DNA from: Vitrella brassicaformis CCMP3155
Taxonomy: Eukaryota > Protista > Chromerida
Length of the DNA stretch: 64,000 nucleotides
Assembly (NCBI GenBank): GCA_001179505.1
Contig: CDMY01000098.1
Coordinates: forward strand, 127,295 to 191,294
Direction: 5' to 3'
In this document: positions 1 through 64,000 of the stretch, one piece after another
Layout: every line of letters begins with the position of its first letter
Position numbering within the stretch: position 1 is the stretch's first letter
Notes under the pieces: generated by a model
Seen by the model: only the letters and a program-made list of their open reading frames with translations
Database searches by the model: none
Told to the model about the DNA's origin: nothing
Program-made: the position numbers and the translations under genes

Positions 1-253
1 GACGATCAGGTCGACATCGTGGATGATCTGCGTCCGCTCCTCGCCCTGGCGCGTCTTCTTGACGATCCAGTAGTTCAAGCCTACACCACACCATCAACGA
101 GCCATTGTGCTCTCCCCCGAGCCCGGGGAAAGCGGGGAGGCTCGTGCATATCCCGTGTGGCTTCCCAAGCCCACCCAGCACTCCGCTTACCCTTGGCACA
201 CACCTGTGTACACACACAGAAGCGCACACATAAAGCTGACCCTGGCACAGAGG
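1..253 (-). CDS. Partial spliced gene running off the left edge, product unknown
   Basis: GT-AG-bounded exons on the minus strand splice to ...CARVCAKGLNYWIVKKTRQGEERTQIIHDVDLIV. The start was not resolved. Confidence 0.3.
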
Positions 254-421
254 CTGTACACGGCTTACGGTAATGGGTTCATGCTTATGGAACACCATGG
301 TGACCACGGCACAACTGGGCTGACCAAACACAACCTACGGCGCTGGAATTGATGGGGAGGGGAGGGGAGATGTCGATCGTCGAGAGAATCCGGCCCCCAC
401 CCGCCCCCGTCTCTGCACGTT

Positions 422-3022
422 ATGGGCACTGCGTGGGGCTCTCCTGTGGTCCTGTACGAGTCCTCCTCCGTCATCGGCCGCTGCTATGCATTCAAAACGC
501 AGCACATCGTCGAGGGCGCCGACAAATTCCTCTCCACCTATCCCGGCGTATGGCGGCTATCGGGGGACCTCTTGCTGGAGCTGCTGGAGCTGTGCAGCGG
601 GGAAGAGCCCTTCTTTGCGAATGGAGGCGGGTCGCCGTCGTCCAGGAGGGGCTCGGGCGATGAAGGCGACCCTGTCGAGGAGCTCCTTGGGCTATTCTGC
701 GAGGCTCAGCATGGGCAGGGGCCTCACAAGACAGTGGATCTCTTCCAGGTGCTCATCACGTTGGCCCTGGTCTCGCAAGGAGAGTTCCACGAGAAGGTCT
801 ACTTCGCGTTCGGGCTGCTGGATTTTGACAAGCGCGGTGGGCTCACGAAGTCGGTCGTGTTCCTGCTGCTCATGACGGCACTCAAAGGGGCATACGCACT
901 CACCAAGATCGTCCCTCCCCATCTCTCACACGTGGAAGCCCTCGTCGAGTCTCACCACCCCCCACCTCCGGGAATGGCTGTGGCTGCCTCAGGCGACGAC
1001 GCTCGGTGGTCGGCCAACTATTTTCTCGGGTGTCTCAACAGAGTGCACGTTGTGCAGAGCTACTATGCGGTCCTGACAAGGCCACAGAGCACTCTCGAGG
1101 CGAAGAAACGGCTGGAGGCGCTGTGGCAGGACTTCCGCCGGTTCACTCGGCTGCTTGTGTACAAGAAGACGCGCAAGGATGGCAAGAGAGACAGAGACAG
1201 AGAGAAGGAGGGCAAGGGGGGAGGGGAGGGGGAGGCAGAGAGGAAGGGTGCAAAAGGGGACTCTCAGGCTGAGGACGAGATGATCAAGTTCACGATGGGC
1301 GACGTCAAGACTGTTCTCAAAGACGCCGGTGAGCCTTGACCGTTCCTGTTTTTCCCTCTGCATCATTTTTATCCATTTCAGGGTTGCCTTTGGTGAGCGT
1401 GGATCTGATAATGGATGCGCAGCTGTGTGCCATGGCTCTGTGTCGCGATGCGGCGATCCCATTCCTCAAGTGGGGGGACGACGGCAATGGCAACGGCAAC
1501 GGGGAGGGGGGAGAGGGCAATGGCAACGGGGCGGGTAGTGGCTTTCTGCCCGGCACACCCCTGGGGCTGCTGGTACGCTTGCAACTCCATAACGATTTCT
1601 TTCCTTGCACCGCATGTGTGCGTGTGTGGCTTTAGGGCATCATGTCTGACGATTTGCGGATCATCATGGCCTTTGTGGTCGCCTTTGCCGCGCTTGACCT
1701 GCACGCGACTGGCCTCGTGCACAGGGGTGAGCCTGCGTGCGTGTACATCAGCGTGTGCAGCATATATATCAAGGAGAATCGACATCGACATACTCTTTTT
1801 TCCGATTGTCAGGTCAGTTCCACTACCTGGCCGATTTCCTGACCGAGATTGACGCCGACCTGTTCGGCTACATCGAGAGTGTGGACGACCTGCGCATCAG
1901 CAAGTAGGTGACTGAGGGCAAATGAGAAGAATGACACAGAACACGAGAACAAAGAATGCATTGCCATTATTCACACAGACACCACAGCGCGCCTGCGGAC
2001 ATCAACATCATGTCGCGGTCGTCCACCCACACTCACACGGTGCCCACTGTCAGCCCGCAGCGGATGTCGATTGAGCTGACGTCGTCAGCGGGGGCGATTC
2101 CAGCGGGTGATGATGATCAGTGGGTGATTGAAGGAGAGGGCGAGGGAGAGGGGGAGGACGCTTCACCTTTATCAGCTGCTGATGGTGCTGGCGACGAAGG
2201 GAACGAGACGCAGAATATGGACGAGGTGAGCTAGAAAAGGGCAAAGATGTACATCATGATGTGTGTAGATCTCTCCCTCTCTCTCTTGTGCGTGTGTGTG
2301 CGTGCCGTGTTGTGTTGTGAAAGGGGGAGGGAGAGGAGGGGGATCTGGGTGCTTACATGGAGGACACCCGGGAGCATTTCATCCGCTTTGAGACATTTGT
2401 CCGGGAAGGGGCCGCGCGAGTCATCCTGGTGTGCAGAGGATCGTTACACACACAGAGAGAGGGAGAGGACATCTTCTGGCATGTCTGTCTGTCTGTCCGT
2501 CTGTCTAACCGGTTGCAGAGGAACCGGCAGCAGTATGAGCTGAAGCTGCGCAGCGCTTTTGAGAAGTACGACAGCGACGGCTCGGGGTTCATCGACAAGA
2601 CAGAATTCGCGGCGGTAAGCAAACCGATATAGCGATACGATCAATACACGCACACACTTTCCGGTGCACTGCAGGCCATTCAGGACATGATGTACTCGAT
2701 AATCATGCCAGGCGATTCACAGCAAAGAAGCCTCATCGGTCAGCCCATCCCAAACCCCAGCACGCCCCCCCTCCCCCACACACACCCCCGTGTGTGTGTC
2801 CAGATCAGATCGGCGAGTCGATAGCTGAGCAGCTGATGCGCGAGATGGACGAGTCGGGCGACGAGCAGATCGACTTCGCCGAGTTCAAGACCGCCATTGC
2901 CGTCATACACAAGAAGACCGTTGAGATCAAAAGGGCCATCAAGAATGCTTCGTCACTCGTATGTTCTTCACACAGAGACACACACAAACACACAGAGACA
3001 CAAGTGTGTTGAAATCTTCATG

Positions 3023-3066
<44 letters not shown>

Positions 3067-3293
3067 TCCTGTGGCTGCAGTACTCTGTGCGTGAGGTGCT
3101 GATGCAGCAGCAAGGCAGCAGCAGCAGCAACCACAACCACCATGAGCATCACGGCCACCACGGCGGACACCAAGGAGACGATGCCATTGCCACGGACTCT
3201 GTCACAAAGGGCCTGGTGCTGCCCGGCACCCACAATGCTCATCACGCCCACACACACCACCACCACCACCACCATGCGAAAAGGGGATCGTAA
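422..3293 (+). CDS. Multi-EF-hand Ca2+-binding protein (NCS/calcineurin-B-like N-terminal part, calmodulin-like C-terminal EF pair, His-rich tail)
   Basis: EF-hand loops: FAFGLLDFDKRGGLTKS, AFEKYDSDGSGFIDKTEF, LMREMDESGDEQIDFAEF, plus a degenerate AFAALDLHATGLVH. Multi-exon with canonical splice sites; ends HHHHHHHAKRGS*. Confidence 0.8.
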
Positions 3294-3862
3294 TGGACAC
3301 AATGGATGGATGGATGGATGGATGGATGGATGGGAGTCGGGGAGACAGTGGATTTGTCAATGAGGTGTGCCTTTGAAACAACAGACGCCGTTGTTGGTTG
3401 ATTGCAGGTTTGCATTGCATTTGTATGTGTCAACTATCTGGGTGTCCACACACACATAACATGAACACAAAGAAATCCACGCACGCCGGCTCCCGTACCG
3501 ACTACTGATATACAATAAATGGGAAAAGGGCTGGGCTGCACAATATTATGCATAGCATAGACACACACTTATCCCTGCAGAGCTACACTGGCTCGAGGGT
3601 CCACACCTCTGCATTCATGAAGCCACTTTCGCCGCCCAAGTCGTTTGTCGCGAAACTGCAGGAAGGCGTACACTCTCGAGCAACATCTGAGAGCAAAGAA
3701 TGACACAGGGGGCACGATATGCATCGGGCGGCTATCTCGCCGCGCCGGGTCCCTGCCGGCCGCACAGAGACAGATACAAACGCACACAGCGGCAGTGCAC
3801 AGGTTGGATGTGCGTGTGTGTGATTGTGATTCAATGTCTCCCGTGCGCGGCGGGATGCGCCG

Positions 3863-3894
3863 CGCCATGATGGCGTGAAACCGCCATCATGGCG
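3863..3894. other. Perfect 13-bp inverted repeat (hairpin) upstream of the 4019 gene
   Basis: cgccatgatggcg (3863-3875) + tgaaac + cgccatcatggcg (3882-3894), its exact reverse complement. Confidence 0.85.
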
Positions 3895-4018
3895 TCCGAC
3901 CCGTCCTGTTCCGCCGTGAAACCGCTCTCTCTGTCTGCCGGGAGGCTGACGAGGGAAGCCAACCAGCTCGCCGATATTTCTACACGGGCTGTCCCAGCGC
4001 TCGCAGCAAGGAAGCGCC

Positions 4019-4760
4019 ATGTTCAAACTGGGCTGCCGGAGGACGTCGCAGCTGCTTGGTGAAGGGTTCCCAGCCTCTCTTCGACCAAAGGTGAGAAAAG
4101 GCGCTCACTGGCTGCAGCATCATTGTCACGTAGTGCTGCGTGATTTCATTGTTCGTTTGTTATGTTGGGTGGCTCACGTGTCAGATGTACCGGTTCGGTC
4201 TGTCCCCACTCCTGCTCAGAACAGCACACTCCCTCGGCCACACGCCACCCACCCGCCACTGTCAACCACCGAGGAGCCGCCACCTACCTGCAGCCTCCTT
4301 CTCTGCCAGCGTCCACACCAGTGCTCAGCCTCATACTCGACGACAGCACTCTGACGGCAAGGCGGCCGATACTGAGATTCTGTCCATTCACGACGACCCC
4401 GGTGCTGAGCCATTCGACCATGAGCTGTCGCTGCCCGACGTCACCGAGGAGAACCTTGAAATCATTTCCAAGGGCAGGGATGGCGTCGAGTACCTGTCGG
4501 AAGCGCCCTCCAGCAAGCAGCCCAGCTACGCACCAAAGGGCCTCGTCCGTGGCACTTGCCGGCGCCTGTTCATCAACCTGGTGTGTGTTTTCCTTCAGGT
4601 GCTGGGGATGTGGGCCTTGGAGGACTTTGGGTGGTCGGCGCTCATCAACTGGAAAAAGAGCACGTTTGTACTGGCGCCCTACGATAGGCATACGGTGCCG
4701 TCAGAACACATGCCCCCACACACACAGGCAGCCGAGAGGACGGCCCGTTCTGCTGGCTGA
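4019..4760 (+). CDS. Hypothetical protein, probably mitochondrion-targeted, with one predicted TM helix
   Basis: Arg/Ser-rich, acid-free N-terminus (MFKLGCRRTSQ.../MYRFGLSPLLLRTAH...RRQHS) is followed by an acidic segment and hydrophobic RRLFINLVCVFLQVLGMWAL. There is an intron at ~4091-4184, and the start (4019 vs 4185) is uncertain. Confidence 0.5.
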
Positions 4761-6510
4761 CACACCGAGTCGGAATCGTGTGTGTGGTGTGCGGTGTGTG
4801 TGTGTGTGTGGGTGTGGTGGGTGTGCGCTGTGCATGGCTGGCATGGATCGATTTTACTGAATTGTGGCATTGCAATGCATGTGGCTTGTCTGGCGTGTCT
4901 CGCTCGTCTTGCATGCCTGCCGCTTTGACCAGTCGGACCAGTCCGGTCGAAGTGTGGATGGCTTGTACGTGCGTTGGTTGGTTGACTCACTCGTGGGCCG
5001 TTGGTTCTTGGTGCTTTATGTGCTTGTGGTGGATTCTTTTTCTCACTCACCTTGATTGATTGACACACAGCTGATCGACCGATGGATGCAACGCAATCCA
5101 GATATCTAGAGTTCCAACCAACACACTCCACCCCACTCACACTCCACCCAGGCACGCACTCCGCGGTTCCTTCCTGCTTGTGAATTGGCCATCCCATTTG
5201 CAGACAGATGCAGCTCAGCTCAGCACGGGGCCACAGGGGGGAGAGTTGTTCTCACAGACGCCGTTGTCAATTGTTGATTGCAGGTTTGCAATTGTTTCGC
5301 TGGTGTCTGTCTGCACACATACAAACGTACACGTGCTTACACACGGAGACACACACATACAGAACGTACGGCAGCCGGCCGGCTGCTCAATTGCCATGGA
5401 TCCCATGCCCTCCGTAAATGTGCAGAGAGGTGGTATGCAGACAGACAGACAGACCGGGCGAAAAATGCCTTGTTCGTGTCTGCGTCGCCTGATGACATGT
5501 CTGTCTCTATTGGCATGATGTGATGCTGACAGGCATAAATAATCGTCCGACATGATGTGCGCAGCGCCCCCCACTCCACTGATCGATCCACAATACAGTA
5601 CGTCCCGTCCGTGTGTTTGTGTGTGTGTCTGTCTGTCTGGAGGGACGGGAGGGATGGGCCAAAAAGCGGCCTCATTCATTCAGACCATCCTCCTCCCACC
5701 ACTCAGTCAGTCAGCCCACTCACGGGAGGCAGGCAGGCAGGCAGCAACCAGGAAGGGGACAAGCAAGGGCAAAATTCAAACACCAACACTGTCTGTCCGA
5801 TGGATCGATGGCGCAGTGAGTGAGCTGAGGGAACGAACCAACTGTCAGGGGGAGGGGAACAGAGAGAGAGAGAGAGAGAGGCGTCCACGTGTGCAGTGCA
5901 CACCACGTCAGTCACCATGCAGCACATCCATCCCATCAGCGTGTGTGTGTCTCTAAGGCACACACACACACAGACAGAGAGAGAGAGATAGGGGAGAGTG
6001 GACGCAGCACATCCAGGACACAGAGAGAGTGAGAGGGGAAAACCTCCCTCCCTGTTAGTATAGCAATCTTTACATGCAGCCAGCGGGGAGGGAGAAATAC
6101 GAAAACAAAGCGGGCGTGTGTGTCTGTGTGTCAGCTACCACCTCTACGTTATTGAGGATTAGCCACAACACACACACAGAAACACAACACACACACACCC
6201 CGAGAGAGAGAGAGAGAGAGCCATCAACGCAAACAACACAGAAACACAGAAACAAGCACGCAGGCAGGCAGGAGGGGGGAGAAGTGACCGAAAGCCTCCC
6301 CGCTATCCCTTTCCTTTAAGAATGACATAACCCCAATATATAAAGCTATGCCTCTTGGCACACCACACCCACTACGGCAGTCACTTAAGCCAGGTCTACT
6401 GGATGAATGGATGGATGGATGGAGGCACTCCTATCCTACTAAGTATTGCTTTCCTTCTACACGAGGCACATTCCCCACCCACAACACACAGACATACAGA
6501 ATGGCATCAC

Positions 6511-8260
6511 TCACGCCTCGTGTGTCTGCTTCCCCCCTCCGCTGCCATTATTCCCGCCACCCTGTGGCCCTCTCCGGTTGTTCCCCCCGCCCCCGCTCCT
6601 CTTCTTCCTCGATGCCGGCGGTGTTGACGGTGGTGGCTTCTTCTTGCCCCTGGCGGGGCCCCCGATGCCTTCTCGCTCGCCGCCGCCCTTGCTGGGGTCC
6701 ACCTCCAGCACATTGGACGACCGGATGCGCCGGCCGGTCTGTGTTGCAACACACACACACAGAGGGAGGGAGAGGGCGTGCAGTGAGTGCATTTGGTCAA
6801 AGGGTGTGTGGTGAGGGTGTTAAGATGGATGGTTACCTTGTCGACGGCCACGACCCTGAAGAACTGTTTCTTGTCTCCCACGACGGGCAGGTGGTGCTCA
6901 AACATGCTCTTTGGGTGCCTGTTCAGCAGCTCGGTGGGCGGGTGGGTCGGGCCGAAGTACACCTCCCACTCAGTCACCTACACACACACATCCACACCCA
7001 CACCCACAGACATCTCTCTCTCTCTCTCTCTGTGCGTGTGTGTGTGTGTGTGTGTCTCCGGTGTGGTGAAGGTAAGGTACGTTGGTTGCCCCATTCCAGG
7101 AGTAGTGTACGCTGCCCAGGGATCTGCCCGAGGGCGGCTTGTAAACCAGCTCAGGGCGTGTCCGCGGCTGCCCCCACCACTGCTGTCGGTAGCTGCGGTA
7201 GCTGCCGCCCCGGGAGAACTGAAGCTCACACACCTTCTCGCCCTTGTCCGTCACCTGCCATGCCAACACATATCGATTGCATAGCGCATCACATGCACAT
7301 GTGGCCGGCCATGTGTGTGTGTGGATGGATGGATGGTATGGTGGGTGGGTACCTCAGTGTAGAATGGCATAGGTGGGGAGCCGAGGCCGCCCCAGTCAAT
7401 GGCCCAGTTGCCATTGTCGAGCTTCTGCGCGTTGCCCGTCGCGAAGCCAAAGTAGTCGGGGTCGTGCCGGTACTCCCACACCTTCTTGGCAGTCAGCTTA
7501 TCCTGTACACACACACACACACAGAGACACTGCTCGCCTGTTTATTTGTTTGTGTGCATGGCTCTCTCTCTGCTGCTGTGGGCCTGTGGTTGTGAGTGCG
7601 TGTGTGTGTGCACCTCACCTGGTCAATTTCGTATTCGACGGCTCGCGAATATCTCGGCGAAAACTCGTTGCCATTGTCAAACATCGTGAGGCCTTTGCGG
7701 CCCGCACACAGAGATGTGTCGTGTGTTGTATGGGTGGGCGTGGGTGTGTTGGTTGGCTTACTTTTGTCTGATCTGAGCCGTACGTCGTGCTGGTGTGTGA
7801 ATCCCCGGTCTTTGTTGAGGTACTTGAACTGGTTCCAGGGCTCCTCGCTGCCGAACCGCCACAGCACCTCGCCGGTGTCACGCGACACCTGCCCATGCAC
7901 AACACAGATGCACACACACGGGAAACACTTGATGGCCACTCTNNNNNNNNNNNNNNNNNNNNNNNNNNNNNNNNNNNNNNNNNNNNNNNNNNNNNNNNNN
8001 NNNNNNNNNNNNNNNNNNNNNNNNNNNNNNNNNNNNNNNNNNNNNNNNNNNNNNNNNNNNNNNNNNNNNNNNNNNNNNNNNNNNNNNNNNNNNNNNNNNN
8101 NNNNNNNNNNNNNNNNNNNNNNNNNNNNNNNNNNNNNNNNNNNNNNNNNNNNNNNNNNNNNNNNNNNNNNNNNNNNNNNNNNNNNNNNNNNNNNNNNNNN
8201 NNNNNNNNNNNNNNNNNNNNNNNNNNNNNNNNNNNNNNNNNNCCCCCCCCCCCCCCTCCC

Positions 8261-8300
<40 letters not shown>

Positions 8301-10219
8301 GCGTATGTGACTTTACTTTGAGGGCGCCGATGTGTCTGAATGAGAAGATGAGATGTCCGTCGGGCGTCCAGTCGATTGAGTTGACGTGGCCGATGTCCCA
8401 GAGGCTCATGCCTTCACGGTACTGCATCTTGGTGTAGTTGAACACACCAGGGATCCGGTCCCACACACGGAACTCGAACAGCTGACCGACAAGGAATGAA
8501 CGACACGGCACACGACACGGTTGTGTGGGTCTACTTCTCTCCCTCTCTATGGGGTTGTTTGCTGTGAATGCATTGGCTGGCCTACCACGTTGCCCTGTGT
8601 GTCGATCTCCTGCACTACGGGCCCCACCACGGTGACCTCCCCCCTGGTGGGCCCCGACCGCACGACCTTCTGCACCTCCCTGGAGGCAAAATTGACCTTC
8701 CTGCGGTCGTACACCATCACCAAAGCCCTCCCGTCGTCCCGCACTTGCAGCCCGTGGAAGTCCGCAAACCCGCCGTGCTTGGCCGTGTGCACCTTGACCT
8801 CCTCGTACTCGTGATCGAGCTCCACATAGCCACCACGGCCGGCGGCCCGGTACGTCAGGTGGCCGTTCCTTTGCACCTGACGAGAACAACACGAGAAATG
8901 CCGATAGTTCGGATGTGGGAAGTGCGGGAGTGTGTGAGTCGATCAGTCAAGCCAGCCGAGGATACCTTGAACTCGGCGATGTCTGCTCGGCCGGCGGGGG
9001 GCGGCATGAAGAAGACGGGCTCGCCATTCTCGTCAAGAATGAGAAAGTACATTCCCGACCCGAAGCCGCTGTTGGCCGCGAAGATGTAGCCGTCGGCGGT
9101 CTTGCCGGGCTGCGTCTTGACTATCTGCTGGATCTCGGGCACGGTGGCGTCCATCGTCTGATACCGCCGTGGGTCCATCACGCGATGCGGGCGGGATGCC
9201 TCGGCCATGGCCGTGCCGTTCTTGTTGTTCTGCTGCCGCTGCTCTCGCATAATGGCGTCTCTCTCCTTCATGAGCAGCTCGAAGGCCAGCTGGGAGCCGT
9301 CCTTGTGGGCGTGTGGGTCGTCCTCACCACTGCCGTTGCCGTTGCCGCCCTGACGGCTGGCGGACCGCCGGCGGCTAGTGCGGGAGTAGGGGGTGGTGTC
9401 CTTGGCGATGTTGAAGGACCACTCGAAGGCGGGGAGGGTCTCCCTTGCCGCTTCTTTCCCATTCCCACTTCCGCCCGCCTTGATGCCCCCCTCGATGGCC
9501 ACGGTGATTTTCTCACCATACTCGAGCGGGGGGCTCTTCTCCTGCTCCTTGCGGGCCTGAGGGAAGATTTCCACGCCCTCGGTCACAATCTCGTACCCCA
9601 TGGTGTGCGCCGGGTGGAAGACGAGCGTGCAATGGTCGTCGCCGAGCTTGAGAGTGCCCTCGTGGCGGCCCGACTGCTCGCCTCTTATGGTCACCTTGCC
9701 CTCAGCCGTTGAAAGGTCCACTGGGCAGGTCTTGGGCTTGATGGCGACGGTCGTCATGTCTGAGACGAAGATGGCGCCGGGCATTGGGTTGAGGTACTGG
9801 TAGGGCCCGTAGAGCTTAGTCATGTCGCGGCCCTCCGCGCGGGCGGCGAGCTCGTCGAAAAAAGACCGCTTCAGCTCCTCCTCGCTCAACTCGGTGTCGT
9901 CATCATCTTCGATGAGCGGTGCCTGGGTCGCCCCCGCCTCCTCAATGACATCATCCTCGATGAAGAGTGGCGCGTCGGTCACGCCCTCCTCGTCGTCAGC
10001 CAAGGGCGCCTCGGTGGCTGCTGCCGCCCTGCTCTCCTCTTCCTGCCGTCTGATCTGCTGTTTCAGCCTCTCGACTTGCTTGCGCAGGTCGGCGAGTGCC
10101 TCCTCGAGATCGCTGCCGGCTGCGTCAAGGAAGCGAGGTGACGCGGAGAATGCCGTCGACGATGCGCCGAGGCAGCAGCAGCAGCAGAGCAGAGGGACGA
10201 GCAAGGACAGGCTCCTCAT
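6511..10219 (-). CDS. Secreted arylsulfotransferase (ASST) family beta-propeller protein with N-terminal coiled coil, acidic region and Ig-like domain
   Basis: Signal peptide MRSLSLLVPLLCCCCCLG. ASST-type motifs: DFHGLQ, GHVNSIDWTPDGHLIFSFRH, VSRDTGEVLWRFG, FTHQHDVR, LTMFDNG, SRAVEYEID, KKVWEY, GNAQKLDNGNWAIDWG, SWNGAT. The gene spans an N gap that lies within an intron. Confidence 0.85.
7943..8241. other. Assembly gap (299 N)
   Basis: Run of N followed by a poly-C tract. Confidence 0.99.
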
Positions 10220-10506
10220 CTTTTTGGAAGGAGCTCTCAATTAATTAATTGGTAGGCCCATCTCGATGGGCACCCTCTCCTTAATTCAACATCGTCATCG
10301 TCTTCTCATCTCGCGGGCCCTTTCTGTGCCGCTGTACGCTGCAAGCTTTTTCTAACGGCCGACATGGTTGCGGTTGCCAAGGCGCCTGAAAAAAGGCAAA
10401 TCTGACGCATCTGTGCGTCCCTTTCCCGCTCCTTGTTCAAAGGCGCCCGACACACTTCCACGGAGAGCGGTCGCGGCCAGCGAGACGGCCAGTGAAACAA
10501 TCCGAG

Positions 10507-13500
10507 ATGCAGCCCCCACAGCCCCCAGTCACTCGAGTACGGACGATGCACCCTGTTCGTGCTCCAGCTGGGGAGGGCAGCCGCAGCAGCAGCGGTTCTC
10601 GGTCGGCGCCGCCCCTGCAGCAGCCGAGCCCCTCCCGCTCCCTTCTCCCCCTTGGCTCCAACGTCTCCTCCATCAGTTCAAGCCGCGAAGCCGCCCCTCT
10701 CCCTGCGTCCCGCTCAGACACCCGTGGCTCGCTCCGCCATGCGCCGTCGCATCGCGGCAGCATGGTGGAGATGTCGGTCGGCAGCGGTGGGCTCGAGCGG
10801 CTGCACTCGAGAGCCGGCACAAGTGGACAGTTGCTGTCGGCTGCGCTTGCGCCGACCTTGCGGAAGCCCAAGGGGCAGACAGTGACCTTTGATGGGCCGA
10901 GGGGGGATAGGAAGAAGAAGAACAGTCTCGGCCGGTAAGACATCGCACGTAGGCCGGCCTTTTTGCATGACTGGCCGCTCTGTGTATGTGTGTATGTGTG
11001 TATGTGTATGGGTGTGTGGGTGGGCGTGTGGCGTTCAGGAGCCAGACGACCAACTTTGGTGGCAGCGCCGGGAGCAGCGGTGGAGGCGGCCGCACCATCA
11101 CGCCTCCCGTCGCCATCTTTGACCCGGGCGACCACCCCGGCTTCTCGCGCCGGTCCACCTTCAACAGGACCGCCCCACCACTGGTCAGTCAGTCAGGGTG
11201 TCTCTGATGCCATGTGACCGGCCCCAAAATGCATTGATGCTCCCGTTGTCGGTCTTGTGTGTATATCTGTGTGTGTCGGTGCAGATGGTGCGTCACCGTT
11301 CGTCTCTGGGCATTGCGGCCAACCAGCAGCACCAGCAGCAACCATCAAGCCCCTCCGCCCCCCCACAGCTGCGCACCAGCACAGGCCGGCTGCAGCTGGA
11401 CCCTCAGCCATCCCCATCCCCATCCCCAGCCTCGCCCACCATCTCTCCCTCACCCCAAGACACCCTCTCGCCCACCGCAGCAACGGCATTCAGGCGAACG
11501 ATCGACACCCCATCAGGCGAAAGGCGCTTGGTCGTGCCGCCGCTGTCCCCCTCAGACGGCGGGATGTCTGTCGATGAGCTGCGTAAGGGGCCGGCGGCTG
11601 AGTTCTCCAGGACCATCAGCTTCTGGGACGCCATGCAGGGGTCGCATCACCTCTTGGACGAGGAGGCGGACGACGACCATGGAGAGGAAAGGGGTGGTCA
11701 GCAAGAAGAGGAAGAGGTCCAGCAGAAAGCTGGGGATGCCGAATGTGACGAAGCCGCCAACGAGCCAGCGGCGGACACTTCACATTCAGATGGCGAACAA
11801 GAGGTAATTCCGCACGTCATTCTTTGGGGTTTTCATATGGCCGGAAAGTAATCCTCTGTCATCGATACTCCCTCGCTTAGGTCCATGACGAGCCCCCGCC
11901 AGCACTGGAGGTCCCCGACGGCCGGTCCAAGTCTGTGTCTGTCACCATATGTCCCGATGGCATGATGGGGGGTGGCGATGGTGACGACGGGCGGGCGGAC
12001 CAGCCGAGCCCCACTTTCGGGGGCGGTGTTCGGCGGAATCTGTCTCGCATCCTGGCGCGTTCGTCGACGTTTGTGTCAGACGGCAGCAAGCCAAAGGAGG
12101 TGCAGAACGAGCTCATCCTTGCCGCTTCTATCGGTCGGTAAACCACACACACAAGGAGAGGGACAGCGAGAGAGCTTGACGGCTGGATGTGTGTGGATTG
12201 TCTGTCCATCGATCAGGCACTCAGCTGTTTGCTCAGAATCAGGAGCTGATGACACAGATCCAGAAGCGACAGACAGCATCGGCAGGCGCCACACCCCTGC
12301 AGTGAGCAAACCATGGCCATCCACAACCAGTTAGTTAACACAAGAGACAAACAGAGTGTGTATGCCATGTCAGCCGTGAGGAGTCCGGCTTCATGGTCGA
12401 GGGTGTTGTGGACACCTCCCCCAATGTGCACGACAGCCTCACCTCATCGCCCGCACTCTCCAACACACCCGCCTCGCGAAACAGATCCAGACGAGGATCA
12501 GTCATGTACTGGACGGACAGGCGGAGAAATGAATGCATCTCTTGCGTGGATCGTGCTGTGTTGTGTTGTCTTGTGTTGTGTGTGGCAGCTCTTCGCAGAT
12601 CCGCCGCGTGTCTCACAACCAAGCACTGGTACGGTGCGTGAGCGACCTGTGTGTGTGTGCTGTGGATGGATAGAGTCGTGTGTGCAGGCGATGGAGGAGC
12701 TTCACGACGAAGTAGACCGTCTCACCAAACAGTGAGCAAATGCACAAGGGGGACCTGCTGGCAGCAATGATGGCATCCACTTCACCCCTTCCTCCCCTGT
12801 GTGTGTCTGTGCCCACGCACAGGCTGCAGGTGACAGAGGCAGAGCTCTTCAAGCTGCGGCGCGGGACGCACGCCGACGTCAAACACTACCAAGACCAAAT
12901 CGAAGACAAAGAGCGCGTGAGTTAGCCAGTGGGTCGGTCGATGAGTGCATCCATCTGTGTGTCTGTGTGTGGAGTGCAGGAGATCAACGCGCTTCGCCAA
13001 GAGGTGACTGACCTGCGGTCGAAGGAACACCACCACAGACGGACCACCGAGAAGCTTCGCAAGTAAGTGAGCACGTTTAAGGTTGGGCGTGTCTATCATG
13101 CGTTCGACGTGTCTTTGTGCAGAGAGCTCAACGAGCTGTCGACTTCTGGCAAGGTGAGTGAATGGGCAAAGAGTAGGGGAGAATGGTGGACTGGACGATG
13201 TTTCACTCTCTCTGTGTGTGTGCATGCTATGCCTTGGTGTCTGTCTGCAGCACTTGTCGAATGAGCCAGAGATCACTGACGAGTGGTACAGCACATGCAC
13301 GTGCTGACCTAGCATGGACGGGGGGATGGGTGTGCGGATATGGACTGCAGGGCCAAGGAGCGTGCCGAGGAGATCGCCAAACTTAAGAAGGGATTCAGAG
13401 AACGAGAAACAACACTTCTCGGTGGGTCAGTGAGTTAGTGAGCATCCTTATCATTGACTGATTGACTGATGTCTGTCTCCACCGGAAATGGTTGGATGGC

Positions 13501-14041
13501 ATGGATATATGCAGAGGCTCTCGACGCATCGAACAAGAAGGGCGAGGCACTGGAGGAGGAAACCAACAAACTGCAGGCCGAAATTGCCACCGTAGGCACA
13601 ACACCAACACCAACAGCACAGCACACCACAGCACACCACCGTCACAGACACACACCATGCTGTCAACGCCATTGTGCAGCTCAAGAGCATGATGTCGGAC
13701 TATGACGCCACATCAGCCAAGGTAAGAAACAAGAAGACACACGCAAACACATGTTCTCTACTCCCTCCATATATTCTCTGCCTGCTTGTGCTTGCTTGTG
13801 TCAGTTACGCGAGGAGTTGGATGAGCTTCAGTCGACGATAGAGGGCGGCAACATGCGGGCGGCCGCCGCAAGACGCGGACGCAGAATGACTCTGCAAGAC
13901 GAGCTCAGAGAGGTCAGTCGGCCTACACAGACCTTACAATCTCAGCATTCCTTTCTCTGCACACGTGGCAGGCTGTGTTTGATATCGGGGCACAGCAGAA
14001 GGATGACGGCAAAAGCGGCGGTAGGGAAAGACTGACAGCCT

Positions 14042-14075
<34 letters not shown>

Positions 14076-16950
14076 TGGCCAACTTGACGCCTGAGAAGTG
14101 CATCTGTCGACGATGACATTCACCCACTGTCAGGTGTCGGACCAGCCGCAGCTTCGCGAACACTCCCTCCGCGGCTCCCCCTACCCCAGCTCCTCTCAGA
14201 AACGGTGTGTGTCTTTCGTGTGTAGCCATCCACACACGACCAGACAGACATCCGTGTGTGTGGGTGTCTGTCTGTCAGATCCCCGAGGACGATGTGGCCG
14301 AGTTCAACTCGCAGACCTCGGGCAGCTCGTCGCAGATGAGCAGCTCGTTCGAGGAGTCGCAGGTGTCCAGCCCGCTCGCTGCCTCGGGCAAAGACGTCGC
14401 CCCACCCCCACCCCCACCACCTCCACCCGACACTGAGGTCGGGTCAAAGATACACGGACTCAAGGCCCTCGCCGATCGATTGAGGAAGCCTGTAAGACAG
14501 AGAGAAAGACAGAGAGAGAGAGGATAGATCAACGGGCGACTTTCGTGATTGCAGAAGGTGTGGGACATCTTGCCAGACAAGAAGGCTGCTGGTGTGCAGT
14601 CGGAGGGCGACTTCCGCCGGCAGGAGTCCCTCGACGAGGCCCAAAGCAGGTGGAGGAAGGAGGCAGAAGGCCTCAACGCACAAATGCACATCCTTGAGGA
14701 CAAGGTGGGTGCGATCGAAGGCAAACATGTGATCGGCTCCGGCGCAAATGTGATTGATCCATCGCTGTCCTAAATGCAGCTTCGCGATTGTGGTGTGGGC
14801 AACGAGGAGGCTCTGAAGGCTCTCGAGAAAGATGTCACCAAGCTGGAGGAGCTCGTCCATCAGAAAGAACAACAATTAGTGCGCTCTCCCCTACCGTCAA
14901 CAAACAGCACACTGCACGGACGGCAAGTCCGAAGACTCTGTACTTTCGTGTGTGTGGTGACGCAGACGGAGGCTGAGAGCACCCTCGAGGCCACAGCTGC
15001 GAGACTGGCTGAGCTGCAGGCTGCATTCGAGAATACTCAGCAAGACCTTGCGAAGGAGATACAGGCCAGGGTACACAGGAAACCGCCCTCTCGAGGGCAG
15101 CAGAAGGAGATTCATGTCTCTCACCCTCCTCTTTTCAGGCCGACGAGGGGGCCCGCCGGCAGGGCACAGAGGAGCTGAACGAGCGGCTGAAATCCGAGCT
15201 GAGAGACCTCCACGCCGCCCAGATACAAGCAGAGGCCGACAAGCGGGAACTGATGGCCAAGCTCGATGCTGCAAAGGCCGATATCGAGAGGGAGAAGGAG
15301 AAACCGAAAGAAAGAGAGAAAGAGTACGTCGAGGTGCCGGTGCATGTGCCCGTGCCCCTTGCTGCGAGGGTCAAGAAGCACAGAGATGATCGAGACGATC
15401 AGGAGAAGGAGAAGGAAAAGGAGAGGGAGCCGTGTCCCGACTACGACGCAGTCAAAAAGGAACTGGCGGGCATCAAAGAGGCGGGTAGCGAGCTGACGGA
15501 GAAACTCAAATCCATCAAGGAAAAGGTAGGCCTCGATCAGTGCCATCATCCCATCAGCATAGTCATACTGTACTGTCATTCTTGTGGCAGCGTGAGCAGC
15601 AGAGTAGTCAGGAGGGGGCATCGGCAGCAGACCTCGCACGTGGACTCACAAACATCGCCCGCAAGATACAGGTGCCTCCCTCTGGCAAGCAGGGGGAAGA
15701 CACGGAGACCGTCTGCATGAGTGTCCCTGCTGTGTTCTCCTGCAGTCGGAGTGTCGCGAGCTGCGTCAAGAGGTCGAAGAGGCAAAGAAAAGCGTAAGGT
15801 TAAAAGAACAGCAGAGGCTCATCATGTCTCCTCGTTTGTCGTCCACATGCAGCACAAGGAGGAGTCTGCCTTCCGCAGCAGCCTACCCATCGCAGCAGGA
15901 CCAGACGAGGCAGACACTATCAACCAAAGGGTCCTCATCCGGCCCCCCCTGACCTCCAACATCCGCATTGGCCCGCGCTCCGTCAAGCCCCTCACACTCC
16001 ACCCGCCCCCACTCGTGAAGGCAGTGCGGCAGACCTCGTCGCCCCCATTCTCCCCTCCCATGCGCCCCTGCCTCATTCCCCACCCGCTGCTGTCTCCCCG
16101 CCCATCGCCTCCACCACTGATCGTCAGGTCGCCGCTTGGCAGATTCGGTCCATTGTTGCCTCCGCCCGGTCTGGGGCTGCGGCGGTGCTTCAGTGACCGA
16201 CGGCTGGACTCCTATCGGCTGCTGTCCCCATCGCCATTGCCATCGCCGTCGCCATTGCCATCGCCATTGCCGCCCCGCTTTATGCCATCTCCCCTCCAGC
16301 AGAGAGCCATGAGTGGATCGCGGTCGACTCCCCATCTCGCTGCCGCTGTGCCTCGCGCCAAGCCGCCCCTGCCGAAGCGAGAGGCTGACATGATCGCTGA
16401 GGAGAGACGTCGGTGTCAGAGTGTGGGGGCGTCATGGTGCTGTGACGGCAACGACAAGGGCAAGGGCAGGAGAAAGAAGGCAATGTCTCCCTCTCCCTCT
16501 GCTGCCAAGCTTCCGCCGCTGCACGTGGAGGCGCGCTCTGACGTGTCGAGCTTGCCTACTCCACCGGGGTCGTCTCGGTCGCCCCACCGCCGGTCATCGC
16601 CCTGCTCTGTCTCTGCGCGGCCACGTCTCAGACTATTCGGCAACCATGGAGCGACGCTGCGGTCGAGGGCGTCCATTTCCCCCGCTGCTGCTGTGATGCC
16701 AAGAAGAACACCTGCACCACAGATGCCGCCCATCATGCGCTCGCCATCATCAGACCAGCGGCTCCCAGGCGATCATCGCATTGCTCATCATCATCCCATA
16801 ATGTCAGAGAGGATCAGCCGCTGCGTCACTCAGCCAGCAGGTACGCAGACAACGCCAACTGTGGGTTCATCTGTTCTGGGTCCCATGTGTCCACAGGTAA
16901 TGTCAGTCGTCCCCCTTGGCTGTTCCTTCCCCCAAACCGACGTGACGTAA
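10507..16950 (+). CDS. Large low-complexity/coiled-coil hypothetical protein
   Basis: Many GT-AG exons encode Ser/Pro-rich N- and C-termini around long Glu/Lys/Gln heptad stretches (e.g. ALEEETNKLQAEIAT, ALKALEKDVTKLEELVHQKEQQL). No catalytic domain was recognised, and the exact exon set and 3' end are uncertain. Confidence 0.65.
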
Positions 16951-18269
16951 TCGTGCCAGTGAGGCCGCCCTTCGGCGGCACATACTGTCTCCCCCCAAAC
17001 CAGCCAGCCCCGGACCAATTCGGCAAAACAGTGAGTGGAGTGAAGTAGCACTGTACATAAAGTTTGTTGGACGGACTTATACAGTAGAATAGCGGCCATT
17101 TTGTAGACAGCCAGACAGACAGCCAGACAGACACACAGAGGCGTAGGCAACGTAGATCGACATTAGATAGAGACGCTTCCTGGTAGCGACACACGACTGA
17201 CTGTGCTCTGCGTGGATGTCTCCCTGAACACTGAACAAAGAGACGCATGGCACTCTGCATTGAATCAGTCAGATGTCAAAAGCCGACCTTTAGCATGTCA
17301 TTCCAACTACAAATGGCCGCCTAGACGTGTCTCCGGCTGCAGCGTCGGAGCGAGGGAGAATGGGCTGTTGGCGAGTGCTGTCCACAGGCCGATGTATCGC
17401 GGGACATCCGCAAAGAGATGCAGCCTGACACACACACATACGCACGCACACACGCACGTGTCGTAAGGCGATGGGCGATGCGATATGGGCTTCTGTGGAC
17501 TTGAGAGGGATGGATGGGGGGGAAGGCATCTTGATGAACTGTCATTGCCTTGTCCTCTTGTCGACAATCATTTACGAACGGTTCACGCATGTCTCTCCCG
17601 ACATCTCCCGACAGACAAGGACATATATACTTTTAAGAGCAAATGTCCATCCGCCCAGCACTTCGTCACGCACATGTTGCCGGTTGGCCATCATAAAACG
17701 GACGGCGCTTTCTCAGCCACAGACAGACCCACAAGCATTCGATCGCGCCTGGCACACCGATGGGCACACACACACAGACCGACCGACCGACCGACCGACC
17801 GACAGACAGACAGACAATGCACACACTATGCGCGGATGCATACGCCCCCCCTACACACATAAAAGACCGACACACTTGGATTCACACGCACTTGTGCGTC
17901 AGTCACGTCACGCACTCACAACTTTCACACGACAGACAGACAGGCGGATGTTTGTCGACACAAAGAGCCTTCTCCCCTGCCCCTACTGCTCCCCCCCCAC
18001 ACATACACTCACATACAGACACATACACACCAGCATACAGCACCTCCTGTCTCAGGATTTGTTGGGCGAGGCGAAATTGGCCTCGGAAAAATCACCACAC
18101 CGGCGACAGCAATCAAACAGGCAGACCCCTACACGCACGTAACCACCACTGCCTCAATAAAGACCATGCCACATCATCGCACCCATAAGCAAATGGACAG
18201 ACAGACAGACAGACAGAGCGAGAGGGAAGAGCGAGAGGGCAGGAGCCAAGTCAGTCTGTCAATGGGCTA

Positions 18270-19378
18270 TCAGTTCGCTGTCAGCGTCATGCCGAAAGCG
18301 GGCTCATAGTGGGTGGGCAGGGGGACCTCTTGGATGAAGCGTCCATCGGCGGGCGAGTAGAGGCATTTGGCGCGGCTGTAGCTGATGATGGCGAAGCTCA
18401 GCTGGAACTTGGTCTTCCCCAGGCTGTCAAATAGCGTGTGCCATTCCCCCTGAAAAGCCCATCACACACAGAGGCAGTGTATCCAGCATGAAATGCATAT
18501 GCATATGCGCAGACGCACCGGATTGTTGACGAGCCATTCCAGGAGGCGGTCTGTGATCTGTTTGAGGATCTCGTTACCGTACTTCATCATGCCTTTGTAG
18601 ATGGTCATGACTTGGTTGTAGAGCTCGTTCTTCACATACGCCAAGGTGAAAGTGCTACCGCCTCCCATGAAGTCCGCCGCAACCACAGTGGCCACCATAT
18701 TGTAGTCACCATCATGTATCATGTTGCCTACACACACACACAGCGAACACATGCACAGACGCACACACGCACTCACATACACACACACACGGAGCGATGG
18801 CCTATATCTGTGCAATGCGTCCATCGTTTTTTCGCTCACTCACCCCAGAAGACTGCGCCACACGGGAGTTCGAAAGGGTTGTCTGCCGCCCCCGTAACGC
18901 ACTTCGTCCCCTTTGTGACCTGGTACTCCACGTCTGCCCGTTTCGCCCCCACGTCGACGCCGCAGTGCTCACAGTAGTCGCCCGCCGCGCGGCAGGCCGC
19001 CTCGAACTGAGCAATGCCTGTGACGCCATTCGTCGAGAGCTCCACGGCGGCGTCCAGGGCCTCCCGAGGGTTCGAGGGAATGCTTGACGTTGCGTCCTCC
19101 ACTTGTTCCCTTGCATTCCCCACTTGTCGCCCCGCATTCTCCACTTGTCGCCCCACATTCCCCGTTTCTCGCTCCACATCGTCCAACGTGGGGAGTCCGA
19201 GGTCAAACCGCAGTTGGCGGCGGTCCTCGCCCTCTGACGAAACCTGATGGATGAACACGCAGCAAAGGCATGCATAGAGATGGATGCCCATGCAGGCACG
19301 GCACAATCAATTGCTTACCGACGGCACAGCGCAGGCCACGAGACCAAGGGTCAACATGATCAGCTTAGACATGATCAT
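18270..19378 (-). CDS. Secreted hypothetical protein with heptad repeats and a Cys-containing domain
   Basis: Signal peptide MIMSKLIMLTLGLVACAVPS; GNVGRQV/ENAGRQV/GNAREQV repeats; CRAAGDYCEHC...C...C; four exons; ends ...PAFGMTLTAN*. Confidence 0.7.
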
Positions 19379-19638
19379 GATGGATGGCCGGTGTGTGTAC
19401 TACCGATAGTACCGAAACCGGGTGTACACACAAAGATGCAAAAGATGGATGCAGGGCGGGAGGAGGAACTTCAAGGCCTTGATGGAGACGGGGAAGGCGA
19501 AAGTAGGCGGTGTCATGACGGCTGCCTCTCTCTCTCGAGGATCATTTTGCAGCTCGCAAAGGAGGTGCGGGGAAGACACACGTGTGGACAAGAGCTGCGA
19601 TCTGACGAGCAAGATGCCAAGAAGTGGATTTCCATTTT

Positions 19639-19673
19639 GGCGAGAATTTGAGACGGCGAGAATTTGAGACGGC
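19639..19673. repeat. 16-bp tandem repeat in a divergent promoter
   Basis: ggcgagaatttgagac occurs twice (19639-19670), followed by ggc. Confidence 0.9.
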
Positions 19674-19778
19674 ACGGCAACTGCGCTTCTTTTCGCTTTT
19701 CCTCCGCTTGTGCAGGACCAGGCTGACAACTCGGCGGTCGCAAAACAGGCGGTTTAAGAGTAAAGGTCGCCCTTCGCC

Positions 19779-21377
19779 ATGCAGAGGTCCAGGGGCAAAG
19801 GGCACAAGAGTCGGCCGCCTCGGGCCGAGAGGTCTAATACCGAATGCAATCACAGCAGCGTAATCCCAGCATTCTCTGACGTCCTCCCATATGGCGGTGA
19901 GGCACCAGACAAGGCACCAGATGTCAATCTCACTGTCGAAGCAACAGATTTTGACAACAGGGTGGGCAGAAACGAAGAAATAGATGGATGGATGGATGGA
20001 TTTGTGGATGGTGCGTCCCTGTGTGATGATATCTCCCTCAGAGCTATCAGATGCAGGTGCAAGGGACACTCACTCACTTTGCCACGCATGATGCAAACAA
20101 GGTTGGTCGGTCGCTGTCTTGCCCTGGTCTGACAGAGTCGAGGCCCTTTGCACACTTATAGGCGACGCACAGACAGAGGAGCACGCCGATAGTGTCACAC
20201 ACATATATGTGTGTGGTCCTAAGCAGGTTGAGCGCTGCTGTTCCTCGGCGGCCGGCACCTGCAGAGGGCCATGGAGCTGTCCCAACAGACATGGGCGCCG
20301 AGCGTGTGTATGAGAATGGACTTGAGGGTGAGGGTGAGGGCATGTCCGGTGACGAGGAGGGCTATCGCACCCACCAGCAGCATCTGGTTCAATCACGCAC
20401 GCAACACGACACGCGATCGATATGTGGGCAATTGTGTGTGTGTGTGTGTGTGTGTGTGTAGAATGTGGGTGACGCCACTGACATGCAGGAGGGCACGCCA
20501 CGCCTCGTCCAGCCACGGCAGGAGCAGTACATCAAGAAGGAGAACGGCGCAGCTGTCAAGCACACCGAGGCGCACGTACAGCAAGTACTGCAGCACAACC
20601 GCCATCGATGGACGACTTTGACCCAGCGACAAACGATGCAAATTGCCTTGCGGTGGACATGTACATTCGTCAAAGGGAGCTTGAAATGGCGCCGAAGGCA
20701 CTCCTCGTCCTGCTGTCGTCCATGCGCGTGGGTCCCCCCCCCCCCCCCCCCCCCCCCCCCNNNNNNNNNNNNNNNNNNNNNNNNNNNNNNNNNNNNNNNN
20801 NNNNNNNNNNNNNNNNNNNNNNNNNNNNNNNNNNNNNNNNNNNNNNNNNNNNNNNNNNNNNNNNNNNNNNNNNNNNNNNNNNNNNNNNNNNNNNNNNNNN
20901 NNNNNNNNNNNNNNNNNNNNNNNNNNNNNNNNNNNNNNNNNNNNNNNNNNNNNNNNNNNNNNNNNNNNNNNNNNNNNNNNNNNNNNNNNNNNNNNNNNNN
21001 NNNNNNNNNNNNNNNNNNNNNNNNNNNNNNNNNNNNNNNNNNNNNNNNNNNNNNNNNNNNGGCCCCCCCCCCCCCCCGGCCGCATCGTGCGGCTCCCCCG
21101 ACAACTCTGGAATATGACGATACGCATACTGCCTTGGAGGGCGCGCCTCTGCGATCTTCGCAGGTTCTTGGGATTATGGTGGGAGTGGGCGTGCACCCAG
21201 GACTACATCGGGCAAGACATACGAGTTCTGGAGGTTGCGACGTGCAGCGTGATCGGCGTCCCCAGGTGCGCAAAAGGGGCATCCCAACGTCCCCACCAAA
21301 GCGTGTGTGTGGTCTCTGTCTGTCTGCCCTTCAGTGAGGACGAGATGGATGAACCCCTGCTGTCGGCAGAACAGTAG
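19779..21377 (+). CDS. Hypothetical protein interrupted by an assembly gap
   Basis: Coding-like exons (MQRSRGKGHK..., ...YIKKENGAAVK..., ILPWRARLCDLRRFLGLWWEWAC...) with an in-frame terminal exon SEDEMDEPLLSAEQ*. The internal frame around 20600 is unresolved. Confidence 0.4.
20761..21060. other. Assembly gap (300 N)
   Basis: Run of N with poly-C on both sides. Confidence 0.99.
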
Positions 21378-21550
21378 ATTCTACTCACAAGCTCCAATTT
21401 CCAGATGCTTCTTTCCTCTGCTTTTTCTTCTCTTCTTCGCAGCCACAGCGACTTTGTTCTGCTTCTTGGCTGTTCTTCCTTGTCGAGTGTGACGCCCACG
21501 GCCCCGTCAGCCGCAGCAAAAGCCGCAGGCCGGCAGCCACCGACGGGACG

Positions 21551-21696
21551 ATGAAGGAGCTCACGAGCTTCATAGGCAAGTGAGTAGCCGCACAGACAAG
21601 TTGAGTGAGACAGGCGTTGGACGCGCACATTTGATCCTCACACACACACACACACACACATTCAAATTGCCGCATTGGTCGGTCTCATCGCTGTCC

Positions 21697-21729
<33 letters not shown>

Positions 21730-24700
21730 TGTGCATGTGTGTGTGTAGCATGTGCGTCCCCCATATCGCGAGTTGGCGCCCGACTGCTCCTCCCTGGGAG
21801 CACCCCAAGAACCTTAGGCACACACACACACACACACAGACAGAGAGAGAGAGAGAGAGAGAATGAATGTGTCTGTGTCATGTTTGTTCAGGAATGCCCT
21901 TGCCGAGTTGCTGCTCAACGGCCGCCTGTGGAAGGGTCAGTGACATCAGTCAGCACATTGCCAACCATTCAGTGTGTCGTGTACGACATCGGCAGGAAGA
22001 TGCCATCTCCTGTGCAGTGATGCATTGTGTCTGCTGCTCATGTTCTTCTGCACACAGAGAAAGCATTGTGGAGGCCGGTACGCATGACGACGCCACACAA
22101 TGACGGTCTGCGCACATGCTTGATGTATTCGTTCGTGTCTTGTCTTCGATTTAGAGCTGACTGCTGCGTCGTTGGACGAGCGCCGTGCTGTGCTGTCCGC
22201 GGGCACACGCACATCCCGCGAACTGCGAATCACCACACAACGAACATGCGGAGAGCAGACTTTTCTTTTTCTGTCGGTCACACATTGCTTTTTGCCGCAC
22301 CTCTTCTTAAGATGTGTTGCAGATCGCTGCTTACATGTTTTATTCCGGAGACATTCTGTTGCGTCAGCTGCTTTCCTGCTTTCCACCCTCAGCCTTTGTG
22401 AGGTAAACTGAAATAAATATACTTGTACCAATCAGGTGTCTCTATGTCGTCTCTGTTCCTCTCTTTCACTCTCTCTCTCTCTCTCTCACTTTCTCTCTCT
22501 CACTCACTCACTCACTCACCTTCTCTCTCTGTGTGTGCAGTCGACTCGGAGGAGTCAGGGGCCTGAGCCTGATGGCCCCGCTGACGTGGGTGTGCTGGTG
22601 GAGGCGATGCTGGAAAAGTTCAGACTAAAGAGGAGCATCTGGTGGTCCCACAGAAAAATGGTCAAGGGGGATTTTCAGGATGTGCAGGTTTGTGTTGATG
22701 ACCCACATCGACATATTGCCGGCCGACTTGCCGCTGTCGCTGCTGGCGAAGCTGACCACCGACAAACGGCACCGACAAACGGTCCAAGATGGCCATCATA
22801 GGTAGAACGACTGACTTAGTGAAAAGACTGCTGCCGACCCGCCAACGCAACACATTCATTTCCTTTGCTTCCTTTGCAGGGTTGGAAACCACACACAACG
22901 ACAGCAAGGGAGCCGGCCCCTCGCACATCGCAAAAGACTCAGCCAGTACGTGCCTTCCCCAACGAGAGCAATGCGCCTTACGTCACCCTCCTGCCCTTTT
23001 CCATGTGTGTCTGTCTCTCCATCTGCAGAGTCAACTGACGCACGAACACGTGGTACATAGTGGGTCTGTTAACTGTGTGTGTCTGAAGCATGCATGCATC
23101 GTGCTCGGCGAATTAATGCATTGGCTGCACACACGGACGTGATGTGACGTGTCATGTGAATGTCTGTAGGTGGGTGGTACGCATTCGTTAACTGTCGTTC
23201 GTGGGCCATGAACGACGCAGTGGAGGAGGAAGAGCCTCAGCCGCAGCCGCAGGGACAGCCGCAGGGACATGATGGGGCTGGCGGGGGAGGACAGCAGCAG
23301 CAGCAGCAGCCGGGTGGTGTGGTGCAGAAGACTCATGGCCAGTATATGGAGTTGCACGAGTATATGGAGACGATGCTCGTGTTCTTCTACCAACACAAAG
23401 GTACTTACTTACGTCCGCAAGCACACACGCACGTTCGTGCAGGGCCCTGCATGCCCGCATATATCCGCTGCCTGTCTGCATGTGCATTCATTCCATGCAT
23501 CTCTCTCTCTGTATGGTATGTGTCTGTCTGTAGATGCCAACTGGCAGTACATTTTCCGCGACGTGGTCAAAAGGTCTGCCAGGGCTCCGCGCACCCCAAG
23601 CAGCGGCCCGTGGAGAAGCAGTACTCCCTCTGGCTGCTGCCCGGACAATTCAGAGTGACCATCCCGCTGGACAACGATCGCATCAGCCGGCTCAACGCCC
23701 ACCGGTGGGCCAAGATGGCCGTGGTCTGCGAGAAGATACGGCTCATCGCGATCCGGTGGGACAAGTGGCTCCTCCTGAAGGCGCTCTCCAGCAGCGACAA
23801 AATCATCACCGTCACCCACAAACACGTGGTAATGTACATACGCATACACACACATACGGTCAACTGATCGGGGTCAGTCAGTCAGATGTGTGTACCTGTC
23901 TGTCTGTCTGCCTGTCTCTCTGTCTCCCGATGTGCAGAGTCGTCACCTCCGTACGCCGCCTTGCGGCTGAACGAGGCCAAGGACGGCATCGTTCCTTGGG
24001 AGGCTGCCACCACCAGCAAACGAGGCGGCCCCAGCAGAGGCCGTGGCAGAAAGGGTGACGGTGACGAGGACATCTGCTCGAAGGCCAAGGCCATCAAACG
24101 ATCGGGGCGGCGCGGGGAGATCATGAACGAGACGGAGGCGGCACACGAGCTGACGGCGGGAGGTCAAGGGCGCCACACGGCCGGAGATGTCGATGGGCTG
24201 GGGTGGGGTGGGGTGGGGCGAATGGGATGGTCAGTGGATGTTGTTGAGAAGCAAGAGCAGGGGACCGCACCCTACTCTGTCTGAGTCTCTGCTTTGCGGC
24301 TGCAGGTTTGTCCGCCAAGGCGGTGGCGACCTGATGGTGGTCCGCAGCACGGCCCCCGACCTTCCTCAAGTCAAGGAACTCCTCAACCACACCATCTACA
24401 CACACGAGGCGTCTCCCCACGTGGTGCACATCGCCCCAGAGGCCCACGCCACCCACGACACACTGAGCGTCCTCCGGACCATCGCCGTCGCCATTTGGCC
24501 CCGCCACGGGCGGCAGGGCCTTGGGCAAGGAGGCTGTGCTCAAGGAGGTCGACGACATGTTTGAGAGGCTCCAGGTGCCAGAGGGCGGGCCTATCGACGA
24601 GCGGGTCCTCGTGGACGCCCTCCTGGACAAGATGAAGCGCAGACGGGCCATACGGTACATGCGCAATGCACCCGATCGACCACACAAAGCAAAGGACCAG

Positions 24701-24826
24701 GGGAGATACGATGAGCAATGCGCTGGTGCGTGTCTCGTGCAGGTTTATCGTGATAGAGGGGATGGAGAAGCTGCCGCTGCCCCTGCTGGCGCAGCTGGCC
24801 ATACTGAGATAGAACGACTGTCTTAG
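21551..24826 (+). CDS. Multi-exon hypothetical protein
   Basis: Exons MKELTSFIG|, NALAELLLNGRLWK, GVLVEAMLEKFRLKRSIWW, YMELHEYMETMLVFFYQHK, FRVTIPLDNDRISRLNAHRW, KEVDDMFERLQVPEGG, ending ...HTEIERLS*. No family was recognised and the start is uncertain. Confidence 0.5.
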
Positions 24827-25564
24827 TGAAACCGCTGCCTGCATTTTATATTTGCCAGTCAGTGTGTCATTGGCTGACAGACATTCCCGTGTCACTCACT
24901 GTCAGTGTCAGGGTCACCTGCCTGCCTGCCTGCAGGAGCGACCAATCGGTGGTTGTCTGCCTGCCCTGCCACTCTCTCACAACCTGGCCGACTCACTCAT
25001 GTACTCTCTCCTTCACTCATTGCCTGCTGGGAGGGAGGGAGAGAGTTGTTTGCGGACACAAGTACATGCAGCACAAGAAAGAAATCAGTGGCAGCTGGGC
25101 AGCTCCCCACTTCCTCCCCCCTCCCCCCCTCCCCACAGACACACACGCAGGCGGCTACACAGCACATTCTAGGTGTATGTGTCTTTGTAATCGGTATGTA
25201 ATCGGTGTGTAGTACTTGTCGCTGACAGTCTGGTGCCCCACTGGTCTGCTGTTGGTTGTTGCACCTACCACATGATGTGATGTGATGTGATGCGATGCCA
25301 TTGATTCTCTGACACGAGGGAGAGGGCGGGCAAGGGGGCGGGCGGCGGGAGAGACAGCCTTTCATACACTTGACTGACTAAAGATTTGTACATTCACTAC
25401 AACGTCTGCAGCAATGAAATGACGGTAGCCAACACAAATAACCAGTGACTTGAACAAACAACAACAAATAACTCAAGGCGGCCATTTGTAGTTCGAAATC
25501 GCATCCGCACGCGCACCCCAGCGCTCTCTCTCCACACACACACGACTGCCATCGACCACCATCG

Positions 25565-26033
25565 TCACCCTTCGTGTCGAGAACGTTGGCGAGACGCCTT
25601 CTCCCTGATGTAGTCGGAGTACTCCACTATGATGTCAGCTGACCGGTCTCGACTGCGGAGCCAGCGGTCGTAGCGGCGTTGTGCCTCTTCGGATACTGAC
25701 GGATGGCATGTCACAGACAGACAGACAGACACATTCAGATGGTCACACACACGCTCGCTCATTGGTTGTGTGTGTGGGGTCGGGTTCTTACCGGGTTTCG
25801 GCATTCGCCGTCCCTCCAGACGCACGACGAATGGGTCCTTCCGGCTGAGTCCCCTGCACACACACACATACACACAGACAGACACATCACGGAGGGCGAG
25901 ATGAACACAGACAGGCAGCATCCGAAAGGTGCGCGACCGGCGTGTCGGTGAGCGTGTCGGTGACCACGTAGCAGTACCTGTTTCCACAGACGTCCACGAT
26001 GCGCTGTGTGTCTTTCGCGTCTTCACAGTTCAT
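25565..26033 (-). CDS. Small basic hypothetical protein (three exons)
   Basis: MNCEDAKDTQRIVDVCGNR|GLSRKDPFVVRLEGRRMPKP|SVSEEAQRRYDRWLRSRDRSADIIVEYSDYIREKASRQRSRHEG*, with in-phase GT-AG junctions. The frame stays open upstream to 26255. Confidence 0.5.
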
Positions 26034-26266
26034 CAGTTCACCGCCAGAGCAGTAGACCAAAAGGAACCCCTTGACGTCGGAAATGGTGTCGAAGGCCACG
26101 AGCAAGAGCGGGTCCGTGGTTTTTGTCGTCGTACACGAACTGGAAGTACCGAAAGATTCCTTTCCAACTTGACTTTCCTTCCCAACTTGACAACAATTCG
26201 AGATATCCGACGTCGTTGGCAGGGCTGGGCCGATTGTCACGCCCACACACGCCACACTCAGCTCAG

Positions 26267-26949
26267 CTAGCTGATGGTGCCGCCCACAATGCTGTCACAG
26301 AAACAAGGCCCCGAGGGCGTCATGAAGCGATGATCCTGCACACACACACACACACATGGACTGTGCCCACACAGCTGTAGTGCACTGCATTGGTTGTGTC
26401 GCGTGCCTTGTAGAGAGCGATTTTGTCTGGTGAGGTGCGGAAGTCGGGCTGCACCTTGCTGAAGGGATTCTTCTTGTCATTCAACACCTGTAGCCACGAC
26501 ATCGATCAGATCGACGGCATCCATGCCATGCGAGTGTGTGTGAGTGTGTCCAACCATGACCCACCTCGTCAGGCTCGCCTTCAAGGCCCTCCCACGAATG
26601 CGGCCCGATCTGATCAAACAAGGCACACACACACAGACACACAGGCAGGATGTGTGTGTGTGTGTGTGTGTGTCGGCCATCCTCTCTGACGCACCTTGGC
26701 CTCTGGCGGCGGCCGGATCAGCTCTGTGTTGCTCTTGTCGGCAGACGACGCACACAAGACCTGCACACACACACACACACACAAACATACATCCAAACAG
26801 GTGTCTGTCATCGGCAGACAGAGGGAGGAGCACCGCCGACAGACGCTCACCATGCCGTGTGACGGGAAGCCCTTGAGGTTCTTGGCCTTTAGATTGCACA
26901 GCACAACCACCTGCACACACAGACACAGACACACACGCAGACACACAGA

Positions 26950-26984
<35 letters not shown>

Positions 26985-28519
26985 TGGTTGTGCTGTGTGC
27001 TGTGCTGTGCTGTGCTGTGTTTGCCTTTGCGTCTTGCATCTGTTGGATGGGCACGTAGGGCACCAGCCCCGATGCGATCTGACGCGGCTTCTCCTCGCCT
27101 ATGTCAATCTCCTCGCAGTAAAGCCTACACGCGTAGCGACACTCATGTGCACACGCGTGGCGTGGTGTGATTGCCTTCCTGTGTGTGTGTGTGTGGGTGT
27201 CTGTCTGTGCGCTGCGCTCACTTGTCTGCCTCCGGGTGCTGCCAGACTTTGGTGATCTTCCCAACGCGCACATCGAGTCGCGTCACGTCCTCAACCGGCC
27301 GCTCGGGAGCTGTCACGTCACGAGCACACCGTCACGTCACACGCAATCCAATCAAAACACACAGACACCGACCGATACAGCAGGCGCATAGCATCACGGA
27401 CGCAGCACAAGGTGGATGGGTGGACAGACAGTCGGATGTGCTACCTTTGTTGTCGGCCCTCTGTTTCTTCTTATCCTCTTTGGCGGCCTTCTTGGCCTTA
27501 ACACACACACACACACACACACACACACGGCGTGACACACAGGAGAATGGACCAGATGAGATGCGCTCACTCACCTTGGCTTTGTCCTGGTCCGCCACGC
27601 CATTGACCATCGCGTCTTTGCTCTTGTCCGCACCAGCAGCTGCATTAGCATTGGCCGATCCAGCAGCAGCAGGCACCTTCCTGACACACAAACGGACAGA
27701 CAGCACCTTCCTTCTTGTCCAGCACAAGGCTCACTTACGGGGTCGGTGTGGATGTCGACAGAGGTGAGGTGGCCGACTGCCTTGGATATGCCGGGCAGGT
27801 GCTGGATGTGGTCGAACCACCGCGTCACATTGCAGTGCGCCAAGCGCTCCTCGGCACTTGCACCCACCTGAATGAACCACATCCATCCAACCTGCCGCAG
27901 AGATAGGCATGTGTGACTGTGTGTGTGTACCATACCATCCACTGGTGGACAGCGGGGTAGGTGGCGAGGTCTGCGAGTGTGACGTTGTCGGCCGCCATGA
28001 AGGGATACACCCCCTGCCAAAGGTGTAGACTCTGTATCCCGGCCATGATGTGTGTCCACTTCATGGAGAGAATCCTCCACGAAGTGTGTTCAAGTTTGCA
28101 ACCGACGTAAATGCACAGAGCCAAGTGTGTTGTTCCGCGTCTGCAAATGGCCATTCAGCGTCTGATACACACACCCACACCCACACACCCACACACACAA
28201 GAGAGAGAGAGAGGTGTTAGTACTGTCTGACGAGATACGTCTTTCTTTCGTGTGTTATGTTTATATCATCATGGCGGCTGCATCAGGGACGGCATAGTCC
28301 CGCTGGGCAAGGAAGGACAACCACTGGTCGATCTCTGCCTGCATCCACCACACACACAGAGGGAGTGACTCACACAGACACACAGACGCCGATCGAGCGT
28401 GCGTTTACGGAGTAGGGACGATAGGATTCGCGAGCGAAATGGGATTGGGAAAATTCGCTGGGACAGGCGCGTGACGGCGTTTTCGTGTTGCTTCCGACAC
28501 GAGCGAGCCACCTTATCAT
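26267..28519 (-). CDS. Arc1p/AIMP1(tRip)-like aminoacyl-tRNA synthetase cofactor: GST-like N-domain, Lys/Ala linker, EMAPII-type tRNA-binding OB fold
   Basis: AEIDQWLSFL; DNVTLADLATY; VTRWFDHIQHL; RLDVRVGKITKVWQHPEAD; LYCEEIDIGEEKPRQIASGL; VVVLCNLKAKNLKGFPSHGMVLCAS; KNPFSKVQPDFRT; FMTPSGPC...GGTIS*. The start at 28519 is inferred. Confidence 0.88.
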
Positions 28520-28523
28520 CCTT

Positions 28524-30227
28524 ATGTCAGGCGTCAAGTGGTAGGCACGGCGCTAGCACGGCGCTGCCATATCCATCCACGTATGTATCCTTTCTGCGTG
28601 TGTGTGTGCGTGTGTGCGTGTGCGTGCGCCAAGGTCCTTGCCGTGGATCCAGTCTTTCGACAACTTCATCAATGACTGCGCAAAGCCCGTGATCGAATGC
28701 CTCGGGTTCGTGCTGCAAGTTCTGGATTGGCTCCGCGGACTCGTGCTGCAAGGCATCGGTTGGTTCCTCGTCACTTTCATCATCAATCCCTTCATCGGAG
28801 CCTTCTTTTTCGGGCTGAACATCGTGGGTACCGTGATGGTCGCCGTGACCACCTTGGTGAATGTGATCGTCCTGCTCGGCTGGATCTTCTGCATCGCGGC
28901 ACTATTCATCGCCTACCTGATAGTGGGCTGTTGTGTAAGAGTCGCCTTCCGCAATTGCGTGCAAGACACCTTCACGGCGGCGGAGGTCATCTTGTTGCAC
29001 TTCGCCGCCTTGACGGACCCCGTCCCTCTGCCGCCGCTGGGCTGGGTGGACCGCGTGCGACATCTCTTGGTGGGAGTCAGGAATGCAGTGTCAGACGGCG
29101 GCGGCATAGACAGCTTGCTCGCGATGGCCCTGCAGCTGCTCAAGGACTATCCTCGGCATTGTATCGTGTGCGCATGGGAGGCCTTGTTGCCTGGCTTGCC
29201 GTTTCGCCCGTTTCGATGGATGCCACGTTGCCTCACGTGGTTGGCCTTCCGCGACAGTAGCTCACCAAACCCCCTCGACGGCGCGCCAGGGTACAAACAC
29301 GCACACAGGCAGGTTGGTTTCACGCGTGCATGTTTGTGTATGCAGCTTTGAGAAAGAAACGTGGATCTATGTGAACGGCATATGCTCGAACGGATGGATC
29401 GCTGAGCTCAACGGGAAGCGGCTGCAGGAGCTCTTCTGTAAACGTCCTATCACCGTCATCCACAACCCTACTGACAGTGTTTGGGTCGATGTGCTGGAGA
29501 CCTTTGTGGGCAAGCTGAAGCTGTTTTCGTGGTGGCAGGTGGAGCCGGAAAAGACGCTTAGGAAAGCGGTGGAGGAGGCGCTGCTCAAATCGGGGGATGC
29601 GCTGCTCAAATCGGGGGATGCGCTGCTCGATACGGGGAAGATCAGGGTGGTGCTGATAGCGCATTCGCAAGGGACCATCATTGCCAACAATGTGGTACAT
29701 CAGATCGCTGACAGTGTGGCCAACGCCAAGGCCAACGACGAGAAAATGAAGAAAATGAAGAAGGGCCTGAGCAAGTTGGAGGTGAGCAGTTAGAAGCAGC
29801 CGTACATGACCGTCCAGAGCGTTATGTTGAGCCGGCCGGTGTCGTGTGCAGGTGTATCTGTTTGCGGATTGCGCTCATCACGTAGATGTGGATCTTTTGA
29901 AAAGCCTGAACGTCCACATGGAGAGCATCTGCAACGAGCGCGATCCAGGTCAGCCTGCCTTGTGTATGCACACACACAACCTTGACATGTCACTTGTGTT
30001 TGAATGCATGCTTACAGTACCGTATCTTGGGAGCACTGTACCCAGTGAAGGGACAATGGAGCGACGTAAATGGAAAAGTGGTCAATGACCGCCCGAAACA
30101 CCCGATTGTCCAACCTGACAAGCGAGGCCATTTCCTCAACACGCACTACCTCGACAACTTCCGTCGCGAGTACCGGGACTCACGGCTGCACAATTATGAG
30201 ACACTACCCACTCGTAATTGGGACTAA
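28524..30227 (+). CDS. Membrane-anchored alpha/beta-hydrolase-fold protein
   Basis: N-terminal hydrophobic multi-TM region; WIYVNGI; ITVIHNPT; nucleophile elbow VVLIAHSQG; KLEVYLFADCA; ICNERD; GHFLNTHYL. The first micro-exon MSGVK(W) splices in frame. Confidence 0.75.
29578..29627 (+). repeat. 21-bp coding tandem repeat (ALLKSGD x2 + ALL)
   Basis: gcgctgctcaaatcgggggat repeated twice, then gcgctgctc. Confidence 0.85.
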
Positions 30228-30996
30228 CTAGTCTCTCTTTTTCACGTTTATTTGGTGATTTAGTAAGGTGGTTGAGCCTGGCGCTCTCTTTTTCTACGTC
30301 TGTTCAGTGGGGTACATATCGCATGCATGACATGTATTGCCTCTCGATCCTCGTGTTCCTGCGCTGATTGAGCCGTCGCCAACCGATGTGGTAGGCTCCT
30401 ATCTGCGCCAAGGCGTGCTGTCTTGTGCCGTTGTGATGGGCTGTGTATGTATGTTTCTGACTGCTGACTGATTAGTGCTTTATCAAGCCTGCAGGGGCTT
30501 TTGCGTGTTCACGACTGAGGGTAGTCTTCTGTGTGCGTGTGAGCTATGCATGATTGTATGGTAGTGGGGTGACGTCAGAAAGAAAAAGAGAGAGAGATCG
30601 ACAGAGAGACTGGCGCCGCAAACAAAAGACGGTCATGCGAGACGAGCAGAGACACATGCAGAGATAGGCGACTGACGCGACACCCATCAAGGAAGACATC
30701 CATCGGACAAATGTACGTGTGTTTTGATCACATCGAGTGTACGTGTGTCAGTTGAGGTTCCCCCTCGCCGGTTTGATGAGTGTTTTCAAATTCACTGCCG
30801 CGCTGCTGCGTATCTCATCAATGGCTTAAGTCACATTGAAGGGCAGTACACACATCTTTAAGAACAAACACCAAACAAACGAGTCACGTTCACGGCCACG
30901 CACTCAATCACCCACCCCCCACAAAGCTCTCCCTATCTCATTCTCACCAAGTCCATCCATCCATCCACGCCCATACACACAAACACATCGGATCGT

Positions 30997-32150
30997 TCAG
31001 GCGGCCACGAGCCCCAAAAAGGAGTGCTCGAGAGAGATAATGTCCGGCTGAATGTGCAGGTTCCTGTCGACGCGCGGCGAGTGGTGGATGGTGTGGGGGT
31101 GGGGGTGGGTGGGCGGCGACGGCAGCAGGTGCATCGGCGGCGGCAGCTCCATGACGGGCGGCATCAGCGGCGACATGGTGTCCGCACGGGGGAGGGACGT
31201 ACCCAGCCAGCCCTTCTGATATATCACACACACACGCAGAGAGAGAGACAGAGGGGGGGAGATGCTGGTGTGGTGTGGTGTGTGGATGGCTGGTCGGCTG
31301 ACCTCCGGCACCATGTCGGTCATGATGTCGGGAATGTCAGTCCACTCCCCGTCGTCATCGCCGTCGTCCTCACACACATACTCCACTTGAGGCCTCGGCC
31401 TCGCCATTGCAGCCGCCGCACCACTTGTGCGGCTGCCCGCCCGACCTCTCTGCCTCTTGTTGCTGCTGGTGGTGTTAGTGGTACTGTTGCCCTTCTGCTG
31501 CTGCTGCTGCTGCTGCTGGCCCCGCTTGTTGCGCCGGGGGCATCTGGCGTCCCCCGCCTCTGCCACCTGCCGCAGCGCCGCGCCCCCAAACCACGCCAGC
31601 ATCCCCAGCACGTGTGCCGACGCCACCGGGGTGCTCCCGCCGTTGTTGTCGGGCGACGCGCTGCCCCCCGCCCCGCCTCCCTGCTTGCCGTTCTCGCCTC
31701 CGTGTTTGCCGCCCGAGTGCTGGTGGTGGTGATCGCCGCCCTTGCCGCCCTGGCCGCCATGTGGGTGTGTCTTGGGGTTGATCTTGAGGATGTGTTTGAG
31801 GGGGTTGTGGATGGCGTAGGACGACTGAGAGTCGGGGGGCTGCGGGTGGAGGGGGTTGACCGTGACGAAGAGGAAGGTCCCGTAGCGCTGGCCGCAGTAG
31901 TTCTGCCCCGCACTGCTGCGCCACCGTTGGCTCGTCGCTATGCAGCTGATGTTGGGGCTGATGATCGACATGGACACGGAGAGAGAGAGAGGAACACACA
32001 GATGCACGTGTGGTGTCTGTCAGGGGGGAAGGGGATTACCCGAATGCGTTGGGCGCGTTGCCGTCGTGGTAGACGTGGTTGGTGGTGCAGTGCAGGGGGA
32101 TGCTTGACGGCTTGGCGTTGGGTGGCTCCACCGCCACACAAGTACTGAAG

Positions 32151-32181
<31 letters not shown>

Positions 32182-33155
32182 ACACAGATACAAAGTCACA
32201 GCAGCTTGTGTGTGTGTGTGTGTGTGTTTCCATCCATCCATCAGATACGCACCCACCTTTTGCTGAGGAGTATGGGTATGGTCGGCGCGTCGGTGGAGTA
32301 CTCAGAGGCGTCAGGGATGTGCTGGTGGTAATTCGCCAGCTGAGCCTGCACTCCACCCACACACCAACACACCCACACAGACAGACAGACATGAATCTCC
32401 GTGTGTGTGTGTGTGTGCGCGTGTGTGCGTGCCCACGTGTTCCTGGTCTGAGGTGAGTCTGAAGGGGTAGTGCTGGTAAGAGGATATGTCGAGCATGTTG
32501 TTGATGTTCCCGTGCTCGTCGCTCTGCGTCGCCTGGTCGGGCGCGTACTTCCACTGCTCGTCAACTGCGTCCACACATCGACACATCGATACCGCCACAC
32601 ACACACACAAGGTATGGATGGATGGGAGGGGCCACACTCTGACAATGACTGACCGATGAACTTGTAGTGGTGCACCCCTCTGGCCAGCTCCAGAATGACC
32701 GTGAACTCATGGCCACTGCGCACCTGAGATATTCAACACACCAAACCGCCCCCTTCCCTCCGCACCCCCTCCGTGCACCACCACACCACCACACTCACCA
32801 GTTTGATCTTCTGGTCGACGCTCCAGTTGTTGAAGCTCCCGGTGACGTACACATTGTGCCCGCCGTGGCTCCAGGTAATCACACACGGGATCGTCTCGTT
32901 GACGTCTATGACGCTCGCCGAGTCCTTCGGCGTCCGCGACGGCGTGGGCGGTGTGGGCTGCAGGAGGTCCAGCGGCGACATCGACAGGGGCGGCAGGCCC
33001 CCCGCGGCGCTGCCCTGCCCGTCTGGCGGGAGTCCATGCCCTGGCGCCCTGCTGTCGAGGATGGCGGGCTTGGAGGGGTCGATCAGCCCGGGGATTCCGC
33101 TCTGGTGCGCGTCGGAGAGGGCCTGGTGCCGAGACGTTGACGTCTGAGATCCCAT
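30997..33155 (-). CDS. PRKAB: 5'-AMP-activated protein kinase / SNF1 beta subunit with a C-terminal extension
   Basis: Myristoylation consensus MGSQTS. CBM48 motifs: IPCVITWSHGGHNVYVTGSFNNW, LELARGVHHYKFIVDEQWKYAPD, DEHGNINN. ASC region: IPLHCTTNHVY, IATSQRW...RYGTFLFVTVNP. Confidence 0.92.
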
Positions 33156-33358
33156 GGTGATGACAGACAAAGGGAGTCACGGGCGGTGTGTGTCGGGGTG
33201 AGTAACGGCGAGACCGATTGTGAGAGGGAAAGGACAGCTCACGGATCTGGCTGTGAGCACATCGTTGCGCCTGCTCTGGTGCAACGGGGGCTGTACAGCC
33301 TTGGCGAGCTTGAGCTCGCAAAATTCTCAGGTTTGTAGCGTCCTGTTCGAGTGATACG

Positions 33359-33723
33359 ATGAGCGTGGGAGAGATGACGCACCTCTACCGGCAGATCTTG
33401 AGGACAGCCAACCGGTTCGACGACAAAAACTTCAGGCTCTACTTCATCAGAAGGGTCGGTCGGCGGTCAGCCACTTACTGACAGCACACACAGACACACA
33501 CACAGAATGGTTTTAAAAGTGTGTTGTGCTTGTGTGTGTGCAGGCCCACGAGGACTTTCGGTCATTCTATCATTCGCAGGAGTCCAAGTCGCTGGGGGAG
33601 GAGGGGGAGGGGGAGGGGCGGCAGTCGTTTTTGCGCAGGATGGAGGAGCACCTGGCGATGCTGCAGCGACAGACCGCCATCGGCCACATGTACTGGCACG
33701 AGGGCATCCATGCCAAGAGATAG
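33359..33723 (+). CDS. ISD11: LYR-motif protein, ISD11/LYRM4-like (Fe-S cluster assembly)
   Basis: MSVGEMTHLYRQILRTANRFDDKNFRLYFIRR|AHEDFR...LAMLQRQTAIGHMY matches the LYR motif and the ISD11 pattern (F..YNFR.Y..RR; L..l.RQ..I..mY). Confidence 0.82.
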
Positions 33724-34039
33724 CTAGATAGTGATGACCATGACGGTGCTTGGTTGGTGCCAAGGGGTGTGTGCTGTGCGATGGTGTGCTAATATATTAT
33801 GCGTGCGTTTCTGTCGATATGGCTCTTGTATCAAGATCATGATGAGAGAGAGTTTTTGACACTTCTTTCCCTCTCACTGTGCGTCTGTGGACGGACCTCA
33901 ATGAGGTGACTCTCCCTTGATGTGCTCAACTCGAGCACCAAATTGATGGATGGATGGATGGGCGGGAGCGTCACACACACACACACACACACACAGATGC
34001 AGAAACACACGAAGCCATGATCTCTCGCACAAGCACTGT

Positions 34040-35637
34040 TCATTCGGTCTTGCTGCTGCTGCTGCCGCTGCCCTTCGCTACCATCTTCTCTCTCCTGACC
34101 CGCGAGAGGACGCCCACAAAGCCATAGAGCAGGGTGGCGTTGAAGGCCAGCTGCACCACCGTGCCCATCATGCCGCTGCACCGATGGCCTGTGGGTGGAA
34201 GGAACCACACACACACACTCATCAATCGCAGAGGACAGACAGCCGCACCTGTCTGTCTGTTGGGTCAATCAGAAGACTTGATGACCTACCTGTTGTGTGA
34301 AGCGTCACAGTCACGGCGGCGCACGCGAATGACGTGGCGAACTGGACTATCTGCAGCTGCGTGATATACCTAAACACACACACACACACACACACATTGG
34401 TCCATCCATTCAGCCATCCAGCCGTCTACGAGTGTGTGTGTGTGGGTGTAGGCGCCCCCACCGACCGACCGTTTCCACCATGGGTCGATTCCGACTGACT
34501 TGAGGGCGAAGTAAAGGTACATGACCACATGCACCAAGCAATTGAACACCTGGCCCACAAACTGCATAAACCGGCACACAACACACAAGTGAGCTGAACC
34601 AGACGCACACACACACACACACAGAGGCTCTCTCTCGCTCTGTCTGTGTGTCTGTCTGTGTGTCTGTCTGTCTGTGTGTGTGTGTGTAGTAGTCTGGTTA
34701 CTTACGATGAGTGTGCCGACGGTGTCGATCCACAGCCACACGGCCAAGACGATGCCAGCGTGGTGATAGACATGCAGCAAGTACGACGGGGGACGGCGGC
34801 CCTTCAGCAACTGACACACACACACACAGACAGACAAAGGAGAGAAAGGAACAAGACAAGAATGGCACCATCTCTCTGTCAGTCACACATTCGCCACTGA
34901 GTGGTCTGTCTCTTTGTGACCACAAACTGAGTGACCTGCAGAATGGTGTCGAGAAGCTCCCAGTACTTGGACACATAATACACATACCTTCACATTCACA
35001 CACACACACAGACACGTGTGTGTGTGTGTGGGCAGGGCATGCAACACACAGACACAAAGGCCGAACGAATGGCACTTACACACTTACACCCAGAAATACA
35101 GCGGCCCCCTCGCCGTCGTCCCCTCCACCTCACACACCAGCCACAGCGCACTGCCGTCTGCCGCCACACGCCGCCCCGCCTCACACACGGTGCCCACCAG
35201 CATGATCAGAGAAATGACACTCAGCAACGCATTGTGCACTGCAATGCAACCAGACAGACAATCTGCCTCTGTCTGTGTGTGTGTGTGTGTGTGTTGATGA
35301 CCACACGCGCAGAGCATACCAGCCTGAATGGGGCCAATGTGGGAAGAAAGTCCGGCGGCGGCTCCCTTGCCGCCGTCGGACCTCCGCTGCACACACAGCG
35401 CGTCAAGGGAGAGGACGAGGCCCACATACACACACACACCAACCTGACACACACACAAGACCGACTCTGCACTGCTGTCTGTCTGTCTGTCTGTGTGCGC
35501 ATCTGTCTGTCTGCCTGTGGATGTGATGTGGATGGCGCACCTACCGTCGGTGTGCGGACGTCGCTGAGCGGTGCGTCGCGCCAGTCGAAGGACAATGGAT
35601 CAGACAGCGTCGTCACAAGCGATGCAGCGGCCTCCAT
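34040..35637 (-). CDS. ELO: Fatty-acid elongase (ELO/GNS1/SUR4 family)
   Basis: HNALLSVISL, YYVSKYWELLDT, LHVYHH histidine box, NCLVHVVMYLYF, YITQLQIVQF; multi-TM. Confidence 0.93.
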
Positions 35638-36093
35638 CTTGCAGCCACGCACCGACACAAAGGCAGACGATGGGCCTTGCAGTGCCCTGTTGGCGAAGAT
35701 CTGCTTCTCTTCAAGCGAGCCTAGGGTGCGAGCTTGTGGTCGCTGTGGTGTGTGGAAAAAAAGTTGAGAACCACACATTCGTAGAGCTCACGGGATACAG
35801 GCGTGACAGGTTCGCCCGGATCTGCCGAACGACCTGTTCGCGACAGCCTTTCCGCGCTTGAGAGACATCTGCGGCCTCGAGGACGGCCACAGAAGCAGCA
35901 CACGCCAGCCGAGGGGCGCATGCACCGCACCGCTCCCCCATTGGCCCGCTGACCGGCCCCCGTTCACCGTCGACGAGCGGCAACTGCATGCGGATGCCGT
36001 AGAGGCGAGTCGACTTCAGTCGAGTGTTTGAAGGAAAGGAGCCTCCGATAGAACCGACTCGTCTGACAACGGATAGAGTGCGTCTCTCTCGTC

Positions 36094-36978
36094 ATGGAGA
36101 AGGAGGACGAGAGAAGGGATGAGCGAAGGGAGGAGAGGCGCGAGGAGAGAGACCGTCATGACGGCGAGGAGTCGTCTGTGGCTGGCGACGGAGAGGGCCG
36201 CAAGGCCTGGGCGGACGTGAGCGACGATGAGGACGTCCTGCCGCACCACCAGCACCACCAGCACCGCGGCGAGAGGGGAACCCCGCAAAGGCGCGACGGT
36301 ATGCATGTCTGTGGGCGAGTCACTGAATCGATGGACACAGCCTGGTCGATCCCTCGTGTGTGCGTGTGGCTTGGTGGCTTGCTTGGTGCAGAGGAGGAGG
36401 ATGAGGGCGAGCGCTATGGCGAGCGAGAGCGTGGCGGTGGCGGCGGAGGTGGGCGTCAGCGTGGTGATCGGCCCTCTCGTCCGGCGGGCAGGGACCGATA
36501 TGACGACTATGACGATAGACGTGAGTCGAGTCGAGTCGAGGGAGTGACATCCACACACACAGACACAGACACGGACACAGACACGGACAGGCGTCAGTCA
36601 CATCATCTGGTGTGTGTGCAGGTGGTGGTGGTGGAGGTGGTGGGTATCGTGACCGCGGCGGCTATGACGACTACGGCAGGGGCGGTCGCGGCCCGCCCCC
36701 GCCGCGCGGCGGGGGACGGGACAGGTACTACGAGAGGGAGAGGTGCCCGCCCATCCCGGAAACCGTAAGCACCACATGTGATCCATCCATCCATCGATCG
36801 ACCGAATGGTTCGTGTGCTGGTTGGTCAGTATAAGGGCCCCTATTGTTTGATGCTGCACAACATTCCCTACGAGGCCATTAGGCGCGACGTGGAAGACTT
36901 CCTCAGACCTTGCAGAGTCAGACAGACAGCACAGCACAGCCAGACAACCCTCCCTCGCTCGCCAACCTTGGCTGTGCA

Positions 36979-37014
<36 letters not shown>

Positions 37015-40000
37015 TGCGTGTGTGTGCGTGTGTGTGCGTGTGTGTGGCTGTGCAGGCGGACCACATAAGGCTGGACCTCGACCCTCGCAATCCTAGCAAG
37101 AATGTCGGCAGATGTGAGCAGCCACACACACACACACACACACGCCACGCGCCTCACCGCTTTATCTATCATATGTCTGTCGCCCACACTCACTCAGGTT
37201 ACGTCGAGTTCGACGACCGTCGCGACTTTGAGGATGTGTGGAAACTCGAAGGAGAGGTGCGGACACACTCACACACAATATGTCTTCAATCACACGCAGG
37301 CACACACTGACTGCCTCCCCTCCATGGGTTTCAGAGGATGCTCGGCCGCGAGATCCGCATCAGCCTGGCCGACGAGATGAAGGGCGCCATCGGCGGCCGG
37401 GGGGCGCCTGGCGGCCGACGCGACGACAGAGACAGACCTGGATACGGCTTCACGCGCAGAAGGCAAGACTGACAAGCCCACACACACAGACAGGCAGCGC
37501 ACAGATCTTTGTGTGCATGTGTGTGTGTGTGTGTGTATGTGCAGCAGCAGGGAGGATGACTATTATCGTGACTCTGACTACCATCGCGGCTATAGCTATG
37601 GCGGTGGTGGTGGCGGTGGCGGTGGCGGTGGGGGCCGCGACAGGTACCCCAACCTCGGGCGCTCGGACAGAGACCGAGACGGTGGCTACAGGGACAGGGA
37701 GAGGGACCGGCGGCCGTCATACGGCCGATACGACGACAGAGATCGGGACAGAGACAGAGGTAAGCAAAGCCATCCATCCATCCATCCCTGGCTCCACCCA
37801 CACCTGGATGGCGTGCATTTCAGGCGACATGACCCCAGCGAGCAGCGTCAGCCACGGCGGGCGGCACGTCCACTCGCCCAGCGAGACCCCCAAGTCGTCG
37901 GCACACGGGGCGACGGCAGCAGGGGAAGACAAGCCCTTCCACCCGGTGCAGCACCTCCACCTCGACAAGCCCAAGGGGCCCATCGACACACCCGCATCGC
38001 TCCCTAGGCAGTGAGTCAGTCACTTCTTCATAAGTGCTGTGCTCGCTCGGCTTAAGAGCTTGATTTGTCATGGTGGCTGGTGGTGTGCATGCTATGCTCA
38101 TCTGAGTCTCTCTCTAACTGTCTGTCTGTGTGTGTCTGTGTGTGTGTGTATTAGGGGCCGCACAGCGTCGATATTCGGCACGGGTAAGCCTCGCGATGAG
38201 AAGGAGATCCAGCAGCGGAAACAGGTGAGGCGTCTAGCAATCTCCCTCCCTCCCCGCCGCCTCATCTCACCACCCCACCACCCCACCATCCATCCATTCA
38301 CTGATTCATTGGCTGCAGGAGGAGAGGGCCAAGGACGACCCGCCCACGCCCGCGTCGGCGTCTGGGTCTGCCTCTGCGTCGGCGGCACACGCCCATGACG
38401 ACCCACATGACCACCACGGTCATGGACACGGACATGGACATGGACATGGACATGGCGGCAGCGAGTTCCATCAGGAGGAATGGGACAAAGGGCAAAGGTA
38501 CGCTTCCCTCCCACCCCTCCACAGGACTCACCCCCGACACGCACTCTCACTTTGCTACTGTGTGTGTCTGGTGTCTGCTGTCTACTGCTCAGGTCACAGG
38601 GCGAGCCCAAGCACACCCACACCCACACGGACAAGGAGGGTGACGACGACGACGACCACCACGACCACCCCCCTGGCCAGCCCACCCCGCCGGCCGTGTC
38701 GGCTACAGCGGCCATCAAGCCCTCAGGGGGCGGGGGCAACTACTGGAAGGACCGAGAGCAGCAGCACCAGCACCAGCAGCATCATGGCGAGACCCTGCCG
38801 TCCGGCTCGCTCATAACGCCTCAGGGGGTGGTGCCCCGCTCACACCCGCCCCCGCCCCCCTCCCGTCCGCCACCGCCTGTCGACGGTCAGTCTGTGTGAG
38901 AGGAGAGAGAGGTCCATCACGGCCAACAGAAGTGACAACACGCCTTCTCTCTCTCTGTGTGGGTGTCTCTGGGTGCAGCAGATGAGTCACCACCCAAGCA
39001 GGAGCAGCAGCCGGCATATCGCATCCTCAAGAGGGAGGACGTCCCTCCCCATCATGCCGCCGACTATGGCGACGACAACCATCAGCATGAGGGCGATCAT
39101 GGTGAGGGCGACAGCGACGGCCTGTTCGACCAGGAGGAGGGCGACGAGTGGACCAAGACCACCAAGACGCCCAAAAACATGAAGTGGCAGGCCAAGCGTG
39201 AGAATGAAGAATAAGAGCATCTGCTAGTGTGTGCAGGGGGTGAGGTGATATGTGTGGGTGTGTGTGTGTCACCGTGTGCGTCAGGTTCGGAAACCGACCT
39301 GTCGCCGACGGACCACGGCAAGATAGCAGAGATTCCTGAGGCTAAAGGTGGGTTTAGGTGCGAGCGACATGGACACGCGGACGCACTCACCACCCGCCAC
39401 AGCCACAGCACCTTTCTCTGTGTGTGGGTCCATGTGCAGCATCGCCCGTCACACCCCCTCCGCTCAGCAGTGGTGGCGGCGGCTCTGTGTGGGGCCGCCC
39501 GGGACCATCATTCGCCGCTGTCGTCAAAGGCGAGTCGGCCACTCCCCCTTCGCCCGCTCCCCCAGCAGCCCCAATCCGTTATATCAACAACACCACCAGC
39601 AGCAGCAGCAGCACCACGAGAGGCCGAGGGCGGGCCAACGGGGCCTTCAACAACACCAGTACCAACAGCAATAATCAGGCCATCCGGCCGCCACCATTGG
39701 GCGGTATCGGAGGTGACCACAAGCCTCCGCTGATTCTGAAGGTGCCGCAGGGGGGCCCCCCGGTGCCCTTCGACGAGGGCGTGCACATGCAGCAGCCGGT
39801 GCCCCCGATGGTGGGAGGGCCGCGGCCGCCGCATATGGAGCATCGTGGCCGTGGGAGGGGTTTGTTGGGGAGGGGGGCGGACGGCATGGAACACCGAGGA
39901 GGGAGAGGGGGCGGCCGCGGTGGAAGGGGGAGAGGAGGTCAGTCAGTCGCGCGCACACACACACACACACACACGCACGACTGATTGATACCTACCAAAG

Positions 40001-41061
40001 ACAGAGACAGAGAGTGAGGGAGACGATGCTCTGTGCCCTTTCAGGTGATTTCTACGGCAACGCCTACGATGAGAACTGGCGGACCGGTGCACCCACACCA
40101 CCCAGAGGTAACCACACATCAGACCAGACGGGCAGGAACCATCCCTCAATGTGTTGTGTTTCTGCAGGCCGTGCTTTCCCACGCGGCGGTCGTGGTGGGC
40201 ACCCTCGCGGCCGCGGCGACTGGGCTGCCGGCCCGACCACACACGACGGTGACGGCATCCTGGGGCCGGGAGGAGGTCACGGGCTCCACGGCCATGACGG
40301 CCCCGGTGACGCGCAGCACGATGGCGACCAGCAGATGGTGGGGTCGCCCACGTACAACCAGTCGTCGCAGAGGACGCCCACTGGCAGGGGAGGCAGAGGG
40401 GGCCGCGGCAGAGGTCAGTAACTAATACACACACAAACCAGACGACAACCAACCAACACACCAGAACCGCACTGCTTGCTGGACTACATGACACTTCGCT
40501 CGCTCAGGTAACCTCGGTTATCGCCCCAAACAGGGCAGCCCCTCGCCCACGTCGTCCCCTCATCCAGCCGACTCGCCCGAGCCGCAGGTGGACGGCCACG
40601 GTGGCCGGGAGGACAACAGCCCGGCTGCCCCTGCTGCTGCCGGTGGTGCTGGAGCTGGGGGGGAGGGTGGTGGTGGTGGTAGTGGCGGTGGTAAGGAGGG
40701 CATTGTGCGTCGTCACGACGAGCTGTCGAGTCAGAGCACCCTGCCGATGGTGGGGTCCATCTCCATCAACGGCAAGGGCAACGAACACCTCACAACCGGT
40801 ACGCTGATCAGAGAGAGAGGGAGAGGGATGGACGGACGGATGGATGGATGGATGACCCCATGTATCTCTTCCTCTGTGCGTGTGTGTGTGTGTGTGTGTG
40901 CAGCGTCTCGCCAGCAGGCCGACAAGGAGGAGGGTGCCGCCAGTAGTAAGGGTGCTGGCGGCGGTGCCCCTGGCAAGAAGGGCTCCTCCAAGGGCAGCAG
41001 CGGCGTCTCCGCCAACAACCCCTTCGCCGCCCTCCAGAACGATGATGACGACGACGACTGA
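36094..41061 (+). CDS. EIF4B: Translation initiation factor eIF4B-like RRM protein with DRYG/RGG repeats
   Basis: WADVSDDE; RRM (PYCLMLHNIPYE, GYVEFDDRRDF, MLGREIRISLA); D/R/Y/G-rich region; ASIFGTGKPRDEK motif; RGG stretches; C-terminal SANNPFAALQNDDDDDD*. Confidence 0.75.
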
Positions 41062-42262
41062 CTGACTGCCTGACGAGCGGCATCCGGGCGTCCCGTCTCG
41101 TCTCCCTCTGTCTCTCTGGCTCTCTCTGTGTGTCGTCAGTCCCACACTCATTCGGTAGTCACCTTAGATGTACCATTAGCAAGGGGTGGGTGTGGGTGTG
41201 GGGGTCGGTGTGTGGGTGGGCAGGATGGATGGATGTGATGGCGGCTTTTAAGAGAGGGAGAGAGGGGGATGTGTGGGCGGACGATGGTGGGGGGACGGCG
41301 GTGGGTGAGGTGAGATGGTGGGTGGATTGAAGACACCTGAGTGACACGATGGATGGATGGATGGATGTCGCACTCGCTTCGCTTCTTTTTGTTGACTGCA
41401 TTGTTGAATGTTGTCGCCTCCAGAAGCCCGCCCTCACTCAGTCAGCTGATTGTATCTATATTTATGAGGTAGTGTGTTTGTGGTATGTGTATGGTGTGCT
41501 CTTCCTCTGCTCGAGCGCTCGCTCAGTGGCTGTGCACTGAGCGAACCGCTTGAGATGAGGTTGTGCACCACACGCACACACTACACAGACACACACACAC
41601 ACACACACACAATGGCAATGGAAAACATCGACACACTCGACGGCTCACTGACGGCGATTGATTATTTCATCGCCGTGTTCATTTCTTGGACACCCCACAA
41701 ACCAAACCCACTTGGATGGATGGATGGCTAGATGGCCGGCTGGAGGGATGGTTAACTGAGTGGGTACCGGTCTGGGGCGTGCACGTGTGTGTATGCCTGT
41801 GGTGCGATAGAGGCGACTGGCTCACCTAGTGGCAGGCAGGCACGTTCCCAGTGGCAGGCATTCAGGCAGGCAGGCAGCTTGACGTGACTTAAGTCCCCAT
41901 GCATGTGGATCTCTCTGTGAGCTTACGTGTGTGTGTCTCTCTCTGCCTCTCTGTCTGTCGGTGTGCTGACGAATCAATCCCTGCTGTTTAACCCATGGAC
42001 ACACACACACGCCCTGCACCCTGCACACTGCACTGCCGGCCCCCCAATCCAAGCCGCAGCCCCACACAGACAGACACACCAGGTTGACTGACACGTGAGA
42101 TCATTGATCATCTTTGGGCGGCCAGATCGGATCGGCCTGCCTTTTCAAAAACAGCACTGTGTCGGTCGTTGAGGGGAAAACAAAAACCTTAAAAAAACTC
42201 GGAGTTCTTCTCGGGTGGATGGAAAAGTGCTGCTGTCGGTAGTGGGTGCCGCTGCCCGGCAC

Positions 42263-43535
42263 TCACTTCTTGACTGCATTGCACCCCCCCACACACCCAC
42301 GCAGAGAGACAACAAGTACACCAAGTTGGTTGGTGCTATTTCTATGTCTCTCTCTCTCTCTCTCTGTCTCTCTGCACCCACCTTTTTTGTAGCATTTGGG
42401 GCCCTTGCCTTTGGCGCTATAGCAGCACTTGAGCAGCTGCAGACAGACAGACAACAGCAGCACAGACACCAAGCACATCACATGCATATGCGTCTCACCT
42501 CACCCACACTCATCCCCATTCATTGTCACCCATTGTCAATGATCAGTGGTCACTCACTTTGCAGGCGAACTGGCCGGTGCCCTTATTGCCGCAGCGCTTC
42601 TTCTTCTTGACCGGCACGTTCTTGCAGGTGCCTACACACACACACAAACACACACACACAAAACACCGAGAGAGAGACACAAGCCATCCATCCAGCCATC
42701 CATCCATCCACGAACGGTTCGGTGGGAGTCTTTGTGCACCTTTTTTCGGCGGAGCGGTCATGCGCTTGAACTGCACCTTGGGCTTGACGGGGACGGGCTT
42801 GCGGCCCTTGATAATTTTCATCGCGTTGATGATCTTCTTCTCGCCCTGAGAGACACATATAATACACAGACAGACAGGCACACAGAGGGAGGGGGGAAAG
42901 GCTGGCTGGCTCGCTGGCTGCCATCTCTCATCTCTCTCTGTGTGCTGTGTTGTGTTATGTTATGTTATGTGTGTGAGGGTGCTTGCCTTAAGTGATGTGA
43001 TGCGCAGCTTGAGGGGCGGCTTGATGAGGTTCTTGGGCCACTTGCCGGGGATCTGGCTCGTCTTGATCTGACATGCAGGCATACACGCATCGCATGTACG
43101 TGTCTCGCCTGTCCCGTTTGTTTGAGTCTCTCTCTCTCTCTCTCTCTGTGTGGGTGGGTGGGTGGGTGGGTGAGGAGGCGGCGGCGCCTTCCTTGTCCTA
43201 GGCACCTGGAAGAACCCGGCTTTCCATTTGAGGTTGAACCACTTCTTGGCGTTGCGGTGCCAGTACCTGACCGACGGCACACACACATCCACAACATCCA
43301 CACACACATTCAACTCTCTCTCTCTCTCTCGAGTCGCTCGTGTCTCCCCGACTCACTCAGTTTTGATGGCCGGCATGGGCATGTTCCGCGGCTGCACGCC
43401 GATGTAGTGCACGCTAGACGCGTCGTCAAATATGATCTGCACACCCGCCTTGCCGGGGTTGCAATCCTGCGCACGCACAATCGCCCACACCGCACGGAAA
43501 GGCAGTCCGAGCAAAATGGACAAATGGATCTCTGT

Positions 43536-43566
<31 letters not shown>

Positions 43567-44930
43567 GGGGGGNNNNNNNNNNNNNNNNNNNNNNNNNNNN
43601 NNNNNNNNNNNNNNNNNNNNNNNNNNNNNNNNNNNNNNNNNNNNNNNNNNNNNNNNNNNNNNNNNNNNNNNNNNNNNNNNNNNNNNNNNNNNNNNNNNNN
43701 NNNNNNNNNNNNNNNNNNNNNNNNNNNNNNNNNNNNNNNNNNNNNNNNNNNNNNNNNNNNNNNNNNNNNNNNNNNNNNNNNNNNNNNNNNNNNNNNNNNN
43801 NNNNNNNNNNNNNNNNNNNNNNNNNNNNNNNNNNNNNNNNNNNNNNNNNNNNNNNNNNNNNNNNNNNNNNNNGGGGGGGGAGGGCACGCACCACTGCTCT
43901 CCACCAGGTCTTGAAGAGGCCCTTCTGGTTATAGGGCTTCACAGACACGTCCAGCTGGTTCTTGTAGTAGCAGTCAGCACAGCTGACACACACACAGAGA
44001 TGGATTCAGGCTCCATCCATCCAGGCATGGCTCAGCTTAGCTTGGTGTGGCTTACGCATTGTTGACGAAGAGTCTGAGCACTTTGCCTTTGGGCGGGTAC
44101 TCCTTCTTGTTGGGGCCGGGCACGCCGCCCTTGGGATTCGTGTGCGTCGCTATCGCCTGCACACACACATGACATGGATGGATGGGATGGGGTGCATGCC
44201 ATGCCGTGCTGTCACCACACAAACAAAACAACCAAAGGGACACAGGCATGCACCTCACTCAACTCAACTCACCTCGATACACATGCCGCAAGTCTTGCCC
44301 TGGAGTGTCAGCCAACACACACACACACACGGCCGTGGATGAGATGGATTTTGCTGCCGGCAAGCCAAAGCCGAAGCCATGTGCCCGTCTATCCTCTCTC
44401 CCTCTTACGTTGGCGAATGTGTTGCCGCCGACGTTGGGCAGGGCCACGGAGCCCCACACGCCGTTCTTCCCCGAAGGGGGCTGATGAATGAACGGATGGA
44501 CGCAATGCATGCATGCCAGCGAATGACAACGGGGTGGTCTCTTCAAAGCTTTGTCCGGATCTCTCTCTCTCGTGTGCCCTTTGATGCACCGGTGTGTACC
44601 TCAGGGAACATATGACAAGTCCCACGGGCATCTGAACACACGGAGGCATTGAACACAACACACATCCCCCACAGAAAGATGGGCGTTGTCCATCCATCCA
44701 TCCGTCCATCCATACGCACTTTTGGTGAGGGGGTGGTAGTGGCTGATGCTGCCCAGTCTCACCCCCTTGTACAGCGACTTGGCCTTCTGAACGTCCTTCT
44801 GCCCCTCAACTGCCCACACACCACACACCGTCAGCCGAAGCCCTTTCTGCCCTTTTCTCGCCACTCCCATGTGTTATTTCTCACCGAGGGAGCCGATGAA
44901 GGCCACTGTTACCAGGATAGAGAGCCCCAT
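42263..44930 (-). CDS. Secreted expansin-like protein (DPBB + CBM63) with a C-terminal trefoil(P-type)-like domain
   Basis: Signal MGLSILVTVAFIGSLG. Domain 1: HYHPLTKNARGTC, GKTCGMCIE, LFVNNACADC, NQLDVS, WRAVDC. Domain 2: IIFDDASSVHYIGVQPRN, WFNLKWKAGFF, PLKLRITSLKGEKKI, KVQF. Tail: C-x10-CG-x8-C-x4-CC-x9-CY. Confidence 0.8.
43573..43872. other. Assembly gap (300 N)
   Basis: Run of N with poly-G on both sides. It lies in an intron of the expansin gene; WRAV|DCNPG splices across it without a missing exon. Confidence 0.99.
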
Positions 44931-44992
44931 GACCAAAATGCCCTCCACGAGGAGCCTCTTGATGATTGTAAACGGATCTACCTTGAGGCGTC

Positions 44993-46703
44993 ATGATCTT
45001 TCTTGTTTTCGTCGTCGCGTCGCTCGTGGGAGCATTGGGGACGTCCCTACGCCACATGAGGCTTCAGCAGGAGCCGAATCAGCCGATGACCCATCCTGGG
45101 CCCATGCCGTCTGGTGAGATCTGAAACAGGATCTGAACAAAATGGGAGATCCATCGGTAGATCTGAGTGTGTGGGGATGCGTGTGGTTCAGGAGACCCCA
45201 TGTGCAAGAGCGGCATTGTCAGCAAGGACCTCGCCGTCTGCTGCAGACCTGAATGGTGCGCAGCGCATGAACCTTCCAAAGAAAAAGCTTAAGACGGAGG
45301 AGAGGTCCTTGGGTGTGTTGTGTGTTGTGCTGTTGTGCTGTTGTCGTCGTGCAGCTCCGTTTGCTCTGACTATGAGGACTGCAAGGTCGCAAAGTGACTG
45401 ACCAGCCATGCATCTCGCAATGTGTGTGCTGCACTGCACTGCAGGCGAGCCCCAATGTCCCCGCCCACTGCTGCCCGGCGCTCATCGTCAAAGGTGCGTG
45501 TGTCCGCCTCATGCATGGCTGCGCGAGAATAGCAGGTGGGTGCATGTCGATGCGTGGCTGCAGCTATGGAGTCGTGTGATGCCACGCATCCGCCGTGTGT
45601 CTTGTCGGAGACATTCAAGAGTAAGTGGGGGGGGGGCTGCCTGCCTGCCTGTCTGTCTGTCTGTCTGTTTGTGTGTGTGTGTGTGTGTGTGCATCGCTAT
45701 GTGTGACGTATGCAGCGAGTGGGCAGGAGTTCCCTGTGGGCGTCAACGACACGTCAGCCGAATGCAACTCGGTCGAGAGGAACGGTCAGCGTGTCTGTCG
45801 TCGGCACATTCACATACGTACTGAATGTGTAATGATGGTTGGTTGATGCATTAGAGAACTCTCGTCAGGCTGCCGCTGCCGCAAAGGGAACGGTCGGCCC
45901 CACACCAACCAAACAGAGACATAAGGGATTCTTTCACTTGGATGGTTGCAGGTGTCTGGCAAGGCCATCGGAGCTGCCAACGCCGCCGACGTGAAGACGG
46001 GACTGATCATGCCATAGCTATGTGTCTCACTCTCTCTGTCTATGCAATGCAGGGGCTGACCGACTACGTCATGAAGAACGCGCCGAACAGTGAGCAGTCG
46101 ACAGAGGCACAGGCACACCGAGCCGACGCGCAAATGGCGGTGTGGAGAGAGAGAGAGGGAGGGAGGGAGGGAGAGAGAGAGGGGGATAAGCCAGGTCGCG
46201 AGGGCATTCCTTTGTTGCCTGTTCTGTTTATGCAGGCTGGCGTGGCTGCACAGCAGGCCCTCGACCCCACCAAGACAGCCCAAGACATACAGCCAAACAC
46301 GTACGCAGCCACGCACACACACACACAGAGAGAAAGAGAGAGAGGGACAACATCGATCACTGGAGCATGTGGTGTGGTGTGCGGCAGGGACCATGCCGTG
46401 AGTGCGCGTGATGCGGTGCGGGCCATCGCTGAGGGCATCGCCGCCGCCAAGACGCAGACGTATGACACACAGGCGCCACATGCCCCCAGTGTGTCGCCAG
46501 CATGACGCCAGCCAGGGTGGACAGACAAGTGGATAGACCATATGGTTTGGTGTGTGGACTGACGGACGATTGATCGCATGTGTGTGTGATGTCAAAATTT
46601 CGATGCAATGTATTGCAATGGTCTGCATCATGATGTACTCAGATTCGTCCACAGTCCACCCCTAATCCACCTAATCCATCCATCCATCCACCCATCACCA
46701 TAA
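44993..46703 (+). CDS. Secreted Cys-rich + Ala-rich hypothetical protein
   Basis: Signal MIFLVFVVASLVGALG; module GDPMCKSGIVSKDLAVCCRPECSVCSDYEDCKASPNVPAHCCPALIVK; Ala-rich helical C-half (AGVAAQQALDPTKTAQ, AVRAIAEGIAAAKTQ). The 3' end is uncertain (46450-46700). Confidence 0.65.
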
Positions 46704-46907
46704 ATACATCACCCCAATGTGCCTAGGCCACAGAACGCATAGATCCACCCGCCCCGCCCCGCCAGCGGCACACAGACACACACACTCACACTCACAAACA
46801 CACTTGTACAGAAAAAGGGCGTCGATGCACTGAGTGCATCGCGCCCACCCGTCCACCGCATCATGTGATCGTCAGACACATCCTCCCTCTCCATTCGTCA
46901 AGCCACG

Positions 46908-48191
46908 TTAGACAGTTGCGAGGGCTCTCTGGAAGTACTGGTTCTTGAGCATGCCTGCACACACACACACACACACACACAGGTGTGAATCTAATCTCAC
47001 ACTCCATCCCTCTCCCTCTGCTGTGCAGTGCAGTGCAGTGCTCACCCTTGTACATCTCCACGAATTGTTCCTTCTTGCCCATGGTCTCTTGCACACTCTT
47101 GACCGTCAGCATCTTCTTGTACCACGCCAGAAAGGCCCGGGACCCCTTCAGCAGCTCCTCCCAGCCAACCTTCTTGAAGGCCCCGTGTGTGGCCGCCGCA
47201 CGCTCCACAAACGGGAAAAGGGCGATGTCGGCCAACGTCATCTTGTCGCCGACGAACCAGCTCGACTTGGAGGCGTTGGCCTTGAGCATCATCTCGAGGA
47301 AGGCGATCTCATCCATCAGTTTCTGCTTGAGCATTGCCTCTTTCTTGGGCTTGTTGCAGCTGAGGTAGAGGTAGAAGGCCTTGACGAAGGCGTCGACTCG
47401 CTGCATGACGATGCGCATCCTGGCCCGCTGCTGCAGGTCTGCCGGCATGAGAGAGCTGCAACCAACACAGACCCGGTGCATTCAAACATGCACGCACTCA
47501 CGCGCACATTGTGTGGTCACTGTGGTGTCACATTTCACCTCTGGAATGTCTCAGCGAGGTACTCGTTGCACACATTCGACTCGTATACGACATCATCGAA
47601 GTACTGGACCACAGGCACCTTGCCTGCAACACACACAGACACACATGCACACACACAGACACATAGAGAGCGCCGGACAGGACGTATGCGTGTGGCCACA
47701 TCGCCCCTTTCGCGCACGCACCATTTGGGTTCATCTGTTTGAACCATGCCTCCTTGTTGTCCTTGCCAAGCACCACATCCTTGTGCTCGTACCTGAGGGA
47801 GGAGCAAAGGCAAACCACATCTATCCACACTCACACACATGCAGCCAGCAATCACGCTTACGGCACGCCGAGCTCCTTGAGCACTATCCACGTTCTCTGC
47901 GCATACGGACACCCTGCACACACACACACATCCATCCATCCATCCATTCACAGACCTCCCCAGGCACCATCAGATAGATCTGTTACGTCCGTTCGTGTAG
48001 AACTTGAGCTGCGGCAGGCTCTTCAGCTCTCGCTGGTCACTGTTGCTCTCCACCGCAGCTGCAGGGGCAGGGGCAGCCACGGTTGCTGGCGGTTTCAACG
48101 CCGCTGCTGCTGGCTGAGAGCGCCTTCCGATGGCGTCGCAAGCTATGATGAGCACGGAAATGACCACCAATGAAGCAAACCCACCCATCAT
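46908..48191 (-). CDS. Omega/lambda-type glutathione S-transferase with a signal peptide and transit-like leader
   Basis: KFYTNGRCPYAQRTWIVLKELG; NPNGKVPV; VYESNVCNEYL; WFVGDKMTLADIALFPFVER. Leader MMGGFASLVVISVLIIAC is followed by an Ala/Pro-rich spacer. Confidence 0.9.
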
Positions 48192-48343
48192 CTTGCTTGG
48201 ACGTGAGAAAAGAGAAGCAAAGATGGAAAAGTGCTCAGCGCGCAGATTGGCGATCGGTGTCGGGAATGGGTCATTTCCTTCTCCCGTTGCCGATGCTCTC
48301 CGTCCTGCCTGTGTGATCCTCAGTGTATGTGCAGCAGCCGCAT

Positions 48344-51300
48344 ATGGTCTATTCATCGGTCTTCTTCATCGCCCTCTTTTTCTCGGCTGCGGGATCTTCA
48401 CTCCTTGAACGCATTCTGCAGCCTCTCAATGAGACGGATCCATCCAGTGCCACCGAGCTGTGTCCACTCGGGTACAGACGAGTGGATTCCGAGTGTGAGC
48501 CTTGCGCGCGAGGTATGGCACACAGACAGACACAGCACCAGACAGGGCACACATCAGCGCACGTGGCATGCGTGTCCGTGCAGGGTCGTTCAAGAGCGAG
48601 CTCGGACCGGGCCCCTGCACTCCCTGCCGCAATGAGAAATTCACTTCCCTTCCCGGCTCAGTTTCGGAGGCAGACTGCTTCTGCAATCCAGGATACATCA
48701 CGTACGCAATCCAGCTTCCCCCTCCCCCGTCTATGCAGACACACCTCTCTCTTCCTCTGTGCAGGAATCGCAACGACAGTCAGTGCTACGAGTGTGAAGG
48801 GGGTCTCGACTGCTCGGAGCCCTTCCCGTTCCACCCCCGCGTGGAGCCTGGCTACTACCAGCTTGAGGTCACTCTCTCCATCCTTCCTGAACACGTCCAT
48901 CAAGATGAGCATGAGCAGGATCGCGATGTGAGGACGCAGCGATGGGAGTGGAATGCTAGCCATTACATTGCGCTGCCGAAGCTCGCTGAACTAGGAAGGC
49001 CGGTCGGCAACGATACCTACACACGAAAAATGACCTCGTAAGCACACGACGCCAAAAGCGCAGCTAACAGGACAGCCACGGGAGTGGAGGGCAGTCACTT
49101 GTGGCGTCATGTGTGTGCCGACATATATAGGTATGATGCGGGTATCACGGCGTTGCCCGTTGTTGTGGAGTGTCTTGCGCGCGATGCCTGTCTGGGGACC
49201 GATCCTGACACAGGACTCAATTTGTGCAAGGTAGGTATGGTAGGTATGGGTATGTCGAGCGATGCCTACACGTGTTGCTGTTGGTTGGTGTGTATGCGTG
49301 CGCTGCAGAAGGGTCAGCATGGTTTTCTGTGCGGTGCCTGTGAGGGTCACTATACGCGTACAAGCCCATTCTATTCATGCGCCACGTGCAACACTTATGC
49401 TCAGAGCATGGCCGCAATAGTCGTCGCGAACTTCGTGGCCCTCGGCTTCATATTCGGCTTGACGTTTCTCTCGCAACGGTGAGATGAATGAGTGGCAGGC
49501 TGTGTGCGTGAAGCGAGCCCTTTCCGTGTAGCACTGCTGCGCTCCCCCGTGCGCGCATTCACTCGATGCTAATCAAGATGGGACTCGTTCATCTTACAGC
49601 GGTACAAGGAGAAAATGGCGAAACACATGAGTCTCTCCCTTTTGTGTCATTCTCTGCCTTTACTCAGATGAATTGCCTGGCACAATTCGGAATCTACACT
49701 GCCGATATACAGTGGCCCACATGGGCGGCAGCCACGCTCGCAAATCTGTTTACATGGGACGGGGGCCTGCCGGCAGCGTACGGCGACTGGGAGTGCCTCT
49801 TTCGACCTCGCTTTGGTGAAAATGCCTTGCTATGGCGGCACGCATTATGGGTCATCTGGCCGGCAGTCTGGCTACTCGCTGTTACCATGACAGGTTTGTG
49901 GACATATCACAGACAATGCGTGAAGTACAAGTGGACAGCGCCCTTTGTGTACCTAATGTGTGTATCGCAGGGGGCATTGGTATTCTTGTTCGTTACTGTC
50001 TGTTGCTGCTGCCGACTTGGCGTGGCAAACATTCATCGTACAGGTAAGAATATGTGAGCATGAGTGCGCATGAGATACAGTGTATACAGTGTATATAATC
50101 ATGTGACGAACGGTATTCTATCCGTCTCTCCCTTTGCACCTGATCGGTGGAAGCGCTACTACAACCGCTACCACTCCAAAGTGTCCCTCCATCCACAAGG
50201 ACAAGCAAGGGCATGAATCAGCTGCTGACCATCGTCGATATGAGTCCAAGCCATCGGTATCGACGGCCCCATCCCTGTCCAAAAGTGAGAATGTCCCTTC
50301 GAGCAGCGACCAACCGCTCCTCAACCGCAGCACAGATAACGCAGTGAATAGCGGGATGGACAAAGATGGCAATATAGTGGTGGCTCTTTCGATGCCTCAC
50401 GAGGAGACAAAGAGGAGAGCAGTGCGCACAATTGGAGCGCTAGGCATATTCCAGGTACTACTACAATGGCTGCCCATTCGTTGAACGAATCATTTTATGC
50501 AGATAAGTGCTAATATGGGTTTGTGGCGCTCGATATTTTTGTTCCTGGGACAATGTTGGCTCTTGTGGATTGTCACGTGGACATTCGCACACCCCAGTAT
50601 GTATGAAGTCGATGCACATAGACGATTGAAAGCGATCTCCTTGTCTGCATTGTGTTTCTTAGCTGTTACAAGGAACACTCTTGAATTACTACGGTGAGGG
50701 ACTATGCGTTGGACTGTACCTTTCTTGTGCATATTTTGTGTTGTCTCCTGTAGATGTCATACGGCTCCGTGGCTGAAGCCCGAATATACGACCAACACAA
50801 AATACGTCGCCATGGACGTTCTTGCTTTCGCAAAGCGAAGACTTGCCATCAATCCCAATATCATCTGTTTGTAAGGATCACTTCATCACACTCATCACGT
50901 GGCTCGGCTAGCTATTGTCTCTCTTTAATGCATGTCTTACAGCGAGAAAGAGCATAAGCTTTTTGGGCTTGTTGGTCTTGTGGGATTTCTTGGTTGGTCC
51001 GTTTTTCCGGTGTTTGTACTAATAACGGTTCTGTGCCGAGAACGATCGCGTTTCCGATTGCCGGAAACCAGACAACGATTCGGCTTTCTGTACAATGTAA
51101 GATGACGGCGTGTGACGGCGTATGTGTATGCACTCAGTATTCTAGAGACTCCTTTTCTTTGTCTCTCTGTGTGTGTGCCAGGGGTAAGGGATAAATCTAT
51201 ATTTCGGACGCCACATGATTTTAATCTTTCTTCTCCCTTTAGCTACCGTCCCGGCTTCTTTTTCTGGGATGCAGCTTATGCGCTGCACCGAGTGGCGGTC

Positions 51301-53569
51301 TTATTGATAGCGCAGACGGTGGTAGGTGATCCCTCCTTTCAGCTGCTGGCGTGGGCTGTGGTGGCCATCGGTTCACTCATTGTCCAGCTCACCGTGCGCC
51401 CCTTCGATCATCGCAAGTTGAACATCCTCAATCGAATGGAAGAGCAGGGGTAAGTGCATGTGATGCGGCGGACTTCTCTTACAGCTCTCATGTGTCATCG
51501 ATTGGTTGCTCTGTTTTGTTCCAGTCTGGTTATATGGACAGCATCTATTGTTCTGATGGAAGTGGTCGTCATCATTAATTGGAGCCGCACACTCAACGCC
51601 CTCATAGTCATTATTGTGGCCGCACTCAACATTGTCCACTACATCAACATACTTTTGCTTGTTGTCCCTCAATTCCGACGCTCACTGGTATATGCGGCAT
51701 ACCAGTATGCTTACGGTGGTAAGACAGGAGATCTGATGAAGAAAAAGGAGATGCATCAAGATGTGTCTATCGCATGCATGCGTGTAGCCGTTGATGGCGT
51801 TCTCTGCTGTCGTGCTGGCATTATTTACCTACTGTTGAAGTGGCCGTGGACGTATCTAATTGGCAGAGACGCGAAGTGTCGCGAAGGTGTGCCGAGGGTG
51901 TTTATCAACTATACCACCGGATACCTTGACCTCCGCCAGGGCCGCAACAGAATGAACACACGCACGTAATACCATACGTAGAGACAGAGATCCGCTACAC
52001 AAACACTCGGATGCCTACCTTATATTACTCTTTTCACTTTTGTGGTAGAATATCGTGTTGCCCTCTGAGCGTTGAGGCGATGCTGAAGAGTCTCTCACTA
52101 GGCGGCAGGGCCGCTGAAGTGGGAGTAGGAGTAGGAGTCATGCGGATGACTGCACATGCCATGCAGGATGCCATTGAGCTACTGCAGATACACGAAATAC
52201 CCCCAGGTAGGTATGGAGGGTAGAAAATCGAAGGAAGCTAGGTTTCTTCTTTCTCTGGCTGTAGATCTGTCAGAGTTCTTTTGGAGCCAGGCTTTTTTGT
52301 TCCACGCATTGCGTATGAAAATCGTGAAGGACCGAGAGGACCCTACAAGTGAGTGAGCTAGAATACGCAAGTAAAAGGGTGAGAGTCATCTCTTCTGTTT
52401 ACAGAGGACCGAATGATTGTCATGCCACACCCTATCGAGGACAGCAAACAAGTAACGGACTTCCACAGACACGAAGAAGCCCACGCAAGTGACCAAATGT
52501 ATCTCACGTGTTTCGCTTTTCTATAGGGTTTCCGTCAGATGAGCATTGAAGAGACGTCTCAGGCGATGAAAGAGGAGGCGGTCAAACAGGCCTCTCTGCT
52601 CCTCCAGGTCAAGGCAGCCAAGGCAGCAGAGAGCCATGGAGAACGCTCATTGCACAATGCCGGCCGAATTGTATCTCCCGTCGACCTCCCCGATGGATCG
52701 ACGGACAGCACAGCCTACCAGGCGGCAGCCGAAGGGCAGTGCAGAACAAGGTCAGGCATGGGCTTGAAACAACGCATGTCAGTTGTTGGTTATCTGCATG
52801 TATGAACAATGGTAGGCCCATTATTGTTGGCGTCCCGCTTGATGACTTCGAGGCAAGCAAACAGAATGAGGCGCCTCTTAGGGATGAATGGCTCCTTGCC
52901 TTCTTCCCTTTTAGTTGAATCTATCTTATGTGGTTGACGAGCTCGTCACTCGGCAGCAGCAGCACGAGGAGACACTGCGGGGCCAAAGATTGCTCGCCAC
53001 GACGGAGGGGGTCGCCAGAGAAGACGATGGGAAGCCGGGCGGCTGGATGGGCCTCTACTTGGCCTTCAGACAGGCCAAACAGAAACTGATCCAAACTGGA
53101 ACTGACCCGGTGATAGACACACAATGCGATCGCGTTGAAAGACCGATGCACTCTTGTCATCTGTTCGTCTTCTCTTGGCGTGTAGGAGGATGTGCCTGCT
53201 GCATTGGCCACTTATGCGTCTCAGAAGGACTACATCCCCCTCTCCTCCCCTCATGACGTGTCCCAGCCTCGACCATCGGCCTCCAACGCCAGCATCACAT
53301 CTGAGGGCTCGCCATCGATGCCCCGCTGCTCGTCTCCCTCGATGCAACACCACCCCTTCTCCAGCATGCGACTGCAGGCCATCCCTCAGCCATCTGACGA
53401 TATTGGATCGGGCCGGCAGAGAGGCAGCCCTCCGAGAACATCCAGCAGTATGTTCGAGTCGAGGGACTTTAAGAATTTCGCAGAGGCCGTCTATCGCGAC
53501 ATCGCAGGGCCCGTTACGATCCGCAGGACGATAAGGCGAAGCAAGAGCAAGCCGAACTGGGGTGACTGA
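48344..53569 (+). CDS. Cysteine-repeat modular (CRMP-like) multipass membrane protein
   Basis: Signal peptide; GCC2/GCC3-type repeats (CPLGY...CEPCARGSFKS...CTPC...TSLPGSVSEADCFCNPG); C..G..GFLCGAC..HY; several TM helices; RRLAINPNIICF; RFGFLYNGYRPGFFFWD; IVQLTVRPF...LNRME; Ser-rich cytoplasmic tail. Confidence 0.82.
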
Positions 53570-54736
53570 CTTCATTGCTCTTCGTCTCTGTGTGTGTTTT
53601 TCGCTTTTGTGTGACGGTCGGTTGGTTTATTCACAGCCAGAGGCGATACGTGGACACATGCGTATATGGAAGTCGGTGTCTTGATCGGCAGCTACATGCA
53701 TGTGGCGCGATTGTCGCGCCCAATGTGTGGATGTTGCCGTGTGTGTGTATTTTTATGCGGCCATGGCGCACCAGCCGTATTGGCCGAATAGTGGCCTTTT
53801 TTTCTTCCCATTTGTGCATCACTTGCATGTGTTTGGTCGACCGACTGTGGTACTTACAGCCGCAAGACGATGAGGTATGTTGTTCGCGCCATACGTGCCT
53901 TCATTGCGAACACCGTGACAAACAACGGTCTTCATCACAGCACGCAGAAGTCCAAACCACGAAGCTTGCAGCGACACTGAGATCTGTCGCCGTTCTCACG
54001 TATGCGCCCGTCGACAGAGGGGCAGTCGACATGGGCACACGCAGAGACCGGCAACAAATCCAAGAGGACCACGAGACAAGGCTGCACAGACGGCATGGAC
54101 ACACACAGACGTGGCGTACCAAACCAAAAGGAAACGAACGAAGCCATACGAAGCCATCAATGCATTGCAAGCACAATGACAGACAGACAGACAGCCAGTC
54201 AGTCAACCGATCTTACGTACGTGCCATGAATGCAATGAACGCATCTCTGTCTGTCTGTCTGTCTGGTCTGCTCGTACTCTGCTGTCCTGTCCTGTGTGCA
54301 CACGTGTGTGTGCTGTGTGTGATATCATCCCTTTCCGTCCGCTGCGATGCCCTGTGTGTGTTCGCTCCAAGAAAGTGTTGCATCCGTCAAGTCAATGAAT
54401 GGCTCGCAGACACACACACACACACACAAAGACAAACAAACAGCCAGCCAGCCAGACACACGGAACAAGCAGAGACAGACAGACAGACCAACCTCTCTCC
54501 CTCTCCCTCTCCCCTCCCCTTCCCGATGGATGTGATAGGATGGCTGCCCCTCCCTCCGCTTATGCTATGCACACACCCGAGATGACGTTAGTGGATGGAT
54601 GGATGCATGGATGAATGTGTCGACAGGTGGCTCGATAATGGCACCTGACAGACACAGCGCACACAAACACCCCCCACACACCACCAATACACACCTGCGG
54701 GATGACACTGGTGGTGGTACTGACCTTTCGCGATAT

Positions 54737-57338
54737 CTACGATAGGCCTGACGGCTCGCTGCCGGTGCTGTCCTCCACCATGCTGCCAAGCGACGCAGAG
54801 GCCTGCTCTGGCACAGCAGCAGCCACGTTCGCAGCTTCAGCGGCCACGTGGGCAGCGACAGCGGCAGCTATGTGCTCGTCCTCGACAGCGGACTCGGACA
54901 ACACCATCTCCAGAGCCTCTGCATTGCCCGACACATCAGCCACGACAGCACCACCACCACCACCCCCACCAGTGGCAGCAGCGTGAGCAGCAGCGACGAG
55001 GTGAAATGGGCATGGTGGCGATCTGAGAACAATGCATCAATAGTCGGCGCAGCACACACACACACAACCAGAAAAGAGGTTTCTTTCGTGCCGTGTTCAC
55101 TCTGTCTGTCTGTCTGTCTGCATGTGTTCCCCTCCCCAGCCACTCACGGTGATGCATCGAGGTCCGGCAGGGCCAGCGATGGCATCCCCGAACTATTTAT
55201 CCCGATCCATCTATCCAGCCATCCACCCACCAATGCGCAAACAACACATCACATAACATCACATCCGCCATGCCGAGGCCGTGCTGTCTTGTGTTGTGTT
55301 GTGTTGTCCACTCACAATTGGTCGTCCGCCGCAGCCGGCACCTCAGGCGACCCCTCAGACGGCTCCACATGTGTGGAGCCGTACTCTGGCTCCGGCCCCT
55401 CCTCTCCTTCGGGCGGTATGTACGGCGCCCACGGCAGCGGAATGGCAGGTGCCTGGGGAGGCGGCACCCACGGCAATGGGATGGCCGGGGCCTGGGGCGG
55501 CGGCGCGTAGGGCAGGGGAATGGCCTGGTTCGGGTTGGCTGGGAGGGGGGCCGTGGGGGGCGGCTGTGGCGGTGGTGGCGCTGGGGCTGGTCCGGGAGGG
55601 ACTGGCTGGGGAGGAGCGCCAAATGCCGCGCCATACCCCGGAATGCCATCCATAGTGTCGGGATCGACCCACCAGTCACCTCCCTCCCCTCCGAAAAAAC
55701 CCCACATGTCGTCCAAACTGCAACCAAGCGCACACACACACACACACACATACATCCATCCATCCACCGTCGCATCCCTGTGCTCGTGTCACCTGTTTTC
55801 CGATACATCATCCGGCCAGAAAGCGCCGCCGAAGGGCACCCCCCCGCCAGGGGGCGATGGGTGAGGCGTGGGCGGCCGGTACGGCGGCATGCCCTCATAG
55901 AAATACGGCCTACACCAGCCAGCCACACACAACACAGATTAAAACACAGGTGCGTGGTTGTGTGCTTGTGTGTCTTGTCTGTCTTGTGGGGCTGTTGCTG
56001 CTGCTGCTGGTGCTGGTGCTGCTGGTCTTTGTTTGTTTACATCTTGCAGACGTCGCATTTCTTGGCGACGCTGCTGCGCGAGCTACGGCCTGAGAGCAAA
56101 CAACACGCACAGAGGCATCCACGAATGGATAAGTAGAGCACCCCCCGGTGTCATTGTGCATTGACGTACCGGGCGCCGGAGTCTTGATCCACTGTTCTAG
56201 GCACTTGGTGTGGACCCACTTGATGCTACCCTTACACCCACACGGTGCCACCAGCGGCCCGTCATCCGCGGCATCGGGGTCGTCCTGACACACACACACA
56301 CACACACACACACGATGGATGCCACCCACAATGATAATCGCTTCCTTCCAACGTACGTACCTCCGAGAGGCGACAGAAGCGGCAGGTCCTCTCCTCTTTC
56401 TCCAGCTCTCTCTCCCCCTCTACCTCCCCATCTCCCTCCCCCTCTCCCTCCCTAGTATCGGCCGTCTCGGTCACCTTGGCCATCCCATCCCGCCCACCCC
56501 TGGATCCGCCCAGCCGCAGACCGCCAAATGCCGCATGGAACAACCCACCCAAACCACCACCCTGCTGCTTCGACTGCTGCTTCTTGCTGGTGGCCGTGTT
56601 TGGCGGCGAGGGCGGCCATAGCCCCGGACACGGCGCCATCGTCGGAGGGTGCGATGGTTTGCTGCCTGGTGCAGGTGCCGGTGCTGGCGATGGCCCCTTG
56701 AAGGACGTCGAGCAGTGCGGCCCCGGCGCGTATGACTCGGGCGTCGGTGGGCTGCCTAGTGCAGGTGCCGGTGCTGGCGATGGCAATGGGTTGGGCGATG
56801 GCCCCTTGAAGGTGGACGAGTGCGGCCCCATCGACGGGTATGGCGGGACGAATGGCGGGCAGGGGGGCGGGGGAGGGTACCTGGGCGGGGGCAGGCCATG
56901 CGGATGGGAGTGGGGATTGAACTTCTGGGTGTACGGCAGGGGCTGGCTGGACGGAGCCGCCTGGTCAGGATGGGTTGCGTACTTGTTGGGGTACGGCACG
57001 CCCTTGGGTGGTGGTGCTGGCATCGTCGGCTGCATCCCGTGCTGCTGGTAGAGGGCGTGGAGGAAGGGCGAAGGGGCAGCGGGGGGAGGGCCATTGGGCA
57101 TCATCTTCTGCGCCTTCATTTTGGGCGACACGGGGGGAGGGAAGGCCGTCGGCGCCGGCTTCTCCTGGGCCACCTGAGGCTCGAGTGTGGCGCCGTAGCC
57201 ATGCATGTGGTGGGGGTAGAAGTAGAGAGGGTCACCATAGCCGTAGCTATGGTGATGGTGATGAAGATGGTGCGAAGAGGGCGGTCCGCGAGGCAGCGGT
57301 CTGCTGGGCGCCCCCGGATTGTACAGCGGCGGACGCAT
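54737..57338 (-). CDS. RING-CH (RINGv/MARCH-type) E3 ubiquitin ligase, Pro-rich
   Basis: RTCRFCRLSE|DDPDAADDGPLVAPCGCKGSIKWVHTKCLEQWI...KKCDVCK gives C4HC3. Flanks are Pro-rich with internal repeats (QAPAIPLPW x2-3; FKGPSP..PAPAP x2). Confidence 0.88.
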
Positions 57339-57787
57339 AGTATCGCAACAACTGCACACACACACACACACACACATTTCTGCAACTGGCAGTGGGGATG
57401 CATGCATTCCTCTCTCCATCAATGCGTTCTCTCACCTCGACAACCAAACCGGGAGGGCTCCTTATCCCTCACTGACACATTAGTGCGCTGAACAAGCTCC
57501 TCGCCGTCCCAGGAGGACTGGCTCGTCCGGTCTCGGTCACTTACTCACAGTTGGCCGCTCGAGAGGACGGCGGCTCATTAGATGATGAGTCCTCAACGCC
57601 GCCTGCCCTCTGCCGTCCTCCACAAAGCGCCGAAAAAAGGTCTCCAAGTTCCAAGGGTTTCTCAGGGTTTTAGGGTCCAGGATTCCGAGGATGAAGGAAA
57701 CGGCCGAAGCCGGCACCAGCTAGACGCCAACCTACACCAGGACGGAGGGAAAGATCTCATTCATGAACGGTGATTGATGGCGGATTG

Positions 57788-60127
57788 ATGAAGATGAGTC
57801 AGCTTCGCATCTCCTGCCCGCAGCTGCGGACTCGCTGTGCGCCTCTGCGGCATCTTCCCACCCATCCACTCACCCTGATTCATCGCGTGCCCGTCACTCC
57901 CGCCCTGATCCATCACATTCGCGCCTTCTCATCGTCGGGCCACTCGGAGCCCTCCCTCTCCCTCCAGCAGACGCTCGATATCGTGGCGCAGCAGCAGCGG
58001 CTCACCCCGCCCGAGTACCTCGCCAGCCTCAATCAGGTGTTCAACGCCGCTCTCAAGGAGAACAGCGGCACCTTCTGGGACGACCATCGGTTCACGGCCT
58101 TCCAGGCGATGCTCGTCAAGCGCCTGCCTGCGTTCGGGGGCGCTGACGTCTACCGAGTGCTGACGGCCTACGCCAGGCTGCAGTACTGCCCGGAGGGGAC
58201 GCTGGATGACCTGTGTGCGGCGCTGGTCGAGAATTTGGGCGAGTTGTCGGTGCTGCAGCTCAGTCATACGGCGGTGATACTGTCGGCGCTCGAGGTGACT
58301 GACCCAACCGTGCTGGAAAGCTATTGCCAGGTGATCAACAACACTGAGAGGCCATCAATCGCTCACCGTTTGTTGACAGTCTGGTTTGCTCTCTTTGTGT
58401 GTTCGCTCGTTCGTTCATTCATTCATTCATTCAGCGTGTCCGTGAGCACCTGCCCGCCCCGACAGAGGAGGGCTCCACCTCCCCCCCCTCCCCCCTGGAC
58501 CCCCGAGAGGCCACGTTTCTGGCGCTGGGCCTCTCGCATCTCGGGTGGCGCGACCTGCCCACCTTACACGGCCTCGCCACCCTTGTTGTGGAGCACTGCA
58601 GTAGGGGCAAGGGCGGAGATGGGGAGGGGGAGAGGCTGTCGGGGGCTCAGCTGTCGACGCTGCTGCTGTCTTTCGCGACGCTTGGCGTGCAGCATCCCTC
58701 GCTGTACCAGCATCTGTGCCGGGAGATTGCCGGTAGGTGGGCGAGAGGGGGTGGGTGGATGGATGGATGGTGTGGTGTGTGGCCATGTAGATAGTTTGCC
58801 GTCCTTGGCCCCTCAGCACCTGGCGAATGTCGTCTTGGGCTTGGCCACCTATGGCGACTACCCGATTCACCTCATGACGGTACAAACAGACACACTGATA
58901 GACCGATAGGCACACACGAGAAAGCCATCGTCAATCACTCTGTTCCTCTCCATCCCTCCCTCCCTCCCTCCCTCCCCTCTGTGCAGGCCATCGAGAGCCG
59001 TCTGAGTGCGGTGCTGTCTCTGTACAAGACCGAGGATCTGCTGACGGTGGCCTGGTCGCTGGTCGCTTTGCAGTTCTTCAGTGTGGACCTGTTGGCGCAC
59101 ATCGGTGCGGCCATGGCGCGCACACTCGACCGCACGGCGCTGAGCCAGGACAAGGAGCGGCAGCTGCACCAGTTCTCCCTCACCATCGAGCTTGAGGCGC
59201 CGGCAGAGATCAAAGAGGTCCGTCTGTGTGTGGGGGGCTGGCTGGCTGACAGGTGTGAATCTATCGGCATCCCTCGTTCGTTCGTTGCCGGCTGTTGTGC
59301 GCAGAAATTGGTTGAGAAGGGCGTGTGGAACACGCTGTACCAGGTGGGTAGCGATCGAATCGACACACTCCCATAAAACAAACACGCATGCAGCGTCAAA
59401 GGTGATGGATGCTCGCTATGCCTCGGGGTGTGTGTGTGTGTGTGTGTGTGAGCCTGAGTCCGTCCCCACAGAGCCGGCGAGCGACAGCCACCCGACCGTC
59501 AAGGCCATCGTCCAACAGGTGCTATGCCGTGTCACACACAGATAAATAGCTGTGTGTGTGTCACGTGATGTGTCTGTCCTTCCCCTCTCTCAGCTGTCGT
59601 CGTGTCTTGACGCCCTTCATGTGCCGCACGAGCAGTTCCTCACCGTCGACGGCTTCTACACGGCCGACATAGCTGCCACGGCACCACCGCACCTCACACA
59701 CACACAAGTGGGGGCACCAGTATCGGCAGCAGCGAAGGAGGAGGCCAACTGTCGAGTGTTCTTTCATGTGGACGACTCGACGTACGATGACTTCGCCGAG
59801 CCGCTGGACCCCTGGGTGACGCTCAAACACCGGCACGTCGTCGAGCTGGGATGGAAGCTGGTACTGTACCACACACAGAGAGCAGAGAGCAGAGAGACAG
59901 GGAGAGAGAGGGCCCGCAATGGGCCTTGGGCCTCTGCTGTATGTGTTGTCTGACTGCAGGTGTGGGTTCGCGTGAGCGACTGGGATGCGCTGGACAGTGA
60001 CGGCGAGCGCATGACGTACGTCAAGAGGGAGCTGACGGGCGAGACCACCGCAGACGTCACAGACGACACACACGAGGAGGAGGATGGTCATGATGTGGAT
60101 ATCGATGAGTCGGGCAAGAGCAGATAG
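57788..60127 (+). CDS. RAP-domain (FASTK-like) helical-repeat RNA-binding protein, probably mitochondrial
   Basis: Presequence-like MKMSQLRISCPQLRTRC...RAFSS; OPR/FAST-like helical repeats (LAPQHLANVVLGLATYG, DLLTVAWSLVALQ); RAP motif FYTADIA...FFHVD...VTLKHRHVVELGWKLVWVRVSDW. Confidence 0.85.
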
Positions 60128-60447
60128 ACCTGGCGTGCGGTGATGTGCGGTGATGTGTGTGATGGCTGAGTGTCCGGTCACTTGTTTTTCGTTCGTCGGT
60201 GGAGGGATGGACGGGATGGACGGATGGGCCCACTAATTTACACACACTTAGATGACATGAATGGTCGATTTGTCGAAATCTGTCCATTCGTCTGTCACGT
60301 CTCTCCCGGCAAACACACACACACACACACACACTGCACACACACACATTGCACACACAGGCCTTGCCCCCCCTCCTCTCCCTCTCTGCGCGTGGACCCT
60401 GCGGGTGTGAGTGTGTCTGTCGGTCTGCCACGCACTCCTGCACACGC

Positions 60448-60477
60448 GCATTCACCAATTTCGCATTCACCAATTTC
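60448..60477. repeat. 15-bp tandem duplication in a convergent intergenic region
   Basis: gcattcaccaatttc occurs twice in tandem. Confidence 0.85.
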
Positions 60478-61146
60478 TCACTCCTGACGTACCTGTGTGT
60501 TTGTGAGTCACCAGTGTGATTGTTTGAATCTATCGTGGCGGCGAGCGAACAGCCGTGCCGTGAAGGCACGAAGAGAGCGAGAGGGTGTACGTGAGTCTGT
60601 CTGCGTCAGCGAGGACGACAGCCGTCGGCGAGGCATAAGACAGACAGACAGGTTAATCCGTGATAACTGGATGGATAGATGGCCAGTGCATAACTGGATG
60701 AATTCGTTTCCTGTCGGTCCATCCATGCAATGAGAGAGGGCTGTGCACGCACACAATGATTGAGAAGTGAGGCAGTCAGTCAGTCAGTCCCCATCGTCCG
60801 CGACACCCACACCCACAGCCAGGCAACCCGCAGGACAGATACATATAGAGAGGAGACAAGGAGAGTGAAGGGAGGGGGGGAGGGCTGCATCCACACACAG
60901 CTCTGCAGACGCGATACAGACACCATGTGATGTGGGCGGGTGACTTAAAGACAGGACAGCCCACAGCCCACAGCCAGCATCGGTGGGCCAGCGGCAGCAG
61001 CTAGCTACGGAGCCCGTTGTGAGCAATGCAGCTACAGATAACCTCCTGGACACCCACACAGCCACACAGAGGGCACGACATCCATCCATCCATCCATTGG
61101 CCGGACAAACCGATTTGTGGCGTAGCGGTACTTTTTTGTTGGTTGG

Positions 61147-64000
61147 TCATCCGAGCGATGCAGTGCCGTCAGCGCCGTCCTCGCCTGTCAAATAAACACA
61201 CACACGCACGTGTGTTGCGGATTGACACCAGATGTGTGTGCCTCTCTTCCTTGGTTGGTACCTCCGCTGCCGTCAGCCATATTGTCACCGTCACTGCCGT
61301 CTACACCACACACACAGAAGGCCCATCCACCACACACGGTTTCACTCCCATGCTTCCGTCTCTTCCCTGTCCGTACCATCGTCATCGTCGCTGTCATCTT
61401 CCTGCTGTTGCTGCTGCTGGTACTGCTGCTGTACTCGTCCGTCGAAGACATATGGCGCCACACCTGACCCCAGCGCCACGCGGGCCAGCCGAGTGGTGAC
61501 CGGGAAGCGATGCTTGAAGGCGCCACCAGCACCAGCCACAGGCGCTTCGGTCGTCAGGACACTTACCCACACTGCAGACATACGAGAGAGAACAACACAT
61601 GACATGTGACCGGCCGGCAGCGCTGCCTGTCTGTCGGCCTGACCGTCATCAATGTCTCCCAGGAAAGAATCCTCAATGTGAATCCACGCGACGAAGGGGT
61701 GGCTGCTGTCGGTCAGCACCAGCCATCGCCGGCCACCATCGCCCCAGCTCATTGTGGTGGTGCAGCCGGCCACCGGTATGTGGGGCGACTGGGTGAGGAG
61801 GCCATCCAGACGGCCGCCAACAACACGCCTGAACCAAACACACACACAGACACAATCACACACACCCCTCCCGCCACTATTGTGTCGTCACCTGTCGAGT
61901 GTAGTCACTGTGTCATTGGTCTGATGAGTCGGGTAGAACTTGTCACCGTAGAACTTGTCGTCTACCGATGCGCTTGGCGAATGACGACAACGACGCGTCG
62001 GTGGACGGGTAATTGCCATTGCCCGACTCCCATTCGTTCTGGCAGCGAAAGTGGTGGATGTGACTATACACTGGGGGGTCATGCTGTAGTCGGTGCTGCT
62101 GATACAGATGTTGGTAGGGAGGAAGGGGCGGGTCGATGGTCAGCCGGTAGCCGGGCTCGTCCTTGATGGCCCGCACCTCACCATTGGCATGGCTGCAGAC
62201 AGACACTTCACCCATCCCCAGCGACGGGTCGAACCGCAGCAGCTGCAGCTGTGGGGTGTTGATGCCAACGCCGTACGCACGGCTCAGTGAGTTGGCGAGG
62301 CGGTTGCGCAGCTCAGCTATGGTGAAGGCAGCCCGGATGCGCCGCGATGTGGCTCTGAGGCGGGCCGCCGTGACGATGTCGGGCAGATGGCCTCGGCTGC
62401 CGACAAACAAGTGGTTGACGGGGTGCTCCTGGCTGCCCCCCTGCAGATCGCACACACACGTAACAATGCAGATCGATACACACACAAGGCACATCTGGTG
62501 CATGGCGTTCGGTTGTGTCATACCCACCTGATGCTGCTGCTCTTGCTGTGTGTGGCTGCGGGACGATGCGACGCGGTGGCGGTCGGGCGAGGCGAACAAC
62601 TTATCTACTGCATCGGTCAGTATCTGCACACACCACACACAGACGACACACAATGACATCAACACGGTGCTGTGTTGGCGATTCTACTGGTCTGCTGACA
62701 TGCTCACCCCTTTGGTGGTCTGTGTGTCGCCCCACATGAACCGCTGCATCCTCAACGTCGTCATGCTCGACTCCAACGCCGCCTCACTGCTCGAACTCTC
62801 ACGCACAAGGGCCGCACTCTGACAATGAACAATCGGACACACAAAACCACAAAGGCCATAGATAGGCCATGACAGGTGTCGCTTTGGCTCACCCAAATGC
62901 CGCCCGCTATCTGCTTCTGGTTGGTCTTGCGTGTGATGTAGACGGCCGTGGCGGCCAGCAGGCGGACATCGCACGCGGCCAAATCGATGTCACACATCGA
63001 CAAGAACTGCACACACAGACAGACAGACAGGGAGAAGCCATTCGATAGCTGGAGGTGTCTGTGTGTGGCTGGCGGACAGACTCACCATAAGGTATTTGGC
63101 GAATGAAAACAGGCGGCCGTGGGTGTCCATGCCGGCCGCAGTGAACAGCTTCTCCAGACACTCAATGCCGCACACAGAACTATCAGCCGCCACACGACCC
63201 ACCACCTGCACACAGACAAACAGACAGACAGGTCGGCGCTGCACAGGTGTGCGTCGTGTCTGTGTTTCAATACCTGTGCCTGTGTGTGTGTGGGGTCATC
63301 CGGCATGTCGTCCATCAGCAGGTGTGGCTCCAGCCGCTCGACGCAGGCGGCCACACACGCATCTGCTACCTGTGTGTCAACAGCCAAACAAGTGACACAC
63401 ACATCCCATGAGTCCTTACTCTCTGTCTGTCATTCAGATCTCTTTACCTGTGTGGCGTCGTTCGTGTCGATGAGTCTGTCGGCGTGACAAACATCCAGCA
63501 GCCGCACCGCCCGCATGAGGGTCGCGTCGCGGCAGCCCATCGACGCTGCTCTCTTGACCATTTCGTCCAACACGGCTGCAGCACATGACAGACATCACAG
63601 CACACACCTCTGAGGGCATCTGTCGTGTGTTGCTGTGTGTGCGAGTCGGGCGTACCTCGCTGCTGCGGCCATTTCATGCTACCGACCTGTTTGTCAGACC
63701 AACTGAACACAGAACACCTCTTGATTGATCAGTCATCCGGCATTCCCTCTCTTATTGGCCTGCTCGCTTCACCGTGCCGTGCGATACGCCTCAGTGATGA
63801 GTTCGGCACGGGCACGGTGATGATCACTGAAGGGCAAAGGTCTCGGACACGCGCAGCAATGATCACGCGAGAGAAGTGTAAGAATAGGTGGGAGAGAGTC
63901 GGGGAGAATGGTGAAGAGAGGATCTGCCGGGCGGTCAGTCCCGGATAAAGGATTAAGTCAATGCAACGTAAGGTCTGTGGATTTTGTGGAGAGTCCACGT
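61147..64000 (-). CDS. Divergent cyclin (A/B-type fold) with a long C-terminal extension; 5' end probably outside the window
   Basis: Cyclin box QRAVLDEMVKRAASMGCRDATLMRAVRLLD; Cyclin_C-like RLFSFAKYLM...FLSMCDIDLAACDVRLLAATAVYITRK; Gln/Asp/Gly-rich tail ending GEDGADGTASLG*. Confidence 0.72.

What the first reader, a model, noticed from the sequence alone, without database searches (positions are those of the whole stretch)
42263..44930. Expansin-like protein fused to a basic trefoil-like domain
Seen in sequence, after hand-splicing: signal peptide, DPBB domain (CGMCIE; QLDVS with the conserved expansin Asp of the HFDLS-type motif; W..V.C), CBM63-like domain, then ...KKGTCKNVPVKKKKRCGNKGTGQFACKLLKCCYSAKGKGPKCYKKVKK* (exons 42558-42631 and 42382-42436). 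Its Cys spacing C-x10-C-x9-C-x4-CC-x9-C closely matches trefoil factors (C-x9-C-x9-C-x4-CC-x10-C, with CG and a G..P.C[FY] ending). Established knowledge: expansins loosen polysaccharide walls, and trefoil domains are glycan/mucin-binding. I know of no described expansin-trefoil fusion. The whole protein is extremely Lys-rich. Inference: a polyanionic-glycan-targeted wall-loosening protein, for example for sporangium wall rupture or host/mucus interaction.
Basis: partly seen in the sequence, partly recalled or inferred. Interest (0 to 1): 0.75.

Follow-up and report, generated by a model that had tools for sequence, protein, structure and literature searches.

The report
Basic expansin–trefoil fusion protein of Vitrella
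A 14-exon gene of the coral-associated alga Vitrella brassicaformis encodes a secreted, extremely lysine-rich cell-wall-loosening (expansin-type) protein with a small trefoil-type cysteine knot at its end, a domain pairing confined so far to five genes of this alga and not described in the papers I could search.

Summary
On the minus strand, 14 exons (44930 to 42263) give a 318-aa protein identical to a public Vitrella brassicaformis model, P0001, named only "P-type domain-containing protein". The N gap lies in intron 7, and nothing coding is missing.

- **Expansin part (residues ~25-265):** it is a genuine two-domain expansin. A family profile hits solved expansins at E 1e-32. The AlphaFold model (pLDDT 89) matches them at Z 17-20. 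NCBIfam EXLX1 hits P0001 at E 6e-9. Pfam DPBB_1 and Expansin_C do not hit.
- **Trefoil part (residues 275-314):** it passes Pfam Trefoil (26.4 bits, cut-off 21). However, both sugar-contacting residues of mammalian trefoil factors are replaced, so mucin-type binding is unlikely.
- **Family:** four paralogs in the same genome carry the same fusion and share intron positions, so the fusion is old. No other organism in a 1.8-billion-protein search has it.
- **This copy:** it is the basic one (net about +51) and has no anchor.
- **Closest outside relative:** an intronless, trefoil-less copy on an AT-rich, virus-like metagenome contig.

This scan already followed up a paralog on other DNA (s1-221697) with the same reading. 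I rate it a new variant of a known kind, of moderate interest. Its function is inferred, not shown.

The parts
44885..44930 (-). Exon 1: start codon and most of the signal peptide (residues 1-15; predicted cleavage after G18)
   Evidence: The hydrophobic core LSILVTVAFIGSL is followed by V-E-G. The cleavage site is inferred, since no signal-peptide predictor was available.
44720..44809 (-). Exon 2: end of signal peptide and start of expansin domain 1 (residues 16-45, the G-S-I-S-H-Y stretch aligning to GxATxY of expansins)
44600..44631 (-). Exon 3 (residues 46-56, with C51)
44409..44480 (-). Exon 4 (residues 57-80)
44273..44299 (-). Exon 5 (residues 81-89, the C84-G-M-C87-I-E motif)
   Evidence: C84, G85 and C87 are nearly invariant in the family.
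44056..44156 (-). Exon 6 (residues 90-123)
43892..43982 (-). Exon 7: end of domain 1 (residues 123-153). It holds C124, C127, D134 (equivalent of BsEXLX1 D82) and W150.
43467..43891 (-). Intron 7, which contains the assembly gap 43573-43872 flanked by poly-C and (CA)n. Its true length is unknown.
   Evidence: The exons on either side are in frame and collinear with homologs.
43357..43466 (-). Exon 8: start of domain 2 (CBM63-like; residues 154-190). H173 and Y174 sit at the positions of BsEXLX1 W125 and W126.
43206..43266 (-). Exon 9 (residues 190-210)
42987..43067 (-). Exon 10 (residues 211-237). It ends with a GC donor (AAG|GCAAGC). The intron position after residue 237 is shared by all five paralogs.
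42740..42845 (-). Exon 11: end of domain 2 and the Lys/Pro-rich linker (residues 238-273; linker 241-273 has 11 K+R and 0 D+E)
42558..42631 (-). Exon 12: first half of the trefoil module (residues 273-297, Cys1-Cys3)
   Evidence: (Trefoil 16.4 bits on this exon alone)
42382..42436 (-). Exon 13: second half of the trefoil module (residues 298-316: CC-Y ... G-P-K-C-Y)
42263..42273 (-). Exon 14: last three residues (the V316 codon straddles the intron; V-K-K) and the TGA stop. Intron 13 is 108 nt, in frame and stop-free, so retaining it would reach the same stop.

Best explanation
This is a nuclear, intron-rich gene of the chromerid alga Vitrella brassicaformis. It encodes a secreted, non-anchored expansin.

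Shown:
- The protein has a two-domain expansin body: a double-psi beta-barrel domain that keeps the Asp essential in bacterial EXLX1 (D134), followed by a CBM63-like beta-sandwich.
- After the body come a Lys/Pro-rich linker and a C-terminal trefoil (P-type) six-Cys module.
- The fusion is ancestral to a five-gene Vitrella family.

Inferred:
- The protein is secreted into the alga's own, probably cellulosic, wall. There the expansin body loosens non-covalent polysaccharide contacts without hydrolysis, during cell or sporangium enlargement or daughter-cell release.
- The very high positive charge (about +51), concentrated in the linker and trefoil module, holds it on acidic wall polymers.
- The trefoil module acts as an accessory targeting or stabilising knot. 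It does not act as a mucin lectin of the mammalian type, because both sugar-contact residues are replaced.
For: - Gene model: it equals the public protein P0001.
- Expansin, sequence level: the family profile A1 matches solved expansins (9ms5 2.5e-32; EXLX1 2bh0/3d30 4.5e-32; 4jcw 3e-23; maize EXPB1 2.5e-12), covering both domains. NCBIfam expansin_EXLX1 hits P0001 itself at E 6.2e-9.
- Expansin, fold level: the AF2 model has pLDDT 88.9 and pTM 0.87. The Foldseek top 12 are all expansins. VIA-align gives Z 20.2 with 193 residues at 2.6 A, and Z 17-19 for four more expansins. The ESM Atlas structure neighbours are all expansin clusters.
- Key residues: D134, C84, C87, C124, C127, W150 and C155 are conserved in at least 90% of 33 relatives.
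- Trefoil: Pfam 26.4 bits against a 21-bit cut-off. Paralogs hit at the same place at 24-30 bits. A stand-alone model of a paralog's module has TFF1, PSP and TFF3 as its top three Foldseek hits. Four of 13 VIA rows are trefoil domains.
- Fusion is real and old: in two paralogs, domain 2 and the trefoil lie in one exon. An MMETSP transcript (P0007) spans domain 2, trefoil and tail of one paralog. P0001 and P0004 share seven intron positions, including all three around and inside the trefoil module.
- Wall substrate: the wall of the sister chromerid Chromera is mainly cellulose (PMC9293442).
- Charge.
Against: - No transcript of this particular paralog is in the protein collection (its cluster has one member), so use of exons 12-14 is not shown directly.
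- Pfam DPBB_1 and Expansin_C do not hit P0001, and the NCBIfam score of 35 bits is far below the 100-bit cut-off.
- The cellulose-binding aromatic platform of EXLX1 (W125, W126, Y157) is only partly kept: H173 and Y174, with the third position ambiguous.
- The composition of the Vitrella wall has not been analysed.
- The trefoil fold evidence is statistically weak (Foldseek E 1.4-3.2; Z 2-2.8) and comes from a paralog's module.
- No activity data exist.
Confidence: 0.6

Rival explanations
1. The protein is aimed outward, at a partner's surface such as coral mucus, other algae or bacteria. In this reading the trefoil module works as a lectin for foreign glycans and the expansin body as an adhesion or penetration aid.
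For: Vitrella was isolated from coral (PMC9293442). Mammalian trefoil factors are mucin lectins (PMC7221086). Microbial expansins often serve interactions with walled hosts (10.1101/637728). This paralog lacks the membrane anchor seen in P0035 and the C27 gene, so it would be released.
Against: Both sugar-contact residues of trefoil factors are replaced (R285, K311), whereas the canonical Vitrella trefoils keep them. Corals have no cellulose wall for the expansin body to act on. There is no expression or localisation evidence.
Confidence: 0.15
2. It is a defensive, antimicrobial-type polycation. The highly cationic, disulfide-knotted C-terminus and the barwin/kiwellin-like barrel would act against microbes or bind polyanions non-specifically, and wall loosening would not be its role.
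For: The net charge is +51, and the linker and module carry 27 K+R with no acidic residue. DPBB relatives include defence proteins such as kiwellin, barwin-like proteins and a papain inhibitor, at Z 8-9.5.
Against: The full two-domain expansin match (Z 17-20) is far better than any single-domain defence protein. The expansin Asp and domain 2 are conserved. Acidic paralogs share the same architecture, so the charge is a variable feature of the family.
Confidence: 0.1
3. The fusion is an annotation artefact for this locus. Exons 12-14 would belong to a separate small gene or be non-coding, and the real protein would end after domain 2, as in the trefoil-less relative P0003.
For: No transcript evidence was found for this paralog. 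Its closest relative, P0003, ends right after domain 2. Exon 14 is only 11 nt.
Against: The phases fit across all junctions. Exon 11 has no stop before its donor. P0004 shares the three intron positions 273, 297 and 316. Paralogs have the junction in one exon, and one is transcribed as a fusion. The six Cys are all intact.
Confidence: 0.07

Closest known systems
Bacterial/microbial expansins of the EXLX1 type (Bacillus subtilis YoaJ/EXLX1, PDB 2BH0/3D30; Streptomyces Ss_EXLX1 9MS5; Clavibacter 4JCW)
   Same: Both have the tandem DPBB plus CBM63-like fold (Z 19-20, about 190 residues aligned). The profile match covers both domains. The Asp equivalent to D82 is conserved as D134. The overall character is basic.
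   Different: This protein is eukaryotic, with 13 introns and a signal peptide. It has six Cys in the expansin body, some at positions like the plant CGxC motif, where EXLX1 has none. W125 and W126 are replaced by H173 and Y174. It adds a Lys-rich linker and a trefoil module. It scores only 35 bits against the 100-bit NCBIfam cut-off.
Expansins fused to carbohydrate-active modules (swollenin CBM1-expansin; CBM2-, GH5- and CBM32-expansin fusions; Chase et al., bioRxiv 10.1101/637728)
   Same: An expansin body is extended by an extra small module that is expected to target it to a polysaccharide. That paper lists Vitrella as the only alveolate with EXLX homologs.
   Different: The partner here is a P-type trefoil domain at the C-terminus. 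It is not a CAZy CBM or GH, and it is not among the fusions catalogued in that paper.
Mammalian trefoil factors TFF1-3 and the P-type domains of GH31 alpha-glucosidases (GAA, MGAM)
   Same: The six-Cys spacing and the CC-aromatic and P-x-C-aromatic motifs are shared. Pfam PF00088 scores above its cut-off. For a paralog's module, TFF1, TFF2 and TFF3 are the best Foldseek hits, and GAA and MGAM P-domains appear among the few VIA hits. As in GH31 enzymes, the domain is attached to a carbohydrate-active protein.
   Different: The sugar-contacting Asp/Asn and Trp are replaced by R285 and K311. The domain is strongly basic and is fused to an expansin.
Vitrella paralogs P0035 (C625), the C27 gene (public model P0002), P0004 (C368) and P0005 (C77)
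   Same: They have the same expansin-trefoil architecture and share intron positions. One was already followed up in this scan (s1-221697).
   Different: P0035 and the C27 gene are acidic and end in a hydrophobic anchor-like tail. P0004 and P0005 have long C-terminal extensions. The window's gene is the most basic, ends right after the trefoil and has no anchor.

Membership tests
Expansin (two-domain, microbial EXLX type) | Tandem fold: N-terminal six-stranded double-psi beta-barrel followed by a CBM63-type beta-sandwich | tested here: met
   The AF2 model has pLDDT 88.9. The Foldseek top 12 are all expansins, with TM by target 0.63-0.78. VIA-align gives Z 20.2, 19.3, 19.3, 17.4 and 17.0, with 190-199 residues at 2.6-3.1 A.
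Expansin (two-domain, microbial EXLX type) | Sequence-profile membership: Pfam DPBB_1 (PF03330) and Expansin_C (PF01357) above gathering score, or NCBIfam NF041144 above its cut-off | tested here: not met
   Pfam gives no hit even at E<=10 on P0001 or on single exons, nor in a six-frame scan of the genome. NF041144 hits at E 6.2e-9 but scores 35.4 bits against a 100-bit cut-off. Homology is nevertheless significant through the family profile (E 1e-32 to solved expansins).
Expansin (two-domain, microbial EXLX type) | Conserved domain-1 Asp (BsEXLX1 D82; Asp of the HFD motif) needed for wall loosening | tested here: met
   D134 aligns with D82 of 2bh0 and is conserved in at least 90% of 33 relatives.
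Expansin (two-domain, microbial EXLX type) | Planar aromatic platform on domain 2 (BsEXLX1 W125, W126, Y157) for cellulose binding | tested here: inconclusive
   By the alignment, W125 corresponds to H173 and W126 to Y174. The third position falls in a gapped region (W204, F208 or F209 are candidates). No coordinates were available to check the surface.
Expansin (two-domain, microbial EXLX type) | Non-hydrolytic wall creep or weakening activity | not testable with these tools
   This needs recombinant protein and a creep or filter-paper assay.
Trefoil (P-type) domain, Pfam PF00088 | Six Cys with spacing C-x(9-10)-C-x9-C-x4-CC-x(9-10)-C | tested here: met
   The Cys are C275, C286, C296, C301, C302 and C312, giving x10, x9, x4, x0, x9. 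They align column for column with six canonical Vitrella trefoils.
Trefoil (P-type) domain, Pfam PF00088 | Profile score above Pfam gathering threshold | tested here: met
   The score is 26.4 bits against 21, at E 6.1e-6, over residues 275-314 and profile positions 1-42 of 43. It is the only Pfam family hit. The UniRef name is 'P-type domain-containing protein'.
Trefoil (P-type) domain, Pfam PF00088 | Three-loop fold with a short helix and beta-hairpin, similar to solved TFF structures | tested here: inconclusive
   In the full model the module has pLDDT 77-88, with a helix at 293-298 and strands before and after. A stand-alone model of the C27 paralog's module (pLDDT 71) gives TFF1 6v1d, PSP 1pos and TFF3 6v1c as its top three Foldseek hits, but at E 1.4-3.2. 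VIA gives Z 2.0-2.8 to GAA, TFF3 and MGAM P-domains. The result is consistent but not significant, and it was not obtained on this protein's own module.
Trefoil (P-type) domain, Pfam PF00088 | Disulfide connectivity 1-5, 2-4, 3-6 | not testable with these tools
   The structure tool returns no coordinates.
Trefoil factor lectins (TFF1-3 function) | Sugar-contacting Asp/Asn before Cys2 and Trp in P-W-C (PMC7221086) | tested here: not met
   These positions are R285 and K311 in P0001. They are also replaced in all expansin-linked paralogs, but kept in canonical Vitrella trefoils (Asp in 5 of 6, Trp in 6 of 6).

The most novel reading that the evidence does not exclude
The expansin-linked trefoil module may be a new kind of wall-polymer binding module, in effect an undescribed carbohydrate-binding family derived from the P-domain. 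It would retarget expansins to a non-cellulosic, acidic wall polymer of chromerids, with the basic soluble copy and the acidic anchored copies dividing the labour. In addition, a giant virus of a chromerid-like alga may have captured a spliced copy of this very paralog, without the trefoil, to breach its host's wall.
Probability: 0.2. Interest if true: 0.65.

Novelty: new variant of a known kind. Interest (0 to 1): 0.42.

Why it matters
Expansins are the only known proteins that loosen cellulosic walls without cutting them. Their fusions to other modules are used to infer how they are targeted. This gene adds a partner not catalogued before: a trefoil/P-type domain, best known from animal mucus proteins.

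The fusion occurs in an alga that sits next to the apicomplexan parasites. It is present in a five-gene family with sharply different charges and anchoring. That gives a concrete handle on how chromerid walls and sporangia are remodelled, and on what trefoil domains do outside animals.

It is not a new principle. Both domains are known, expansins were already reported in Vitrella, and public automatic annotation flags the P-type domain.

Tried and rejected
- Pfam on each exon by reference gave only exon 12 hitting Trefoil, and nothing for the expansin exons.
- Six-frame scans of the whole genome with PF03330 and PF01357 found nothing, probably because the exons are too short.
- phmmer of P0001 against PDB sequences gave only noise, namely chlorophyll-binding proteins at E 0.3.
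- A scan of IMG/VR viral contigs for relatives found none. The viral nature of the P0003 contig therefore rests on its features only, with no hallmark gene among 24 genes.
- The supplements of the expansin survey paper hold no Vitrella accession.
- I considered recent transfer of this gene from an AT-rich virus and rejected it. GC3 is 0.83, there are 13 introns, and seven intron positions are shared with paralog P0004.
- I considered a missing exon in the N gap and rejected it.
- The hand-joined spliced protein was sent to no search or folding tool. Searches were made exon by exon by reference, and then with the public protein id that a tool returned. Exons were joined only inside scripts, to check identity with that public protein and to count codons.
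Full report
**Observation**

Reading the minus strand of 42000-45300 and checking splice sites and phases in a script gives a 14-exon gene. The exons, as high-low window coordinates, are:

| Exon | Coordinates |
|---|---|
| 1 | 44930-44885 |
| 2 | 44809-44720 |
| 3 | 44631-44600 |
| 4 | 44480-44409 |
| 5 | 44299-44273 |
| 6 | 44156-44056 |
| 7 | 43982-43892 |
| 8 | 43466-43357 |
| 9 | 43266-43206 |
| 10 | 43067-42987 |
| 11 | 42845-42740 |
| 12 | 42631-42558 |
| 13 | 42436-42382 |
| 14 | 42273-42263 |

All acceptors are AG. Twelve donors are GT, and the donor after exon 10 is GC. The total is 957 nt.

A word search with an open frame around exon 7, given by reference, returned one public protein, P0001. 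It is 318 aa, from Vitrella brassicaformis CCMP3155, and UniRef names it 'P-type domain-containing protein'. Its sequence is identical to the translation of the 14 exons.

The assembly matches what I recall of the published Vitrella genome: 72.7 Mb in 1064 contigs, with the window at C98:127295-191294.

Lys is 16.7%, pI is 10.2 and net charge is about +51.

**How the spliced model was handled**

The hand-joined protein was sent to no search or folding tool. Full-length analyses used the public protein id that one search returned. Exons were joined only inside scripts, to compare with that protein and to count codons.

**The gap**

The 300 N (43573-43872) sit in a poly-C/(CA)n tract inside intron 7. 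Exon 7 ends in phase 0 at V153 and exon 8 begins with D154. The stretch W-R-A-V-D-C across this junction is nearly invariant in relatives; W150 and C155 are conserved in at least 90%. It aligns without any gap to paralogs and to EXLX1. In paralog P0004 it lies within a single exon, whose introns map to positions 147 and 177. Nothing coding is missing, and only the intron length is unknown.

**Expansin part**

Pfam does not recognise it. There is no DPBB_1 or Expansin_C hit on P0001 at E<=10, on single exons or in six-frame scans. Other evidence is strong.

- An exhaustive HMMER search of 1.84 billion representatives found 33 relatives. Some of them carry DPBB_1 (best 3e-12), EXPB1_D1 and Expansin_C (best 2e-8).
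- A profile of these 33 sequences hits solved expansins over both domains: 9ms5 at 2.5e-32, B. subtilis EXLX1 at 4.5e-32, Clavibacter 4jcw at 3e-23, maize EXPB1 at 2.5e-12 and Phl p 1 at 6e-11.
- NCBIfam expansin_EXLX1 hits P0001 itself at E 6.2e-9. At 35 bits this is well below the 100-bit cut-off.
- An AlphaFold2 model built on that alignment has pLDDT 88.9 and pTM 0.87.
- The Foldseek top 12 PDB matches are all expansins.
- VIA-align against 48,161 chains gives Z 20.2, 19.3, 19.3, 17.4 and 17.0 for five expansins. The next best is Z 9.6, for single-domain relatives.
- The ESM Atlas's own model gives the same neighbours.

D134 aligns with the essential D82 of EXLX1. The cellulose-platform tryptophans W125 and W126 correspond to H173 and Y174, and the third aromatic position is ambiguous.

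**Trefoil part**

P0001 residues 275-314 match Pfam Trefoil over 42 of 43 profile positions at 26.4 bits, against a 21-bit cut-off. Exon 12 alone gives 16.4 bits.

Vitrella has many unambiguous trefoil domains: 39 six-frame matches, 28 of them over the cut-off, with the best at 54 bits and several in tandem arrays. In an alignment with six of them, the six Cys and the Pro before Cys6 are invariant.

The two side chains that contact sugar in TFF3 are the Asp (Asn in TFF1 and TFF2) before Cys2 and the Trp of P-W-C. Mutating either abolishes mucin binding (PMC7221086). The canonical Vitrella trefoils keep them. In every expansin-linked module they are replaced; here they are R285 and K311.

The module could not be folded alone for this gene, because an intron splits it. 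I therefore folded the single-exon module of the C27 paralog, which gave pLDDT 71. Only four PDB chains matched at E<=10. The top three are TFF1, porcine spasmolytic polypeptide and TFF3, with TM 0.5-0.6 but E 1.4-3.2. In the wide VIA search, 4 of the 13 chains with Z>=2 are P-type domains (GAA, TFF3, two MGAM). This is consistent with a trefoil fold but is weak evidence.

**Family and age of the fusion**

A six-frame search of the genome with P0001 finds four more loci: C27, C368, C625 and C77. At each of them a Trefoil match follows the expansin exons. They correspond to public proteins P0002, P0004, P0035 and P0005. A sixth expansin, P0006 (945 aa), has no trefoil but a PAN-like stretch.

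- Pfam confirms Trefoil in P0004, P0005 and P0035.
- The public model P0002 is cut inside the module. The C27 DNA encodes a complete six-Cys trefoil followed by a hydrophobic tail, in the same exon as the end of domain 2.
- A transcriptome ORF (P0007, MMETSP) covers domain 2, trefoil and tail of P0035. The fusion is therefore transcribed in at least one paralog.
- Intron positions mapped onto P0001 show position 237 shared by all five genes. Seven positions are shared by P0001 and P0004: 45/46, 89/90, 210, 237, 273, 297 and 316. They include the phase-1 introns that bracket the trefoil module and the phase-0 intron inside it.

The fusion therefore predates the paralog radiation. The window's gene is an old resident, with GC3 of 0.83. 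No protein outside Vitrella among the 33 relatives carries Trefoil.

**What is special about this copy**

Charge differs sharply among the relatives:

| Protein | Net charge at pH 7 |
|---|---|
| P0001 | +51 |
| P0003 | +44 |
| P0004 | +29 |
| P0002 | -13 |
| P0005 | -17 |
| P0035 | -9 |
| P0006 | -52 |

P0001 ends five residues after the trefoil and has no hydrophobic tail. P0035 and the C27 gene end in one.

**Mechanism (inferred)**

The wall of the sister chromerid Chromera is about 80% glucose, mostly 4-linked, and stains with calcofluor white (PMC9293442). Vitrella's wall has not been analysed.

The simplest reading is an endogenous wall-loosening protein released into the wall. There it would be held by electrostatic binding of its Lys-rich linker and basic knot to acidic wall components. 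The anchored acidic paralogs would act at the membrane face. A role toward coral mucus is less likely because the lectin residues are lost. A defensive polycation role cannot be excluded.

**Side finding**

The closest relative outside Vitrella is P0003/P0034 (269-271 aa, 45-46% identity, E 2e-57). It has no trefoil and is equally Lys-rich.

It lies on an 18.2-kb metagenome contig (ENA ERZ893782). The contig is 35% GC, intronless and tightly packed, with 24 genes, almost all without a Pfam family. It carries a tandem paralog pair, a NUDIX gene and a GIY-YIG-like/AP2 gene. It looks like a piece of a giant-virus genome, but no hallmark gene was seen and no IMG/VR relative was found.

In a careful ML tree it is sister to P0001 (support 100/99), inside the Vitrella clade. 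The AU test rejects a Vitrella-only clade at p 0.001. Two caveats apply: I named the group after seeing the tree, and P0001 and P0003 share an odd composition.

Because P0001 shares introns with more distant paralogs, capture of a spliced host copy is the more likely direction. Capture of expansin genes by NCLDV has a precedent in Klebsormidium (PMC5294986). The best feature-based ESM Atlas neighbour is an all-viral cluster of 279-aa proteins.

**Literature and novelty**

The survey of microbial expansins (bioRxiv 10.1101/637728) lists Vitrella as the only alveolate with EXLX homologs. It catalogues fusions to CBM1, CBM2, GH5 and CBM32 only.

Full-text searches for expansin+trefoil, Vitrella+expansin and Vitrella+trefoil found no description of this fusion. 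Public automatic annotation flags the P-type domain. This scan already followed up the C625 paralog with the same reading (s1-221697).

**Surroundings**

No coding signal overlaps on the plus strand. The nearest recognisable neighbour is a glutathione S-transferase exon at 46864-47481, on the minus strand. I see no functional link.

Noticed in passing
L019/L020 (ENA ERZ893782:k147_820274), gene at L019:9001-9810: An intronless, trefoil-less, Lys-rich copy of this expansin (P0003, 45-46% identity) sits on a 35% GC, ORFan-dense, virus-like 18-kb metagenome contig. In the tree it nests inside the Vitrella paralogs as sister to the window's gene (support 100/99; AU p 0.001).
   Followed up: partly
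G000:C27:185426-185881 (L021:2627-3082): The public model P0002 is cut inside the trefoil. The DNA encodes a complete six-Cys trefoil, an acidic Ser/Gly stalk and a hydrophobic tail, in one exon continuous with the end of expansin domain 2.
   Followed up: yes
G000: C395:192163-192609, C249:55167-57280, C336:235142-235664, C319:77710-78769, C791:160862-161221, C729:3993-4277 and others: The trefoil (P-type) domain is expanded in this alga. There are 39 six-frame matches, 28 of them above the Pfam cut-off, and several form tandem arrays of two or three canonical domains that keep the D-C and P-W-C lectin residues. I found no paper on this.
   Followed up: partly
window 42985-42986 (donor of intron 10): This is a GC-AG intron (AAG|GCAAGC) in an otherwise GT-AG gene. 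The intron position after residue 237 is shared by all five paralogs.
   Followed up: partly
window 42274-42381 and 42632-42739: Introns 13 and 11 are each 108 nt, in frame and free of stops. Retaining either would insert 36 residues without breaking the frame. Retention of intron 13 reaches the same stop codon.
   Followed up: no
P0035 (G000:C625), alignment A2 columns ~190-205: The public model of the anchored paralog lacks the stretch that holds the second Cys pair and the conserved Asp (D134 equivalent). This is either a skipped exon in the annotation or a real loss of the key residue.
   Followed up: no
window 46864-47481 (minus strand): An open frame matches glutathione S-transferase C-terminal domains (E 4e-10). 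It is the nearest recognisable neighbour upstream of the expansin gene.
   Followed up: no
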